Of a stretch of DNA of 64,000 nucleotides, positions 1 to 64,000 are shown one piece after another. Location of the stretch: assembly GCA_018714345.1 (NCBI GenBank), contig DVNO01000036.1, positions 240 through 64,239 of the forward strand, written 5' to 3'. The notes under the pieces are model-generated. The model did not search any database, was not told the DNA's origin, and was given only the letters and a program-made list of their open reading frames with translations. The translations under genes and the position numbers were made by a program. Within the stretch, counting starts at the first letter, position 1. Every line of letters starts with the position of its first letter. The DNA is from Candidatus Enterousia avicola (lineage in GTDB: Bacteria; Pseudomonadota; Alphaproteobacteria; Rs-D84).

Positions 1-731
1 GTGGTTGTACCATTTGGCAAGACCGCCGCCAAAATCACGAACTGGTGACCCGAAAACAGAGATTTATGAGACGCTTGTAACTGACGCTGTCCAGCCTCTG
101 CTAATGCACGTGTGCTATAAGAGCCTATCTGTGCATACCAAGAATAAGCTTTTGGTGCAGTTTGCGCTTTTTGACTCTGAGACGTACGACGAACAGTCTG
201 CTGCTGCGCTGTTGTTTTTGTTACCGTCTTCTTAGCCGTAACAGGTTTCGCTGCAACGGGTTCTGCTGGTTCCGATTTAACCGCTGCTTTCTCGGGATTA
301 AATTTAACTTCTTTCCTATCTTCTATAACCCGCACAGGAACACCAGGTGTTGTATTCTGCACGACTGGCTGCGGTACCGGTTGTTGTACAACAGGCTGTG
401 GTGCCGGTTGCGGCTGAACAGTAACAACATTCACAGGTTGACCAGGTCTCGCATCAGGTGCTGGCGGAACGACTAAAGGTGCATCCGCTTCTTGCCCTTC
501 AACTATTACAGCTGGGGCATCTAAGTCTACCTCCATCGTAGAAGAAGAATCCCCACCAACGATACGAATTATTACATACGTCGCCAATATTATAATCAAA
601 ACACCTACACCGATAAGCAACCACGGTTTCTTAGGACGCGGCGTTGAAAAAGGTGTTGCATCTGGCAACGTGTCCATTGTATCAGAGTCATCGTTCAGAT
701 CTAATAAATCCAAGTTATCGTCATTATTCAT
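1..731 (-). CDS. SPOR-domain cell-division/peptidoglycan-binding membrane protein; partial, C-terminus runs off the window start
   Basis: Manual minus-strand translation from the ATG at 731, with GGAGA 7 nt upstream, reads MNNDDNLDLLDL... It has a single TM (WLLIGVGVLIIILATYVII), a long P/Q/V-rich linker, then a SPOR-like C-terminal segment (YSWYAQIGSYSTRALAEAGQRQLQ...FVILAAV). It is absent from the ORF track because no stop falls in the window. Confidence 0.55.
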   Translation of the reverse strand, partial: MNNDDNLDLLDLNDDSDTMDTLPDATPFSTPRPKKPWLLIGVGVLIIILATYVIIRIVGGDSSSTMEVDLDAPAVIVEGQEADAPLVVPPAPDARPGQPVNVVTVQPQPAPQPVVQQPVPQPVVQNTTPGVPVRVIEDRKEVKFNPEKAAVKSEPAEPVAAKPVTAKKTVTKTTAQQQTVRRTSQSQKAQTAPKAYSWYAQIGSYSTRALAEAGQRQLQASHKSLFSGHQFVILAAVLPNGTT

Positions 732-804
732 AAGGATTCTCCCATAGTTCTTTGTGAACAATTATACCACAAAAACCGCAATTTTCAAAGACTATATGAA
801 TTAA

Positions 805-948
805 TTACTTCGGCATTTGCCCAAAATTTGGTGGAACTATCAGTTTATGATTTTCCTCTACAATTGGTTCTGTTTCACATTTTGACATACATGCTGATAA
901 AAGCATTGGCGTCGCAATTACAGCAATTAATAAAATTATTTTTTTCAT
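805..948 (-). CDS. small predicted lipoprotein (47 aa)
   Basis: Minus-strand sORF MKKIILLIAVIATPMLLSACMSKCETEPIVEENHKLIVPPNFGQMPK with a lipobox LLSAC, AAAGGA upstream and a TAA stop. It is not in the ORF track because it is under 60 aa. Confidence 0.35.
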   Translation of the reverse strand: MKKIILLIAVIATPMLLSACMSKCETEPIVEENHKLIVPPNFGQMPK

Positions 949-1016
949 GAATATATCCTTTTTCCTATTCACAGACATATTATAATGGCGCGTTTACAAC
1001 GCGCCATACTTTATTT

Positions 1017-2750
1017 TTATGCAGGTAATTTTACCGCGTTCTTTATTTGCTCAATAAACTCGCTTAAAGGCATTGTTTCCTGCTTTTCTACTCCAAGACG
1101 ACGCAGTGTAACCGTTTTGTCTGCCATTTCTTTTTCACCAACAACAGCGATTATAGGTGTCTTTGCAAGCGATAATTCACGGATTTTATAATTTACCTTT
1201 TCATCACGCAAATCTGCACGTGCATAAACACCATTGTCACGCAATTGTTCAACTATATCTTCTGCATATTCGCGGAACTTTTCAGAAATAGGCGCAACAA
1301 CGACAGGTTCTGGGGACAACCACAAAGGTAAATTACCACCAGTTGATTCTAACAAGATTCCCATGAAACGTTCAATAGAGCCCAACATAGCACGATGCAA
1401 CATAATTGGACGATGCTTTTCACCATCTTCTCCGATATAAGACAAATCAAAGCGTTCAGGTAAATTCATATCCAGCTGCACCGTACCACACTGCCAAGTA
1501 CGTCCCAGCGCATCTTTTAGATAGTTATCAATTTTTGGTCCATAGAATGCGGCGTCGCCTTCTGCAATCTCGTATTCAATTCCATTGGCGTCCAAAGCAT
1601 GCTTCAACGCCCCTTCAGCTTTGTCCCAAATTTCGTCAGAACCGATACGGAATTCAGAATCCTTACGCGTAGCCAATTTCATAGAAATCTGAGTAAAACC
1701 AAACTTTCCATAAATGTCTTTGATAAAGCGCAAAATTTTTACAACTTCTGCCTCTAACTGTTCTTCTGTGCAGAAAATGTGCGCATCATCTTGCGTAAAT
1801 TCACGTACACGCATTAATCCAGACAAAGCACCAGCAGCCTCATAACGGTTTACTTTTCCAAATTCGGCCAAGTATAAAGGCAAATCTTTGTAAGACTTGA
1901 TACCCTGACCAAACACTAACATACCGCCTGGGCAAGACATAGGTTTTACACAGAAAGTTTTACCATCTTGCGTTTTACCAGAATAGTTGTGTTCTCCGTA
2001 TTTAGCCCAGTGACCGCTGCGCTCCCACAAAGAACGATCCATAACAGATGGTGTTGAAATTTCTTGATAACCTGCCCTTTCTTGACGTTTGCGGATATAT
2101 TCTATCAATTTACGATATATCTTATACCCTTTGTCGTGCCAGAATACTGCGCCCGGTGCATATTCAGGTTCAAAATGGAACAAGTCCATATCTTTACCCA
2201 ATTTACGGTTATCGCGCATGGCTGCTTCTTCTTGCATCTTCAAAAACTGTTCTAGCTCTTCTTTCGTAGAAAACGCATCAACGTAAATACGCTGCAACAT
2301 TTTATTTTTCGCATCACCTTTCCAATAAGCACCTGCAACATTACGGATTTTAAACGAATCGCGCGGTAAATCTTTTGAAGATTCTACGTGTGGCCCACGG
2401 CACAAATCTACAAAATCACGAAAAGTATAAACAGACAACTGTTCGCCAGCCGCATCGTATTCATTCAACCATTCCATCTTGTACGGTTGATTTGCAAAAA
2501 TCTGTTTCGCTTCATCCAAAGATACATTGCGCTGTTCAAAGCGACCGTTTGATTTAATTAACGCGCGCATTTCGTGCTCAATTTTTTCAAAATCATCTTC
2601 GGAAAATCTGTGTTCTGTATCAAAGTCATAATAGAACCCATTTTCAATTGCGGGACCACCAGCAAATTTAACATCTGGATACAACTTTTGTACAGCTGCC
2701 GCCATAACATGTGCTAACGAATGGCGAATCGTTTCAATAGGATATGACAT
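1017..2750 (-). CDS. thrS: threonyl-tRNA synthetase, lacking the N-terminal TGS/N1 domain
   Basis: Carries the editing-domain HxxxH (HSLAHVM) and CRGPH, the class II motif RDNRKLGKDMDLFHF, and a C-terminal anticodon-binding domain. An in-frame stop lies 15 codons upstream of the ATG, so the short N-terminus is real. Confidence 0.93.
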   Translation of the reverse strand: MSYPIETIRHSLAHVMAAAVQKLYPDVKFAGGPAIENGFYYDFDTEHRFSEDDFEKIEHEMRALIKSNGRFEQRNVSLDEAKQIFANQPYKMEWLNEYDAAGEQLSVYTFRDFVDLCRGPHVESSKDLPRDSFKIRNVAGAYWKGDAKNKMLQRIYVDAFSTKEELEQFLKMQEEAAMRDNRKLGKDMDLFHFEPEYAPGAVFWHDKGYKIYRKLIEYIRKRQERAGYQEISTPSVMDRSLWERSGHWAKYGEHNYSGKTQDGKTFCVKPMSCPGGMLVFGQGIKSYKDLPLYLAEFGKVNRYEAAGALSGLMRVREFTQDDAHIFCTEEQLEAEVVKILRFIKDIYGKFGFTQISMKLATRKDSEFRIGSDEIWDKAEGALKHALDANGIEYEIAEGDAAFYGPKIDNYLKDALGRTWQCGTVQLDMNLPERFDLSYIGEDGEKHRPIMLHRAMLGSIERFMGILLESTGGNLPLWLSPEPVVVAPISEKFREYAEDIVEQLRDNGVYARADLRDEKVNYKIRELSLAKTPIIAVVGEKEMADKTVTLRRLGVEKQETMPLSEFIEQIKNAVKLPA

Positions 2751-2937
2751 AATAAAAATCCTTATATTTATTAAAGTAATATTAAATTGTTGTTAATTAT
2801 TGCACTGTGCGGGAAAAACCGCAAATAGAATCTACACCCCCGCAGGGGTTGTTGTTGTAGTTGTAAAGAAGAAAACAACACTATTTTTCATAACGACCGT
2901 GATTTTAGTACTTAAAACAAATAATGTCAAACCTGTT

Positions 2938-3687
2938 TTACATCACATCAATTATACAACCAAACAACACCGCAAAGAAGAAGCAAACGCTACCGCCTAT
3001 AACAAACAAGTGCCATACAGCATGAGAATACTTCATCCTGCGCCACAGATAGAATATTACGCCCAATGAGTACGACAAGCCACCGGCCAATATAAACCAC
3101 AAGCCTCGTACAGGGATGTTATACAGCATTGCAGGTAATATGAACAATAATGTCCACCCCATAAGAAGATAAAGTGCGACTATCCATTTTGGCTGTTGTT
3201 TTGGATTACGCATTTTCATAATAGAACCAAATATAACAATTGCCCATAAAATGCCAAAAACGGTCCAACCTATCCAACCACGCAAATTTACCAACAAGAA
3301 AGGCGTGTATGTGCCGGCTATTAAGGCATATATAGCCACACTATCCCATACCTCAAAGAAACATTCCCCCTTTTTTCCTATTGTCGCGTGGCACATTGTG
3401 GACCCGAAATAAAGCGTGAACATAGTCAAACCAAATATGGCACAAGAAACTATTGCCCACGGGTCACCCTTCAACGAAGCAAAAACAACTAACAAAGTTA
3501 ATCCGGCAATTGCCAGCCCAATACCGATACCATGCGTTAGTATATTTAACGCCTCTTCAGATTTTGTACTTGGTCTTTCCCAGCGGAATAAACCTGTTGC
3601 ACGAAGTATACGTAGCAAACGACCGCCGCGCGAATCGGATTTAACCGCTTTAAGTTTTTCACGAACAACTTTTTTTGATTTAACCAT
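2938..3687 (-). CDS. hemolysin III / PAQR family 7-TM membrane protein
   Basis: Multi-pass membrane protein with conserved His-containing motifs (HGIGIG...; YSHAVWHLFV) typical of YqfA/Hly-III. Confidence 0.75.
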   Translation of the reverse strand: MVKSKKVVREKLKAVKSDSRGGRLLRILRATGLFRWERPSTKSEEALNILTHGIGIGLAIAGLTLLVVFASLKGDPWAIVSCAIFGLTMFTLYFGSTMCHATIGKKGECFFEVWDSVAIYALIAGTYTPFLLVNLRGWIGWTVFGILWAIVIFGSIMKMRNPKQQPKWIVALYLLMGWTLLFILPAMLYNIPVRGLWFILAGGLSYSLGVIFYLWRRMKYSHAVWHLFVIGGSVCFFFAVLFGCIIDVM

Positions 3688-5260
3688 TGATTACATCCTT
3701 TATACGACTTACAACCTTATCTTGTCCCATAACTTGCATAATAGAATACAAGTCTGGTGTATTTGTGCGACCTGTTAAAGCCACGCGCAAATTCATTGCT
3801 ACTTCACCATTTTTTACGCCTTTATCGGCGGCGATTGCAACAATCTTTGCCCACCAAGAATCTTTATCATCACAAATATCAAATGTTGATAAAAACGCAG
3901 ATAATAAATCTTTATTAAATTCGTAATCTTTATTTGACACAAACAAATCATCCCAGAAGTAAGAAACCTCCTGCAAAGTTTGTTTCCACGTAATAAAATC
4001 CTTGCGAATACGTTTTGGGTTGTCGCGTTCAATAGCCAAAATATTTTTCAAATATTCTGGATCATTACCGATTCGCGCCGCCCATTGCAAATCATATTCA
4101 TCGGCCCAATCACGAACCCGCTTAACCAATTCATCAACTGGCAAGGTAGCGATATATTCTTTCGCCCACCATTCAAGTTTTTTCATATCAAACAAGGCGC
4201 CAGACATAGGTATCTTCTTTGGACGCATTTCGTAATCCCAAATAGATTTTACCTGTCCTTTAGATTTGGCCTCTTCATAACCAGATGCCGCAATATTTCC
4301 AAGGTACTCTAAAACCGCCTCAACTGGCCAACCATCTTGAAGGAAGAAAGCCACATTAGCTTCTGGATCATGGCGTTTTGATAACTTGCGCTGCTTACCA
4401 GTTTCTTCATCAATTTTATCGATTGTAGAGGTATGAATATATAACGGCGGTGTCCAGCCCATCATCCTAAATAATTGAATATGCAGCGGGAACGAAGGCA
4501 ACCACTCTTCCCCACGAACGACATGAGTCGTACGCATAAAGTGGTCATCACACAAGTGTGCAAAATGGTATGTCGGCAGTCCGTCATTTGATTTTATTAA
4601 GACAATATCTTCATTATTTTCTGGGAAACCTATAGAACCACGGACAGCATCTTTACAAAAAATACGATTCGCTGGGTTGCCCATAGAATACAAACGAATC
4701 GATGGCACTTCACCCGCATCCAATCGACGTGTTATTTCTTCTTCTGATATATCTCTATCCCGCGCAAACTCGCCATATATACCAGTTGCAAAACCAGCTG
4801 CCTTTTGATTTTCACGAATTTTATCCATATCTTCCGGCGTCAGAAAACATGGGTACGCCAAACCACGTGCCAACAAATCTGCTGCTACACTGTGATAAAT
4901 ATCTTTACGCTGAGACTGATAATAAGGCCCATATTCTGGAATATCGTTGTATTCCAAACCGAATCTGTGCATAGAATCTTCAATTATCCTGACTGCGTCA
5001 GCAACCTCGCGCTTGGTATCCGTATCTTCTATGCGCAACATAAACACCCCACCAGATTGACGGGCCAATTTACAATCAATAAACGCCTGATATAAGCCAC
5101 CAATATGCATATACCCTGTCGGGCTTGGTGCAAATCGTGTAACAAACGCCCCTTCTGGTAAATTACGTGGAGGATATTTTGCCTCTAACTCTTCCAAAGT
5201 GTATTTTGGTGCTGCACCCAATACACGTGCAATAACCTCTGCTGATAAACCTTTACGCAT
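3680..5260 (-). CDS. gltX: glutamyl-tRNA synthetase
   Basis: Class I HIGH motif RFAPSPTGYMHIGG and KMSKS-like KLSKR. The FAPSPTG signature indicates GluRS rather than GlnRS. There is roughly a 40-aa N-terminal extension upstream of the HIGH motif. Confidence 0.88.
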   Translation of the reverse strand: MRKGLSAEVIARVLGAAPKYTLEELEAKYPPRNLPEGAFVTRFAPSPTGYMHIGGLYQAFIDCKLARQSGGVFMLRIEDTDTKREVADAVRIIEDSMHRFGLEYNDIPEYGPYYQSQRKDIYHSVAADLLARGLAYPCFLTPEDMDKIRENQKAAGFATGIYGEFARDRDISEEEITRRLDAGEVPSIRLYSMGNPANRIFCKDAVRGSIGFPENNEDIVLIKSNDGLPTYHFAHLCDDHFMRTTHVVRGEEWLPSFPLHIQLFRMMGWTPPLYIHTSTIDKIDEETGKQRKLSKRHDPEANVAFFLQDGWPVEAVLEYLGNIAASGYEEAKSKGQVKSIWDYEMRPKKIPMSGALFDMKKLEWWAKEYIATLPVDELVKRVRDWADEYDLQWAARIGNDPEYLKNILAIERDNPKRIRKDFITWKQTLQEVSYFWDDLFVSNKDYEFNKDLLSAFLSTFDICDDKDSWWAKIVAIAADKGVKNGEVAMNLRVALTGRTNTPDLYSIMQVMGQDKVVSRIKDVING

Positions 5261-5813
5261 TTTTATTTTCCTTTTCCCATTCTGACTTTAACTTAGAATA
5301 AGTATACACATCTTTCAACTTATCATAGATCATATAACTCTGACGACGAATGCCCTCACAAACATATCCTGCACGCTTTGCAACATTTTCAGATTTTATA
5401 TTTTCTGTCTCCATAATAATTTCTATTCTGTTCACATCCATATTTTTAAATGCAAAGTCTTCTAACTTTTTAACACAACGCGTCATTATACCACGACCGG
5501 TGTATTTATTTGACAGCCAATACGCAATCTCAGCAATTTTATTTTTTTTAGAACTAATATCAACACCAACGTTTCCAACTATTTTTCCATCGTATATTAT
5601 GTAATAAGACCCATTATCAGTTTGGGAGACTTTATACATATGCATAAACATATCTTCTGGACAGCGAGATTCATCAATCCAGGACAAAAAGCGACGTAAA
5701 GAATCACGCTCGGCATCTACAACATCAAAAATTCTACGCGCATTTTCAAATGTAGGTTCTATTTTCTCTAATGTTATATCGTCAAATTTAATGACCTTGG
5801 GGTATTCTGTCAT
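5253..5813 (-). CDS. GNAT family N-acetyltransferase (RimJ/RimL-like)
   Basis: Acetyl-CoA binding region YWLSNKYTGRGIM...; GNAT fold length of 186 aa. Confidence 0.7.
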   Translation of the reverse strand: MTEYPKVIKFDDITLEKIEPTFENARRIFDVVDAERDSLRRFLSWIDESRCPEDMFMHMYKVSQTDNGSYYIIYDGKIVGNVGVDISSKKNKIAEIAYWLSNKYTGRGIMTRCVKKLEDFAFKNMDVNRIEIIMETENIKSENVAKRAGYVCEGIRRQSYMIYDKLKDVYTYSKLKSEWEKENKNA

Positions 5814-5857
5814 ATTTTAACCTTGTATTCGTATACGCTGAATTTTATACTAATTAT

Positions 5858-6493
5858 ATGGAAAAACAAGAAATAAGAACTTTTGGACGCCGTCACGGCA
5901 AGAAATTATCAGCACGTCAAAATTTATTACTAGAAGCCGTGCTGCCAACCATAAAGCCGGCAAATTTGCCATTAAACACGTCTATGATTTTAGAAATCGG
6001 CTTCGGTTCAGGTGAACATCTACGCGAAATAAGCCGGCAAATGCCGGATAAAATCATAATTGGTGCCGAACCTTTTATGAATGGCGTAGCATCGCTATTA
6101 TCGGCAATCACAGATACAAACAATTCGATTCGTTCTGAATACAAAAATATAAGAATTTTTCCTGATGATGTCCGAGACTTTTTACATAATACCGATTCGA
6201 AATTTGAACAAATATGGGTTCTACATCCTGACCCATGGCCAAAGGCACGCCATGAAAAACGGCGACTTTTAAACGCAGAATTTTTAACGTTATTATCTAA
6301 ACACCTAACCCCAAACGGAGAAATAATAATAGGCACAGATCATTGGGAATACTTTGACTGGATAATAGAACAAGTAAAACATACCACGCTTACGGCAACT
6401 ATACCAGACCTGGCAACCATACACACCCGCTATCAAGAAAAAAATAAAGCCGGCACAACATCACCAAAGTACATGGTTCTTACAAATAGTTGA
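5858..6493 (+). CDS. trmB: tRNA (guanine46-N7)-methyltransferase
   Basis: SAM-binding EIGFGSGEH motif and TrmB-like length and architecture. Confidence 0.85.
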   Translation: MEKQEIRTFGRRHGKKLSARQNLLLEAVLPTIKPANLPLNTSMILEIGFGSGEHLREISRQMPDKIIIGAEPFMNGVASLLSAITDTNNSIRSEYKNIRIFPDDVRDFLHNTDSKFEQIWVLHPDPWPKARHEKRRLLNAEFLTLLSKHLTPNGEIIIGTDHWEYFDWIIEQVKHTTLTATIPDLATIHTRYQEKNKAGTTSPKYMVLTNS

Positions 6494-7148
6494 TAAAAAA
6501 TTTAACTTTCTGCGATAAATCAGGCCTAATTGCTTGAAACAAGCGTGCAGTTTGCTCTATACGATTACCGTTGTTACCCAAAAGAAAATGAAATTCGAAA
6601 TCATCTTCGGGCGTCAAAGCGTTCAGCGCAGCATAAACCCTGCCTACGTAATCAGAATTATCACCTTCATCTTTTGGTAAAACCAACAATAATCCACTTG
6701 CCCGCATTTTTTTTAATGCATCAAATAAGTGTTGCCATTCAAAAGGCCCTAGTTCATTTATATCAATACCAAAAAATAGAGACTTATTAAAAAACAAATC
6801 ATCTCTTATCAAATATAATTGAGAAACAAACGCATCTATATCTCGCATAGCGACAAAGACCTGTGCACCATCTGCCCCATTTTTAAATGCTTGGTTTATT
6901 TTAGCGGACAAAAAGGAAATTTGGTCTGAGTCTTGACCCTTTAAGTAAAATCGTGAGAAAATTTTGACCTGTTTTCCTTCCAACCAGGGCCACACGATAG
7001 AAACAGAATCTGTTCCAACAGACATATATGGGATTCGCTTTTCTATAGCAACCGAAGCAGCCTGAGCCAAATCAGTTGGTTCAATTCCAGCCGAGCACCA
7101 TATTGCCGCCTCACTAATATTATCAAGAATGTTATCCGGACTTATCAT
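6480..7148 (-). CDS. hypothetical protein
   Basis: 222-aa ORF with no recognisable motif. It sits divergent to the 7182 cassette. Confidence 0.45.
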   Translation of the reverse strand: MISPDNILDNISEAAIWCSAGIEPTDLAQAASVAIEKRIPYMSVGTDSVSIVWPWLEGKQVKIFSRFYLKGQDSDQISFLSAKINQAFKNGADGAQVFVAMRDIDAFVSQLYLIRDDLFFNKSLFFGIDINELGPFEWQHLFDALKKMRASGLLLVLPKDEGDNSDYVGRVYAALNALTPEDDFEFHFLLGNNGNRIEQTARLFQAIRPDLSQKVKFFINYL

Positions 7149-7181
7149 TGCTCTTTTTACTTTATCACAAAATATGATATA

Positions 7182-8150
7182 ATGAAAATCAATATGAGAA
7201 TACGCTTAGACAATGTATTACTGTGCATATTATGGATCCTAGCGGTAACACTGGGCGCATGTTTTTGGTTTAATACAGTATTTGGTTTCAATATATTTTC
7301 TGGCGAACATTGGGAATATGTCGCATCCTTGCAGGCGACCAAAGCACCGATTAAAACTACATTTTACGTTTCAATGGCAATCACGATATTTGTAGCTATT
7401 CTGGGCTTATACATGGTAGTCAGACCAAGTATGAGGAAAATTCGACTGCCCATAATAAAAAAATCTAATCACACAAATGATATAAAAACGCAAAAAGTCC
7501 AAGACGCTACAACTACACAAAGCATCAAACCAGATACAGATGCATCCACATTAGATATTATCTCTGAGGGTGCACAACAAGGCATAGCCGCCTCCCCTCG
7601 TCCACAGGGACCATCTGCGTCTGCAAGGCCACCCAGACTTGTGCTGCCCAAAATAAACAATACCGGCGCATTTCAACAACCCTCATCTCAACTGTCACCA
7701 ATAGCACAACCAAGAAATACTGGGCCAACTGATGAAGACGTAAAAAAGCTAGAAGAAATTTTCACAAACGCTGGCTATGCAGTAAAAAAGAACGCACGCG
7801 TAAACGGCATAATGACCGCATTAATTGCGATTGGTTCTAACGAGACAATGTGGCTTGGCTGCGTTGGTGTGCCAACAACTAAAGTAAGGGAAATAATAGA
7901 AAAATTTGAACAGATTTTTTCTGACACCTTAGACGAAACAGAAATAAATATAAATGGTTTTACCATTTCTGCGCCGGATGAAAGCACATCAGAATTTGAA
8001 GACATTCTTATGTTTAAAACAATTGAAGACTTGCAAGCATATATGCAAGACAAACAAAATCCTCTTCCGGAAGACGACGAAGATAGGGAAATGTTTGACG
8101 CCTACTCTCAATACATAGACGCAGTAATAACGCACATAGGATTGATTTAA
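7182..8150 (+). CDS. membrane-anchored hypothetical protein with P/S/Q-rich low-complexity linker and acidic C-terminal domain
   Basis: Two N-terminal TM helices, then a roughly 100-aa disordered P/S/T/Q-rich segment (ASPRPQGPSASARPPRL...SSQLSPIAQPRNTGPT), then a globular C-terminal domain. Because a TGnTATAAT element overlaps 7182, the true start may be the ATG at 7194. Confidence 0.55.
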   Translation: MKINMRIRLDNVLLCILWILAVTLGACFWFNTVFGFNIFSGEHWEYVASLQATKAPIKTTFYVSMAITIFVAILGLYMVVRPSMRKIRLPIIKKSNHTNDIKTQKVQDATTTQSIKPDTDASTLDIISEGAQQGIAASPRPQGPSASARPPRLVLPKINNTGAFQQPSSQLSPIAQPRNTGPTDEDVKKLEEIFTNAGYAVKKNARVNGIMTALIAIGSNETMWLGCVGVPTTKVREIIEKFEQIFSDTLDETEININGFTISAPDESTSEFEDILMFKTIEDLQAYMQDKQNPLPEDDEDREMFDAYSQYIDAVITHIGLI

Positions 8151-8659
8151 TGCAACTAACTAAAGAAATTGCAGAAAAAAAATTATCAGACATGAATATG
8201 AGAGACATGCCGATAATGGACTATCACCCTATTCCGGCAATGGTTGCACCTGATTGGTTTAAAAAATATAAAAAACTGTGTCATGAATTTATAATATCTT
8301 TAACAGATTCAATAGAACAACTTGCTTTTATGAACCTATCACAAGACGAGTTTATGGCGTTAATTACGGGTCGCAAGATACCACAGAATCTTTCAATCAG
8401 ATTTCGTGTACCACTTATATGGGGCGGCAAACTAGAAATAGATAATATGTTCATGTGCTGGACGTTTCCAAACTCTCAAAACTTGGATAGGTTTATACAA
8501 GATCAAAATGATGCGAACATCGTATGGTTACCAAATCCCGCCACAAAAATTTATGTACCTGGTCATAATCTGAGTGGTGGTGATGGTGGAAACGCAACAG
8601 AAGACAGGCTTAGCCAAATGGCAGCACAAATAGCAGCATCGCGCGGAATGGAACAATAA
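8150..8659 (+). CDS. hypothetical protein (169 aa), translationally coupled to upstream gene
   Basis: Its start ATG overlaps the upstream TAA (TAATG). It contains a Gly-rich SGGDGGNATEDR segment. No confident family assignment. Confidence 0.5.
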   Translation: MQLTKEIAEKKLSDMNMRDMPIMDYHPIPAMVAPDWFKKYKKLCHEFIISLTDSIEQLAFMNLSQDEFMALITGRKIPQNLSIRFRVPLIWGGKLEIDNMFMCWTFPNSQNLDRFIQDQNDANIVWLPNPATKIYVPGHNLSGGDGGNATEDRLSQMAAQIAASRGMEQ

Positions 8660-8667
8660 AGGCAGAA

Positions 8668-9102
8668 ATGAATTGCAATGAATTTATATCTTTAATGAAA
8701 TCCCATGGTGCAAAATTTGCACCAGCAGCATCTATGCCTTCGATAACATTAGCTAACACAACGTTGCAAAATATTCGCGCTGCAATGCTACCAAAATCCA
8801 TTACAGATTTATATATGCAATGCAGCGCCTTGAACCTTGGGAATGGCTATATATTTGGCCCGACAGAGATAAAACGTGGAAACAAATATCCAATTCCAAG
8901 TATAATTGACATAAACACAAAGCTATCCGGCTGTCCGAGTTTACTTGGTAAAACCGTCTTTGGTAGGAACGATTTGTTTTGGTTTGCTTTTGATTCCTTT
9001 GGAACATATTTCATGTTAGATAACGTGACATTAAAACAGCTGCGAAAGTACGAGGACCCTTATAAAGCAATGTCGGACTGTTTAATTGCTGGGAACATAT
9101 AA
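8668..9102 (+). CDS. putative SUKH (SMI1/KNR4)-like immunity-family protein
   Basis: The N-terminal pattern ...LPKSITDLYMQCSALNLGNGYIF and the C-terminal LFWFAFDSFGTYFMLD resemble the SMI1_KNR4/SUKH-1 signature (LP..Y..FL...NGG ... D..G...L.D). The call rests on my motif reading alone. Confidence 0.45.
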   Translation: MNCNEFISLMKSHGAKFAPAASMPSITLANTTLQNIRAAMLPKSITDLYMQCSALNLGNGYIFGPTEIKRGNKYPIPSIIDINTKLSGCPSLLGKTVFGRNDLFWFAFDSFGTYFMLDNVTLKQLRKYEDPYKAMSDCLIAGNI

Positions 9103-9310
9103 AATGAAAAAATTATCCGTATCTTTATCTGGTCACCAAACAAGCATATCACTAGAGAAAGAATTTATTGATGCCTTGCACGAAATATCTTTAAAAGAGA
9201 ACAAATCTATTGCTTCTATAATAGAACACATAGACGACAACCGTGCCCCTGATTCAAACCTATCATCTGCGATAAGGGTTTGGATTTTTAAAAGATATTA
9301 TAAAGCATAA
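9086..9310 (+). CDS. ribbon-helix-helix (RHH_4) domain protein
   Basis: GHQTSISLEKEFIDAL...NLSSAIRVWIF matches the RHH_4 pattern (r.TSvsLE.eFw.aL...nLSSAiRvfvl). It overlaps the upstream gene by 17 nt. Confidence 0.6.
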   Translation: MLGTYKMKKLSVSLSGHQTSISLEKEFIDALHEISLKENKSIASIIEHIDDNRAPDSNLSSAIRVWIFKRYYKA

Positions 9311-9313
9311 TTT

Positions 9314-11326
9314 TTAATCACGCTTTTCTAACGTAGCCAAGAGAATCGTGCACATACAAGAAAATAGCAATATAATAATCATCATACCATCACGACCAAT
9401 TTCTCGATATATTGTACTATGCGCACCGTAAAGGCTTCCATCCATATATCCCTGCTCTGCAACTGGTATTTCTGAAACGACATTGCCATCTGACAATATG
9501 AAAGCGCTAATACCGGAATAATTTGCCCTAACAATTGGCAACCCCGATTCGATTGCGTATCTGCGCACCATGTCCAAATGTTGATAAGTTCCTGGGGTAT
9601 TTCCAAACCAAGTATCATTAGTAATATTTATTATTGCGTCAGGTTTTTCTGCATTTGGAACCAGTGAATCAGAAAAAATTATTTCATAACAAATGGCCGG
9701 CGCAAAACTAAAAACCTTACCATTAATATCAATCGTTATTATTTCTGCCCCATTTCCTTTTGATAATTGACCAGGCGTAGGAATGATGTCACCAAACGGT
9801 CTGTATTCGCCAAACGGAACCAAATGAGACTTACTATAAACTGTCTGAATTGCTCCACCTGGGGTGGCCACAACCATAGAGTTATATAAACTTCCATTCA
9901 TATATGACGTAGCCCCTATGACAACATTATTGTTCAACGCAGCGGCTATTGGCATATCATCACCTTTCAACACAACAAATGGATAGGCTGTTTCTGGAAA
10001 CACAATTAAATCTGGATTACCTGGTCCCTTTGCTAATTCTATAAGAGTATTAACATTATCTGTCGCATTACGAATCGCTTCTTCTCTTGAATGAGTCGCT
10101 TTTTGTTCTGCACTAAGCGCGGGCTGCACAATGCGTATTGTCTGGGTATAATTGTCACTATTATTTGCCTCTGTAATATTTCTATACCCATACAAGGTCC
10201 CAATTCCAGCAAGGGTCAAGAATAATACGAAAGCACCCCAAGAATACTTATTTCTTTTATTCAAAATAAGTTCAACAATAATGGCAATCAAACCAACTAA
10301 AACGAACGTTGTTCCCAAAGCCCCCCAAAGCGCCATGGAATTTGCAAGAATTGGAAACGGCATCAAAATATTAGCCAACGGGTTCCAAGGAAATCCAGTT
10401 AGCAACCACTCGCGCAACCACAAAACAAAAGTCCATACCGCAGCAAACAAAAATGCTCTACATGCTGGTTTTGTGCGTATACAAGAAATTGAAACAAACG
10501 GAATTGAAAAAATTATTCCACCTAATATTCCGATTCCAATAATCGCAGGTATTGTCCAAACTGCAAATTGTTCTGCCAGTTCTGGTACAACAAATATAGA
10601 ATTAACGACCCACCAAAACATAGCTATTGAATAAACCGCACTAAATGGGAAAACGCGTAAGAAGACTTTAAAAACACCTGCCCCAGAAATATTACGAACA
10701 ACTATGGCATAGGCAAACGCTATAGCTATTAAAGTTGCCCACCATAAATGAGTTGGCGCAAAACCTAAGGCAGCCACACCGCCAAGGACTGCCATTATTA
10801 AATACTGTCCAAACCCATTCGGTTTAAATTTTATTCGTTTAAAAAAGGAATAAATTTTGCTGCCTGGACAACATGAAAAATCGCTGCATACGCCTAAATC
10901 CTGCACATAGGGATTTTTTATTCCCATAGAATTTAATATTTCTGTCTCTTTTTTTTCCATTATTTCTGCTTCACTATCTTTTATATGATCATAACCTTGA
11001 AGATGTAACATTCCATGGACAACCATATGAGCAACATGATCCTTAACAGAAATATTTTCTTTTTTTGCTTCTTTCACAATTGTATCTAAGGATATATAAA
11101 TATCACCTAATAAAATATCATCACCCAGTTCGAAAGACAGAACATTTGTGGGCCTATCTATATTACGATACTTTCGATTTATTTCATGAATCTCCTCATC
11201 ATTGGTAAGAGTAATCGAGACCTCTGCTTCCGGTCCTGCATAAACAACCGCAGCATTGGCTATTTTATTAAAATCAATCTTATACTTACGCCAACGTTCA
11301 TCGTTGTAATTTATACATACTTTCAT
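9314..11326 (-). CDS. in-frame fusion of endoribonuclease YbeY and apolipoprotein N-acyltransferase Lnt
   Basis: The ATG at 11326 (MKVCINYN...) lies 14 nt after the upstream stop. The YbeY zinc motif HMVVHGMLHLQGYDH sits at about residues 100-115 of this CDS. Lnt TM helices and a CN-hydrolase domain follow with no stop codon in between. The ORF track extends to 11464, but that stretch overlaps the upstream gene. Confidence 0.8.
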   Translation of the reverse strand: MKVCINYNDERWRKYKIDFNKIANAAVVYAGPEAEVSITLTNDEEIHEINRKYRNIDRPTNVLSFELGDDILLGDIYISLDTIVKEAKKENISVKDHVAHMVVHGMLHLQGYDHIKDSEAEIMEKKETEILNSMGIKNPYVQDLGVCSDFSCCPGSKIYSFFKRIKFKPNGFGQYLIMAVLGGVAALGFAPTHLWWATLIAIAFAYAIVVRNISGAGVFKVFLRVFPFSAVYSIAMFWWVVNSIFVVPELAEQFAVWTIPAIIGIGILGGIIFSIPFVSISCIRTKPACRAFLFAAVWTFVLWLREWLLTGFPWNPLANILMPFPILANSMALWGALGTTFVLVGLIAIIVELILNKRNKYSWGAFVLFLTLAGIGTLYGYRNITEANNSDNYTQTIRIVQPALSAEQKATHSREEAIRNATDNVNTLIELAKGPGNPDLIVFPETAYPFVVLKGDDMPIAAALNNNVVIGATSYMNGSLYNSMVVATPGGAIQTVYSKSHLVPFGEYRPFGDIIPTPGQLSKGNGAEIITIDINGKVFSFAPAICYEIIFSDSLVPNAEKPDAIINITNDTWFGNTPGTYQHLDMVRRYAIESGLPIVRANYSGISAFILSDGNVVSEIPVAEQGYMDGSLYGAHSTIYREIGRDGMMIIILLFSCMCTILLATLEKRD

Positions 11327-11339
11327 AACGAAACCTATT

Positions 11340-13277
11340 TTATGCAATATTTTCTTTTTCCACTGTACCGCGCCGCCTAATCTTAAAAGCCTTGCTTTTT
11401 CCATTGACACGTTTAGCCGCCTCAACAAAATTTTGCCCTTTCTGGCGAAGCAATTTGTTGACACGTTTTATATCTTTTTTTACCCCTATATTCCCGTTAC
11501 GCACAGATAGCTTATAGTTCTTCAAAGCACGTTCTAGATCGCCAATTTGTTCGTACGCAAATCCAGCATTATACTGAGCCGCGGCATATTGACTTTTATC
11601 TCCTATTCTAGTCAAAATTTCGCGCGCACATTTTATTGCTTTTTCATACAATCCAAGATTGTTGTATGTGGCGGCTAAATCATTATGTAACAACGCATTA
11701 TCCGGGAAGCTTTTTAACATATTTTCCAACTGAGCCGCTGCACTTTTATAATCTTTTTTAGAATATGCCAGCATAGCATTTTCATATAAATCATCATATC
11801 CTATGGTATAAGTTTTCACAGTAGATATTTTTTCAGTTTTTGCATAATAATCTACAAAATCATTATTACCTAGTACACATTTACCACTTTGGCAAAGCAA
11901 TAAAGCATCGTCCGGTAAATAATCAGAAACCTTTTTCCAATTTTTTAGACTTTTCCCTTTCTTGTCCCTTGGATTTTTTAACCATTCCTTAAATACCTTG
12001 TACGTTTTTTTATTAACACGTGGTCCCGAAACATCACTTTCAAAAAAAGCACTTTTTTCTTTTCCCATAAGAGAAAAAAATTCATACATACCATTTATAG
12101 GACAATTTAATAACATTTGTGGTGTTATATCTCCCGTCATCAACCCAGCTTCTAACCAGCGCCGCCAATACATTCCCTTTCCTCCGGCCAAAAAACCACC
12201 CAATTTATTAGCGACCTCATTTTTATCGGAACCACTAAGCCAAGCTTCTCCGAAACTTCTTGGTTTTCGTACAGGATAAACATCAAAACACTGTTTCACT
12301 AAAGAATCTGGAAGTGCATAACCGTACTCCTTATAAAGCTTACGTAATTTATCAAATCTATTTTTATGATTAGAGTCTTTCGGGGCTTCTATCAATTTAG
12401 AATATGCATTATATACAACAGACCCTATACCCAAGGCTTCGCTAGTTGTTTCTATGTGAACATTATCTTGAGACACATCATAACAATAAAGAACAAAAAA
12501 TGTTTCATTTTCTAAATGCCAACGCGCAAGCTCATATGCCTCTTCATCTGTTATTGGTGGTGTACTCATAGTAACTTTTGTACCATCTTTCAAAACAGTT
12601 GAACCAAAGCCTATTGTTGGAATTCCCTTTGAGTCACGATATGGAGTATGCATGCCGTTTTCATTAATGTGTACCCCCTCTTTTACTATTAAATCGGCTA
12701 TCAAAACAGGTGTTATAGGTTTTATTCTTTCTAAGAATGCTTTATAAGTACCACTAAATGCTTTTTTTTCTTCGCTGTCCAGTTTCCATTCTTTATAATC
12801 ATGCTCTATTTCTTGTTCATATTTAGCAGTTACATAGCCAGCCCCAGATACAGCAGTTAAACCCAATAACCACAAAATATGAGCAGATAAATTAGGATAC
12901 TTTTTTGCAAACGAAGATACTTTTTTGGGTTTACCTTTTTTGTTTTTACCAACAGTCATATCAGAAAAATTTTTTTCCATTTTACGCAGGAAAGCATTAT
13001 CCATAGTCAACCAACGCGCTAAAGTTAATAAAAACTGTGCACCACCAGCAGCCAACCACGCAGACCACTTAACTGCCCCCAAACCAAAAATACCGGCAGC
13101 GTCCATAAACTTTGCATTTTTATCTTTTATCCCAGCGGATTCTCTCTTTTGCCGTCTTTCTTTTATAGTTTTTACGACTTCCTTTTTCTCTATAAATTTA
13201 CGTAATTTTTTTGCAAGCTCTTCGGGAACAGCAACATTCTTTCTAAACTTTTCTGACATAGTAATTTGCTCCTTCAC
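11340..13277 (-). CDS. membrane-anchored GH24 (phage-type) lysozyme-domain protein with C-terminal TPR repeats
   Basis: Two hydrophobic segments near the N-terminus. The GH24 signature KEGVHINENGMHTPYRDSKGIPTIGFGST matches (EG...Y.D..G.pTIGxG). TPR-like repeats sit at the C-terminus (YNNLGLYEKAIKCAREIL..., AQYNAGFAYEQIGDLERALKNY). Confidence 0.7.
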   Translation of the reverse strand: MKEQITMSEKFRKNVAVPEELAKKLRKFIEKKEVVKTIKERRQKRESAGIKDKNAKFMDAAGIFGLGAVKWSAWLAAGGAQFLLTLARWLTMDNAFLRKMEKNFSDMTVGKNKKGKPKKVSSFAKKYPNLSAHILWLLGLTAVSGAGYVTAKYEQEIEHDYKEWKLDSEEKKAFSGTYKAFLERIKPITPVLIADLIVKEGVHINENGMHTPYRDSKGIPTIGFGSTVLKDGTKVTMSTPPITDEEAYELARWHLENETFFVLYCYDVSQDNVHIETTSEALGIGSVVYNAYSKLIEAPKDSNHKNRFDKLRKLYKEYGYALPDSLVKQCFDVYPVRKPRSFGEAWLSGSDKNEVANKLGGFLAGGKGMYWRRWLEAGLMTGDITPQMLLNCPINGMYEFFSLMGKEKSAFFESDVSGPRVNKKTYKVFKEWLKNPRDKKGKSLKNWKKVSDYLPDDALLLCQSGKCVLGNNDFVDYYAKTEKISTVKTYTIGYDDLYENAMLAYSKKDYKSAAAQLENMLKSFPDNALLHNDLAATYNNLGLYEKAIKCAREILTRIGDKSQYAAAQYNAGFAYEQIGDLERALKNYKLSVRNGNIGVKKDIKRVNKLLRQKGQNFVEAAKRVNGKSKAFKIRRRGTVEKENIA

Positions 13278-13642
13278 TTATTCTTCCCAAGCCCGGTTTT
13301 CTTAGCTATTTTTGAACGTTTTTCTGAATAGCCAGGTGCAACTAACGGGTAATTATCTGGCAACCCCCATTTTTTTCGATATTGTTGCGGGGTCATGTTA
13401 AATTTTCGTTTTATATAACGTCTCAACATTACATGCCACGTACCGTCTTCTAAACACTGAATCTTATCTTGCTTTATTGAATCCGCAATTTGTTGTTTTG
13501 ACACAGATGCGCCACGCAGACTTTCACGTGCGGCGTGAACAGCATCCTCCATTGATAAGGCAGGATTAGCCGCAATAGCCGCTGCAGCCAAATTAGCTAC
13601 AGCCAATGCAAATTCTGCAGAATCTTTATTTATACTTACCAA
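13274..13642 (-). CDS. MucR/Ros-family transcriptional regulator with degenerate zinc site
   Basis: IQCLEDGTWHVMLRRYIKRKFNMTPQQYRKKWGLPDNYPLVAPGY aligns to the Ros box [43 protein letters not shown]. Only the first Cys ligand is retained. Confidence 0.8.
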   Translation of the reverse strand: MVSINKDSAEFALAVANLAAAAIAANPALSMEDAVHAARESLRGASVSKQQIADSIKQDKIQCLEDGTWHVMLRRYIKRKFNMTPQQYRKKWGLPDNYPLVAPGYSEKRSKIAKKTGLGKNK

Positions 13643-13720
13643 TTGAAAACCTTTGGTTTATTTACTAAAATTCATTATATCACAAATAGTTTATAAATAA
13701 AACATAAGTAAATAAATAAT

Positions 13721-15007
13721 ATGACAACAGAAAACCGACCATTAGCAGACTTAATGAGACCAACGACAATAGATGACATTGTCGGTCAAAAGCAGCTATT
13801 AGGCGAAAATGGGCTTGTTAGACGTATGGTTGATAACCACAAGTTATCTAACCTGATTTTATGGGGCCCCCCAGGATGCGGAAAGACAACTATTGCACGT
13901 GCACTAGCCAAGTCTGTTGACATGGATTTTGTTCCAATGTCTGCTGTATTTTCTGGGACTGCAGATATAAAAAAAGCAATGGAAGCTGCGCGTATGAACC
14001 GCGAAATCGGTCGTTCAACCTTATTGTTTATTGATGAAATACACAGATTTAATAAGACACAACAAGATACCCTGCTTCCTTATCTAGAAGACGGGACTGT
14101 TGTGTTTATGGGTGCGACAACAGAAAACCCAAGCTTTAATCTTAATAACGCATTACTTTCTCGTTGTCACGTTGGGGTATTACAACCACTATCTACCGAA
14201 GATCTAATGACTTTGATAGACCGCGCTGAAAAATACCTAAATAAGAAATTACCACTAGACGATGCCGCACGGTTACACCTAGCTCAAATGTCTGATGGGG
14301 ATGCGCGGTTCTTATTGAACACGATAGAATATTTATCAAACGCAAATTTTAAAAAAGAACTTACGCCAGAAAAACTAGATACAGCCATTCAAAAACGCGC
14401 ACCATTGTCCGACAAAACTGGTGACGAGCATTATAATTTAATATCTGCGGTACACAAATCACTACGTGCAAGCGACACAGATGCAGCGTTATATTGGACA
14501 GCCCGAATGATGACATCTGGCCAAGACCCAATGTACTTATTTAGAAGACTTACAAGATTTGCAATGGAAGATGTAGGATTAGCAGACCCCAATGCGATGC
14601 AATTGGCGTTGTCTGCATGGCAAATATATGAACGTATGGGAAGCCCAGAAGGCGATTTAGCTTTAACAGAATTAGTAATATACTTAGGAACGGCACCAAA
14701 AAGTACAGCCAATTATCGTGCCCAAAATGCTGCCTATAAAACAGCGAAAGAGACAGGAAGTCTAATGCCGCCTAAAAATATACTAAATGCCCCAACAAGA
14801 ATGATGAAAGAAATGGGTTATGGTGCCGGATACATATACGAGCCAGATACAGCATCTGGATTTAGCGGTCAAAACTGTTTTCCAGAATCAATGCCCAGAC
14901 AGAAATTTTATTTTCCAATAGAGCGCGGTTTTGAAAGAGAAATAAAAAAGCGCCTCGATTATTGGGACGCTTTACGAGATAAAATCAACGCCAAGAAAAA
15001 TCAATAA
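13721..15007 (+). CDS. rarA: replication-associated recombination protein A (AAA+ ATPase)
   Basis: Walker A GPPGCGKTT, Walker B LLFIDEIHRFNK, and MgsA-like C-terminal helical domain. Confidence 0.9.
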   Translation: MTTENRPLADLMRPTTIDDIVGQKQLLGENGLVRRMVDNHKLSNLILWGPPGCGKTTIARALAKSVDMDFVPMSAVFSGTADIKKAMEAARMNREIGRSTLLFIDEIHRFNKTQQDTLLPYLEDGTVVFMGATTENPSFNLNNALLSRCHVGVLQPLSTEDLMTLIDRAEKYLNKKLPLDDAARLHLAQMSDGDARFLLNTIEYLSNANFKKELTPEKLDTAIQKRAPLSDKTGDEHYNLISAVHKSLRASDTDAALYWTARMMTSGQDPMYLFRRLTRFAMEDVGLADPNAMQLALSAWQIYERMGSPEGDLALTELVIYLGTAPKSTANYRAQNAAYKTAKETGSLMPPKNILNAPTRMMKEMGYGAGYIYEPDTASGFSGQNCFPESMPRQKFYFPIERGFEREIKKRLDYWDALRDKINAKKNQ

Positions 15008-15987
15008 CACTTAGATTTTTCTATTTGATTTATCATTATTTGAACATTTTTTAGATAGTCTGTCTGATATGCTTTAATTCCAACGCCTGCTCTTTGTATC
15101 AAACGGCTTAAAGTTCTGCCTGGTCCAAGCTCATATGCAGTTGTAATGTTATATTTTGGTAAAGCTTCCATTATATCAACCCAATGCACACCTTGTGTCA
15201 TCTGCTCTGCCAGCCCTTCTTTAACTTCATCGGGGTCGGACATAACCAGCGCAGTCTGGTTAGAAAAAACCTTTGTTCTTGGCGCCCGAACATCTGTCGT
15301 TTCCAATCTGCGCTTCAATAAAATTTTAGCATTTTCCATCAACGCACAATGAGCGGGTACCGCAACATTCAACCTTTTTGCTATTCTTGCCCCATCTTTC
15401 AACGCCCTTGCAACGACCACATCCAAAGCTTCATTTTGTCCACTAATTGTAAATTGATCCCTTGCGTTATGATTAGAAATTGCGGCAAATCCGTGCCCCG
15501 TTGCAGCTATAAGGCACGTTTCTACTTTATCTTTATCAAGTCCGACAATACATGCCATTCCTCCACCCATTTTATCAGTCATGGACATGTATGAAGAACG
15601 TGCTGATAATAAATGTGCCGCATCTTTAAACGTTAAACTACCTGCACAGTGTAATGCAGTATATTGCCCCATTGAATGACCGGTTATTGCACTACCAATT
15701 TTATAAAGAGGTTCATTGAAATGCTCTTCTAGGACCCTTGCGATTGATACAGAATGTACAAACGTTCCCAAAGACGTAAGTTCAGGTTTATTTAAAACAT
15801 CCTGCGGACCTTCAAAACAATATTTTGCAATATCTTTATGAGAAACATCAGAAAGCTCTTCAAACGTATGACGAACAACGGCAAACTCTTTAAAAAGGTC
15901 ATGCCCCATGCCTACATATTGAGCCCCCTGTCCAGGGAAAACGAAAATAATTTCTTCTTCATTCATATCGCCGGCATTATTGCACAA
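15001..15987 (-). CDS. fabD: malonyl CoA-ACP transacylase
   Basis: FVFPGQGAQYVGMG N-terminus and active-site GHSMGQYTAL. Confidence 0.88.
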   Translation of the reverse strand: MCNNAGDMNEEEIIFVFPGQGAQYVGMGHDLFKEFAVVRHTFEELSDVSHKDIAKYCFEGPQDVLNKPELTSLGTFVHSVSIARVLEEHFNEPLYKIGSAITGHSMGQYTALHCAGSLTFKDAAHLLSARSSYMSMTDKMGGGMACIVGLDKDKVETCLIAATGHGFAAISNHNARDQFTISGQNEALDVVVARALKDGARIAKRLNVAVPAHCALMENAKILLKRRLETTDVRAPRTKVFSNQTALVMSDPDEVKEGLAEQMTQGVHWVDIMEALPKYNITTAYELGPGRTLSRLIQRAGVGIKAYQTDYLKNVQIMINQIEKSKCY

Positions 15988-16010
15988 AAATACAAAATGT
16001 CAACACACAA

Positions 16011-16040
16011 ATAAAAACCCGCAAACGCGGGTTTATTTTA
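16011..16040 (-). terminator. rho-independent terminator downstream of OMP gene 16043..16759
   Basis: On the minus strand: AAACCCGC-GTTT-GCGGGTTT followed by TTTTATTT. Confidence 0.6.
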
Positions 16041-16042
16041 AA

Positions 16043-16759
16043 TTAGAACAGAATATTTACATTTACGCCAACCTGCAAATCATCACTTTCGAACTCGTAA
16101 TCCAGATGACCTGCATATTGAGTTCGCCCGTATTGACGGACTATTTTTCCACCCAACCATTCTTGGTTATAGTGAGGATTTGTTGCCTTACGCAATATGA
16201 ATTGAGCCCCCAATCGCCAATCTTCGGCTATACGGAAATAGGCTTCTGGAATTGCATCAATATAAGCCATACCCCTTTCATCATCAAAAATCCAACTAGA
16301 CTGGATAGTTGCCGCCAAGGTCATTCCCGCCCACTGACGTCCGAATCTATATCCAGCATAATATGTAGAATCTGCAAAATACGGTGTACGAACACGGGAT
16401 GAGCCACCAAATTTCAAACCAAATAATACGTCTGATATTATATGAGCGCTGTTCCCCGATGCGGTTCCCACACGATAAACGCCACCTAAATCAATGGCGG
16501 AAAAGCCGTCTTCCGAGCCATCAAAATCCTGTTGAAAATGTACATTTGCCGCTATCGTCAAGCGGTTATTTATACCATAAGAAATAGCCTCGCCTAAACG
16601 CAAAACATTATCCCAATATGTAAGCGTTGTTTCAGACAAAACATGTTGTTCTGACAGCATATACAAAGGATCAGATGTATCAAGTTCCAAAGAATCAGCA
16701 TATACTGCACATGGCATTAGAAAAAAAACAGAAAACAATCCGATTAAAAATTTACGCAT
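16043..16759 (-). CDS. outer-membrane beta-barrel protein (OmpA/OmpW-like small porin)
   Basis: Signal peptide MRKFLIGLFSVFFLMPCAVYA, alternating amphipathic strands, and a C-terminal ...VNVNILF ending in aromatic Phe. Confidence 0.6.
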   Translation of the reverse strand: MRKFLIGLFSVFFLMPCAVYADSLELDTSDPLYMLSEQHVLSETTLTYWDNVLRLGEAISYGINNRLTIAANVHFQQDFDGSEDGFSAIDLGGVYRVGTASGNSAHIISDVLFGLKFGGSSRVRTPYFADSTYYAGYRFGRQWAGMTLAATIQSSWIFDDERGMAYIDAIPEAYFRIAEDWRLGAQFILRKATNPHYNQEWLGGKIVRQYGRTQYAGHLDYEFESDDLQVGVNVNILF

Positions 16760-16802
16760 TTCTCTCTTCCTAGTTTATAAATGAGGAAACCTCATAACGA
16801 AA

Positions 16803-16833
16803 TAAAAACCTGGGGAATTATTATCCCCAAGTC
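16803..16833 (-). terminator. rho-independent terminator downstream of OMP gene 16843..18051
   Basis: On the minus strand: CTTGGGGA-TAATAAT-TCCCCAGG (8-bp stem, one G·U) followed by TTTTTATTT. Confidence 0.65.
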
Positions 16834-16842
16834 TTATATGTT

Positions 16843-18051
16843 TTAGAACATGAATATAGCTTGCAAACCAACAGAAGCCTCTGAATAGTTGTCTATATGA
16901 GCTGTCCCCATCTGACGGAATACGCCATCAACCGCATCAGTCTGCCAGAAAGTCAAGTCTTTTCCATCAGCGGAATCCCATACAGCCATTTTGCCATACA
17001 GATTCAACGCGAACCAATCATTTGGCTGCCAACCGATTGCCGCCTTCAGACTTGCTTGATTATGCCAATCATAATTACCTAAAACAGCTTCTACATTCAG
17101 TGTCCAATCTTCATCAAGAACACTAAACACTCCAAGTCCGCCTTCGGCATAGAATGTATTCTTTGCATCAGTATTATACGCCATAAAGAACGTAGAATTT
17201 ACGCCCTCTTCTGTAACCCCGTTTATACCGTTACCATATGAGTTACCCTCAAAGTTCAAGTACCAACCACGAACCAATCCGTATATAGTAGAAGAGCTGA
17301 CCTTATAACCGGCTTTCAAATCCAAAACTATATTATTAGAAATATCTTGTTGGTATTGGTAATACGCAGAAGCTGTTGCAATCCAATCTGCAGTATCTAC
17401 AAAACGCCACTGTAAACCAAGTCCTAAAAGATTAAGACCACTGTCATCCATGGAATCATCCGGTGCAACCGCCCAGTCAAACTTATAGTCGGAAACATCA
17501 AAGCGCGCCATAGCTAAAATTGATAAACGATCAGTAATACCGTAACTAAAATCTTCTTTTATAGAAAACTGTGTTGCATCCCATTTTCCATTAGGATCGG
17601 AAATCCATGCATCTGCAACCGGCGTCAAGAAAATATCATAAGAATTCGTGTTATATGACAAATCTGTAACGGAACCAAATTTTCCCTTTGTTGGCTGAAA
17701 GAATGGATGCGCCAGATAATACTTGCGCTTCAACTCCGTACGATATGTTTCTGAACGTGTTGTACGAACAGTCGCTGCAGCGTTACCGCTATCATACTGC
17801 TTATACAATGAACTACGGTCAGCAGGCTGAGTGTAGTATATATTTTTAGCATCGGCCTGATCATATGTTTTTGTAGTAGAACGCGTTGTGTATTTTTCAT
17901 AGTTGACTTGTGTACGTTCACGCACAGCCGGCCCACTAGTTAAATCTACACTGGACGCGGCACGCGTACCAGAATTTGTCGCTGCCATAACAGGAAGCGC
18001 ACCAAACAATACTGCAAAAACAGCAAACAAAGAAAAACTCTTTTTCATCAC
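16843..18051 (-). CDS. outer-membrane beta-barrel protein
   Basis: Signal peptide MMKKSFSLFAVFAVLFGALPVMAA. Rich in Y/T/N/G beta-strands. The C-terminus ...GLQAIFMF ends in Phe. Confidence 0.6.
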   Translation of the reverse strand: MMKKSFSLFAVFAVLFGALPVMAATNSGTRAASSVDLTSGPAVRERTQVNYEKYTTRSTTKTYDQADAKNIYYTQPADRSSLYKQYDSGNAAATVRTTRSETYRTELKRKYYLAHPFFQPTKGKFGSVTDLSYNTNSYDIFLTPVADAWISDPNGKWDATQFSIKEDFSYGITDRLSILAMARFDVSDYKFDWAVAPDDSMDDSGLNLLGLGLQWRFVDTADWIATASAYYQYQQDISNNIVLDLKAGYKVSSSTIYGLVRGWYLNFEGNSYGNGINGVTEEGVNSTFFMAYNTDAKNTFYAEGGLGVFSVLDEDWTLNVEAVLGNYDWHNQASLKAAIGWQPNDWFALNLYGKMAVWDSADGKDLTFWQTDAVDGVFRQMGTAHIDNYSEASVGLQAIFMF

Positions 18052-18098
18052 ACATAACTCCTTTTTACGAAAATTATATCATAAAAAAGGCATCCGAA

Positions 18099-18133
18099 AA
18101 AGCTCAAAAAAGAACTCCTATGACAGGAGTTCT
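18099..18133 (-). terminator. rho-independent terminator immediately after ftsK stop
   Basis: On the minus strand: AGAACTCCT-GTCAT-AGGAGTTCT, then TTTTTTGAGCTTTTT. Confidence 0.65.
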
Positions 18134-18135
18134 AA

Positions 18136-20376
18136 TTATAATATGTGTCTTTTATTATTTGCATCTGGCGGACTGACAATACCTTCTTGTTCCATACGTT
18201 CCATAAATCCGGCAGCCTTATTATAGCCAACCCCCAAACGCCGCTGTATATATGAAATTGTTGGCTTTTTATCCCGCAGAACACATTCCTTTGCCTGAGT
18301 ATAAAGGTCTGCATCTTTGTCTGCCTTAACCTGAGCAGCACTTGCCCCACCGCCTGCTGCAACAGCACTAGTATCTTCTTCTGCATCCGTAACACCTGCT
18401 GCATATTCTGGTTCACCCTGTGCACGCAAGAAATCACCAACACGATTCATTTCTTCGTCCGATATGAACGCACCATGTATACGAACTGGGACACGCCCTG
18501 CCTCGCTAAACAACATATCACCACAAGCCAATAATTGCTCGGCCCCTTTCTCGCCCAATGTGGTCATAGAATCAATCACACTTCGTGCTTGGAAAGATAC
18601 ACGTGTCGGGAAGTTAGCCTTTATCACACCAGTAATAGTTGTTGCATCTGGACGCTGGGTCGCCATAACCAAATGAATACCAGCCGCACGCGCCTTTTGT
18701 GCAATACGTTGAACACAAGCTTCAACTTCTTTACGAGCAAGGCTCATCAAATCTGCTACCTCGTCAATAATTATCACGATATATGGCATATCGGACAAAT
18801 CAACTTCTTGTGTTTCAAACAATAATTCACCGGTTTCTTCATCTGTACCAACTGCAACCTGACGCGTAACCTTCTCGCCACTTTCACGCTTTTGCGCAGC
18901 CATTTCATTATAACTTTCTATATTACGAGCATTTAAAATCTGTAACTGTTTATAGCGCTCTTCCATCTCTCGTACGGCCCATTTCAAAGCATTTACAGCT
19001 GCTGCCGCATCTAACTTTACAATCGGAGTTATTAAATGAGGAATGTCATCCCAGAACCCAAAATCAACCCCCTTTGGATCAATTATTATTAATTTGCATT
19101 TATCTGGCGTAAAGTGATAAACAATAGACATTATTATTGATTGCACGAAAACAGACTTTCCAGACCCCGTTCGACCAGCAATTAACATATGCGGCATTTT
19201 CGCCAAATCATAGTACATAGGATTTCCACCTATATCCACACCCAACGCCAATGGTATTTTGTACTTGGAATTTATAAATGTATCATTATCTACCAATGAC
19301 TGAAATCTTACGGTCTGTCTAGTAATATTTACCATTTCCACACCAATTAATTGTGTACTTGGTATATGAGCGATACGAATATTTTCAGTAGCCATCGCAC
19401 GCGTCATATCTTTCACAGTCTTACTAACATCCGCCATACGAACACCACTTTCTGGCATAAATTCATACAGCGTAACAATAGGCCCCGGACGAATACCAAC
19501 AACCTTGCCCTTAACACCATATTCTGCGAAATGTACCTCCATCGCAGCCGCATTACGCTTCAATTCGGGTGTGACTATATTTTTCCCGAAATTAGACCTT
19601 TCTAAAAACGCAGGGTCCGGTAGTTCATATTCATGCTCGCCTACTTCTGTTTTTATTTTTACATTGCGAGCACTTTTGCGCTGTCTACGATGAGTTGGTT
19701 TTTCTTCTTCTGTTTTCTCTTGTTCTTCTTCATCTTCATCAGGAATCTCATCATCCGCATCTTCTTCTGCCACATCTTCTTTTGTTGCTGGCACAAGACG
19801 AAATATGGACAACAACCATCTAACAGCACGCCAAATAAAACCAAACAAGCTTTTAATATGAACCCGCTTTATATGCAACAACAACGCACCTAAAATAAAA
19901 AATAAAGCAACACAAGAAATACCAAGCAAAAGTCCCCAACCGCCTAAAACAGATCCAACGTCAGCGGCAGCTATATACCCCAGCATTCCACCAAAAGTAG
20001 AAGACGGCGCAAGCAACCCAAATCCCACAGCACCTAAACAAACCGTAACAAAAGCTCTCAAAAAATTATATTCTGGTGCAAAATCTTCTTCCCAATTCAC
20101 CAACCAGACCAACCCCAATCTTGCCACACATAAAATGATAAATAATGCCGGCAAAAATCCTACAAAATATCTAAGGAAACCAACGACCTGCCCCATAAAA
20201 GACTGCTGTCCAAACGTACTAGCGGCAGCAAAACCATTAAGATACGGATCCAAAAACAATAAAGCAAACAGCGCCCACGCCCCAATTCCTAAAAAGGCGA
20301 GCCCAACTATACGTTTTACCAACCCCTTCAGCGCGACAGAAACGCTTTCCGGTAAAAAATTAGAACTTTTTGCCAT
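18136..20376 (-). CDS. ftsK: DNA translocase FtsK
   Basis: N-terminal 4-TM domain, an acidic linker, and FtsK/SpoIIIE ATPase Walker A GRTGSGKSV. Length 746 aa. Confidence 0.93.
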   Translation of the reverse strand: MAKSSNFLPESVSVALKGLVKRIVGLAFLGIGAWALFALLFLDPYLNGFAAASTFGQQSFMGQVVGFLRYFVGFLPALFIILCVARLGLVWLVNWEEDFAPEYNFLRAFVTVCLGAVGFGLLAPSSTFGGMLGYIAAADVGSVLGGWGLLLGISCVALFFILGALLLHIKRVHIKSLFGFIWRAVRWLLSIFRLVPATKEDVAEEDADDEIPDEDEEEQEKTEEEKPTHRRQRKSARNVKIKTEVGEHEYELPDPAFLERSNFGKNIVTPELKRNAAAMEVHFAEYGVKGKVVGIRPGPIVTLYEFMPESGVRMADVSKTVKDMTRAMATENIRIAHIPSTQLIGVEMVNITRQTVRFQSLVDNDTFINSKYKIPLALGVDIGGNPMYYDLAKMPHMLIAGRTGSGKSVFVQSIIMSIVYHFTPDKCKLIIIDPKGVDFGFWDDIPHLITPIVKLDAAAAVNALKWAVREMEERYKQLQILNARNIESYNEMAAQKRESGEKVTRQVAVGTDEETGELLFETQEVDLSDMPYIVIIIDEVADLMSLARKEVEACVQRIAQKARAAGIHLVMATQRPDATTITGVIKANFPTRVSFQARSVIDSMTTLGEKGAEQLLACGDMLFSEAGRVPVRIHGAFISDEEMNRVGDFLRAQGEPEYAAGVTDAEEDTSAVAAGGGASAAQVKADKDADLYTQAKECVLRDKKPTISYIQRRLGVGYNKAAGFMERMEQEGIVSPPDANNKRHIL

Positions 20377-20432
20377 GCGCTTTATTTTATCACAAAATTC
20401 ACAAAAATGTTAGAAATTCTAATAAAAATAAA

Positions 20433-21131
20433 TTATTTTGCGATGTCCGCCCAATAGCGCTTTAAACCAGCTTTTACAAGATCTGCAGCAACCATACCTA
20501 TAAAAGCACCAAAAATCACGTCTGACGGCCAATGTGCACCAACACATACTCTTGAAATTCCTATTATTATTGCCAGTGTCCATGTAAACCACTTTATTCT
20601 TGGTGCTAACAATCCTAACATCACCAAAGCGGCGAAGGATGCGAACGTATGACCAGAAGGCATGGAATTAAAAGCCCAATCCGTAGAAAATGGTACGAAG
20701 CCAGTTTTATCCAAAGCTTCAAAAAATACTGGTCTCATTCTGCCGATAACTATTTTTAATATTTTTCCAACAACACTTGCCGCCAACACAGACGCCAACA
20801 CGAAAAACGCGTAACTATTATGAGTTTTTTCAATAAAATCTTTACAAAAAACGATTAAACTAAACTTGTGTTTCTCATTCTTAAATTTTGGTTTAGTTTT
20901 CACTATCTTCTTTATATAAAAAGCCAACAAAACAACTACCGAAACACCCAGCCATACCTTTGCATCGAAAATAACATCAAACAAGCGCCATATACTATAA
21001 TCAAAATTACGTAAAAATAAGTACAGAGGCTTATCAAACCATAAAATTCCAGACAAGACTAATATTGCTGTAATAACCGCACCACCTGCAATCCAATTCC
21101 ACTTTATCTTATTATCTTTCGTCAAAAACAT
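20433..21131 (-). CDS. PAP2-family lipid phosphatase (PgpB/LpxE-like)
   Basis: PAP2 motifs KIVIGRMRP, PSGH and SRVCVGAHWPSD, plus multiple TM helices. Confidence 0.78.
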   Translation of the reverse strand: MFLTKDNKIKWNWIAGGAVITAILVLSGILWFDKPLYLFLRNFDYSIWRLFDVIFDAKVWLGVSVVVLLAFYIKKIVKTKPKFKNEKHKFSLIVFCKDFIEKTHNSYAFFVLASVLAASVVGKILKIVIGRMRPVFFEALDKTGFVPFSTDWAFNSMPSGHTFASFAALVMLGLLAPRIKWFTWTLAIIIGISRVCVGAHWPSDVIFGAFIGMVAADLVKAGLKRYWADIAK

Positions 21132-21153
21132 ATTTTCCTCATTTATTGCGACA

Positions 21154-22662
21154 TTATTCTGCGATAAGCTTATTATAAACTTTCATATCGGTTAGAATTT
21201 TTGCTGATACCGCCTCAGCCAAAGCGTCTTCATCTGCCCCACTTGTTATAACAGGACACCCCCGTCTTACATCAGCAGGGTCAATATCATCATCACGATT
21301 AAAATCTTTTGCATTAAAATCATTATTTATCACATTTAAAAAGAATGCATTCTGTTGACTTTCCGATCTTATATTTGAAAGACAAACGATTGGGAAAATA
21401 CCACGCCCATCAATATCGCGCCCAGTTCCAGTCTTTATTGCTTTGTTTAATAATTCTAATGCGCCACCATTATTTAAATTTATACGCGTAGCTATTCTTG
21501 CACTTCCAGCAGTCGGGGTCCCCACAAGAACACCACGTTCATATTCATAAAAAGCTGCCGCTATTGCTTCTGCCGTACCCTTTGTCATATCAGACATCAA
21601 AACTACAACAGGCGCATCTGTAACCGCATTTCCACCAGGGGCTATTTCAACTTCATCCTTAGCCGTCTCCACTATTCTCATTACAGGCTGCTTTCCTATA
21701 AACAATCCTGCGAACTTTGCGGCAGCTTTCTCATCATCACCACTTGCCGCACGCAAGTCTAAAATAATTCCAGTTAAATCATCGTACTTAGCCAAAGCTT
21801 CGTTTACAATCGAGACCGCATTGTCAGATAACTTATGAACTATTATCTCTAATATACCACTTCCAGTTTCTTCATCTGCCCTATGAACAACATCTGCATC
21901 GGCAAGTATTATCGAAGCCCTGCGTAATACCACATCTTTTTCGCCACTTGGTGACAAAAGTTTTAATTTTGACGTACCAGAATTGAATCCTGACAAAACC
22001 GCAGACAGCTCCGAATCAGTCATCCCTGGAACCGACTTGCCATCTATTGCGACTATTAAATCGCCCTCCGTAATTCCGACCGTATCAGCCGGTGAATCTT
22101 TATAAATACCAGTTACTCTATAATTACCGTACTCGTCACGAAAACCTTCTAATCCGACACTAGTTAAAATTCTGCCGTCTTCCGTTACTTCCGCCTTTCT
22201 GGAATAAATATACCGACCGTTTTCGTCTATACCACGCATTAAACTATCAACAACCATTTTATACATTTCACTTGTTGAAGCATTATGCAAAACAGAATCA
22301 TTAGCACGAAGTTTTAAAATAAGTGCCGTAGTAATTTCACCGAACCCTTTCCAATCACCTGCAGCCGGTCTTGGATAATTAGCAATTATAGAATCCCCCC
22401 AAACCAAAACAACTCTTTCATCGGTTGCAGCAATATGAGCATTTGAATTTAAATTTTCCAAACTTTCTATTGCAATATTTATATTCTTGCCACCCCACTT
22501 CACACCATCTAATTTCTCATATATATCAGCGAAAGTATTTGATACGTCAAAAACATTCAAACCATCTTGTACGGGCTCGTCTTCAAAGAAAAGACTTTCT
22601 GCAAAGCATGGGAATATAGCCAAGGAAAGAACAGCGGATAAAAATAAATTAAATATTTTCAT
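21154..22662 (-). CDS. S41 family C-terminal processing peptidase homolog (CtpA-like) with substituted catalytic dyad
   Basis: Signal peptide, a PDZ segment (GITEGDLIVAIDGKSV), and S41 core blocks ILDLRAASGD / PVVVLMSDMTKGTAEAIAAAF / RGVLVGTPTAGSARIA. See the finding on the dyad. Confidence 0.75.
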   Translation of the reverse strand: MKIFNLFLSAVLSLAIFPCFAESLFFEDEPVQDGLNVFDVSNTFADIYEKLDGVKWGGKNINIAIESLENLNSNAHIAATDERVVLVWGDSIIANYPRPAAGDWKGFGEITTALILKLRANDSVLHNASTSEMYKMVVDSLMRGIDENGRYIYSRKAEVTEDGRILTSVGLEGFRDEYGNYRVTGIYKDSPADTVGITEGDLIVAIDGKSVPGMTDSELSAVLSGFNSGTSKLKLLSPSGEKDVVLRRASIILADADVVHRADEETGSGILEIIVHKLSDNAVSIVNEALAKYDDLTGIILDLRAASGDDEKAAAKFAGLFIGKQPVMRIVETAKDEVEIAPGGNAVTDAPVVVLMSDMTKGTAEAIAAAFYEYERGVLVGTPTAGSARIATRINLNNGGALELLNKAIKTGTGRDIDGRGIFPIVCLSNIRSESQQNAFFLNVINNDFNAKDFNRDDDIDPADVRRGCPVITSGADEDALAEAVSAKILTDMKVYNKLIAE

Positions 22663-22699
22663 AAAATTAATCCTCCCCCTTTCCTTGGTTACAAAAGTT

Positions 22700-23569
22700 T
22701 TATTTTGTATCGTCTCTAAGATTAAAGTGATACAAAATTACATTTGAAATATAAATACTTGTGAGCGTCCCCATAACCACAGCGAATGTCATAGCTATTG
22801 CAAAATCGCGTAACATCGCCCCACCAAACAAGTACAGTGCGACCATAGCCAAAATAGTAGACAAACCTGTCATAATTGTTCTGCGCATCATTTCATTTAC
22901 CGACAAATCAATCAGGTCATCCATCGGCATTTTATGATACATTTTTATATTTTCTTCTATACGGTCATAATTCACAACCTTATCATTAATCGAATATCCA
23001 ACGCCCATCAAAATTACAGCAATTGCAGTTTGATTAAATTCCAATCCTGTAATGGAAAAGAATCCGAACATAATGACAAAGTCCAAACAAAGGGACACAA
23101 AAGAACCTATTGCATACCCACCACGATATCGAACCCAAACATATACAGACATAAGTATAAAAGAGAACAAAACCGCCAAAATTCCACCACGAACAAGTTC
23201 CCCACCAATCTTAGGTCCAACAATCTGTACCTGAGAATATTCAACTTTGTTACCTAAAATATTTTTTATTTCGGTAACACGTTGGTTCTGTTCAGCATCG
23301 GTCGCCCCTTTATGTAAGCCGACACGAACCAATATCGCACCATTATTTCCAACTGATTGAAGTTCAGGTTTAAACTGAGCCAAATCAGCCCTCATCTTAT
23401 CAATGGTATAATCGGCAGACACTGGTGTAACCTCCATAGAAATACCACCAGCAAAATCTATACCATAATTCAAACCACGAACCAGCAAAGACAATATAGA
23501 CAGCCCAACCAATGCCGCTGCCACCCAGTACGATAATTTACGATACTTCATAAACTTAAGTTTCATCAT
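22700..23569 (-). CDS. secF: protein-export membrane protein SecF
   Basis: SecD/SecF family 6-TM C-terminal domain, immediately downstream of secD. Confidence 0.88.
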   Translation of the reverse strand: MMKLKFMKYRKLSYWVAAALVGLSILSLLVRGLNYGIDFAGGISMEVTPVSADYTIDKMRADLAQFKPELQSVGNNGAILVRVGLHKGATDAEQNQRVTEIKNILGNKVEYSQVQIVGPKIGGELVRGGILAVLFSFILMSVYVWVRYRGGYAIGSFVSLCLDFVIMFGFFSITGLEFNQTAIAVILMGVGYSINDKVVNYDRIEENIKMYHKMPMDDLIDLSVNEMMRRTIMTGLSTILAMVALYLFGGAMLRDFAIAMTFAVVMGTLTSIYISNVILYHFNLRDDTK

Positions 23570-23576
23570 CTGCCCC

Positions 23577-25136
23577 TTACTTACTTCTTACGTAACTAAT
23601 TTTTTTATTTTTCCCATTCATATACCAGTCGATGATTACTTTTGACAAAGAGACACAAGTAAACAATGTGGTCAAAACACCGACAGACAATGTTACGGCA
23701 AATCCGCGAATTGGTCCTGCACCGAATTGGAACAAAACCAACGAGCAAATAAGATTTGTTAAGTTACCGTCCAACACAGCTTTCATAGAGCGATGGAACC
23801 CTGCTTCAACTGCGCGCAATGGGGTTGAACCTGCCCTAATTTCGTCACGAATTCTTTCGAAAGGCAAAATGTTAGCATCCACCGCCATTCCAAGAGTCAA
23901 AACGATACCAGCAATACCTGGCAAAGTTAATGTTGCTCCCAAGAAAGCGGAAATACCTATTATCATTGCCAGATTTATCACCAACACGAAGCTAGCAATG
24001 ACACCAAAGCCACGATAACAAACAATCATAAAAATCATTATGAAAATCATACCTACCAGGGACGCAATTTTACCTGCTGCAATAGTATCAGCCCCCAAAC
24101 CAGCCCCAACGGTACGTTCTTCTATAACCTGCAATGGGGCTGGTAATGCACCACTACGTAAAAGTACTGCTAAATCTTTTGCACCCTGCAATGTAAAGCC
24201 ACCAGAAATCTGACCACGCCCACCTGGGATAGGCTCACGAATTGTAGGAGCAGACAATACCATGTCATCTAATACTATTGCAAAACGTTCATTAACATGT
24301 TCCGTTGTTAAACGTGCAAATTTACGCGCACCTGCCGCGTCAAATACTGTCGTTACAACAGGCATATTGTTCTGGTCATAATCGGCCTGAGAATCTTTCA
24401 AAGATTCACCCGAAACCTCTACACGAGAATATACTGGTATTTTTTGATCCGGTGCTTCCATCAAAGGTAAAAATTCTGTTCCTTTTGGTGCCCGTCCCGA
24501 CTGCAACTGTTCCTGTGTCACATTTTCATTTACCAAATGGAAAGTCATTTTTGCGGTTTGACCGATTAGCTCCTTTATGCGTTCAGGATTGTCGACACCT
24601 GGCAATTGAACCAATATATACTTACCACCCTGACTTTGAATGGAAGGCTCCTTGGTCCCCAGCGCATCAATACGACGGCGAACAATCTCTATACTACGAG
24701 ACAAGGCATCCTTTACCATCTCGTCTTTTGCCTTTTGCGAGTACGTCAACGAAACATTGCGACCATCTACAGATATGTCGATAGAGTCACCAAATTCACT
24801 TTTCAAGCGCCCCCTAGCCTTAGAAACATCATCTTCATTTCTAACAACAAATGACACAACACCATCGGCATTGCGCATATTAGAAAATCTAATAACCCCC
24901 TTATTCCTGTCAATTAAAGCACTACGTGCATCTTCATACAACTGAGCAGTTTTATCCTGCATCATAGTATCTGTATCGACTTCCAGCAGCAGTTGCGCAC
25001 CACCTTTCAAATCCAAACCCAACGGGATTGGATGAATCCAAGACGGAAAATACGGTGCCAAGCTTGGCGCAATTGTCGGAACCGCCAACAACACACCAAA
25101 AACTGCGACAAAAATTATTGCCAGTTTCTTAAACAT
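23577..25136 (-). CDS. secD: protein-export membrane protein SecD
   Basis: Periplasmic domain plus SecD/F TM domain, in the yajC-secD-secF order. Confidence 0.9.
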   Translation of the reverse strand: MFKKLAIIFVAVFGVLLAVPTIAPSLAPYFPSWIHPIPLGLDLKGGAQLLLEVDTDTMMQDKTAQLYEDARSALIDRNKGVIRFSNMRNADGVVSFVVRNEDDVSKARGRLKSEFGDSIDISVDGRNVSLTYSQKAKDEMVKDALSRSIEIVRRRIDALGTKEPSIQSQGGKYILVQLPGVDNPERIKELIGQTAKMTFHLVNENVTQEQLQSGRAPKGTEFLPLMEAPDQKIPVYSRVEVSGESLKDSQADYDQNNMPVVTTVFDAAGARKFARLTTEHVNERFAIVLDDMVLSAPTIREPIPGGRGQISGGFTLQGAKDLAVLLRSGALPAPLQVIEERTVGAGLGADTIAAGKIASLVGMIFIMIFMIVCYRGFGVIASFVLVINLAMIIGISAFLGATLTLPGIAGIVLTLGMAVDANILPFERIRDEIRAGSTPLRAVEAGFHRSMKAVLDGNLTNLICSLVLFQFGAGPIRGFAVTLSVGVLTTLFTCVSLSKVIIDWYMNGKNKKISYVRSK

Positions 25137-25147
25137 ACCCTAACCCT

Positions 25148-25459
25148 TTATTCAACGCTTGCGACAGCGCCCTTGTTAACTTCTATAACGACCCCATCCG
25201 CAATTTCTAACTCTATAGACTTGTCATTTATTTTCTTTATTGTGCCGTATATACCAGCAGCCATTACTCGATTCCCAACTTTCAAAGAATCTATCATTTT
25301 TTGGTATTCCGCCATACGCTTTTTATTTGGCCTGACCATAAACAAGTAAATTATCGCGAAAATAATTAAACAGTACAGCAACATTCCCCACCAATCATTC
25401 GCAGGAACAGTATTAGCCGCATTAGTTGCAGTATCCACTACCGCCGTCGTTTCTTCCAT
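25148..25459 (-). CDS. yajC: preprotein translocase subunit YajC
   Basis: Single TM followed by the YajC core LKVGNRVMAAGIYGTIKKI...; 103 aa. Confidence 0.88.
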   Translation of the reverse strand: MEETTAVVDTATNAANTVPANDWWGMLLYCLIIFAIIYLFMVRPNKKRMAEYQKMIDSLKVGNRVMAAGIYGTIKKINDKSIELEIADGVVIEVNKGAVASVE

Positions 25460-25553
25460 AATTTTTCTCCTTAGATAGAAACCTATTATAATGGTTCAGA
25501 ATAGTAAAAAAAGCCGATTATGTAAAGGAAAAATAGTCAAAAACTGCATAAAA

Positions 25554-27278
25554 TCAGACTCGCTCGAACCAACCATCTATATCTATCAGTGGAATTATTT
25601 TATATACTGGTCGCCCATGATTACATTCACCCGCCCGACTTGTAGTCTCTATGTCACGCAACAAAGCATCCATCTGTTGCAAGTCCAGCTTTTGCCCAGC
25701 CCTGACACTATGATGACAAGCATAATTCGCAAGTTTTAAATGCAACCGTTCCCCCAACTGAGAAGAATGACCATATTGTCTTACTTCATCAGCAATCGCA
25801 TGGAAAAGATTTACCCAATCTAAATCCCAATCTGCCGGTTTTTCAAAAATAGCAATCGCATCATCCCCAAACGCCCCTATATGCAAACCAGAATCTTTCA
25901 TTTCTTCTGAAATAGACAATACTGCCTCAACATCCTCGCCCCGCAATGAGACAACAATAGGCGTTAACAATGGTTGAACTTTTATTTTATGCTTACGCAA
26001 TTTTTCGTAAGTTATACGTTCATGTGCTGCATGCTGATCCACTATTACCAAATTTTCCCCACTCTGCGCCAAAATATACTTATTGCCAATCTGCCCTATC
26101 ACACGCCCCAGAGGTAAATCTTCCTGTGCATGCTCTTCTACTTTATTTACAGACAAATCTTTACGTTCTGGCACATTAAACATAAAAGCAATATCTGGCC
26201 CTTTCTTTGGTTCAGCAACAAAAAAATCCCTTCTATTAAAGTTCAGGCTTTGCTGCATATGCATTGGTACTTCTGCACCAATATGCTGAGCGACCTCCCT
26301 ATCACTTAAAGTCTGCGCCAAAACATCCCGCAAAGATTTAATTATGAAAGAACGGATATGAGATGGTTCTAAAAAATGCACCTCTGTCTTAGCTGGGGAA
26401 ACATTTACATCCACACTTCTTGGGTCAAGCGTCAAATAAAGCGCACACAACGGAAATTCTCTTGCATGCATTACATCCATATAAGCCGCACGCAACGCAC
26501 CGACCAGCACCTTGTCTTTAACAGGTCTGTCATTTACAAAAAGGTATTGATCAACAGAAGATGCCCGTCGCAATGTCGGTTCTGATATAAAACCGGTTAG
26601 TTTTAGTGTCGCATTTGATGCAGATTTTGCATCAACACTTAACATCCTTCCCCGAACATCATCCCCCATAACAGCAGCAATACGTTCCGCCATCGGCTGA
26701 TTTTTTGGAAATCGCCACTTATTATTTAATGTAAAGCCCACATCTGGTCTTGCCATTGCCAATCTTTTTACAACGTCAAGGACAGATATCATCTCTGCCC
26801 TATCCCCACGTAAAAACTTCAATCTTGCTGGTGTTTTGGCAAACAAATTCTGAACACGAATACGTGTTCCTTCTTCCCAGTCGGACGGTTTTATATCACC
26901 TGTTTCACAATTTAAAGTCCAGCCATTTGAATCTTCACTATTGCGCGTATCTATTACCATATCAGAAACAGACGCAATAGATGGTAACGCCTCGCCTCTG
27001 AAGCCCATAAAGTTTATATTCAGCAAATCATCCATCGGAAGCTTTGAGGTCGCGTGCCTTGTTATACTTTTTGCCAAGTCCTCTTTTGACATACCGCAAC
27101 CGTTATCTATAACGGAGATAAGCGTACGTCCACCGTCTATGACATCTACAACAATCTGGTCGGCACCTGCGTCTAATGCATTTTCAACAAGCTCTTTCAC
27201 AACGCTTGCAGGCTTTTCTACAACTTCACCCGCTGCAATTTGATTTATCAGAAAATCTGGTAAAACCCGAATCGGCAT
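25554..27278 (-). CDS. mutL: DNA mismatch repair protein MutL
   Basis: GHKL ATPase motif IAAGEVVEKPASVVKELVENALDAGA and a C-terminal dimerisation domain. Confidence 0.9.
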   Translation of the reverse strand: MPIRVLPDFLINQIAAGEVVEKPASVVKELVENALDAGADQIVVDVIDGGRTLISVIDNGCGMSKEDLAKSITRHATSKLPMDDLLNINFMGFRGEALPSIASVSDMVIDTRNSEDSNGWTLNCETGDIKPSDWEEGTRIRVQNLFAKTPARLKFLRGDRAEMISVLDVVKRLAMARPDVGFTLNNKWRFPKNQPMAERIAAVMGDDVRGRMLSVDAKSASNATLKLTGFISEPTLRRASSVDQYLFVNDRPVKDKVLVGALRAAYMDVMHAREFPLCALYLTLDPRSVDVNVSPAKTEVHFLEPSHIRSFIIKSLRDVLAQTLSDREVAQHIGAEVPMHMQQSLNFNRRDFFVAEPKKGPDIAFMFNVPERKDLSVNKVEEHAQEDLPLGRVIGQIGNKYILAQSGENLVIVDQHAAHERITYEKLRKHKIKVQPLLTPIVVSLRGEDVEAVLSISEEMKDSGLHIGAFGDDAIAIFEKPADWDLDWVNLFHAIADEVRQYGHSSQLGERLHLKLANYACHHSVRAGQKLDLQQMDALLRDIETTSRAGECNHGRPVYKIIPLIDIDGWFERV

Positions 27279-27284
27279 TAAGAG

Positions 27285-27755
27285 TTATTCCTTAAACTTT
27301 ACTTCTAATATTTCATATTCTTTTTCACCAGACGGCAATTTTACGATACAGGTGTCCCCGACACAGCGTCCAATCATCGCACGACCAACCGGAGACGTAC
27401 AAGAAATAACCTGCTTTCCATCAGATTCTATATCAGACAAAATTCTGCACTGCATACGATTTCCGTCTTCATCTTCTGCAACAACACGGGCACCAAAAAC
27501 CACCCTGTCGCCAGACAAGCTGTCGACATCTATTACATCGGCATTATTTATAAAGTCTTCAATGAATTGAATACGCTTATCTATTTGTCTTTGCTTTTCT
27601 TTTGCCGCGCTATAATCGGCGTTTTCGGACAAGTCCCCAAGAGACCGCGCCCACTGAACAGTTTTTAAAATTTCTGGGCGTTGCACCTCTTTCAAATCTT
27701 TCAATTCTTTTATAAGGCCGTCAAAACCAGCCCTGGAAATCGGTTTTTTTTCCAT
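27285..27755 (-). CDS. greA: transcription elongation factor GreA
   Basis: GreA N-terminal coiled-coil and a C-terminal FKBP-like domain. 156 aa. Confidence 0.9.
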   Translation of the reverse strand: MEKKPISRAGFDGLIKELKDLKEVQRPEILKTVQWARSLGDLSENADYSAAKEKQRQIDKRIQFIEDFINNADVIDVDSLSGDRVVFGARVVAEDEDGNRMQCRILSDIESDGKQVISCTSPVGRAMIGRCVGDTCIVKLPSGEKEYEILEVKFKE

Positions 27756-27856
27756 TTTTTACAACCTCGCTATTTCGTTGAAATTATAAGCATTCATTTT
27801 AATTTTGCAATTATCAAATGAACAAGGTATACTTTTTAATTGATTGACGAAAAAAC

Positions 27857-28918
27857 ATGAGACTAAAACCTAGAATTTTGACAAGATTCCTAATGCGCCG
27901 TTTTTTTTCCGGCTTTGGTCTGGTAATGCTTGTCGTATGTGGAATCATAATGGCAGTGACTTTTGTTGAAAGACTGCCAGCTAATCCAGATGCAACTGCT
28001 GCATTAATAGATTCTTGGCGCAGGCTTTTAGAATACGTACCAATGTTTTTACCTATGGCGGTGTTTATGGGTACGCTTTTGGCATATTATAATCTAACTA
28101 AATCTAGCGAAAGTATTATTGTATCAAGTGCTGGATTATCACCATTTCAAATGGCGCGGCCATCTTTAATTGGCGCAGCTTTAATAGGCATAGTTGCAAC
28201 AACAGTGGTAAACCCATATTCCGTAGAACTAAATTCTAAGGAAATAACACCTGATCACTTGGTACTTATTGATGACGAGATATGGTTAAGAGAATCTTCT
28301 GATAACGGCTTTATAACAATGAACGCAAAAAACATGCATAAATCTGGCGATATATTGTTATTCGATGACGCTACCATATATGTCCAAGCCCCTGACTTTA
28401 AACTTGAACAACGTGTTCAGGCACAAACCGTCACATTATCAGATACAGGTCTAAGTGCGAACAAGGCAACCACATGGGATACCAAAGGCGTTCCAACTGT
28501 TTCGTCCTGGCATATAAATACATTATTGACCCCACAGACAGTACTTGACCGCTATTTACAACCAGACCAGATTTCTTTTTGGGAACTACCAAATTTCATA
28601 AAAAAGATGGAAAGAATTGGGGTTTCTGTCCGTGGGCATCAAGTTCAATTTTGGACGTTGCTATTTTTACCTTTAACTATGATAGCTATGGCAACACTTG
28701 GGGTTGCGTTTTCACAAACTCGTCAAAGGCGCAATTATAGCTTTGGTGTAAAATTCGGTATTGGAATTTTGACGTGTTTTGCTGTTTATTTCTTAATAAA
28801 TATGTTCAATGCGCTGGGGTCGACGGGGGTATTTCCACCACTATTAGCAATTGTTGCACCACCATTAATAATAATTGCTGCGGCAGGTGTATCAATTACT
28901 ACATTTGATACCATTTAA
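27857..28918 (+). CDS. LptF/LptG-family LPS export permease
   Basis: YjgP/YjgQ architecture: three TM helices, a periplasmic beta-jellyroll, and three more TM helices. Confidence 0.78.
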   Translation: MRLKPRILTRFLMRRFFSGFGLVMLVVCGIIMAVTFVERLPANPDATAALIDSWRRLLEYVPMFLPMAVFMGTLLAYYNLTKSSESIIVSSAGLSPFQMARPSLIGAALIGIVATTVVNPYSVELNSKEITPDHLVLIDDEIWLRESSDNGFITMNAKNMHKSGDILLFDDATIYVQAPDFKLEQRVQAQTVTLSDTGLSANKATTWDTKGVPTVSSWHINTLLTPQTVLDRYLQPDQISFWELPNFIKKMERIGVSVRGHQVQFWTLLFLPLTMIAMATLGVAFSQTRQRRNYSFGVKFGIGILTCFAVYFLINMFNALGSTGVFPPLLAIVAPPLIIIAAAGVSITTFDTI

Positions 28919-28934
28919 AATAACGGAGGAACTT

Positions 28935-29066
28935 ATGCCACTTCGAAAAAAGAATACAAAACGAAATAAAATCATAATATGGACATTGATAATAATTCTT
29001 GTCCTGCTTATGATAATATCATTTTCAACGACCCAAAATGTAACAGAGATAGTTTTATATCCATGA
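28935..29066 (+). CDS. small single-TM protein (43 aa), translationally coupled to xerD
   Basis: Strong SD GGAGGA 5 nt upstream of the ATG at 28935. Sequence MPLRKKNTKRNKIIIWTLIIILVLLMIISFSTTQNVTEIVLYP. Its TGA stop overlaps the xerD ATG (ATGA). Confidence 0.4.
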   Translation: MPLRKKNTKRNKIIIWTLIIILVLLMIISFSTTQNVTEIVLYP

Positions 29067-29929
29067 ACTATATAGACATATTTCTAGAAGCATTATCAGC
29101 AGAAAAAGGACGCAGCAAAAAAACACTAGAAAGCTATGCCAGTGATTTACGTCACGCAGATGAAAATATTTCTGGTGGCCTGCTTAAAGCATCCGCAACG
29201 GACCTACAAGATTACCTATCTCATTTGCCAGACCGCGCATCATCTATTGCACGAAAGGCAAGTGCCATACGTGGATTCTATAAGTTTTTAATGTTGGAAA
29301 AGATAATTTCAGAAAATCCTGCGGCTAATTTAGAGCTACCTAAACGCACGCGTACGCTGCCCAAATTTTTATCTATAGAAGAAATAGAATTACTAATATC
29401 TTCTGCTGGTGACACTCGCAACTCCACCCGTTTGCGTGCAATGCTAGAATTAGTTTATGCGTCTGGATTACGCGTATCAGAATTATGTGAATTACCAATG
29501 ACGGCAAACCTTGGAAATAAGCTGTTAATACATGGTAAAGGCGCTAAAGAGCGTATAGTTCCAATGCATGAACGCGCCCAAGCGGCACTACATAAATGGC
29601 TAGAAATCAGGGGGGACGACAAATCGAAATATGTATTTCCGTCATCTGGGAAGACGGGGCATATAACAAGAGACGGTTTTTTCAAGATTTTAAAAAAGTG
29701 CGCTGTATTATCTGGAATAGATCCAAACAGAGTAAGTCCCCACGTATTGCGCCATTCTTTTGCTTCACACTTGCTGGCAGGTGGCGCAAATTTACGTGCT
29801 ATACAAACTATGCTTGGTCACGAAGATATTTCAACGACCCAAATATACACTCATGTATTACCAGAAAAACTGAAAGAGACAGTTCAATTACATCATCCAT
29901 TAGGTAACAAAAAAGAAATAAGCAAATGA
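29063..29929 (+). CDS. xerD: site-specific tyrosine recombinase XerD
   Basis: N-terminus MNYIDIFLEALSAEKGRSKKTLESYASDLRH. Catalytic block HVLRHSFASHLLAGGANLRAIQTMLGHEDISTTQIYTHV. The ORF-track start at 28979 adds a non-homologous 28 aa, so the internal ATG at 29063 was chosen. Confidence 0.85.
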   Translation: MNYIDIFLEALSAEKGRSKKTLESYASDLRHADENISGGLLKASATDLQDYLSHLPDRASSIARKASAIRGFYKFLMLEKIISENPAANLELPKRTRTLPKFLSIEEIELLISSAGDTRNSTRLRAMLELVYASGLRVSELCELPMTANLGNKLLIHGKGAKERIVPMHERAQAALHKWLEIRGDDKSKYVFPSSGKTGHITRDGFFKILKKCAVLSGIDPNRVSPHVLRHSFASHLLAGGANLRAIQTMLGHEDISTTQIYTHVLPEKLKETVQLHHPLGNKKEISK

Positions 29930-30435
29930 TAAAGAAATGTGATCACCCAGGCTGCACAAAAGCAGGTACTTGCCGTGCACCTAAAACTCGTGATTTAAAA
30001 GAATATTGGTGGTTTTGCAAAGAACATGCGGCAGAATATAATAAAAACTGGAATTATTATGCTGGCATGACACCAGAAGAAATCGAAGACGACTGGGAAC
30101 GTCAGACGTTTGGTTCACCGTTAAAAGACAAAAAGCAAACTGAAAAAGACGAAGCCGATTATATAAAATTTTTGAATGACTTTATAACTGGGCGCTCTAC
30201 TTTTGATAAAGTTCCACCAAGAAAAACCTCTCTACCGACAAGTGTCACCAGCGCACTTAAAACATTTGAATTGCCAATTACAGCGTCATGGCGAGAAGTA
30301 TCAGCCCGTTATCGTGTATTGGCCAAAAAGTATCATCCTGATACATCCGCAAGCGATAAAAATATCGCAGCAGAAAATTTTACAAAATTATCTGCCGCAT
30401 ACGATATATTGAAAAAACATTTCGGGAAAAAATAA
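29926..30435 (+). CDS. J-domain protein with N-terminal Cys-rich zinc-ribbon-like segment
   Basis: The C-terminal J domain carries the HPD motif (KKYHPDTSASD). The N-terminal segment reads CDHPGCTKAGTCRAPK...FCKEH. Confidence 0.7.
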   Translation: MIKKCDHPGCTKAGTCRAPKTRDLKEYWWFCKEHAAEYNKNWNYYAGMTPEEIEDDWERQTFGSPLKDKKQTEKDEADYIKFLNDFITGRSTFDKVPPRKTSLPTSVTSALKTFELPITASWREVSARYRVLAKKYHPDTSASDKNIAAENFTKLSAAYDILKKHFGKK

Positions 30436-30458
30436 TGGGGCAAAGCCCCATTTTTATG
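30430..30458. terminator. bidirectional rho-independent terminator between the J-domain gene and trxB
   Basis: ATGGGGC-AAA-GCCCCAT hairpin flanked by an A-run and TTTTTAT. Confidence 0.6.
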
Positions 30459-31362
30459 ATCTTGAATTCAAGAACGCAATTGCGTCCATTGCGGCTGTAC
30501 ACCCTGCCCCAACAGCTGTAGCAATTTGCATTTTTAATTCTGATTGAACATCCCCAGCAACATACATACCTGCCGGTAATTCTTTTGGTATCAATCTTCC
30601 CATGTTGTCGCGGCGAACATCTTCTGATAAATAATCGGTATTCGCTTCATGACCAATTGCAACGAACAAACCATCACAAGTAATTTCCTGATCATCTGTT
30701 GTTGTAACAACTAATCTATCATCATCGGTTTTTGCAATTTTTTTCAGGTCCGTATTAAACAGGCATTCTATATTTTCACGTTCGGCCACGCGATTACGCA
30801 ACACCTCTTCGGCACGTGTAAAAGCACCCTTACGGTAAACAATCTTTACATTACGCGCCACATCTGCCAAATACAAAGCGTCATTCAATGCAGAGTTTCC
30901 ACCACCCATAACTATGACATCTTTTCCATAATAAAAGAATCCGTCACAAGTCGCACAATATGACACACCCTTGCCAAACAATTCACGTGCCCCCTCAATT
31001 TCTAACTTACGCGGAGACGCACCAGTTGCAATGATGATAACTTTTGCAACATACCTATTTCCATCATCACACAAAATGTTAAAGCCGCTTTCCACATCGC
31101 CAGAAATAGTCTTAGCAGAAACAAAAATCACCTTTGCACCGAAAGATTCCGCCTGATTCTTCATAAATTCTGACAATTCAAGACCGCTACCTTTCCACCC
31201 TGGATAATTTTCTAGAACTGCGATTCCAGCCGTCTGTCCCCCTAATCTATCACCACCAAGGACCAGAGTATCTTTCCCAGCACGCGCACAGTACAACGCC
31301 GCCGTCAAACCAGCAGGCCCAGACCCAAGAATTATGACGTCATGCATAATTACTTCATTCAT
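30454..31362 (-). CDS. trxB: thioredoxin reductase
   Basis: FAD motif ILGSGPAG and redox-active CATCDG. The start was set at the ATG at 31362 (MNEVIMHDVIILGSG), which has AGGAGA 8 nt upstream. The ORF-track start at 31419 is probably too long. Confidence 0.9.
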   Translation of the reverse strand: MNEVIMHDVIILGSGPAGLTAALYCARAGKDTLVLGGDRLGGQTAGIAVLENYPGWKGSGLELSEFMKNQAESFGAKVIFVSAKTISGDVESGFNILCDDGNRYVAKVIIIATGASPRKLEIEGARELFGKGVSYCATCDGFFYYGKDVIVMGGGNSALNDALYLADVARNVKIVYRKGAFTRAEEVLRNRVAERENIECLFNTDLKKIAKTDDDRLVVTTTDDQEITCDGLFVAIGHEANTDYLSEDVRRDNMGRLIPKELPAGMYVAGDVQSELKMQIATAVGAGCTAAMDAIAFLNSRS

Positions 31363-31610
31363 TATAAAATCTCCTATCTTTTCGGGGCATAGCATACCAT
31401 AATCATATAACAGGCGCAAATAATTTTGGCTATACAGTAAAAATGGCTTTTTTAATTGATTTTTTAAACAACCCGCAATAAAATTAAATCGTTATGACAA
31501 GCAATAATTATTATTTTCTTTCGTTATCATCCCCTTTTGGGGTGCGGATTTAGTGTATATATAATAAAGAAGTATAAAATATAATCGCGTATACAATACG
31601 CAATCGTTAT

Positions 31611-31644
31611 AATCAGCATAACTTAAAAAAATTAAGAGGATATT
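31611..31644 (+). promoter_or_regulatory. serS -10-like element and ribosome-binding site
   Basis: A TATAAT at about 31611, then AAGAGGA 7 nt upstream of the serS ATG at 31645. Confidence 0.35.
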
Positions 31645-32925
31645 ATGTTAGATATAAGATTTATTCGTGAAAATCCTGAAATTGTAAAGAACGCATGTCT
31701 GGTCAAAGGCTTTGAAGACCACGTTGATGAAATTTTGGTTTTAGATGAACGTGTTCGTGAATTAAAAACCTTGACCCAGAATATGACGGCAGAAAAAAAT
31801 AAGATAACAAAAGAAATACCTAGTGCAACGGACAAGGCACCTTTGATAGCCAAATCTAAACAAATCAGCGAAGAAATTGCAGCAGATATGGCAGAGCTTG
31901 CTGAAAAAGAAGCGCTATTAAAAGATCTTTTACACCGCGTTCCACAAATACCATCTCCGGATGCACCAATTGGCCCAGACGACAGCGCAAATGTAGAGGT
32001 TCGTCGTATTGGCACACCACGAGAATTTGATTTTACCCCGCGTGCCCAATGGGATTTATTGGACATGAACGGTTGGTGGATGCCAGAAAAAATAGCGCAG
32101 ATTTGTGGTACTCGCACATACTGCTTAGTTGGAGAAGCGGCAGAATTACAACTAGCCATTGAAACGTATGTAATCCAAAAACTTATTTCGAAAGGTTTTA
32201 CTTTCATAGAATGCCCATCGATTACAAAACCACAAACAATATTTGATGCTGGCCATTTCATGGGCGCAGATTTATCAGTAATGAATAATGATGTGTTTAT
32301 GTTAGCAGATACAGATAGATGTCTTGCTGGGACAGCAGAAATTATCTTAAATTCTTTACATAGTGGCGAGATATTACCAGAAAATGCCCTGCCAATTAAA
32401 TATGCGGGCTTTTCACCATGCTTCCGTAAAGAAGCTGGTGCTGCGGGTCGTGACACACGTGGTCTGGCACGCTTTCACCAGTTTAACAAGGTTGAACAAT
32501 ATATATACTGCAAACCGGAACAGTCTGATGAAATGCACGAACACATTCTAAATAACTTATGCGAGGTTATGGAAGACTTCGAATTACCGTATAGAGTGAT
32601 AGCTAACTCTACCGGTGATATGGGTTTCAACAAAGTAAAGATGAATGATGTTGAAGCGTGGGTGCCAAGTGAAAATGCCTACAAAGAATTAGGCAGTTGC
32701 TCTTCTATTGGCACATTTCAGGCCCGCAGAACAAATACAAGATACCGCGAAAACGGTACGAACGAAGTTAAATTCTGTGCGACATTGAATAATACCGGCA
32801 TTGCCGTACCAAGGGCATTGGTACCAATTTTAGAGAACCACCAAAATGCAGACGGCAGTGTAAATATACCAAAGAAACTGCAACCACTGATGGGCGGCAG
32901 GACAAAAATTGGTGGAAAGCACTAA
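31645..32925 (+). CDS. serS: seryl-tRNA synthetase
   Basis: N-terminal coiled-coil arm and class II motifs. 426 aa. Confidence 0.93.
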   Translation: MLDIRFIRENPEIVKNACLVKGFEDHVDEILVLDERVRELKTLTQNMTAEKNKITKEIPSATDKAPLIAKSKQISEEIAADMAELAEKEALLKDLLHRVPQIPSPDAPIGPDDSANVEVRRIGTPREFDFTPRAQWDLLDMNGWWMPEKIAQICGTRTYCLVGEAAELQLAIETYVIQKLISKGFTFIECPSITKPQTIFDAGHFMGADLSVMNNDVFMLADTDRCLAGTAEIILNSLHSGEILPENALPIKYAGFSPCFRKEAGAAGRDTRGLARFHQFNKVEQYIYCKPEQSDEMHEHILNNLCEVMEDFELPYRVIANSTGDMGFNKVKMNDVEAWVPSENAYKELGSCSSIGTFQARRTNTRYRENGTNEVKFCATLNNTGIAVPRALVPILENHQNADGSVNIPKKLQPLMGGRTKIGGKH

Positions 32926-32927
32926 AG

Positions 32928-32957
32928 AAAAATTCCCACAAATGTGGGAATTTTTAG
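32928..32957. terminator. bidirectional terminator after serS
   Basis: ATTCCCACA-AA-TGTGGGAAT followed by TTTTTAG. Confidence 0.6.
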
Positions 32958-33529
32958 TACTGCAATTGCAAACAAAGCTTTTTTAATGGCCGTAACATTA
33001 TATTTGTATTAACGATATCTACTCGTTTTTGAATTTCTTGCGCTGTCTTTAACAAATTATTTAAGCTTTTCCGCTCTTGAATCGCCCCAACATAATCTTT
33101 TCTTGTACGAGCATATTCCCAATCACGGATTTCACAACAAAACTGGTAAAACAAGGACTTTTCATCAGACCAAACGGCAGGACCAGCAGATTTATAAACG
33201 ATAGCAACTGGATCTTTAGCAATATAAAAAGCATCATTTAAACTAATATTACGCTCATACGCAAGTTTTGTCGCCCTTTTAACCCACGCATCTTGTGTGT
33301 CCTTTCTTGAAAAATAAATCTCTGGATAACGAGAAAGCCTATCCATGAAAGCCAACGCACGCCCAGCTTCCCAACGTTCTGCCTTTGACATTCTGGACCA
33401 TTGTTTCTTTAAGCTATATCTTGCCAATATCTTTGAATTAGCAAGTCCAGCTTTTATAATATTATAGACATCTTCTGTTCTTCTCATTTTTTCCTCTATA
33501 CTTACTTCACCCAATACAATATAGTACAA
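32954..33529 (-). CDS. hypothetical protein
   Basis: 191-aa ORF with no recognisable motif. The true start may be the internal Met (MRRTEDV...). Confidence 0.4.
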   Translation of the reverse strand: MYYIVLGEVSIEEKMRRTEDVYNIIKAGLANSKILARYSLKKQWSRMSKAERWEAGRALAFMDRLSRYPEIYFSRKDTQDAWVKRATKLAYERNISLNDAFYIAKDPVAIVYKSAGPAVWSDEKSLFYQFCCEIRDWEYARTRKDYVGAIQERKSLNNLLKTAQEIQKRVDIVNTNIMLRPLKKLCLQLQY

Positions 33530-33636
33530 AAATCAAAAACGTCAATATTTATTTAGATATTTGTTGAAAAATCAAATTTATAGTATAATCTATTGTTTAC
33601 AAAAAATTAGCAGAATTTATAGAGGATATTGAAAGT

Positions 33637-35475
33637 ATGGCTATGAAGATTCGTAATATTGCGATTATTGCGCACGTTGACCATGGGAAAACAACTTTGG
33701 TTGACAACATGTTAAAACAGGCGGGCACATTTCGTGCAAATGAAAAGGTTGCAGAACGCGTAATGGATAGTGGTGATATTGAACGTGAACGCGGTATAAC
33801 AATTTCTGCAAAACCGACTTCAATTCAATGGCATGACTATAAAATCAATATAGTTGACACCCCTGGACACGCCGATTTTGGTGGTGAAGTAGAACGTATT
33901 TTATCTATGGTTGATGGCGTGGTACTGTTGGTTGATGCCGCTGAGGGCCCATTGCCACAAACAAAGTTCGTTTTATCAAAAGCTTTAAAACTTGGCTTGC
34001 GTCCTATTGTTTGTATTAACAAAGTAGACCGCAGCGATGCGCGCCCAGAAGAGGTTTTAACAGAAACATTTGATTTGTTTGATAAGCTTGGTGCAACCGA
34101 TTCGCAATTAGACTTCCCTTATCTATTTGCAGTCGGTCGTGATGGTTGGGCTGTTCGTGACTTAAACGATGAGCACAAGGACCTGACACCTTTGTTCCAA
34201 CTAATCATAGACCATGTACCTGCCCCAGATTGTAATGGGACACGTTGCCAAATAGACGCGCCATTTTCTATGTTGGCTACAACACTGGAGGCCGATCCAT
34301 ACGTTGGCAGAATTTTAACTGGTAAAATAGAATCTGGAACAGTTCGCGTTGGTCAAGCAGTTAAAGCAATCAATATGCAAGGAGAATTCGTAGAAAATGC
34401 GAAAATAACAAAAATTATAGAACATCGTGGAATTGAAAAAGTCTCGTTGGATTCAGCATCAGCAGGTGACATTGTTGTCGTTGCAGGTTTTTCAAAGGCA
34501 ACTGTATCTGATACACTATGTGCACCAGAGGTAACAGAACCAATTCCTGCGATGCCGATTGATCCACCTACCCTGACAATGACATTCTTTGTAAACACTT
34601 CTCCACTGGCTGGAAAGTCTGGTAAAAAGTTAACATCGCGAATGATAGGCGAACGTTTATTCAAAGAAGCTGAGACCAATATTGCATTGCGCGTTACACA
34701 AAGTGCGAACAACGAATCGTTTGAAGTATCAGGGCGCGGAGAGTTACAACTTGGTATTTTAATTGAAACAATGCGTCGTGAGGGCTTTGAACTAAGCGTA
34801 TCTCGTCCACGTGTTGTTATGAAAGATGGTCCAAACGGTGAAAAGTTAGAACCTATTGAAGAAGTGGTTATAGATGTTGACGATGAATTTAGCGGTGTTG
34901 TCATTGAGAAAATGACAAAGCGCAAAGCGACAATAACAGAAATGAAGTCTTCTGGTAATGGCAAAACACGTATAGTATTTTCTGCCCCGTCACGTGGTCT
35001 GATTGGATACCTATCCGAATTTCGCACAGACACACGCGGGACAGGTGTTATGAACCGAGTATTTTCTGGATACGAACCATATCGTGGTCCAATCATGCAG
35101 TATAGACCTGGTGTGTTAGTATCTATGGAAAACGGCGTGACATCTACATACGCACTACATAACTTGGAACCACGTGGTGTGCTTTTTGTTGGTCCACAAA
35201 CAGAAGTTTATTCTGGTATGATTATTGGTGAACACAGCAAAGAAAATGATTTGGAAGTTAACCCTGTAAAAGGGAAAGAACTGACAAATGTGCGTTCTGT
35301 AACAGCTGATGAAAAATTGTTCTTGGCGCCACCACGTAAAATTTCATTGGAAGAGGCATTATCTTATATCCAAGACGATGAATTGGTAGAAGTTACACCC
35401 GCAACGATTCGTTTACGCAAGAAAGAGTTGGATAGCAACATCAGAAAAAAGACACGTAAGAACGTTGAAATGTAA
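33637..35475 (+). CDS. typA: translational GTPase TypA/BipA
   Basis: G1 AHVDHGKTT and G3 DTPGHADF, with EF-G-like domains and a BipA C-terminal domain. 612 aa. Confidence 0.93.
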   Translation: MAMKIRNIAIIAHVDHGKTTLVDNMLKQAGTFRANEKVAERVMDSGDIERERGITISAKPTSIQWHDYKINIVDTPGHADFGGEVERILSMVDGVVLLVDAAEGPLPQTKFVLSKALKLGLRPIVCINKVDRSDARPEEVLTETFDLFDKLGATDSQLDFPYLFAVGRDGWAVRDLNDEHKDLTPLFQLIIDHVPAPDCNGTRCQIDAPFSMLATTLEADPYVGRILTGKIESGTVRVGQAVKAINMQGEFVENAKITKIIEHRGIEKVSLDSASAGDIVVVAGFSKATVSDTLCAPEVTEPIPAMPIDPPTLTMTFFVNTSPLAGKSGKKLTSRMIGERLFKEAETNIALRVTQSANNESFEVSGRGELQLGILIETMRREGFELSVSRPRVVMKDGPNGEKLEPIEEVVIDVDDEFSGVVIEKMTKRKATITEMKSSGNGKTRIVFSAPSRGLIGYLSEFRTDTRGTGVMNRVFSGYEPYRGPIMQYRPGVLVSMENGVTSTYALHNLEPRGVLFVGPQTEVYSGMIIGEHSKENDLEVNPVKGKELTNVRSVTADEKLFLAPPRKISLEEALSYIQDDELVEVTPATIRLRKKELDSNIRKKTRKNVEM

Positions 35476-35476
35476 T

Positions 35477-36670
35477 CTAACTCAATCCCAGCAGTCGCTT
35501 CATATATTTACGGAAGCGACTGCGGTTTTCTCGTCCAGGGACAAAGCATGCTAGTAGTTTTACTAGCAAATTTTTTATTTTATAAATGACCGGCACCCCT
35601 CGCCTACTTTTAAAATCTTGCATAGCAATTGTATACTGTTGCCAAACTTTATCGCTTGGAATATTTAATTCCGGATTATAGATAAAATTATTATCCTCGA
35701 AAAAAGCACGCATATATTTTGTAAGACCTATAATTTGAGGCATTTCCGTACTATGCTGCGAACGAACTTTTTCCACAGACCCAGATATATAAAAAGATTC
35801 CATTTTCTTCGCAGAATTTATAAGATTTTGAACATCAAAATTATCTTTATTTTCTCTATTGCGCTTAATTTGTATAACGGTTCCGCCTTTTGGCATAAAT
35901 AAAGACAAATGCAAAGCAGTTCCTGCGCAACCTGCCAAAACACGACAGTTTTTCATAAAAGATATCTGCTCGCCCAATGGTAATGTTTCTGGATAAATTA
36001 TGTGAAAGCCATTTAATTCAAAAATTTTTTGAATAGCTTCTTCACCGAAGGTTTTACCGCAAGCTAATTTAGCTCTTGATACATAGATTTTATCATAATC
36101 TTTACCCGTTGCCCTTTTTGCCATTGTTTCAAAAGGCTTCGTAAACTCATCAGCATAAAATATTGGTATATCAAAAGCTTGATGCGGAATATGAACTGAT
36201 TTAAACCGAGTATTTTCATTCAATATTATTATGTTTTCTTTTTTTACCCCTAATAAATCCAACAAACTATAAATATATTCTGGGACATCTTTCAGGTCAT
36301 AATTGTTTATTAGAACTATTGGCATATCTTGATATCTTTTATTTTCTAACACCCATGCTCGATTCATATGTTCTAATAAAAAATGTCCAAAATGGGGATA
36401 CACATTACCGAAATAGACAACCTCTTTATCAACATAAGGGACGTTCTTAGTCGGCTTGTTTGGTATAAACTGACTGCGTTTACCACGCAGTTGGCGAGAA
36501 GACTCGACAAACTCTCCATCTGATGTAAAAACCCCGAAACCAGAATCGTGCTCGTTTACTATTGTGCCCAAAGGAACCGTATCGATGCCAACCTCTATCT
36601 TCCTTTGATGTTTTTGCACTTTTTTACAGAAAAGTTTATATGATAACGTTGTATAGAACTTAATTGCCAT
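35477..36670 (-). CDS. putative glycosyltransferase, GT61/DUF563-like
   Basis: Motif FGHFLLEHMNRAW resembles the DUF563/GT61 FGHFL.E signature. Confidence 0.5.
   Translation of the reverse strand: MAIKFYTTLSYKLFCKKVQKHQRKIEVGIDTVPLGTIVNEHDSGFGVFTSDGEFVESSRQLRGKRSQFIPNKPTKNVPYVDKEVVYFGNVYPHFGHFLLEHMNRAWVLENKRYQDMPIVLINNYDLKDVPEYIYSLLDLLGVKKENIIILNENTRFKSVHIPHQAFDIPIFYADEFTKPFETMAKRATGKDYDKIYVSRAKLACGKTFGEEAIQKIFELNGFHIIYPETLPLGEQISFMKNCRVLAGCAGTALHLSLFMPKGGTVIQIKRNRENKDNFDVQNLINSAKKMESFYISGSVEKVRSQHSTEMPQIIGLTKYMRAFFEDNNFIYNPELNIPSDKVWQQYTIAMQDFKSRRGVPVIYKIKNLLVKLLACFVPGRENRSRFRKYMKRLLGLS
35491..35530 (+). terminator. rho-independent terminator for typA
   Basis: Perfect 11-bp stem GCAGTCGCTTC/GAAGCGACTGC with an 11-nt loop, then GGTTTTCT. 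It lies within the last codons of the convergent gene. Confidence 0.5.
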
Positions 36671-36716
36671 TTTATAAACCCTTGAAATAAATCTTAACCA
36701 AAAATATAATGTTAGT

Positions 36717-37580
36717 ATGAAAGATAATCAAAAAAATATCAACAGGCTATTCCTAGTTGCTGGATATAATGCACAAAATAAAGTTGATGCATCGTTAGTC
36801 TACATGCTGAAAAAATTATCACAATTTGGTGACATAATATTTGTGATGGATAGCGATATGCCAGAAAAAGAATTAAAAAAACTGTCATCCTATGTTTTGT
36901 ACGCCAATGCCACAAGGCATAAAGAATACGATTTTGGTTCTTATAAACGTGCATATATTTATGCAAAAAAAACAAACATTTTAAAAAAATATGATTTTTT
37001 ATATCTTGTAAATGATTCCGTTTATGGACCTGTATACCCAATAAACAAGACATTTGAGACAATAGAAAGTTATAATACGGACGCATTTGGTTTGGTCTGT
37101 AACCCACACAAGGGAAGTTCTCATATACAATCATGGTTTATAGGTCTGCGACCATCGGTTTTCATGACAAAATGGTTTGATGATTTTATGCTATCAATTA
37201 CTCATCAACCAGACAAAGGAAGCGTAACTTATCTTTATGAACAGGGTTTTACACGACTCTTAGAAAAACAACACAAAACATGGCAATGTGAGTATTCTGT
37301 TTCTGGTCGTGGAATTTATAATAAAATAAAGAAACTATATCTAGCTGGGATGCCTTTTATTAAAAAGAATGCCTTTTCTAGACATAATGGCGCATTGGGA
37401 ATGCAGATAGCCTATGTATTACGGCACATAGATTCTGAGGCCAAAGATATGATTTTATCTAGTGCAAAACAGACCTTTGGATCAGAATATATAAACTGGC
37501 TTTTAACCAGGAATCCAATTAAAATAGCTTTTAGAAACACGAAATATTTTATTAAAAAGATATTTACCGAGGGCCTATGA
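36717..37580 (+). CDS. putative polysaccharide biosynthesis glycosyltransferase (RgpF/rhamnan-synthesis-like)
   Basis: Judged from its position in the GT cluster, its length and weak motif resemblance. Low specificity. Confidence 0.4.
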   Translation: MKDNQKNINRLFLVAGYNAQNKVDASLVYMLKKLSQFGDIIFVMDSDMPEKELKKLSSYVLYANATRHKEYDFGSYKRAYIYAKKTNILKKYDFLYLVNDSVYGPVYPINKTFETIESYNTDAFGLVCNPHKGSSHIQSWFIGLRPSVFMTKWFDDFMLSITHQPDKGSVTYLYEQGFTRLLEKQHKTWQCEYSVSGRGIYNKIKKLYLAGMPFIKKNAFSRHNGALGMQIAYVLRHIDSEAKDMILSSAKQTFGSEYINWLLTRNPIKIAFRNTKYFIKKIFTEGL

Positions 37581-38428
37581 AAACCACAAAAAAAAATAAC
37601 CTAAAAAAAATTGCAGCAATAACTATGGCTCGCAATGATGAATTCTTTCTGGAAAGATGGATAAAGTATTACGGTGACGCGCTTGGCAAGGATAATCTTT
37701 ATATATATCTAGATGGCGAAGACCAACCTATCCCAAAGAATGCTGGTTCGGCCCACGTAACGAAGTTTCCCCATACAGATATGTCTCGTGCAGCGGGTGA
37801 TAAATATAGAATAAATAAACTATCCGCACTGGCAAAAAAATTATTACAAACTTACGATATCGTCATTGGTTGCGATTGCGACGAGTTTTTGATTGTAGAC
37901 CCTTTAACGAAAAAATCATTGGCAGAATATTTATCCGAAATAAATATCAAAACAACAGTTTCTGGGCTGGGGTTAGATGTCGGTCAAAATATAAACAAAG
38001 AAAAAATTCTTGATAAAAAGCACCAATTATTAATGCAACGGGAATACGCCCTATTGTCTACCAGATACACAAAACCTGTTGTAATAAACAAACCAGTAAA
38101 TTGGGGCAGCGGTTTTCACAGTATACATAAACATAATTTTCACATAGATAAAAATTTATACCTTCTACACTTTGGTGCAGTTGATATGGAAATGCTGATA
38201 GAGAAAGCATCTGCACGTGGCGCGGATTGGGTAAATCACCTGCGCAGACGTGGCAACGGAACAATAAATGCAGTCAGCACACTACCAGCACACACAGAAA
38301 AATGGTTAAAAATCGCCAGAATCATACAAACATATGCCAGACCACTATACGCATTAGATAAACCAGGGATGTTTGGATTAAAACGTGTTGTAAAAATACC
38401 ACGCCGCTTTAAAAAATCAGGTGTATGA
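37577..38428 (+). CDS. putative GT-A fold glycosyltransferase
   Basis: DxD-like GCDCDEFLIVD motif. Overlaps the upstream gene by 4 nt. Confidence 0.45.
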   Translation: MKTTKKNNLKKIAAITMARNDEFFLERWIKYYGDALGKDNLYIYLDGEDQPIPKNAGSAHVTKFPHTDMSRAAGDKYRINKLSALAKKLLQTYDIVIGCDCDEFLIVDPLTKKSLAEYLSEINIKTTVSGLGLDVGQNINKEKILDKKHQLLMQREYALLSTRYTKPVVINKPVNWGSGFHSIHKHNFHIDKNLYLLHFGAVDMEMLIEKASARGADWVNHLRRRGNGTINAVSTLPAHTEKWLKIARIIQTYARPLYALDKPGMFGLKRVVKIPRRFKKSGV

Positions 38429-39559
38429 TTTTATCAATTTAATGATGTCTTTAGAAATACGGTCGGCGTCAAAACGTTTTAGTCCGTTATAAGCCACACT
38501 TTTCATATTTTTTATATCTATTCTGTTATTAAATACAGCATCCATACATTTTGCTAGTTGTTCTGCATTTCCCGGCTCAAACAATAAACCGCCTGCCCCA
38601 TCACATAAAATTTCACTAGGACCATTTCTACAATCAGACGAGATATTTATTGTTCCAATAGCAATAGATTCAATCAATACTGTTGGCAACCCCTCACTTT
38701 TACTAGACAAAATATTTGCAATTGCGCCTTTCATATACCCAAAAGGATTTGGCAATGCGCCAGTAAAAATAATTTGATTCGATGCAGATAAAGATTTTGC
38801 CAATTCTTCATAGCGAATTCTATAGCTTCCATCACCTATGACATATAACTTTACATCTGGCTTATTGTTCATATTCCAGAAAGCATCAAATCCCTTTAAC
38901 AACGTTGGGATATCTTTGTCCGCATACAACCGGGACACGGAACAAAAATACTTACCTTTTGAATGTTGCGCCATTTTGGATTTTTGTTCTATATAGTCAA
39001 TATCTATCGGGTTATAAATTCGCACGATATTTTTTTCATAGTGCGGATATAATTTCTTAAAATCAGAAACGAACCCATCCGTCAAAGCGACTAATTTATT
39101 ATAGTCATTCATATATTTTATATAATTTCCTGATATGAAACTATCTATAGACGCATGCCACCAGTTAATTTTTGGTTTTGTCAGTTTTTTAAATTCTTTA
39201 TCAAACGAAAAATTGAAATAATCTATAAAAACATCAATCTCTTTAAACTTTTTTAATCCAAACAAAGTACGTTTAAACCAACGATATACATCCCGACAAA
39301 GGTGCTGAAATATCCTCGCTAAAAAAAAGTGGCATAAATCGGTTCCAAGCCAACTTACAGGATATAATGCATGAACTTTTACTTCTGGGTGTGCACGAAA
39401 CCAATCAAGATAAACCGGTTCTTTTATATTTACATACGTAATTACACTCAGCTCTATATCTTTGTGCTTTAACAACATATCCATCGTGCGAATCAAAACA
39501 GATTCTACACCGCCTATTTTCATATCACGAACACAAAAAGCAACTTTTAATTTTTTCAT
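38417..39559 (-). CDS. glycosyltransferase family 4 (GT-B)
   Basis: C-terminal motif EGLPTVLIESIAIGTINISSD matches the GT4 pattern EGFGLV.LEAMA.G.PVV. Confidence 0.78.
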   Translation of the reverse strand: MKKLKVAFCVRDMKIGGVESVLIRTMDMLLKHKDIELSVITYVNIKEPVYLDWFRAHPEVKVHALYPVSWLGTDLCHFFLARIFQHLCRDVYRWFKRTLFGLKKFKEIDVFIDYFNFSFDKEFKKLTKPKINWWHASIDSFISGNYIKYMNDYNKLVALTDGFVSDFKKLYPHYEKNIVRIYNPIDIDYIEQKSKMAQHSKGKYFCSVSRLYADKDIPTLLKGFDAFWNMNNKPDVKLYVIGDGSYRIRYEELAKSLSASNQIIFTGALPNPFGYMKGAIANILSSKSEGLPTVLIESIAIGTINISSDCRNGPSEILCDGAGGLLFEPGNAEQLAKCMDAVFNNRIDIKNMKSVAYNGLKRFDADRISKDIIKLIKSYT

Positions 39560-40581
39560 TTTTTACAAATTTTTATAAAACCGCAAATATCACAGCGCAG
39601 CTTTTTTGCCCACTTTGTAGGAGGATTATCCAAAGCTCCGATTTTTTCTAATTCACAAAAACGTTTACGAGCATCCTCTAAATCAGCGGTATTGTCCAAA
39701 TATTTTATTTTACGAAAAGCCCACTTGATAAAATACCACTTAAATTTCTTAGACCACTGATGCATCTGATATTCCGTAGCATTCCCCTTGTATAATTTGT
39801 AAGAATTTTCTATTCCATCACAAAGACTATGCAATATACGCAACTGCTTAGCTGACAAAACAATTCCGCCAAAGTTCGGTATATAAAAGTATAAAGGCAA
39901 TGGAGCAATTGTCACACGTGGATTTTTTAACATAATTGCGGACCACCAAGGAAAATCTTCAAACAGAATCCCCTTAATAAAAGGTGTATCAGAAATTAGT
40001 TCACGACGATACAAATTTTTCCAAACCTGACAATGCTTAATTAACCATTTACGTTTAGGATTAAATGGATTATGTGCACTTTCTGTTGCATATGCATATA
40101 CATCATCTGTTACCAGCGTTTTTATATTTGCTAAGTTATATCGCTTGTGAATACGGCCCGGCACAACATTATCTGTATTCAATCCCAATTTATAACGAAT
40201 CATCAATTGAGGTCTATAAATTCTGTCATATGTAAAAGAGACAATATCAGAACCGTCACGCGTAGCTAAGAAATATGCAATTTCCATCGTCTGCGGATGT
40301 ATAAAATCATCACTATCTAAAAACAGGATAAAATCCCCCTCTGCGACACGCATTCCAGCGTTACGGGCGTCTGATAAACCACCATTTTCTTTCGTCACGA
40401 TTTTAAAGCGTGCATCTCGCTCGGCATATTCTTTTAATATATCAGCGCTATTATCCGGACTTCCATCATTTACACAAATCGCTTCCCAATCTGAAAAAGT
40501 CTGATTAAGAACACTATTCAAACAACGTCTTAAATATTTTTCTACATTGTATACTGGTATTATAACAGAAATAGCCGGCAT
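39556..40581 (-). CDS. glycosyltransferase family 2
   Basis: N-terminus ISVIIPVYNVEKYL...NQTFSDWEAICVNDGSPD...FLDSDD is the classic GT2 signature. Confidence 0.85.
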   Translation of the reverse strand: MPAISVIIPVYNVEKYLRRCLNSVLNQTFSDWEAICVNDGSPDNSADILKEYAERDARFKIVTKENGGLSDARNAGMRVAEGDFILFLDSDDFIHPQTMEIAYFLATRDGSDIVSFTYDRIYRPQLMIRYKLGLNTDNVVPGRIHKRYNLANIKTLVTDDVYAYATESAHNPFNPKRKWLIKHCQVWKNLYRRELISDTPFIKGILFEDFPWWSAIMLKNPRVTIAPLPLYFYIPNFGGIVLSAKQLRILHSLCDGIENSYKLYKGNATEYQMHQWSKKFKWYFIKWAFRKIKYLDNTADLEDARKRFCELEKIGALDNPPTKWAKKLRCDICGFIKICKK

Positions 40582-40602
40582 ATAACGCTCCCGTGTTTAA
40601 AG

Positions 40603-41511
40603 TTAATTTTTGTACATTTTGTTTATCATGACATCTGCAAAACTTCCCTTTGGTGGATTTTTTGCCTGAGCATAAGTCGTCTTCTGAAAGAATGCCCCAG
40701 AAGTTACTTTATCAAAAGTTTTCTGATCGAACGGTTTGTCCGCATACGCCCACCACAATGCATGTGTTGGGTCTTGATCAACATGTGGCATCTTTTCAAA
40801 ATATTTTTTTGCACGTGGGTCATATGTAACCATAGTTTTAAAAAGCAGCTGATGCATAAAATAATCAAAGCTATGATTTTCATGAATCCAATAATCAAGA
40901 ATCATCGCCCGCCAAGCATCTAGCAAATACGCCCCCTTTCTTGATCTGATAAAACAATTCTGCATAAAGCTGTATGGACTGCCGACGTTATTTCCCGCCA
41001 TATACACGAAAAAGTCCTGATCTATAATCCAGTCTGGAATTGGTGCCGTTGCAAAACCAGTAGAGTCTAGCCAAATTCCGCCATGCTCATATAATAATTC
41101 AACTCTACAAATATCAGCGAAATGAGCATTTTTTATTTTGCCCTCTTGCCGTTTTTTCCAAATTATATCCGGCAAAGTTATATATTGCTTTATAGTATTC
41201 TCGTCTAAAACAACCAACTCTTGCTTACAGTTTTTTCTAACACTACGAAAACACGCCTTGACCAAGTCAGGCGCGTTCTTTTCTCCTTGTAACCAAATTG
41301 TAAAGATTTTTTCATTGGCGTCATCTTTGACAACAGGACGTTCAATAACTGCAGCTGCTGCCGGCAGATACCGCTTAAAATATCGCGGTATAGCCGTTGC
41401 CAACACATCACTACGCACTGCCCGACGCGTTACCCTATCACGCCAAAACCAATTCAAAATATGCCCGCGGATGATAACATCAGACATTGCAAAAAAACGT
41501 GACATATTCAT
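40603..41511 (-). CDS. putative glycosyltransferase (capsular polysaccharide synthesis / Gly_transf_sug-like)
   Basis: DxD-containing sugar-binding region (VVLDENT...). The N-terminus is not a signal peptide. Confidence 0.45.
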   Translation of the reverse strand: MNMSRFFAMSDVIIRGHILNWFWRDRVTRRAVRSDVLATAIPRYFKRYLPAAAAVIERPVVKDDANEKIFTIWLQGEKNAPDLVKACFRSVRKNCKQELVVLDENTIKQYITLPDIIWKKRQEGKIKNAHFADICRVELLYEHGGIWLDSTGFATAPIPDWIIDQDFFVYMAGNNVGSPYSFMQNCFIRSRKGAYLLDAWRAMILDYWIHENHSFDYFMHQLLFKTMVTYDPRAKKYFEKMPHVDQDPTHALWWAYADKPFDQKTFDKVTSGAFFQKTTYAQAKNPPKGSFADVMINKMYKN

Positions 41512-41531
41512 GGCTTGCTCCTGCTTTTATT

Positions 41532-42617
41532 CTATTCCATTACTTCATCTGTCGAAGCGACTTCATCTTCTTCTGCTGGACCAGTTGTCATTTCTTCAGC
41601 AATGCCCTTTGCCCGCGCCATGATTTTATCTAGCAATTCTTTCTGAACATCTTCATGCTCTTTCAACCATTGGCGTGCATTTGCTTCTCCCTGTCCCATA
41701 CGCTCATTATTATAAGAATAAAAACTTCCAGCTTTTTCAATCAAATCGTACTTTACACCCATATCAAGAATTTCACTAATACGAGAAATACCCTCGCCAT
41801 ACATGATTTTAAAATCAACTGTACGGAAAGGTGGTGCAACCTTATTCTTTACGACTTTTACTCTGGTTTCATTTCCTATAATATTATCCTTGTCTTTAAT
41901 CTGCCCTGTGCGGCGAATATCAAGACGTACAGAAGCATAGAACTTCAACGCATTACCACCAGAAGTCGTTTCAGGATTTCCAAACATAACACCTATTTTC
42001 ATACGAATCTGATTAATAAATATCAACAAAGTATTACTACGTGATACAGAACCTGCTAACTTTTTTAAACTTTGAGACATCAAACGAGCGGTTGTTCCAA
42101 CAAACGAATCGCCAATATTTCCCTCTAACTCTGCCTTTGGCACTAACGCAGCAACCGAATCGATTACAACGACATCAACAGCGCCAGACTTAATCAAAGT
42201 ATCCGCAATTTCCAAAGCTTGTTCACCAGAATCTGGCTGTGAAATTATTAAATTGGCAACATCAACACCAAGTTTCTTTGCATAACTAGGATCCAACGCA
42301 TTTTCCGCATCAATATAAGCACATGTGCCACCTTTCTTTTGAGCTTCTGCAACCGCATGTAAGGCCAACGTTGTCTTGCCAGAACTTTCTGGACCATAAA
42401 TTTCGACTATACGCCCACGTGGATAACCACCAATACCCAGCGCAATATCCAAACCAAGCGACCCAGATGAAATCGCCTCTATATTTTGCTGAGACCCGTC
42501 ACCCATTTTCATAATGGCTTCTTTACCGAACTGCTTTTGAATCTGCGCCAATGCTGATTCCAACGCAGGATTTTTTGCTTGAGTATTCGTTTCTTTCACT
42601 GCTTCTTTTTTTGCCAT
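41532..42617 (-). CDS. recA: recombinase RecA
   Basis: Walker [10 protein letters not shown] and the RecA core. 361 aa. Confidence 0.95.
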
Positions 42618-42694
42618 AAAATTCCCCTTTTCTTATCAAGGAAATAATACAAATTATTTATACTACACGCAACGAAAATAAAAGTACCACAAAT

Positions 42695-43879
42695 TTACTT
42701 TTTGGCAAAAACAAGCAAAGCAGAAAAACCACCGATAACGGCCGTTACAATCCATACAGCAGAAGTTCCACCAAATAAAGTTATACACGCCGCCCCCAAT
42801 ATCGGTGCAATTATATTGGGTAAGTTAACACTTGTTCTAAATACTCCATAATATTTTGTCTGTTCTACTTTTTTAGTGTTATCAAAGAACAACAAATCAT
42901 GAACAGATTCCATTAACGCACCAGACACCTGCCACATTACAAATATAGCCAACAACGGATACCCCGTGATAATAGTCGCAAATGCTGAAAATATGGCAAA
43001 AGATGAAAAACCTATAAACAACCATTTCTCTTTCCCATATCTGCGTACAAGCTTTGCCATTACTTCAGATAATACCAAGTATGGTATAATACCAAGCGTC
43101 AGCACCCAACCTAAAACATCTTTAGAGAAACCGTTTTCAACAACAATAATCGGAACATAAAGATATCTCATTGCCCGCAAAGCATAATAACCAAAATTAA
43201 CGGCATAAGCACGCGGCATTCCTTTTACTTTAAAGAAAGCAACCGTATTCTTTAACAAATCCAAAAGAGTTTTACGAGGATTAACAGGTTTTACTTTTTT
43301 ATCTTCTTGAACTATACGGAAAAATTTAAATGCAAACCAGCCAGATAAATATATCAAAGCTGATGCAAAAAATGCTGCCCTATTATCAAACTGATTTGCG
43401 ATTGCCACCGCTATTAAAGGTGCGAACAATGCCCCTACATTCATCCACAAATGGTATCTAGAATTCAATGGGGCCATTCCTGTTTTCCCAGAGAAATCTG
43501 ACATAAACAACGGAATTAGAACACCAACCAACGTAGTTGCTATTCCCGTTGTATAATCTAATATAATAAAAGTACTTGGCCGAATAGAAAAGCTCATCAT
43601 TGCATAGCAAATTGCCAACATTAACAAGACAAAGTAGAATATACGAACCTTAGAAAACATTCTAAACAATTCGTTTGCAAACAACCCTACGAACATGCAA
43701 AACGCTGCATATATACCTACGTAAATACCAACGGTTGCCGAATTCATAAAAATTTCCATCAAGACCAGCGAATAAACTGCATTATAAATACCGTCAGCAA
43801 ACCCGGTAAACAAACCAAGGTTTGCGAACGAGAATCCGCTAATACCATTCTTTACGTAAAGATACTTATCTTTTGCCAT
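42695..43879 (-). CDS. putative MFS-type transporter (about 12 TM)
   Basis: Highly hydrophobic 394-aa protein with about 12 predicted helices. Confidence 0.55.
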   Translation of the reverse strand: MAKDKYLYVKNGISGFSFANLGLFTGFADGIYNAVYSLVLMEIFMNSATVGIYVGIYAAFCMFVGLFANELFRMFSKVRIFYFVLLMLAICYAMMSFSIRPSTFIILDYTTGIATTLVGVLIPLFMSDFSGKTGMAPLNSRYHLWMNVGALFAPLIAVAIANQFDNRAAFFASALIYLSGWFAFKFFRIVQEDKKVKPVNPRKTLLDLLKNTVAFFKVKGMPRAYAVNFGYYALRAMRYLYVPIIVVENGFSKDVLGWVLTLGIIPYLVLSEVMAKLVRRYGKEKWLFIGFSSFAIFSAFATIITGYPLLAIFVMWQVSGALMESVHDLLFFDNTKKVEQTKYYGVFRTSVNLPNIIAPILGAACITLFGGTSAVWIVTAVIGGFSALLVFAKK

Positions 43880-43913
43880 ATCCTTTACATTCTATCATAA
43901 AATTACCAAAATA

Positions 43914-43945
43914 AAAATCCGCATATTGCGGATTTTTGTTTAAGA
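43914..43945. terminator. terminator between secB and the MFS gene
   Basis: AATCCGCA-TAT-TGCGGATT hairpin flanked by T-runs on both strands. Confidence 0.55.
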
Positions 43946-43954
43946 CAAACAGCA

Positions 43955-44407
43955 TTATTTATTATTAGCTGGTGCTTGCTGCATCTGTTTTTGTCTATCC
44001 TCGTAAAGTTTTTCGAAATCAACCGGTTGCATAACAAATGCAGGAAAACCGGATTCCGCAGTCATACGAGTAATTAAAGCGCGAACTGCAGGGAATAATA
44101 ACGTTGGAACATTTATTAACAATGTACGCTTTTTAACCTCTTCATCCTTTTCTTCTTCCATCTGAACCAAACCAGAATAAGTAGATTCAATTAAGAAAAT
44201 AGACTTATCCCCATTTTCCAGTTTTGAATGTATCTTTGTGATTAAATCTACCATAAATAAGTTATTTTCGGCACCTTTGATTTGGATATCTATGTTGATT
44301 TCCATTTTTGCCTGTCCGTTATCATTTTTAAAGAATAATTCTGGAACATTTGGGCTTTCAAACGAAAAATCTTTTAAAAACTGGGTAATAATATTAAATT
44401 TTGCCAT
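43955..44407 (-). CDS. secB: protein-export chaperone SecB
   Basis: The N-terminus FLKDFSFESPNVPELF matches the SecB consensus (IYTKDISFEAPNAP). 150 aa, with an acidic C-terminus. Confidence 0.85.
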   Translation of the reverse strand: MAKFNIITQFLKDFSFESPNVPELFFKNDNGQAKMEINIDIQIKGAENNLFMVDLITKIHSKLENGDKSIFLIESTYSGLVQMEEEKDEEVKKRTLLINVPTLLFPAVRALITRMTAESGFPAFVMQPVDFEKLYEDRQKQMQQAPANNK

Positions 44408-44471
44408 TGCGAATACTCCTTTTTTTAGGCACCGTTTTATGGTAATATAGCATTATAAAAGATTTTTACAA

Positions 44472-45593
44472 GTGGGGGGAAAGATAAAAATGTTGGGTTC
44501 TGCAAAGCGGTTATTGTTTCGCTCGTTTAGCTTTTTGTTATGTGTATTTGTATTAACTTCTTGTGATTTGTCTGTACCAACCCACCAGGGTAACAATGCC
44601 GTAATACCATCAAACCTAAAGAAAGTATCGTATAACGATTTACCTGGGTGGCGGAACGATGATGTTAGATATGCATTACAAGCTTTTCGTAACTCTTGCC
44701 GTGCCAGAATTCAATATACAGGGAAAGTAATCCCCGACCGCGAACTTTTTCAAGAAAAATGTCGCATGCTGCCATCTGCATCTGCAGACGTTGCCACAAT
44801 ACGGGCATGGTTTGAATCAAACTTTCAACCATACCAAGTATTTAACGATGACGGTTCGTCCAAGGGATTATATACGGGGTATTATTCTCCTATAATTCCA
44901 GGTTGCCGTACGAAAACAGCCCAATGTAATGAACCGCTTATGGGTGTTCCAACAGATGGCAGAAACTATAAGGGTGTTCCCAAGAAACAGATTGTAGAAC
45001 AACAAATAGGTAGACCTTTATATTGGGCAAACATAGTTGATGTTCAGAACATACAAATCCAAGGCAGTGGTATGTTGCAGTTAGATGATGGCACAATGGT
45101 AAAATTGAATTTTGCCGCTGTAAACGACCTGCCCTTCAAATCGATTGGCGAACAACTTCGTTCAAAAGGCATCAGACCACCGAACGGTTATTCTGCTGAT
45201 GCGGTATGGCAATATTTAAAACAAAACCCAAGCTTAGCCAAAGAGGTGATTTACAACAATCCGCGTTATGTGTATTTCTATGAATCTGTTCCACCAGATG
45301 TTATTGGAAAACTTGGCACACCATTATCAAAGATTCGTTCTATAGCAATGGATGACAGCATATACACTCTTGGTCTGCCAGTATATGTGGATACAAATTT
45401 ATCTGACGGTCGACGTTTCAGTCGCCTGATGATAGCACAAGATACAGGAAGTGCTATACGTGGTTGGATTCGTGCTGACATATTCTTTGGCAAAGGAGAT
45501 GAAGCATACAAATTTGCACACGGTCAGCATGCACAGGGAAAAATGTTCATTTTGATGCCAAAAGAATACACGTATGTCAAACCAACAAAATGA
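44472..45593 (+). CDS. mltA: membrane-bound lytic murein transglycosylase A
   Basis: Lipoprotein signal sequence (LTSCD) and MltA 3D-domain motifs (AQDTGSAIRG...FFGKGDEA). Confidence 0.85.
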   Translation: MGGKIKMLGSAKRLLFRSFSFLLCVFVLTSCDLSVPTHQGNNAVIPSNLKKVSYNDLPGWRNDDVRYALQAFRNSCRARIQYTGKVIPDRELFQEKCRMLPSASADVATIRAWFESNFQPYQVFNDDGSSKGLYTGYYSPIIPGCRTKTAQCNEPLMGVPTDGRNYKGVPKKQIVEQQIGRPLYWANIVDVQNIQIQGSGMLQLDDGTMVKLNFAAVNDLPFKSIGEQLRSKGIRPPNGYSADAVWQYLKQNPSLAKEVIYNNPRYVYFYESVPPDVIGKLGTPLSKIRSIAMDDSIYTLGLPVYVDTNLSDGRRFSRLMIAQDTGSAIRGWIRADIFFGKGDEAYKFAHGQHAQGKMFILMPKEYTYVKPTK

Positions 45594-45903
45594 TTTCAAC
45601 AAACGTTCAAAGCGTCCTCAGACAATTGCTAGTGCGATGGGCGATTTGATGCGCATGTTTGGCATTCGTGCATCTGATGCAGACTTGGTAAAACGTTGGG
45701 ATAAAATAATGGGGCCAGAAATATCCAGTATTGCCAGCATTGCATCAATAAAAAAAATGAAAGATGGAAACTTTAATATAACCTTGCGTCCAAACAACCC
45801 AGCATTCACATTGCAACTTTCATACATGACAGAAGAAATAAAAGAAAAAATAAACAAATATTTCGGTCGTGACGCAGTTGCAAAAATTAGTTTTAGAAAA
45901 TAA
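45574..45903 (+). CDS. DUF721 (DciA-like) domain protein
   Basis: 109-aa basic protein whose pattern resembles DUF721. Overlaps mltA by 20 nt. Confidence 0.5.
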   Translation: MSNQQNDFNKRSKRPQTIASAMGDLMRMFGIRASDADLVKRWDKIMGPEISSIASIASIKKMKDGNFNITLRPNNPAFTLQLSYMTEEIKEKINKYFGRDAVAKISFRK

Positions 45904-45907
45904 AAAA

Positions 45908-45950
45908 CGCTGTATATACTAGAAATTAAGCATATACAGCAATTTTTATA
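45908..45950. terminator. bidirectional terminator
   Basis: 9-bp stem GCTGTATAT/ATATACAGC followed by AATTTTTAT. Confidence 0.45.
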
Positions 45951-45955
45951 CAAAA

Positions 45956-46234
45956 TTATTTTATCATTTTTCTTTCCCACCAAATCGCAATTGCAGGAAC
46001 CAAGAAAAGGATTACACCGGCCAATCCCCACAAAGCCAACGTTCCAACCGCATAGACAAAGAACATAGGTGCGGACACGCCAGTAACCCATACACCAAAA
46101 TAAATAAGCTGTGGTACAAAGGTTAACATCCATATCAACAAAACCAACAAAGTATTTACGGCGAATGCGCGAAGCAACACTCGTTGTTTAGATAATAACT
46201 TTATGTTACGCATTTCTTGAAAATCGTTTTTCAT
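45956..46234 (-). CDS. small 2-TM membrane protein (hypothetical)
   Basis: 92-aa protein with two hydrophobic helices. Confidence 0.4.
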   Translation of the reverse strand: MKNDFQEMRNIKLLSKQRVLLRAFAVNTLLVLLIWMLTFVPQLIYFGVWVTGVSAPMFFVYAVGTLALWGLAGVILFLVPAIAIWWERKMIK

Positions 46235-46283
46235 AATTTCCCCCTTTGCTGGTTATTATGATTATATCATAAAAGAAGTTTTC

Positions 46284-46763
46284 TTAGAAACTGAATTTAC
46301 TCATATTAGCATGAGCCAATGCAATTGCTATAGCATCACTTTCATCAGATGTTTTTGGTTTTGCCGCCGGCAATAAAATTCTTACCATTTTATAAACTTG
46401 TTCTTTATCTGCATGACCAGCGGAAGTTAAGGCTTTTTTTATTTTATTCGGTTCATACTCAAATACAGGAATATCCTTATTTGCAACAGCAACTATTGCA
46501 GCCGCCCTAGCATGCCCCAGTATTAAAGTCGTTTTTGGATTTTGATTTACGAATGTAATTTCTATACTGCACACATCGGGGCAAAATTTTTCACAAAGTT
46601 CCGTAACACCACGAAAAATTATGCTTAACCGTTCGGGCAACGATAAAGATGTTTTTGGCAAAATCACCCCACTTGCAACATAGTGACGCTCTGCCCCACT
46701 AGAATCAATGATGGCCCAACCTGTATGTAAAAGTCCCGGATCAATACCGATTATTCTTGTCAT
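46284..46763 (-). CDS. ruvC: crossover junction endodeoxyribonuclease RuvC
   Basis: N-terminus MTRIIGIDPGLLHTGWAI with a catalytic Asp. 159 aa. Confidence 0.9.
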   Translation of the reverse strand: MTRIIGIDPGLLHTGWAIIDSSGAERHYVASGVILPKTSLSLPERLSIIFRGVTELCEKFCPDVCSIEITFVNQNPKTTLILGHARAAAIVAVANKDIPVFEYEPNKIKKALTSAGHADKEQVYKMVRILLPAAKPKTSDESDAIAIALAHANMSKFSF

Positions 46764-46772
46764 AATATAATT

Positions 46773-47423
46773 TTATCTTTTTAACTTAATTTCATACGTT
46801 CCATCTGAATTTTCCCAGACCTCCCAATTTTTTCTATCACAATATAAATTCATATCTCTTTCCAAGAATTGAATATCATCACGAAAATCACATTCCAATT
46901 TAGCTGATGGGACACAAGACAACGTAGCTTTCATTTCTTTACAATATTTATTGATTATATAAGCCTGTAATCTTCCTGCAAAAAACGTATTCGCCATACC
47001 CTGCCTATTTAAAGCGGTAAATTTATACGACACGTTATAAATATCATCTCCACCTTCTGTATCTGTATCGGACGATTGCTTGGCCGTGGCGTTTTCAAAA
47101 ACAGCAAAAGTCATATTTAAACATTGGTCCAACAAAGTTTCACTTTCTTCTAAATTTTTCAACTTTAAAGCGAAGCCGTAACAATTTGTCCCCAATTCAT
47201 ACATAGATATCGATATGCATTTAAGAGCCTCATTATAGTACCCATAAGACATCAACATCTCAACGAAAGAATCTGTTTCTGATTCTGAAAAGATGGAACG
47301 CAAAGGTTTCTCTATATCCGACCAAGCTAAATTATAAGAATAATCCACAGAAAAATTATCATCTGCCAGTGCTGGGGCAAACAAACCAAAGGATAAAAAC
47401 AAACACATCATAAATCTTATCAT
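46773..47423 (-). CDS. secreted Cys-containing hypothetical protein
   Basis: Signal peptide MIRFMMCLFLSFGLFAPALA and eight Cys residues. Its start ATG overlaps the upstream gene's TGA stop (ATGA). Confidence 0.5.
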   Translation of the reverse strand: MIRFMMCLFLSFGLFAPALADDNFSVDYSYNLAWSDIEKPLRSIFSESETDSFVEMLMSYGYYNEALKCISISMYELGTNCYGFALKLKNLEESETLLDQCLNMTFAVFENATAKQSSDTDTEGGDDIYNVSYKFTALNRQGMANTFFAGRLQAYIINKYCKEMKATLSCVPSAKLECDFRDDIQFLERDMNLYCDRKNWEVWENSDGTYEIKLKR

Positions 47424-48379
47424 TTTAACGCCCCCTCGCATTCGTCAGCAATATTCACAATCTTCTTTATTGCATTTATTTGCGTAGCATTAAAGACAGT
47501 TGCTGTTAAAGACGCAGCAGTCGTTGCCCCACCTAATATATTTGAAGCCTTATTTAAATTCTTCTCTCTGTCTGCATTGTCTGTCTTTTTGTTCGCCATT
47601 CCAGAAGTTATTGTTCCAGAAAGCCCAGTAACCGCACCAATAGCGCTAGAAATTGTAGCCCCATCTGATTTCTTATTAATTACTGATAAATCTGCAAACT
47701 CATATTCGCCACAAGCCTTAATAATTCGGTCTGCACGTGCTGAATTTGAAGATTCTAATTCGCCCGCAACATGAGCCTGCAATTTGGCATTTTCTAAGCT
47801 TTCAACAGATTTAATACAATTTTGAATTTTTGTAATCAAGTCATCGTCCGCACGATTTTTGCTAGCCATCACAGCACCCGCAATATTAGCCACCGTACTA
47901 GTTGCCATTAAACCTGTACGAACATTACCAAGCGTCTCAGATTTTTGCTGCTCTTTTTTTAACTGTTCTTCTAAGGGATTTTTAACTGCATCATCAGATT
48001 TTTTCAAACCAGAATCTTTAATAGCAGCAGCCAATTCTGCTTTACTAACTTTTGTCTTATCAAAGCCAGTATTAGTTACGGTCGCATCTTCAACACTTCC
48101 CATTTTATATCTATCTAGCAAGTTTTTTATTTCTTCGATGCTTTTATCTGTCTTCGACTTAACAATACCAGAAATAGTAGCCCCTGCTCCAACAGCCGTA
48201 CCAATACCAGTCACTGCCGTATTTATACCTGCCATTCTTTTTAAATCATCCATACTGCTTGATATACCAGAACAATGAATTCTTGCAGATTCTAAAGCTA
48301 TATCAAAACTTGCAGGTTCTGCCGCAAATGCATTGAAAACACAAAAGTTAATCAGTAAAAACACTCGACATAATTTCAT
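47420..48379 (-). CDS. secreted protein with four Gly/Ala/Thr-rich amphipathic segments
   Basis: Signal peptide MKLCRVFLLINFCVFNAFAA. Four segments recur at about 75-aa spacing between charged coiled regions: GINTAVTGIGTAVGAGATISG, GLMATSTVANIAGAVMAS, ISSAIGAVTGLSGTITSG and ILGGATTAASLTATVFNA. Confidence 0.5.
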   Translation of the reverse strand: MKLCRVFLLINFCVFNAFAAEPASFDIALESARIHCSGISSSMDDLKRMAGINTAVTGIGTAVGAGATISGIVKSKTDKSIEEIKNLLDRYKMGSVEDATVTNTGFDKTKVSKAELAAAIKDSGLKKSDDAVKNPLEEQLKKEQQKSETLGNVRTGLMATSTVANIAGAVMASKNRADDDLITKIQNCIKSVESLENAKLQAHVAGELESSNSARADRIIKACGEYEFADLSVINKKSDGATISSAIGAVTGLSGTITSGMANKKTDNADREKNLNKASNILGGATTAASLTATVFNATQINAIKKIVNIADECEGALK

Positions 48380-48427
48380 TAAAAAGCCCCACCTACGTTC
48401 TAGGGGATTATATCACATTTATAAGCA

Positions 48428-48466
48428 CAAAAAAAGCGTCACAAAAGTGTGACGCCTTTTTATAAT
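48428..48466 (-). terminator. terminator downstream of yebC
   Basis: GCGTCACA-AAAG-TGTGACGC hairpin flanked by T-runs. Confidence 0.55.
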
Positions 48467-48475
48467 TCTTTACTT

Positions 48476-49192
48476 TTATGCAGCCGCCGTAAAAACTTTC
48501 TGAACGTCATCATTATCGTCCAATGCATCAACAAGCTTTTCTAGCTTTGCATAAGTTTCTTCGTCTAAATCCATCGGCATATTTGGAATCCAAGTAAGTT
48601 CAGCACTTTCCGGTTCGCCCAACTTATCCGACAAAACTTTCTGAACTGTCATAAAGTCATCTGGCTTTGTTGTAATAATGAATCCTTCGTCAGACGATTC
48701 TAGATTGTCGGCATTTGCCTCCATTATGATTTCCATCATTTCGTCTTCTGTTTTACCAATTGATGCAGGATAGAAAATCTGCCCCACACGTGTAAACATA
48801 AACACAACACTTCCCTCTTCCCCCATGTTGCCACCATTTTTGGCGAAGATATTACGAACATCTGGAACCGTACGACGCGGGTTATCGGTCAACGCCTCTA
48901 CAATAACAGGAACAGCCCCTGGTCCATAACCTTCATAACGCACCGCAACATAGTTTTCTGTATTTGAACCAGACGCTTTATCAATTGCGCGCTTAATATT
49001 ATCATTCGGCATAGAGTTCTTACGAGCATTCAAGACCGCCAAACGCAACCGAGGGTTGTTATCTGGATTTTTATCGCCCAATTTTGCCGCCATTGTTATT
49101 TCACGTGCCAGCTTCGTAAACAAACCGCTACGAGCTGCATCCACAGCACCTTTTTTGTGCTGAATATTATGCCATTTGCTGTGTCCACTCAT
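48476..49192 (-). CDS. yebC: YebC/PmpR-family transcriptional regulator
   Basis: N-terminus MSGHSKWHNIQHKKG is the YebC signature. Confidence 0.9.
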   Translation of the reverse strand: MSGHSKWHNIQHKKGAVDAARSGLFTKLAREITMAAKLGDKNPDNNPRLRLAVLNARKNSMPNDNIKRAIDKASGSNTENYVAVRYEGYGPGAVPVIVEALTDNPRRTVPDVRNIFAKNGGNMGEEGSVVFMFTRVGQIFYPASIGKTEDEMMEIIMEANADNLESSDEGFIITTKPDDFMTVQKVLSDKLGEPESAELTWIPNMPMDLDEETYAKLEKLVDALDDNDDVQKVFTAAA

Positions 49193-49242
49193 ATTTGACC
49201 TTTTACTTTTATTTGATTAAAATTACTACAAAAGGATAACAA

Positions 49243-49821
49243 ATGATTGGGAAATTGCAAGGCATAGTTGATTATATTGGTGATGGGTTTATTATATTAA
49301 TGGTACACGACGTTGGCTATAAAGTCTTTACCCCTGAATACTTAACCCCAAAATCAACTGTGTCTTTATGGATAGAAACAGTAGTTCGCGAAGATTCAAT
49401 AAGGTTATTTGGTTTTTCGTCCATAGCTGCCCAAAACCTGTTTATACAACTAAACGGCGTATCTGGTGTTGGTCCCAAGGTAGCCTTGGCCATAATGAGC
49501 ACGATAAAAACAGACACACTGATGTCCGCAATCGCAACAGGTGACGCCAAGACGATAGCAACCGCGCCGGGGGTTGGAAAAAAAGTTGCTGAAAAAATAA
49601 TATTAGAATTAAAGAACAAGGTCGGTGGTGCGTCTTTCGACTTTGGTGCGTCAAATTCTGACGGTTCTGCCCTGCCTGATTTGCTGGCTGCACTAGAATC
49701 ATTGGGTTACAGAAGATTAGATATAATAGATATAGCCCAAAAATTGGTAAAAGAAAATCCAAGCTCGGACGTTGCCAAATTAGTACCAATGGCATTAAAA
49801 GAAATCAGTGGGAATAAGTAA
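49243..49821 (+). CDS. ruvA: Holliday junction DNA helicase subunit RuvA
   Basis: MIGKLQG N-terminus, HhH motifs (GVGPKVAL, GVGKKVAEKI) and a C-terminal domain. 192 aa. Confidence 0.9.
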   Translation: MIGKLQGIVDYIGDGFIILMVHDVGYKVFTPEYLTPKSTVSLWIETVVREDSIRLFGFSSIAAQNLFIQLNGVSGVGPKVALAIMSTIKTDTLMSAIATGDAKTIATAPGVGKKVAEKIILELKNKVGGASFDFGASNSDGSALPDLLAALESLGYRRLDIIDIAQKLVKENPSSDVAKLVPMALKEISGNK

Positions 49822-50966
49822 TGAATAAAATCAAACAATTTTTATATGCAATAGGCATTTTAACAAATGTGCCCCATAAAAAAATAAACAGCATAGACGA
49901 ATTGCTGCAATTGCCGTTTGAAAGTACCCCGAATCAAAAACGGGTTCATCATGTAGATTTGTCTGAAATAGACTTATCAAAAGAGAAAGATATGTTCACA
50001 GGTCCCCTTCCAAAATACTACGTTTCACCCGAAGAAGCGAAAAAATTAAAAATTGTGACAAACTGGACCACAGATGTAATCTGGCCTACTGCAGACAAAT
50101 TGCCACCTGATTTTAATCCTGTAAAGGAACTAGAAACCGCAAAAACCCCGACGGACACAATTAACTTGCATAAATCCGGTAAAACCGGCAAAGGCATATC
50201 AATAGCGATTATTGATCAGCGCTTAAATAGAGAACACCCAGAATATGCCAGCAACATAAAACATTATTCTGTTTTTGGGCCATGGGATAAAAACGGAATT
50301 GATTATCATGGCAGTTTGGTTTCTGGTTGTGCTGTCGGCCACACAACAGGGACTGCCCCCGACGCAAATTTATATTACTTTGCCGCGCCAATGATTGTAG
50401 ACGGTGAACTGGACAGAAAATATATAAACGAAGCAATCAGACAGTTATTAGAAATAAACAAAACATTACCCGAAAATAAGAAGATAAGATTTTTATCATG
50501 CAGTTGGGGCGGTACAAAAGACAACGGCGTAGATGAAACTAAAGTACTTTTTGATGAATGCGAAAAAAGCGGAATTATGGTAATTGGAGGAGCATATAAA
50601 GCAACATCAGAATATATTCCATACGACAAAAAATATAAAAACAAAACAAACCTTATCGGGATTCCAACAAATGGAAAAACAACACCGTTTTGGCAAGGTG
50701 GCTATTATTACACTCGCCAAGGAGGAACATCTTCAACATTTCCGTATATTGCTGGAATTCTTGCTTGTGCAACACAAGGAAATGAACTATTTTTCACACG
50801 CAAAAATTGGCCGGATGAGTTAAGAAATATAATAAAGCAAACCGCAACAAATTCACCAGAACATGGTTTAGCAATTAATCCTGACGGGATTGCAGAAACA
50901 GTTACACAAATTACGAAAGAAATGGAAAAGCAGATAATAATAAACAAAAGTAAACAAAATGAATAA
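49821..50966 (+). CDS. subtilisin-like S8 serine peptidase, no signal peptide
   Basis: Candidate triad blocks: D in GISIAIIDQ, H in YHGSLVSGCAVG, S in GGTSSTFPYIAGILA. Its start overlaps the ruvA stop (TAATG) and its end overlaps the mnmE start by 8 nt. Confidence 0.6.
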   Translation: MNKIKQFLYAIGILTNVPHKKINSIDELLQLPFESTPNQKRVHHVDLSEIDLSKEKDMFTGPLPKYYVSPEEAKKLKIVTNWTTDVIWPTADKLPPDFNPVKELETAKTPTDTINLHKSGKTGKGISIAIIDQRLNREHPEYASNIKHYSVFGPWDKNGIDYHGSLVSGCAVGHTTGTAPDANLYYFAAPMIVDGELDRKYINEAIRQLLEINKTLPENKKIRFLSCSWGGTKDNGVDETKVLFDECEKSGIMVIGGAYKATSEYIPYDKKYKNKTNLIGIPTNGKTTPFWQGGYYYTRQGGTSSTFPYIAGILACATQGNELFFTRKNWPDELRNIIKQTATNSPEHGLAINPDGIAETVTQITKEMEKQIIINKSKQNE

Positions 50967-52266
50967 TAACGAAAATATTTTTGCGCTGTCCAGTGGACAT
51001 GGAAAGTCCGGTGTTGCAGTAATACGTGTATCGGGCGATGATTTATATAAATTATTTTTGCAAATAACCAACCGTAAATCCGCAGACGCACGACATGCAT
51101 ATTTTGCAAACATGCGCGACGACGACGGCGGTATTATAGACCAAATTGTTGCAACCTACTTTGCGGCACCTGCTTCTTTTACCGGAACCGACATGATAGA
51201 AATCTATTCACATGGTGCACCGGCGGTAATTGATAAAATATTTGAATATCTATCCGCAACTGGTGCCCGCATGGCGGCACCCGGTGAATTTTCAAGACGT
51301 GCCTTTTATAATGGGAAAATGGACTTGGCGGATGTGGACGGCTTGGCCGCCCTGCTGGATGCACAAACAGATGCACAAAGAAAAAGTGCACTTACGTCTA
51401 TGATGGGCGGAGACAGTCATATATATGATGCATGGCGCAAACAAATGATAGAAATTTCTGCCTATGCGGCAGCAATGCTTGACTATTCAGAAGATGAATT
51501 ACCAGCAAATATAGAAAAAACTATCCGCGAAAAAACAGAAAAATTATACACGGAAATAGAACTATCATTATCGCGCTATGCGGCGGTTCGTGCTATCCGC
51601 AGCGGTTTTAATATCGCATTGGTTGGTGATACAAACGTTGGAAAATCATCCCTGTTCAATGCAATACTTGGGGCAAATCGTGCAATTGTATCCGACATAC
51701 CTGGCACAACCCGTGACGTTGTATCTGCATCAATGGACATTGGCGGATATTTGGTAAATCTGTCTGATACGGCGGGTCTACGTGAAACAGAAGACACAAT
51801 AGAAAGAATAGGAATCGAGCGCACACAATCCGAAATAGAAAATGCAAATTTAATATTGCGTGTCGTTGACGGTTCTAAAAAAGTTAAGAATCAAAAATTA
51901 GCTGACAATGAAATCTTAGTAATTAATAAATCAGACCTATCCAAAGATAAAAAAATCAAAGATGCAATTTACGTGTCTGCAAAAAGCAGTGACGGAATAC
52001 CCCATTTAGTACAAATAATTAAGAAAAAAATTTCAGAACTTACAAAAAATTCTGAATCAAGCGTGGCAGTAAATGCACGTACACGTACACTTCTAACTGA
52101 TGCAGCAAGCGAGTTAAAAAATGCCCTCACTGCCCCCGCTGGAAATTATGACATCTTTTCCGAACACACACGTCGGGCTGCAGATGACATAGGAAAAATA
52201 CTTGGTGTAATCACCGCCACAGACGTGATGGATGCGACATTTTCACAACTGTGCCTAGGCAAATAA
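50959..52266 (+). CDS. mnmE: tRNA modification GTPase MnmE
   Basis: N-terminus ALSSGHGKSGVAVIRVSG, G-domain GDTNVGKSSLFN, and C-terminal C-x-GK. 435 aa. Confidence 0.9.
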   Translation: MNNNENIFALSSGHGKSGVAVIRVSGDDLYKLFLQITNRKSADARHAYFANMRDDDGGIIDQIVATYFAAPASFTGTDMIEIYSHGAPAVIDKIFEYLSATGARMAAPGEFSRRAFYNGKMDLADVDGLAALLDAQTDAQRKSALTSMMGGDSHIYDAWRKQMIEISAYAAAMLDYSEDELPANIEKTIREKTEKLYTEIELSLSRYAAVRAIRSGFNIALVGDTNVGKSSLFNAILGANRAIVSDIPGTTRDVVSASMDIGGYLVNLSDTAGLRETEDTIERIGIERTQSEIENANLILRVVDGSKKVKNQKLADNEILVINKSDLSKDKKIKDAIYVSAKSSDGIPHLVQIIKKKISELTKNSESSVAVNARTRTLLTDAASELKNALTAPAGNYDIFSEHTRRAADDIGKILGVITATDVMDATFSQLCLGK

Positions 52267-52350
52267 AAACTTTAACAGTGCAAAATATCATTCTGATTAT
52301 TCTATATTTTTCTTAAAGCTAACAAAATAATTTAAGTAATTATTTTGAAT

Positions 52351-52387
52351 AAAAAGTACCCGCCAAAAAGGCGGGCTATTTTTTATT
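52351..52387. terminator. bidirectional rho-independent terminator
   Basis: CCCGCC-AAAAA-GGCGGG preceded by an A-run and followed by CTATTTTTTATT. Confidence 0.65.
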
Positions 52388-52401
52388 AACGCTGTTTAGA
52401 A

Positions 52402-53982
52402 CTACTCTTTTCTGATTGGATATTTACCATCGATTAAGTTCTGACGAACGACGTGATGTTTTACCTTTTGTGTACTTGTCATTGGCAAATCATCTGTTGT
52501 CATAGCAAAGTGAGTTACCCATTTATATGAAGCAACTTTCTTATTCGCCTGCGCAACGGCCGCCGCCAATTTTTCCAGCGTCATTGATGGTTCAACACTG
52601 AACACACCATAAGTAACAGTTTTATTTTTCACCTTGTGTTCAAATACGGCAACGTTCTTAACACCTGGTATTTCCATAAACATGGCTTCCAATTCATCTG
52701 GATATACATTCTTTCCAGAATCCAAAACGATAACCTGCTTTTTACGTCCTGCAAAATGCAATTCACCGTTTTTATCCATAGACACCATATCACCAGTATT
52801 AAAGAATCCGCGTTCATCAAACACTTCTTCGTTTACCGATGGATTATTCAGATATCCACCAAACACCTGATGACCACGCAGCCATAATACACCGACCCCA
52901 TCTTCGTTTTTATCACGAATTTCGCATTCGTTATTTGTTGTTGGCGCACCAAAAGCAAACGGGAAACGTTTCTTTGTTGGCTTTGATATACAGATTGGAC
53001 CAACCGTTTCTGTTAATCCATATCCTTGTATAAAGGTCAAACCAAGACGTTCATAAAATGTTTCAACTTCTGGCTTTGTTGCGGCCCCACCTGCAATCAA
53101 CAAACGTGCACGACCACCAAACACGGCCAAGACAGGTTCTTGCACTTTACGAACCAATGCCCCAAGGCCGATTTTCTTCAATAATTTACCATATTTCAAA
53201 ACTATAGATACCAGCCACCATTTACGTTGAGCTTTTATATTATCTATAATTTTATTACGGAAAACTTCCCATAATCTTGGAACAGCGGGAATAACATGTG
53301 GACGATAAACCCTGAAGTCTTCCAAAATTTCTTTCGGGTTAACAGTTGGCTGTAACAATACCCCCGCCCCATAATGCAGCGTTGCCAACAATTCAACGGC
53401 AAAGCCGAAAATATGGTACATAGGTAAAAATCCATACATAACGAATCCAGGTTGAATCCACTCATGCATATCTTCCAAAGAATTAGAACACTCAATCAAA
53501 TTAAAATGAGTCAAAGGAACAACCTTTGGCGTTCCAGTAGAGCCCGACGTAAATGATAACGTAGCAACATCCAAAGACTCTAATTGAGCAGGTTTTAATT
53601 TCGGATCTGCTTTACCATCTTTCTTTGTGATATCATAGAACTTAAAGTTCTTTGTTTTATAAAAGAAAGACTTTTCTGCGCATACGATATGGCAATCCGT
53701 AGTAGCAGTCATATTATCATATTCAAATGGCGTCAAGTTAGTATCCAGCAACAGCGCGGTTCCACCAAGATACCAAATTGCGAATAACGTAATTGGGAAT
53801 TCTGGTATATTATGCGCCAAAACACCAACTATATCACCTTTTTTTACACCTGCCGCATGCAAAGACGTTGCACGGGCTTTTACCAAATCAACAAATCCTG
53901 AGAACGTAACGTTTTCGCGGACCAGGAACAAATTATCTGGCCAAGTCGTTGCTGCACGCTCCAGTAATTGATACATATTCAT
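52402..53982 (-). CDS. AMP-dependent synthetase/ligase (long-chain acyl-CoA synthetase-like)
   Basis: AMP-binding motif SFTSGSTGTPKVV. 526 aa. Confidence 0.82.
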   Translation of the reverse strand: MNMYQLLERAATTWPDNLFLVRENVTFSGFVDLVKARATSLHAAGVKKGDIVGVLAHNIPEFPITLFAIWYLGGTALLLDTNLTPFEYDNMTATTDCHIVCAEKSFFYKTKNFKFYDITKKDGKADPKLKPAQLESLDVATLSFTSGSTGTPKVVPLTHFNLIECSNSLEDMHEWIQPGFVMYGFLPMYHIFGFAVELLATLHYGAGVLLQPTVNPKEILEDFRVYRPHVIPAVPRLWEVFRNKIIDNIKAQRKWWLVSIVLKYGKLLKKIGLGALVRKVQEPVLAVFGGRARLLIAGGAATKPEVETFYERLGLTFIQGYGLTETVGPICISKPTKKRFPFAFGAPTTNNECEIRDKNEDGVGVLWLRGHQVFGGYLNNPSVNEEVFDERGFFNTGDMVSMDKNGELHFAGRKKQVIVLDSGKNVYPDELEAMFMEIPGVKNVAVFEHKVKNKTVTYGVFSVEPSMTLEKLAAAVAQANKKVASYKWVTHFAMTTDDLPMTSTQKVKHHVVRQNLIDGKYPIRKE

Positions 53983-54051
53983 AACAAAAATTCCTTGTTT
54001 TTTTTATATTGGACAGGCATTATTATACCCACAAGGAAAAAGATTTCAATT

Positions 54052-54822
54052 ATGAAAATACTTACATTAAACATAAACTCTATACGAGCCCACGCAGAAA
54101 GTTTTATAGACATCTTGCGTGCAGGTGAATATGACGTCATTCTGGTTCAAGAATTAAAAGTCGAAACAGCGAACTTTCCATATAACATTTTTGATGAATA
54201 CGGCTATAATGTTAAAGTTTTCGGGCAAAAAAGTTGGAATGGTGTTGCAGTTTTTTCTAAATATTCAATAGAAGATACAACAATTGGACTACCAAACTAT
54301 CCGGACATTAACGCAAGATTTATCGAATGTGTTATTGACGGTCGCGTACGTATTATAAATGTATATATGCCAAATGGAGACACCATAGATTCACCCAAAT
54401 TTCCATATAAATTGGAATGGATGCGTGCATTTACAGCACACATAAACCAATACATAAATTCGCCAGAACAGGTAATTATAGGTGGTGATTTTAATGTAGC
54501 TCTTACAGACAAAGATGTGTGGAAGCCGGCAAATTATGTAGGTATTGCTATTGCCGCACCACAGGCGCGTGAAATCATGCAATCATGGCTAGACGCTGGT
54601 TGGACCGACGTTTGGCGCACTATGCATCCAAACGATATAGACTATACATGGTATGGATATCGTGGCGGTGACACAATAGGTAAAAAACAAGGACTGCGTC
54701 TAGACTATTTCTTGGCAAATCCAACAGCAATGAAGTCAATAAAATCATGTGAAATAGATATGGCACCACGATTGGCTCAAAAGCCAACAGATCACTGTGG
54801 TTTAATGATAAAAATAGATTAA
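54052..54822 (+). CDS. xth: exodeoxyribonuclease III
   Basis: N-terminus MKILTLNINSIRAH and the EEP fold. The start was set at the internal ATG at 54052, which has AAGGAAAAAG upstream. The ORF-track start at 53968 is probably spurious. Confidence 0.88.
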   Translation: MKILTLNINSIRAHAESFIDILRAGEYDVILVQELKVETANFPYNIFDEYGYNVKVFGQKSWNGVAVFSKYSIEDTTIGLPNYPDINARFIECVIDGRVRIINVYMPNGDTIDSPKFPYKLEWMRAFTAHINQYINSPEQVIIGGDFNVALTDKDVWKPANYVGIAIAAPQAREIMQSWLDAGWTDVWRTMHPNDIDYTWYGYRGGDTIGKKQGLRLDYFLANPTAMKSIKSCEIDMAPRLAQKPTDHCGLMIKID

Positions 54823-54826
54823 ATTC

Positions 54827-57340
54827 CTAATCGTTGCAACGGGCTAAATCATCATACATTTTGTATTTAGCCTCGTGCGTTTGCCGATATTCGTAAGGTG
54901 CACGACCGACCAAAAAGATGTCTATTACCTGCTTTACTTTCTCTACGGCCGCTTTCATCATTTGCTCTGTAACGACCGAGTCATAGTTAACAGTCTTCAC
55001 ATCTCTATTTTTTAACTGCAAAAACATCATCACAGGCGTTTGCGATTTTATGGTGGTTTTTATCGGAAAACCACCTTTTTGTAAAATATATGCTTCTAAC
55101 GGTAATTGAGGCATAGTCCCCTTTTCTAGATTAGATTTAGATGGAACCGCACCAGTTTTAATATCCATTACCCCGCCATCCCATATACGGTCTGCACGTG
55201 CCCTGACAGTATGACCATCTATTGTTATTTTACCGTCAATTTCTGGTACAGAACCAACCAAATCTGTCATCAGATTTGCAACAACTGGCGCAATTTCTAA
55301 AAACCTTTTATGCCAAAAGTGAAACAATACACTGTCTGCACCAAGCTTTTCTAACGCCCTTGCATCCATTTCTTGAACCAATGTGGTTGGCGAAAAATCA
55401 CTACTTTTTTCTATAACCTCGTGCACTAAATTACCAAAATCCCTTGCATCTGGCAACGCCCAGTAATCATTTAGAACACGTAACCTTAACAAATGCCGTA
55501 CATAAAAAGCATATGGATTATGAATCAATAGCTCTAAATCTGTAACATATATATCCCCCCAATCAACAGGTGGACAAGGCGCAGAGTAATCAAGTGGCAA
55601 TAGTTCAACTTTATCCCTGCCCCGAACAATAGACAGCACAGACTTTTCAAAATCTACATCATATTTTCCACGCCTAACGGCCACCCTAGACAAGAATCTG
55701 GACGGCATGGTTTTCACCCCACCAGACGTAGAACTTCGTGTCCAAAAAACATCTTTACCACAAGACAAGTTCATAAAATCTAGCGCCTGCAAAGAAACTT
55801 TTCTATCTGGTGACGGTAACCCAATTTTTTCAGCTATATCACGTGGCAACCATGCGTTTTCATATCCCTGGGCAGGAAACATTCCATCATTTAGCGCTGT
55901 CAAAATTACCACATCCGCCGTCTGCATTCGTGATTCTATTGTTCCTAACACGATAATTTTAACATCTTCATCTATCTGTGTACGCACCTGAACAGAACTA
56001 AGTGCATCTGCTATAAAAGAACGGGCATCAGCTAAAGTTAGTCGCATATTCAGCGTCTTTAAACATTCAGACAATTCTTTCAATGCCTGCCAAATTTGAA
56101 TAGAATCACTTTCATCCAGCAAAAACTTAGGTTCGAAATCAAGTTCATAATCATCAACAATGCTAACAAGCGTTCTAATTAAATCATAGCCACAAGAACT
56201 ATAAACATTATCAAAAAAAGACGTATCATAATTTTCTATCCATTCGTCAAATTTATTTAATATAGCCCGCCCTAAAAGCGTCCTTGTGCCAGGTATTGCA
56301 CCGGAAAAATCTGCCTTTAAACCACGTGCCTTAAATTCTGCCGCTATACGTTGATTTCCGGCCGCATCGGGCGTTATAACCAATACTGTTTTATTTTCTT
56401 CAACTGCTTGGGTTGCAATCTCTGCAACAACAACCGCTTCTTCGCTCTCCCTTTCACAATTAATTAAATGGCAATGCGATAAATCTGTAAATTCCTGCGG
56501 TATATCTGTATCGTTACCAAAAGCACAGTTGAAAAAGTTTATACAACTTTTGCCAACATCTATCGGAACTAGCTCTTGCATCGACACCCCTATACGATTT
56601 AAAAACTTATATTCCGCATTATACGGATTAGTAGCCAGTATAAAGTCTTCATGTCTTCCATCAATATGACCAGATAAAATAATTCTTCCATTCGGCATTT
56701 TCGCTATGGCTTCCATCAAATCTGCCGTTGCTGGAACACTTGCCGTTGAACCACAAACGACAACCAGTTTATACTTGTCTAGCGACTTTATCCACGCCCT
56801 GATATCAGAATTACGTACCTGAGTTTTAGTTGGTTTGTTATTGGTAACAAGCTTTTGTGCCTCAGACAAAATGTTTAGTAGCTTGGCCTTATGTTGGAAA
56901 TGTGCTGCATACTTATCATCAACAAGTTCCATCCAATTTATTTCGGTTACATCAACACCTTCGTTTTCAAGATAGTCCTGCATGCGTAACAAATCATGCG
57001 CCACAGGTAACGCCGTTACAACATTTCCTATACTTGCATCAGCCACAAGTAATTTAGTAATTAGGGCCAACCTCATAGTATCTGATAGCGCATCAACAGA
57101 TTCTTCATCTTCTTCTGAATTTTCATCTGACCCCTCGCCCAGCGCAACCAAGCGCGGTAAAAAAATACTATGACCTGCCCTATCAACTAAAAACTTTTCT
57201 AAACCTCGTACAGCACGACGACTCGGCAAAAAAATCAACATATCGGACAAAGGCACGCCAGAATCCTGTAATACTTTATACAAAGCATCCATCATCCGCG
57301 CTGGATTTGTCGCATAAAAAATGTTTTTATTTGATGCCAA
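54827..57340 (-). CDS. AddB-like PD-(D/E)XK nuclease family protein
   Basis: 837-aa protein with a C-terminal RecB-type nuclease motif ...RADRIWDGGVMDIKTGAVP (compare DYKTG). No addA is adjacent. Confidence 0.55.
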   Translation of the reverse strand: MASNKNIFYATNPARMMDALYKVLQDSGVPLSDMLIFLPSRRAVRGLEKFLVDRAGHSIFLPRLVALGEGSDENSEEDEESVDALSDTMRLALITKLLVADASIGNVVTALPVAHDLLRMQDYLENEGVDVTEINWMELVDDKYAAHFQHKAKLLNILSEAQKLVTNNKPTKTQVRNSDIRAWIKSLDKYKLVVVCGSTASVPATADLMEAIAKMPNGRIILSGHIDGRHEDFILATNPYNAEYKFLNRIGVSMQELVPIDVGKSCINFFNCAFGNDTDIPQEFTDLSHCHLINCERESEEAVVVAEIATQAVEENKTVLVITPDAAGNQRIAAEFKARGLKADFSGAIPGTRTLLGRAILNKFDEWIENYDTSFFDNVYSSCGYDLIRTLVSIVDDYELDFEPKFLLDESDSIQIWQALKELSECLKTLNMRLTLADARSFIADALSSVQVRTQIDEDVKIIVLGTIESRMQTADVVILTALNDGMFPAQGYENAWLPRDIAEKIGLPSPDRKVSLQALDFMNLSCGKDVFWTRSSTSGGVKTMPSRFLSRVAVRRGKYDVDFEKSVLSIVRGRDKVELLPLDYSAPCPPVDWGDIYVTDLELLIHNPYAFYVRHLLRLRVLNDYWALPDARDFGNLVHEVIEKSSDFSPTTLVQEMDARALEKLGADSVLFHFWHKRFLEIAPVVANLMTDLVGSVPEIDGKITIDGHTVRARADRIWDGGVMDIKTGAVPSKSNLEKGTMPQLPLEAYILQKGGFPIKTTIKSQTPVMMFLQLKNRDVKTVNYDSVVTEQMMKAAVEKVKQVIDIFLVGRAPYEYRQTHEAKYKMYDDLARCND

Positions 57341-57881
57341 TTATAGTCCTTAATGGTTCTAAGCCAGTTTTCTTTTCTGCCGATGTTTCCAAAATTTCGG
57401 CGATCATAGCAGGATGATTCTCGTGACTTATTTTTTGCTGTGATTTTTCACGTATACGCTTATCTTTCTTAGTATACACAATTTGGTATGAAATTCCATG
57501 TATGTCACAAAAGTCCATTAAATCCAAGTCAGAATCACGTGCGCCTATTCTAGAATCAATCAAGATAAACAATCGACGCAACTGCCTGCGCGTCATCAAA
57601 TATTCTTCTAATCTTTGCAACCAATTGAGAGCATCTTCCTTAGAAACCCGCGCATATCCGTAGCCTGGCAAATCAACCAACATAACCCTATCGTCAATAT
57701 TAAATAAATTCAACGTCTGTGTGCGTCCCGGTGTATTTGAAGTCCGCGCAACATTTGCATTTACTACCGCATTTAATAAAGATGACTTCCCAACATTGCT
57801 GCGCCCAACAAAAGCATATTCTGGGAATTGAGTATTTGGCAAAGACGGGACTTTATCAAAGCCACCAACGAATTTTATCAT
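57327..57881 (-). CDS. engB: ribosome biogenesis GTP-binding protein YihA/EngB
   Basis: G1 motif GRSNVGKSSLLN. Confidence 0.85.
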   Translation of the reverse strand: MIKFVGGFDKVPSLPNTQFPEYAFVGRSNVGKSSLLNAVVNANVARTSNTPGRTQTLNLFNIDDRVMLVDLPGYGYARVSKEDALNWLQRLEEYLMTRRQLRRLFILIDSRIGARDSDLDLMDFCDIHGISYQIVYTKKDKRIREKSQQKISHENHPAMIAEILETSAEKKTGLEPLRTIIGIK

Positions 57882-58708
57882 TACGCATTTCCTTTATTCA
57901 GCATACGCTTATAGGCTTCTTTTTTAGATATCCCTGCCCGTTTGGCTAAATCTGCTGCCGCAGATTTAGTAGACGTTTCAGACGTTATATCATTTATAAT
58001 TTCAGAAATTTCTTCATCTGACATCTTATGATCTGGTGCCGGCGAAACAACTATCACAATTTCCCCACGTGGTGGCTCTATATGCAGTAAATCTGCTGGA
58101 TATCCAATAATTGTTTCTTCATGAATTTTTGTTATTTCTCGAACAACCGCGATCTTTCGTTCTGGCATAACACGATTCAAGGCAGCTATGGTTGTCATTA
58201 TACGATTTGGGCTTTCGTAATAAATTATCGTATGCCTAATTTTATTATCATCACGCAATTTCTTTTCATCAAAGAACCCACAGAAAGTAAACCTGTCTGT
58301 TGGAAAGCCCGACAAGACCAGCGCAGAAATTGCTGCAACAGGTCCAGGAACAACGTACACAGGAAGACCTGCTTCACGCGCCGCCCGCACAAGCCTGAAT
58401 CCAGGATCGCTTACCCCCGGCATCCCAGCATCTGATACAGCCGCAACGGATATTCCTGTCTGTAATTTTTCTATTAAATCTGGAATTACATCACGCTCAT
58501 TATGCTCATGACAAGAAACACGAGGTGTTTTAATATCGAAACGAGCTGCCAATTTAGCAAAAACCCTTGTGTCTTCTGCGGCAATCAAATCAACATTCTT
58601 CAAAACCTCCACCGCTCTTGGTGACATATCGGACAAATTTCCAATTGGCGTTCCGACTATATAAAGCCCTGTTTGCATTGCAATTCCTTTTATAGTAAAA
58701 TGATACAT
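57881..58708 (-). CDS. rsmI: 16S rRNA (cytidine1402-2'-O)-methyltransferase
   Basis: N-terminus LYIVGTPIGNLSDMSPRA...AAEDTR of the tetrapyrrole-methylase fold. Confidence 0.85.
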   Translation of the reverse strand: MYHFTIKGIAMQTGLYIVGTPIGNLSDMSPRAVEVLKNVDLIAAEDTRVFAKLAARFDIKTPRVSCHEHNERDVIPDLIEKLQTGISVAAVSDAGMPGVSDPGFRLVRAAREAGLPVYVVPGPVAAISALVLSGFPTDRFTFCGFFDEKKLRDDNKIRHTIIYYESPNRIMTTIAALNRVMPERKIAVVREITKIHEETIIGYPADLLHIEPPRGEIVIVVSPAPDHKMSDEEISEIINDITSETSTKSAAADLAKRAGISKKEAYKRMLNKGNA

Positions 58709-58714
58709 AATTAA

Positions 58715-60346
58715 ATGGATTTTTCAATGCATATGAATAGATTTTTTGCTTTTTTGGCTTTATTGATGGTTACGGGATGCGTCTCGGAACCCGTTCAGCA
58801 AACGAACTGGTTTAGCGAATATGGAACGCTAGAAACAGGTACACCTATACAAATGCAATATGGTTCACCGGACATGCAACCGGGCGACCCATCAGATAAT
58901 CTTATAGGTGCCCCCGTACACAGGATGGCAGTAATGTTGCCATTGTCTGGCAATGCAGCATCTACTGGTCAATCAATAAGAACTTCTATTGAAGCGGCCG
59001 TATTGCAAAACGCCCCTATGAATCTGTCTGTTGCATTTTATGACACATCATCAAATATTACAGACGCAATAAATACTGTATTATCAGATAATCCAGAAGT
59101 CATAATAGGCCCAGTATTTTCAAGCGATGTCCGTGCATTACGAAACGCAAAACCAGAAGACCTGCCGGTATTATCATTCACGTCAGACGCCGCATCTATC
59201 GGGGATGGGGTCATGACAATGGCATTAATGCCAACAAATGGCGTTGAAGCAATTGTAAAAGAAATGTCTTTGGATGGAATAAAGGGTTTTATAATCTTGG
59301 CACCAGACACATTGTCTGGGAAATTGATGGCTGGCGCCGCGGTTGAAGCGTCCGAAATATATAATGTGCCAACAAAGGGTATATTTTATTATAAAGAAAA
59401 AAACTCAGAGTCCATAAAGAACACAACTATTGCAGCATCTATGAATGCGGCACGTACAGCTGCAAATACCCGTGCACGAGAAATATTATCAGATATACTA
59501 GTTTCTGAACGATTAACCGCTCTTGAGAAATCGTCTCTGACCTTACAATTGGAACGCATGTCAAAACTTGAAACTATTGGTTCATTGCCATATGATGCAG
59601 TTCTATTTTTAGGCAATGGTGATGATGCGGAAAGTTTAGCATCATTTTTACGCTATTATGGTGTAAGTTCCAAAGAGGCAAAATTTTACGGAACAGCACT
59701 ATGGGAAGGTTCAGATATTGCAAATGATTTCACAATGATTGGTGCAAAATATGCAGCATTACCGGATACTGCACCAGAGTTCGTAAATTTATACGAACGC
59801 ATATCTAATTCCAAACCAAATCACCTATCAGGTTTTGGTTATGACGCCGCCAACATGGCAATGGGGATGATATATTCACCAAAAACTGATGCAGCGTACT
59901 TACTAGATCCAAGTGGTTATGCTGGTGTAGAGGGACTATATCGTTTAAAACCGACCGGTGAAAACGAGCGTGCATTAAATATAGTACAACTGGCTGGGAA
60001 CGGCACAACTGAAATCGTCAGAGAGGCAAACAAAAATTTCCTGACTCCAATTTATAACATAGAACAGACCAAGGTAAAGCCTGCAAATGCAATGGATTTG
60101 GAAACACCTGGTATAAATCCAAACGACTATATAAGCATTCCACAGCGTCTGCAAAGCAAATATAAATCCAAGACCTATGGGGCACACATCACTCGCGCCC
60201 CTATCACACAACCTCAACAAGTTGAAAGCATTGTGATTTTACCCGAAGATGATAGTGACCCTGTAATAACATCACCCGACTTTCAACCAATAACGCTTGA
60301 ATCGGTTGACCGCAGCTATATCGACAGCATAGAGATAGAAGAATGA
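58715..60346 (+). CDS. periplasmic-binding-fold lipoprotein (LpoA-like / PBP activator-like)
   Basis: Lipobox LMVTGC, type-I periplasmic binding protein fold, and divergent from rsmI as yraM is in E. coli. Confidence 0.5.
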   Translation: MDFSMHMNRFFAFLALLMVTGCVSEPVQQTNWFSEYGTLETGTPIQMQYGSPDMQPGDPSDNLIGAPVHRMAVMLPLSGNAASTGQSIRTSIEAAVLQNAPMNLSVAFYDTSSNITDAINTVLSDNPEVIIGPVFSSDVRALRNAKPEDLPVLSFTSDAASIGDGVMTMALMPTNGVEAIVKEMSLDGIKGFIILAPDTLSGKLMAGAAVEASEIYNVPTKGIFYYKEKNSESIKNTTIAASMNAARTAANTRAREILSDILVSERLTALEKSSLTLQLERMSKLETIGSLPYDAVLFLGNGDDAESLASFLRYYGVSSKEAKFYGTALWEGSDIANDFTMIGAKYAALPDTAPEFVNLYERISNSKPNHLSGFGYDAANMAMGMIYSPKTDAAYLLDPSGYAGVEGLYRLKPTGENERALNIVQLAGNGTTEIVREANKNFLTPIYNIEQTKVKPANAMDLETPGINPNDYISIPQRLQSKYKSKTYGAHITRAPITQPQQVESIVILPEDDSDPVITSPDFQPITLESVDRSYIDSIEIEE

Positions 60347-60367
60347 AAACATTTAACCAACGCTAAT

Positions 60368-60400
60368 AAAAACACCGCTATATGCGGCGTTTTCTTATTC
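60368..60400. repeat. terminator-like palindromic element aaaaacaccgc-N5-gcggYgtttcttatt, copy 1 of 3
   Basis: AAAAACACCGCtatatGCGGCGTTTTCTTATTC shares its flanks and stem with the two elements at 63687 and 63857. Confidence 0.45.
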
Positions 60401-60949
60401 CTGTGGAATATCACTTTTATTGACTACCTCAATACCTGTTTCAAAAGTGTCTATGAACTGCCAATTTCCGCCATCCAGGACAAAATGGAAACATTGGCAA
60501 TTCTTTATGTTACCAATCTTTGCACCCGCCGCATAACATAATGCACGTGTCACACCACCATGTGAAGATATTGCAACGTCTTTATAACCAGATTGAGATA
60601 CAATTCTATCCAAACATTCCTTAATACGGTTAAAATTGTCATCTACCCTCTGCTGTACCTCTGGTCTATCGTTATACCAGAAACCAAACGCTGCCTCTAT
60701 CAGGTTATCATCAGTGATAATTTTAATTCCTGGATGACGTTCCGCAACAATTTCCGCCGTATGAACAGCACGCTTTAACGGGGAAGAATAAATCACATCA
60801 AGGTTCTTATCCGACAAATATTCTGCCAATCGTTTTGCCTGCCTAATTCCAGCATCAGTCAAAAAAGATTCTGGATGCGGCACTTCTTTAGCACCAGCAA
60901 CATTTTCATTCGTTTGTCCATGCCGAAAGAAATAAAAATTCCGTTTCAT
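60395..60949 (-). CDS. histidine phosphatase family protein (PGAM-like)
   Basis: RHG motif FYFFRHGQT. Its start overlaps the upstream lipoprotein stop (TAATG). Confidence 0.8.
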   Translation of the reverse strand: MKRNFYFFRHGQTNENVAGAKEVPHPESFLTDAGIRQAKRLAEYLSDKNLDVIYSSPLKRAVHTAEIVAERHPGIKIITDDNLIEAAFGFWYNDRPEVQQRVDDNFNRIKECLDRIVSQSGYKDVAISSHGGVTRALCYAAGAKIGNIKNCQCFHFVLDGGNWQFIDTFETGIEVVNKSDIPQE

Positions 60950-61719
60950 TATTTATCTAAGCTCATATCTTTTATAAACTCATTCAAACGTTTTAAAACA
61001 TCACAAGCGTCCTCTTCATAGTCGTACATTATACCGTCATTGCTATAAAATTTCATATCTGAATAATCCCAATATGGACTTACTGAAAAAGCTTCTTCTT
61101 GCGTTAAAACGAAACTTCCTTTAGACGGTATATGAATCAACAACTCATTACATTCATCATTTGCACATAATACTTTCTCATTTATTTCGTTTATACATTT
61201 TTCTGTGGCATTTGGCATTTTATAATTATGATCAAATGGCACATTTACAGAATGACTTTCATCTACATATTCTTCATTAACTGGATAACAAGAATAGCCT
61301 ATCGACATTACATCACCAGTCTTTTCTGATATAAAATTTTCATCATCAAAAGATAAATCATATTGTTTTATCACTCTGTTAGATATATCAGCAAAAATGC
61401 TTATAGTTGCATCCCGATTAGTACCTGGCAAAATACCTTTATAGGTTATATAAACATCTCCGAAAATCCCAGAAAAACGTTCCTCTGACTTTTTCACAAA
61501 ATTTATACTTTCTCCATTTACAGTAACAACGGCATAGTCATCAAAAGTTTTAAGATTTAAAAATAAATCTGTTGTTTTATCTATATCTTGTTCCGATAAA
61601 GTAGCCTCGCTATTTTTTTCCAATCCTGACGACACAAGACAATGTAATTCTGCATCTGAAGTTTTTTTATCACACGCTGCTAGTAATATGATCGGTAGTA
61701 AAAAAAGCAATTTTTTCAT
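60949..61719 (-). CDS. lipoprotein, hypothetical (paralog B)
   Basis: Lipobox LLAACDKK. The C-terminal motif ...DACDVLKRLNEFI is shared with the neighbouring gene. Confidence 0.5.
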   Translation of the reverse strand: MKKLLFLLPIILLAACDKKTSDAELHCLVSSGLEKNSEATLSEQDIDKTTDLFLNLKTFDDYAVVTVNGESINFVKKSEERFSGIFGDVYITYKGILPGTNRDATISIFADISNRVIKQYDLSFDDENFISEKTGDVMSIGYSCYPVNEEYVDESHSVNVPFDHNYKMPNATEKCINEINEKVLCANDECNELLIHIPSKGSFVLTQEEAFSVSPYWDYSDMKFYSNDGIMYDYEEDACDVLKRLNEFIKDMSLDK

Positions 61720-61756
61720 ATTCGTCTCCTCTTTATTATAAATTTTATTAATTACA

Positions 61757-62608
61757 TCATTGACCTATAACTACAACTTCATCATCGTCACATGATATTG
61801 TTACTACTTCTCCAGCTGATATGTATACCGAGTTTTCTGATTCTTTTATATATTCAGAATCTATATGTGTTGCAATATACTCTCGCAAACGATTTGCAAT
61901 TTCACAAGCATGTTTAACATCATCTGGGTAATAGCGTGCATTCAGCAAATAGAAATGATTCAGTTCAATCCCATTAAACATCTCTTTTATCACGCTATTA
62001 CTAATATTCATTTCACGCCCTGTCTTTTCATCGAACACCAGAACACCCTTTTCCCCATCAAATAATAATTGTTCTTCTAAATACTCCAAACAATTCTTAA
62101 CCTCTTTAAGCTGTTCAACAGGAATATCTTTTATCGACACATCAACAGGATATAAAACCGGCTCACAGGTTGTTCCAACCAGATATTCACCATCAGGAAC
62201 GGTTTCACCATCTGCCATTTTTAAATTATTGTCCGTTGCAGGCCATAATGTAAATCTTAATCCACCTGTTAATCCGCTATGATTCAGAACAAACTTAATT
62301 TTACCAGGAATCTCATAAATTCCTTCTTCATTTATAGGCAGCGACACTTCTATCTCATCATCTATTTGGGGGATCTGATTATATAGCCATGTATGATCCG
62401 CCAACCACATATTACTTTGTCCCTTTGCCTTTGCCCGTAATTCTTTTGTTAAACGCTTTATGACTAAATCTGCACGAGTGTCATAAACCTTGGCATCAAC
62501 AATCAACTGGCCCTTAGCTCCGTCTTCACAAACCATTTGCAAATCATACTGAGGGCGGTCACAGGCAGCCAAACCTAATAGGCAAATAAAGAAAAACAAG
62601 CGTTTCAT
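61757..62608 (-). CDS. lipoprotein, hypothetical (paralog A)
   Basis: Lipobox LGLAACDR. C-terminal motif ...HACEIANRLREYI. Confidence 0.5.
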   Translation of the reverse strand: MKRLFFFICLLGLAACDRPQYDLQMVCEDGAKGQLIVDAKVYDTRADLVIKRLTKELRAKAKGQSNMWLADHTWLYNQIPQIDDEIEVSLPINEEGIYEIPGKIKFVLNHSGLTGGLRFTLWPATDNNLKMADGETVPDGEYLVGTTCEPVLYPVDVSIKDIPVEQLKEVKNCLEYLEEQLLFDGEKGVLVFDEKTGREMNISNSVIKEMFNGIELNHFYLLNARYYPDDVKHACEIANRLREYIATHIDSEYIKESENSVYISAGEVVTISCDDDEVVVIGQ

Positions 62609-62716
62609 AAAATCTCCTTTTCCTGTGATTATATCACAAATGTAATAAAATACATATGCCTTAATTCAACAAGCTAATACATAAAGATATGCTACAATTC
62701 CAACAAGTTTTTTTAT

Positions 62717-63000
62717 ATGCGCCCCATATATTTCAAATTAAAGAATGGTGAAACAGTAAAAATTCGCCGTATAAACGCAAACGGCTATGGTGACTTTATG
62801 CATTTTTTGAAAAAGTTCACGACTGGTTCTGGTGAAAAATGGGCCGATCAATACATAAACTGGAAACTACAGCTCATCAAAAGAATATTCGTTCAATAGG
62901 CAATTTGCTAAAAAATGGTTATGAAATGCATGACACGGCATTCATAGATGATCAATGGCATAACGAATACATAATGGAAAAGATTCTAGATAACAGATAA
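62717..63000 (+). pseudogene. possible GNAT acetyltransferase gene remnant, frameshifted and truncated
   Basis: A 60-aa ORF is followed, in a different frame, by ...GYEMHDTAFIDDQWHNEYIMEKILDNR, which resembles a GNAT C-terminus. The total is far too short for an intact GNAT. Confidence 0.25.
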
Positions 63001-63119
63001 TATATTGCAAATTATAATAAAAAAGGCCCGGTAAAATCCGCCAATTTCTGTAAATTAATCCTGTAAAAATAAGTTATAATTTGATAAAATAAGAATGTTA
63101 TTAAGGAGTTCATTAAAAA

Positions 63120-63683
63120 ATGAAAAAGAAAGATATTGAAATTTTAAAAGACGTTTTAAATGCCTTATTGGATAAAAGTCAAGATGTAAAAATAGAAACA
63201 CTTTGGCCAGAGTCAGGGTCTAAAAATCCAAGGATCCCACAAAAAAATTATAGCAAAGGGCCAATATCTACAAACCATATGAATGCAGATAGTGTAACCC
63301 TTGGTTCTGGAACAACAATTAGACGAATAAGGGAAACACCGACAAAACACCCAAAAGGTTATGAAATTGATACTGGGTGGCATTGGATAGTACGAAGCCC
63401 ACATGGTGACGCGTTCTTTACCCAAAGCGATAAAGATCTCCTTCAATTATGGGGTGCAGCACTAAACAAGGCCGATAAACTTTGGGGTAAAAGGACCGAA
63501 GAAGAAATCACAAATATTTTATATGATAATATAGAAAACCAAGAGTTACGCAATATTCTGAAAGAAGGTCCAACAAAAACGGAGCCTAAAAACAAGTATG
63601 AAAAAGCACTTTTAAGCTTAAAAGCACTTGGGGTAACACCAAAAAAATTAGCTGAATATATTGCAAGCAAACAAAACGACTAA
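63120..63683 (+). CDS. hypothetical protein (187 aa)
   Basis: SD AAGGAG 10 nt upstream. No recognisable motif. It sits adjacent to the duplicated tRNA 3'-end repeat. Confidence 0.5.
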   Translation: MKKKDIEILKDVLNALLDKSQDVKIETLWPESGSKNPRIPQKNYSKGPISTNHMNADSVTLGSGTTIRRIRETPTKHPKGYEIDTGWHWIVRSPHGDAFFTQSDKDLLQLWGAALNKADKLWGKRTEEEITNILYDNIENQELRNILKEGPTKTEPKNKYEKALLSLKALGVTPKKLAEYIASKQND

Positions 63684-63686
63684 GAA

Positions 63687-63738
63687 AAAAAACACCGCGC
63701 AAGGCGGTGTTTCTTATTGTGGTGGGAGTGGGTGGATT
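63687..63738. repeat. 52-bp direct repeat, distal copy: terminator hairpin plus the last 19 nt of tRNA-Tyr
   Basis: Identical to 63857..63908 (aaaaaacaccgcgcaaggcggtgtttcttattgtggtgggagtgggtggatt). Confidence 0.85.
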
Positions 63739-63744
63739 GTAATT

Positions 63745-63771
63745 CCCAACGCAACAAAACTTTGCGTTGGG
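63745..63771. other. perfect 10-bp-stem hairpin within the inter-repeat spacer
   Basis: cccaacgcaa-caaaact-ttgcgttggg. Confidence 0.6.
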
Positions 63772-63856
63772 CCCCTTTCACTACGCACTTCGTGCTTGTT
63801 CCGAACCAAACAATCTAACGATTGTATGTCCTAATCCTTGTGCCACATCACACAAT

Positions 63857-63908
63857 AAAAAACACCGCGCAAGGCGGTGTTTCTTATTGTGGTGGGAGTG
63901 GGTGGATT
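63857..63908. repeat. 52-bp direct repeat, proximal copy: overlaps the tRNA-Tyr 3' end and its terminator
   Basis: See the distal copy. The first 33 nt form the ACACCGC-GCAAG-GCGGTGT hairpin and T-run that terminates the tRNA on the minus strand. Confidence 0.85.
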
Positions 63909-63976
63909 CGAACCACCTCAGGCTTAAGCCAACAGATTTACAGTCTGCCCCGGCTCTCCAACTCCGGCGCACGCCC
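63890..63976 (-). tRNA. tRNA-Tyr (anticodon GUA), type II with long variable arm
   Basis: Minus-strand sequence GGGCGTG CG CCGG AGTTGGAGAG CCGG G GCAGA CTGTAAA TCTGT TGGCTTAAGCCTGA GGTGG TTCGAAT CCACC CACTCCC A CCA. The T-loop is TTCGAAT. The anticodon loop has U33, GUA and A37. The D-arm is CCGG/CCGG with GG in the loop. CCA is encoded. Caveats: one C4:U69 acceptor mismatch and a C at position 8. Confidence 0.55.
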
Positions 63977-64000
63977 AATCCCTTGGTGCGGGCAGCGGGA

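Follow-up and report, generated by a model that had tools for sequence, protein, structure and literature searches.

Why should the last bases of a tRNA-Tyr gene, together with the terminator behind them, stand a second time a short distance downstream? This arrangement occurs near the end of the window, the 64,000-nt stretch of a Candidatus Enterousia avicola contig that we analyzed here, where two exact copies of a 52-bp sequence enclose 118 bp of DNA. The initial annotation offered two readings, the scar of an excised integrative element or a local tandem duplication. Both processes are seen or inferred at the site, but neither accounts for the 118 bp between the repeats. We propose instead, at about an even chance of being right, that the repeat bounds a single "tRNA-distal unit" of ~170 bp, which is RtT-like in its design and which by predicted function would give rise to an RNA that mimics the end of a tRNA.

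Organization of the repeat locus

Both direct reading of the sequence and a repeat search showed that positions 63687–63738 and 63857–63908 are 100% identical over 52 nt on the + strand, exactly as the initial annotation had described them. The copies start 170 bp apart, rather than the 171 bp given at first. Each copy is made up of the last 19 nt of tRNA-Tyr(GTA), from A58 to A76 with the CCA included, and a 33-nt intrinsic terminator. The latter is a G+C-rich hairpin of 9–12 bp with a U-run, which a terminator scan flagged as terminator-like on both strands.

ARAGORN called an intact tRNA-Tyr(GTA) on the minus strand at 63890–63976 (Rfam tRNA, 38.5 bits, E = 3e-6), and the tRNA on which the earlier readings depended is thus present. 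The elements that follow it are all on the minus strand as well. Directly 3' of the tRNA CCA lies the terminator T2 (63857–63889; hairpin at 63860–63882 plus the U-run), which makes up the second copy of the repeat together with 63890–63908. Beyond T2 lies a structured core, S, at 63739–63856, which reads in the tRNA sense and belongs to family A (see below). The 3' end of the unit is a 19-nt replica of the tRNA-Tyr 3' end (63720–63738; A58–A76, CCA included), and behind it stands the terminator T1 (63687–63719; hairpin at 63690–63712), identical in sequence to T2. The order in the tRNA sense is therefore tRNA-Tyr, T2, a 118-nt core with three hairpins, the 19-nt replica and T1, and T1 also sits 3 nt past the stop codon of a convergent gene at 63120–63683. 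The replica begins at a break between T-loop positions 57 and 58, and the break is the same in all other exact replicas that were fetched and in E. coli RtT.

Does the repeat belong to a dispersed family of sequences? With up to 3 mismatches allowed, the 19-mer occurs 2 times in the 64 kb, a number of matches reached in 0/100 shuffles, and the core of the terminator hairpin was found at two sites, both at the tRNA-Tyr locus. No k-mer or uptake-sequence-like word was over-represented in the 64-kb window. A dispersed repeat or uptake-sequence-like hairpin was rejected, as the terminator core and the 19-mer are confined to the locus within the 64 kb; the complete 52-mer, likewise, is not dispersed within the window. 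No sigma-70-like promoter for the unit was seen at the window locus, and because a terminator follows the tRNA as well, the level of any RNA made from the unit would depend on read-through.

The tRNA gene extends the picture beyond the window. Its C4:U69 mismatch and its C8, to which the initial annotation had drawn attention, are both real, but they are a trait of the clade and not a scar: they are kept in the tRNA-Tyr of 76 species-level genomes, with an identical 5' end. Contigs that extend past the window place tRNA-Tyr as the last gene of a tRNA-Gly(TCC)/tRNA-Tyr operon, with tRNA-Gly upstream. They also show that the final 17 bases of the window (63984–64000, minus strand) replicate the 3' end of tRNA-Gly(TCC), the replica being truncated where the window stops. 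The suspicion that more of the locus lay outside was hence correct, as both tRNA-Gly(TCC) and its replica unit are seen in the longer contigs. On the other side, the gene at 63120–63683 had been suggested to be residual cargo of an element. It has no match in Pfam, PHROG or NCBIfam, and the neighboring ORFs have no integrase match in Pfam or PHROG. The cargo proposal found no support: the gene is present in 10/10 same-species contigs (retrieved by means of this protein), and a homologue, 48% identical, adjoins tRNA-Tyr in L043.

Variation among strains of the same species

Could the duplication be an artefact of assembling a repeat from metagenomes? Assemblers can miscount identical copies that are longer than their k-mer size, and the exact number is uncertain in cases such as L003, where three copies are identical. 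An exact-protein look-up provided ten metagenome contigs (L001–L010) that encode the identical 63120–63683 protein and share its gene neighborhood, and that we take to be of the same species. The 19-mer was found twice, at a distance of 170 bp, in 7 of the 10 contigs and three times in L003 and L010, so that the number of replicas varies between strains (2 or 3). L009 contains no copy of the 19-mer, its end falling inside the first repeat. The three copies of L010 are distinguishable by SNPs and a 1-nt indel, and because of these differences the extra copy in this contig is real. An artefact is contradicted by the arrangement in 9/10 of these independent assemblies, by copies that differ by SNP in most of them and by the recurrence of the layout in many species-level genomes; we consider its probability close to negligible.

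The strains also indicate how the two copies might have remained identical. A SNP in the terminator loop is in the state G/A (T1/T2) in five contigs, G/G in the window, L003, L006 and L007, and A/A in L002. These haplotypes suggest that sequence has passed from either terminator to the other, i.e., homogenization, and the SNP patterns and the change in copy number together suggest unequal crossing-over or gene conversion. We infer, as the best explanation of the 52-bp identity, that concerted evolution has kept the two "19 nt + terminator" segments alike; this fits both the 2-versus-3-copy polymorphism and the SNP haplotypes.

Would exchange of this kind be a sufficient explanation by itself? 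If the locus were a neutral, VNTR-like tandem duplication of the tRNA 3' end, its terminator and its flank, generated by slippage or unequal crossing-over around a functionless spacer, then the period of 170 bp, the 2–3 replicas per strain and SNPs that fit unequal exchange would all be accounted for, and the same sort of array is found at tyrT in E. coli. Neutral duplication thus covers how many copies there are and why they agree over 52 bp; it does not cover the origin of the unit.

The neighboring tRNA has a unit of its own. Between tRNA-Gly and tRNA-Tyr lies the 115-nt unit G1, the 3' end of which is a replica of the last 18–20 nt of tRNA-Gly; most strains have the tRNA-Gly replica, then a 96-nt spacer and then the real tRNA-Gly. 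G1 is precisely absent from L008, which has 7 nt between the tRNAs, and a 45-bp deletion lies within G1 in L001. L007 contains a 26-bp duplication inside tRNA-Gly. In two other species, G1 is 100% identical. No further copies of the spacers were found in ~150 kb of same-species DNA. Separately, L009 carries a 1.75-kb cassette of three genes between the terminator of the ORF and a second copy of that terminator.

Relatives of the locus and the case for integration

Relatives were collected with the 19-mer, of which one position was left free, as the query against a single genome for each species. The matches came from uncultured gut Alphaproteobacteria, many of which are labelled "Candidatus Enterousia". 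Of the 77 tRNA-Tyr copies of this type that were fetched, 73 have a terminator hairpin, varying in sequence, within the 36 nt past the CCA; the four without it (L090, L097, L103 and L120) belong to the Enterousia clade. An exact second 19-mer occurs 163–183 bp downstream in nine species, and in a tenth the layout is split over L032 and L034. In six of the nine (L017, L020, L071, L126, L128 and L092), identical 19-mers stand beside terminators T1 and T2 that bear no relation to each other, a state that simple duplication cannot produce. Identity of T1 and T2 over the terminator, as in the window, is unusual among the relatives and recurs in L014, L115 and L094. The block composed of T2 and core A-prime is constant while T1 varies.

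Is the unit, then, a trace of integration? Tyrosine integrases reportedly cross over in the T-loop and 3' end of tRNA genes, giving rise to islands and prophages there, as Williams is said to have described in 2002. As at the attL/attR sites of a tRNA island, a direct repeat in the window runs from the T-loop to the CCA, an intact tRNA standing at one end of the arrangement and a displaced 3' fragment at the other. In L097, this 19-mer flanks a genuine integrase element. The intact tRNA-Tyr of this related MAG is separated from a perfect copy of the 19-mer by an insert of 4462 bp, which encodes a 510-aa tyrosine integrase (PF00589, E = 3e-13), adjoining the tRNA, and a rolling-circle Rep-like protein. 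L073 contains a 1467-bp derivative without the integrase, with the same far end as in L097, and related integrases stand beside tRNA-Tyr in L120 and L090. Since they flank the integrase-bearing insert in L097, the 19 nt resemble the core of an attachment site.

It is conceivable on these grounds that the unit is a miniature, non-autonomous integrative element, or a compacted attL/attR remnant, with a tyrosine integrase crossing over inside the 19 nt from A58 to the CCA. An insert would bring its own replacement "19 nt + terminator" and displace the old end downstream; the core would serve recombination, through arm sites or as a folded single strand, and arrays would build up by repeated insertion. 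The integrase and Rep between the real tRNA and an exact 19-mer in L097, with the derivative in L073 and the integrases of L120 and L090, speak for such an element, and so do the unrelated T1 and T2 beside identical 19-mers in six species and the constancy of the "T2 + core A-prime" block against a variable T1. The unit size is held to 163–183 bp across families, and presence and absence within a species (G1 absent from L008) combined with 100% identity of G1 across species would also be natural for a mobile element.

The window itself differs from an attL/attR pair in several respects. The DNA between its repeats amounts to 118 non-coding bp without an integrase, too short to encode anything, and the repeat runs 33 bp past the tRNA. 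Neither an integrase nor a fragment of one was found in the window or in the ten same-species contigs, where tblastn with the L097 integrase and Rep returned nothing, and no similarity of any core to the L097 element was found. The identity of T1 and T2 at the window is not predicted by simple integration. On the whole, including the evidence from structure below, we regard the miniature element as the main rival to the RNA mimic, though less likely than it.

Structure and conservation of the units

In a survey of the clade, ~260 nt downstream of tRNA-Tyr were read in all fetched loci. Past the first terminator, 34 loci contain a unit of ~110–200 nt in the tRNA sense; most of these 34 units close with a copy, exact or approximate, of the 3' end of tRNA-Tyr, behind which a further terminator often stands, and units are present also in species without an exact replica. 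The comparison of occupied and empty sites that the initial annotation had recommended gave a different outcome from the one expected of integration: homologous units occupy the position in most fetched clade loci. In this respect too the locus departs from attL/attR, as the intervening DNA is a conserved structured module in most of these loci. In some loci the units form tandem arrays with degenerate distal units, which favors the miniature element.

Several families could be distinguished among the units. Family A comprises the window, L017, L071, L126, L128, L032 plus L034, L106 and L178, with L069, L027 and L102 being A-like. Families B, C and E are further groups, and family D is longer and starts with GAGUGGGUGGAU or a near variant, which is complementary to the tRNA 3' end. 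A GGUU.G motif is invariant in all aligned units and reads GGUUCG in all but one; in the window it is found at 63802–63807 on the + strand, where it is invariant. The families are linked by intermediates (L069, L092 and L107). They are patchy, with near-identical copies in divergent species, a further point on the side of a mobile element. The window unit is the local, family-A member of a diverse set of structured modules behind tRNA-Tyr in "Candidatus Enterousia".

Covariation was evaluated for helices H2 and P3 in 18 non-A units, with column shuffles and slid partners as controls. The results show that 92% of the H2/P3 cells were paired, compared with 66% in the column shuffles and 19–43% in the slid controls. 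Compensatory double changes occurred in 13 of 15 pairs, and the observed score was reached in 0/500 shuffles. A covariance model built from the same 18 units gave 30 matches at E ≤ 1 in 25 loci, 24 of them stronger than E = 1e-5, with 2–3 strong tandem matches in three loci; it matched neither the window's unit nor E. coli. The probable kinship of family A with the other families is therefore based on shared motifs and intermediates, not on score.

For family A, RNAalifold, given 9 and then 12 sequences, predicted three hairpins: H1 (63810–63815 with 63820–63825), H2 (63785–63788 with 63792–63795) and H3 (63745–63754 with 63762–63771). The last is the perfect 10-bp hairpin at 63745–63771 that the initial annotation had noticed. 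A closing pairing to the replica was also predicted, GGAUU (63833–63837) with AAUCC and GUGG with CCAC. Over family A, 98.8% of the cells are paired, compensatory change is seen in only 2 pairs, and the columns of the closing stem are invariant. The G–U pairs of the family, of which one is invariant and another occurs in four sequences, are compatible with the tRNA-sense strand alone. The fold of the window unit was modestly better than that of its shuffles (z = −1.7).

The core of family A is 84–93% identical between species, compared with 67–73% at the DNA level for the adjacent CDS. Local alignments of the spacer with tRNA genes or with the E. coli unit were no better than those of shuffles. 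Because the spacer is conserved, structured and covarying as a family, a scar or a neutral duplicate is disfavored. Neutral duplication meets particular difficulties here, as the spacer does not stem from the tRNA or from flanking DNA, is kept across species between unrelated terminators, is more conserved than the neighboring coding DNA and has homologues behind another tRNA. The cross-species conservation largely refutes it, and we give it a small probability. The structural data bear on the miniature element as well: strand-specific and extensive compensatory change in the hairpins, over deep divergence, argues for a structure formed by a single strand rather than for duplex arm sites.

Could the unit be an RNA that is already known? 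A tmRNA, whether one-piece, two-piece or permuted, was rejected, as ARAGORN and Rfam were negative for it on the window and more than 20 loci, and the acceptor strand is that of tRNA-Tyr. A "tag-like" AAUACG...UAA motif in the longer units proved, judged by eye, to be one strand of a hairpin. Membership in a known RNA family was likewise dismissed; the Rfam matches at the window and in one family-B unit were sub-threshold chance matches, and at the gathering threshold, five related loci gave tRNA matches only. A small basic, tpr-like ORF of 33 aa (63680–63781, minus strand) was rejected, as it runs through T1 and its frame, judged by eye, is not kept in L128. A phage origin of the core was rejected after scans of viral contigs gave nothing or chance matches; the failure to find core-like sequence there also counts against the miniature element.

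Units behind other tRNA genes

Is the module bound to tRNA-Tyr? A homologous unit was found behind tRNA-Pro in L206 and L135. L206 comes from a different organism (45% G+C), and its core, behind tRNA-Pro(CGG), is clearly homologous to family A. Long blocks in common with family A include UGUUUGGUUCGGAACAAGC and GCGCAGUGAAAGGGGCCCGCCGCA..UUGCGGUGGGAAUUAC (L135), with a 38-nt insertion inside the second block in L206. The core of L206 ends in AACCCAGUCACUCCGACCA, a copy of the final 19 nt (from A58) of tRNA-Pro itself, and a terminator follows. By inspection of the aligned sequences, H1 and H2 of L206 show compensating differences, and its 5' segment, GGGCGGA, is complementary to UCCGACC of the new replica. 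The unit of tRNA-Gly has the same plan with a different core: the replica measures 18–20 nt, and its 5' GGGUGGCG can pair, again by inspection, with CGCUGCCC.

The replica therefore tracks its cognate tRNA, being Tyr in the window, Pro in L206 and Gly in the neighboring, different unit. A scan of metagenomes with short patterns yielded mostly chance matches, the genuine ones being L135, L178 and L206 only. The same core at another tRNA in L206 is what a miniature element might be expected to leave behind. Against it stands L178, in which an exact replica is found on the distal unit.

Comparison with E. coli RtT

The closest known parallel is in E. coli, whose 178-bp repeats distal to tyrT/tyrV were reportedly described by Egan and Landy in 1978. 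In the tyrT region of E. coli K-12, we found 3.1 repeats of a 178-bp unit behind tyrV and, between tyrT and tyrV, a further copy with 66% identity; the region is annotated with rttR and tpr. Each unit closes with the last 19 nt of tRNA-Tyr. The break lies after GGATT, which is followed by CGAACC in the gene and by ACTCAG in the repeat, and this is the same 57/58 site. The Rfam RtT model (RF00391) detected four E. coli units at 133–138 bits, and in the consensus of this model, the fold is closed by a helix between GGGGAAGGAU and AUCCUUCCCC, the latter in the replica.

The architecture is common to the window unit and E. coli RtT. Both are located directly downstream of tRNA-Tyr on the same strand; in both, the unit closes with the exact last 19 nt of its own tRNA-Tyr, with the break at 57/58; and both are tandem, with a period of 170 bp in the window and 178 bp in E. 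coli. In the Rfam model of RtT, the closing helix joins an earlier part of the unit to the replica, the ...CCA tail staying free; a comparable helix is predicted by RNAalifold for the window, where its columns are invariant. A direct GGUUCGA motif and internal hairpins are further shared features.

On the other hand, there is no detectable similarity in sequence or by covariance model in either direction. The Rfam RtT model had no match at E ≤ 1 in 62600–64000, nor at E ≤ 10 in the family-B unit L014, and because neither this model nor the non-A model crosses between the groups, homology with RtT is unproven. In the E. coli RtT unit, the tRNA T-arm/acceptor strand recurs as an inverted copy (0/1000 shuffles), with a direct AAGGUUCGA behind it. 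Inverted copies were also significant in family D (1/1000), in the Firmicute contig L099 (6/1000) and in family B (34/1000); in the window's unit, the inverted copy of the tRNA 3' end was not significant in the shuffle test. Whereas an intrinsic terminator stands behind both the tRNA and the replica in the window, the E. coli repeats have a Rho-dependent site inside. The window lacks a conserved tpr-like ORF, its host is an alphaproteobacterium, and its family is found also behind tRNA-Pro, with an analogous unit behind tRNA-Gly.

What might the E. coli RNA do? PMC3318445, through which Bosl & Kersten 1991 is cited here, describes rttR as being encoded by a tyrT repeat unit. A recent preprint (bioRxiv 10.1101/2024.07.17.603846) assigns rtT RNA a supposed part in the processing of tyrT and in the stringent response and gives its mode of action as unknown. 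A second point of reference is provided by rrA, rrB and rrF, which PMC8144298 presents as sRNA genes between the dual terminators of the E. coli rrn operons. They are a precedent for an sRNA between two terminators, but they carry no replica of the end of the stable RNA that precedes them, and they show no tandem variation.

A possible tRNA-end mimic and its implications

How might a tRNA-distal unit work? Its most likely function, as a proposal, is that of an RNA mimicking a tRNA end. The unit would be transcribed through read-through of T2, and its 5' part would pair with the replica, so that the RNA would end in a helix resembling the acceptor and T-arm, with a free ...ACCA tail. An RNA of this form may, in line with the proposal made for rtT RNA, be handled like the end of a tRNA, by RNase P, by 3' trimming and by the CCA enzyme. 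A synthetase or a sensor of the stringent response might be further handlers.

To our knowledge, it is still not understood what the tyrT-distal repeats and rtT RNA do in E. coli or where they came from. The present locus offers an RtT-like design in a distant phylum, together with dozens of diverged relatives. This comparative set permits a structural model to be built and allows one to ask what selection keeps, whether the ...CCA tail, the break at A58 or the closing helix. The same material, with covariation within families, changes in copy number and a core at a different tRNA, allows the RNA mimic to be tested against the mobile element. For annotation, the locus is a warning that a duplicated tRNA 3' end does not always mean an integrated island.

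Could RtT be more than an enterobacterial oddity? We raise, tentatively and as something that may well prove wrong, the broader view that such units are widespread, portable modules behind tRNAs and represent either a mobile element or a decoy/sensor RNA. If true, the class would span Tyr, Pro and Gly in Alphaproteobacteria and Tyr in E. coli, with similar layouts in two Firmicute MAGs, and each module would carry an exact replica of its host tRNA, the last 18–19 nt from position 58, together with a complementary 5' segment. These modules would then be either non-coding mobile elements of a new kind, using recombination specific to the T-loop, or a conserved decoy/sensor RNA for tRNA ends, the replica of which would be kept matched to its tRNA by gene conversion.

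A variable unit between tRNA-Gly and tRNA-Tyr

The window ends in a replica of the tRNA-Gly(TCC) 3' end (63984-64000). In the same-species strain L003, in the region 11028-11224, the complete tRNA-Gly unit lies between tRNA-Gly and tRNA-Tyr and measures 115 nt, comprising a 96-nt core and the replica. This 115-nt unit is missing precisely in strain L008 and is partly deleted in strain L001, yet L023 and L128, which belong to two other species, carry copies with 100% identity to it. Across species (L014, L017, L071 and L073), the tRNA-Gly/tRNA-Tyr spacer is built of modules, being either empty (5-7 nt) or occupied by this unit or by one of two other structured modules, whose lengths are about 75 and 108 nt; the modules occur singly or combined. 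One strain carries a putative 26-bp tandem duplication within the tRNA-Gly gene itself (L007:10980-11081), in which CGGGAATCGAACCCGCATTTCAAGCT is present twice; this is either real or an assembly error.

tRNA-Tyr and the units of other organisms

The tRNA-Tyr gene of the window (63890-63976) has an acceptor mismatch, C4:U69, and C8 in place of U8, and 76 species-level genomes from the clade keep both features. In a Firmicute tRNA-Tyr that shares its 3' end with that of the clade, these positions are A4 and U8. The same 3' end occurs with a related layout in the Firmicute MAGs L060 and L099: in the former (360-700), a terminator is followed by a copy of the acceptor strand in inverted orientation, and in the latter, the order is an inverted T-arm copy, hairpins, the exact 19-mer that ends the tRNA, and a terminator.

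A unit resembling that behind the window's tRNA-Tyr (family A) was also found in a different organism, where it ends with a 19-nt tRNA-Pro replica. It lies behind tRNA-Pro(CGG) on the minus strand of L206 (about 11850-12120) and recurs at L135:240-440; upstream of ...CCGACCA in L135, unrelated DNA replaces the tRNA and may be another insertion.

In rumen MAGs (L097, L120 and L090), tRNA-Tyr is the site of a small integrative element, which in L097 spans 4.46 kb (2902-7382) and encodes a tyrosine integrase of 510 aa together with a Rep of the filamentous-phage/RCR type (PF23343). L073 holds a derivative of this type of element without the integrase.

Strain variation beside the tRNA operon, and a fused product next to ftsQ

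The 3 kb adjoining the tRNA operon vary from strain to strain. Two ORFs of 256 aa and 283 aa without family matches (window 60949-62608), the longer of which has a lipoprotein-like N-terminus, are missing in L004, L005, L006, L009 and L010, and a 383-aa ORF is inserted behind an LppC-like gene in L002, L004, L009 and L010. Beyond the window, next to ftsQ, L001 encodes a 592-aa product (18486-20264) in which FtsA/PilM-type matches are joined with a ribulose-phosphate 3-epimerase match, an unusual fusion. One strain, L009, carries a 1.75-kb cassette (10565-12374) encoding an MBL-fold hydrolase, a cupin and an HxlR-type regulator, bounded by the terminator of ORF 63120-63683, the gene convergent with the tRNA operon, and by a second copy of that terminator. 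Because the cassette sits between two terminator copies, this terminator hairpin also serves as a recombination or indel boundary.
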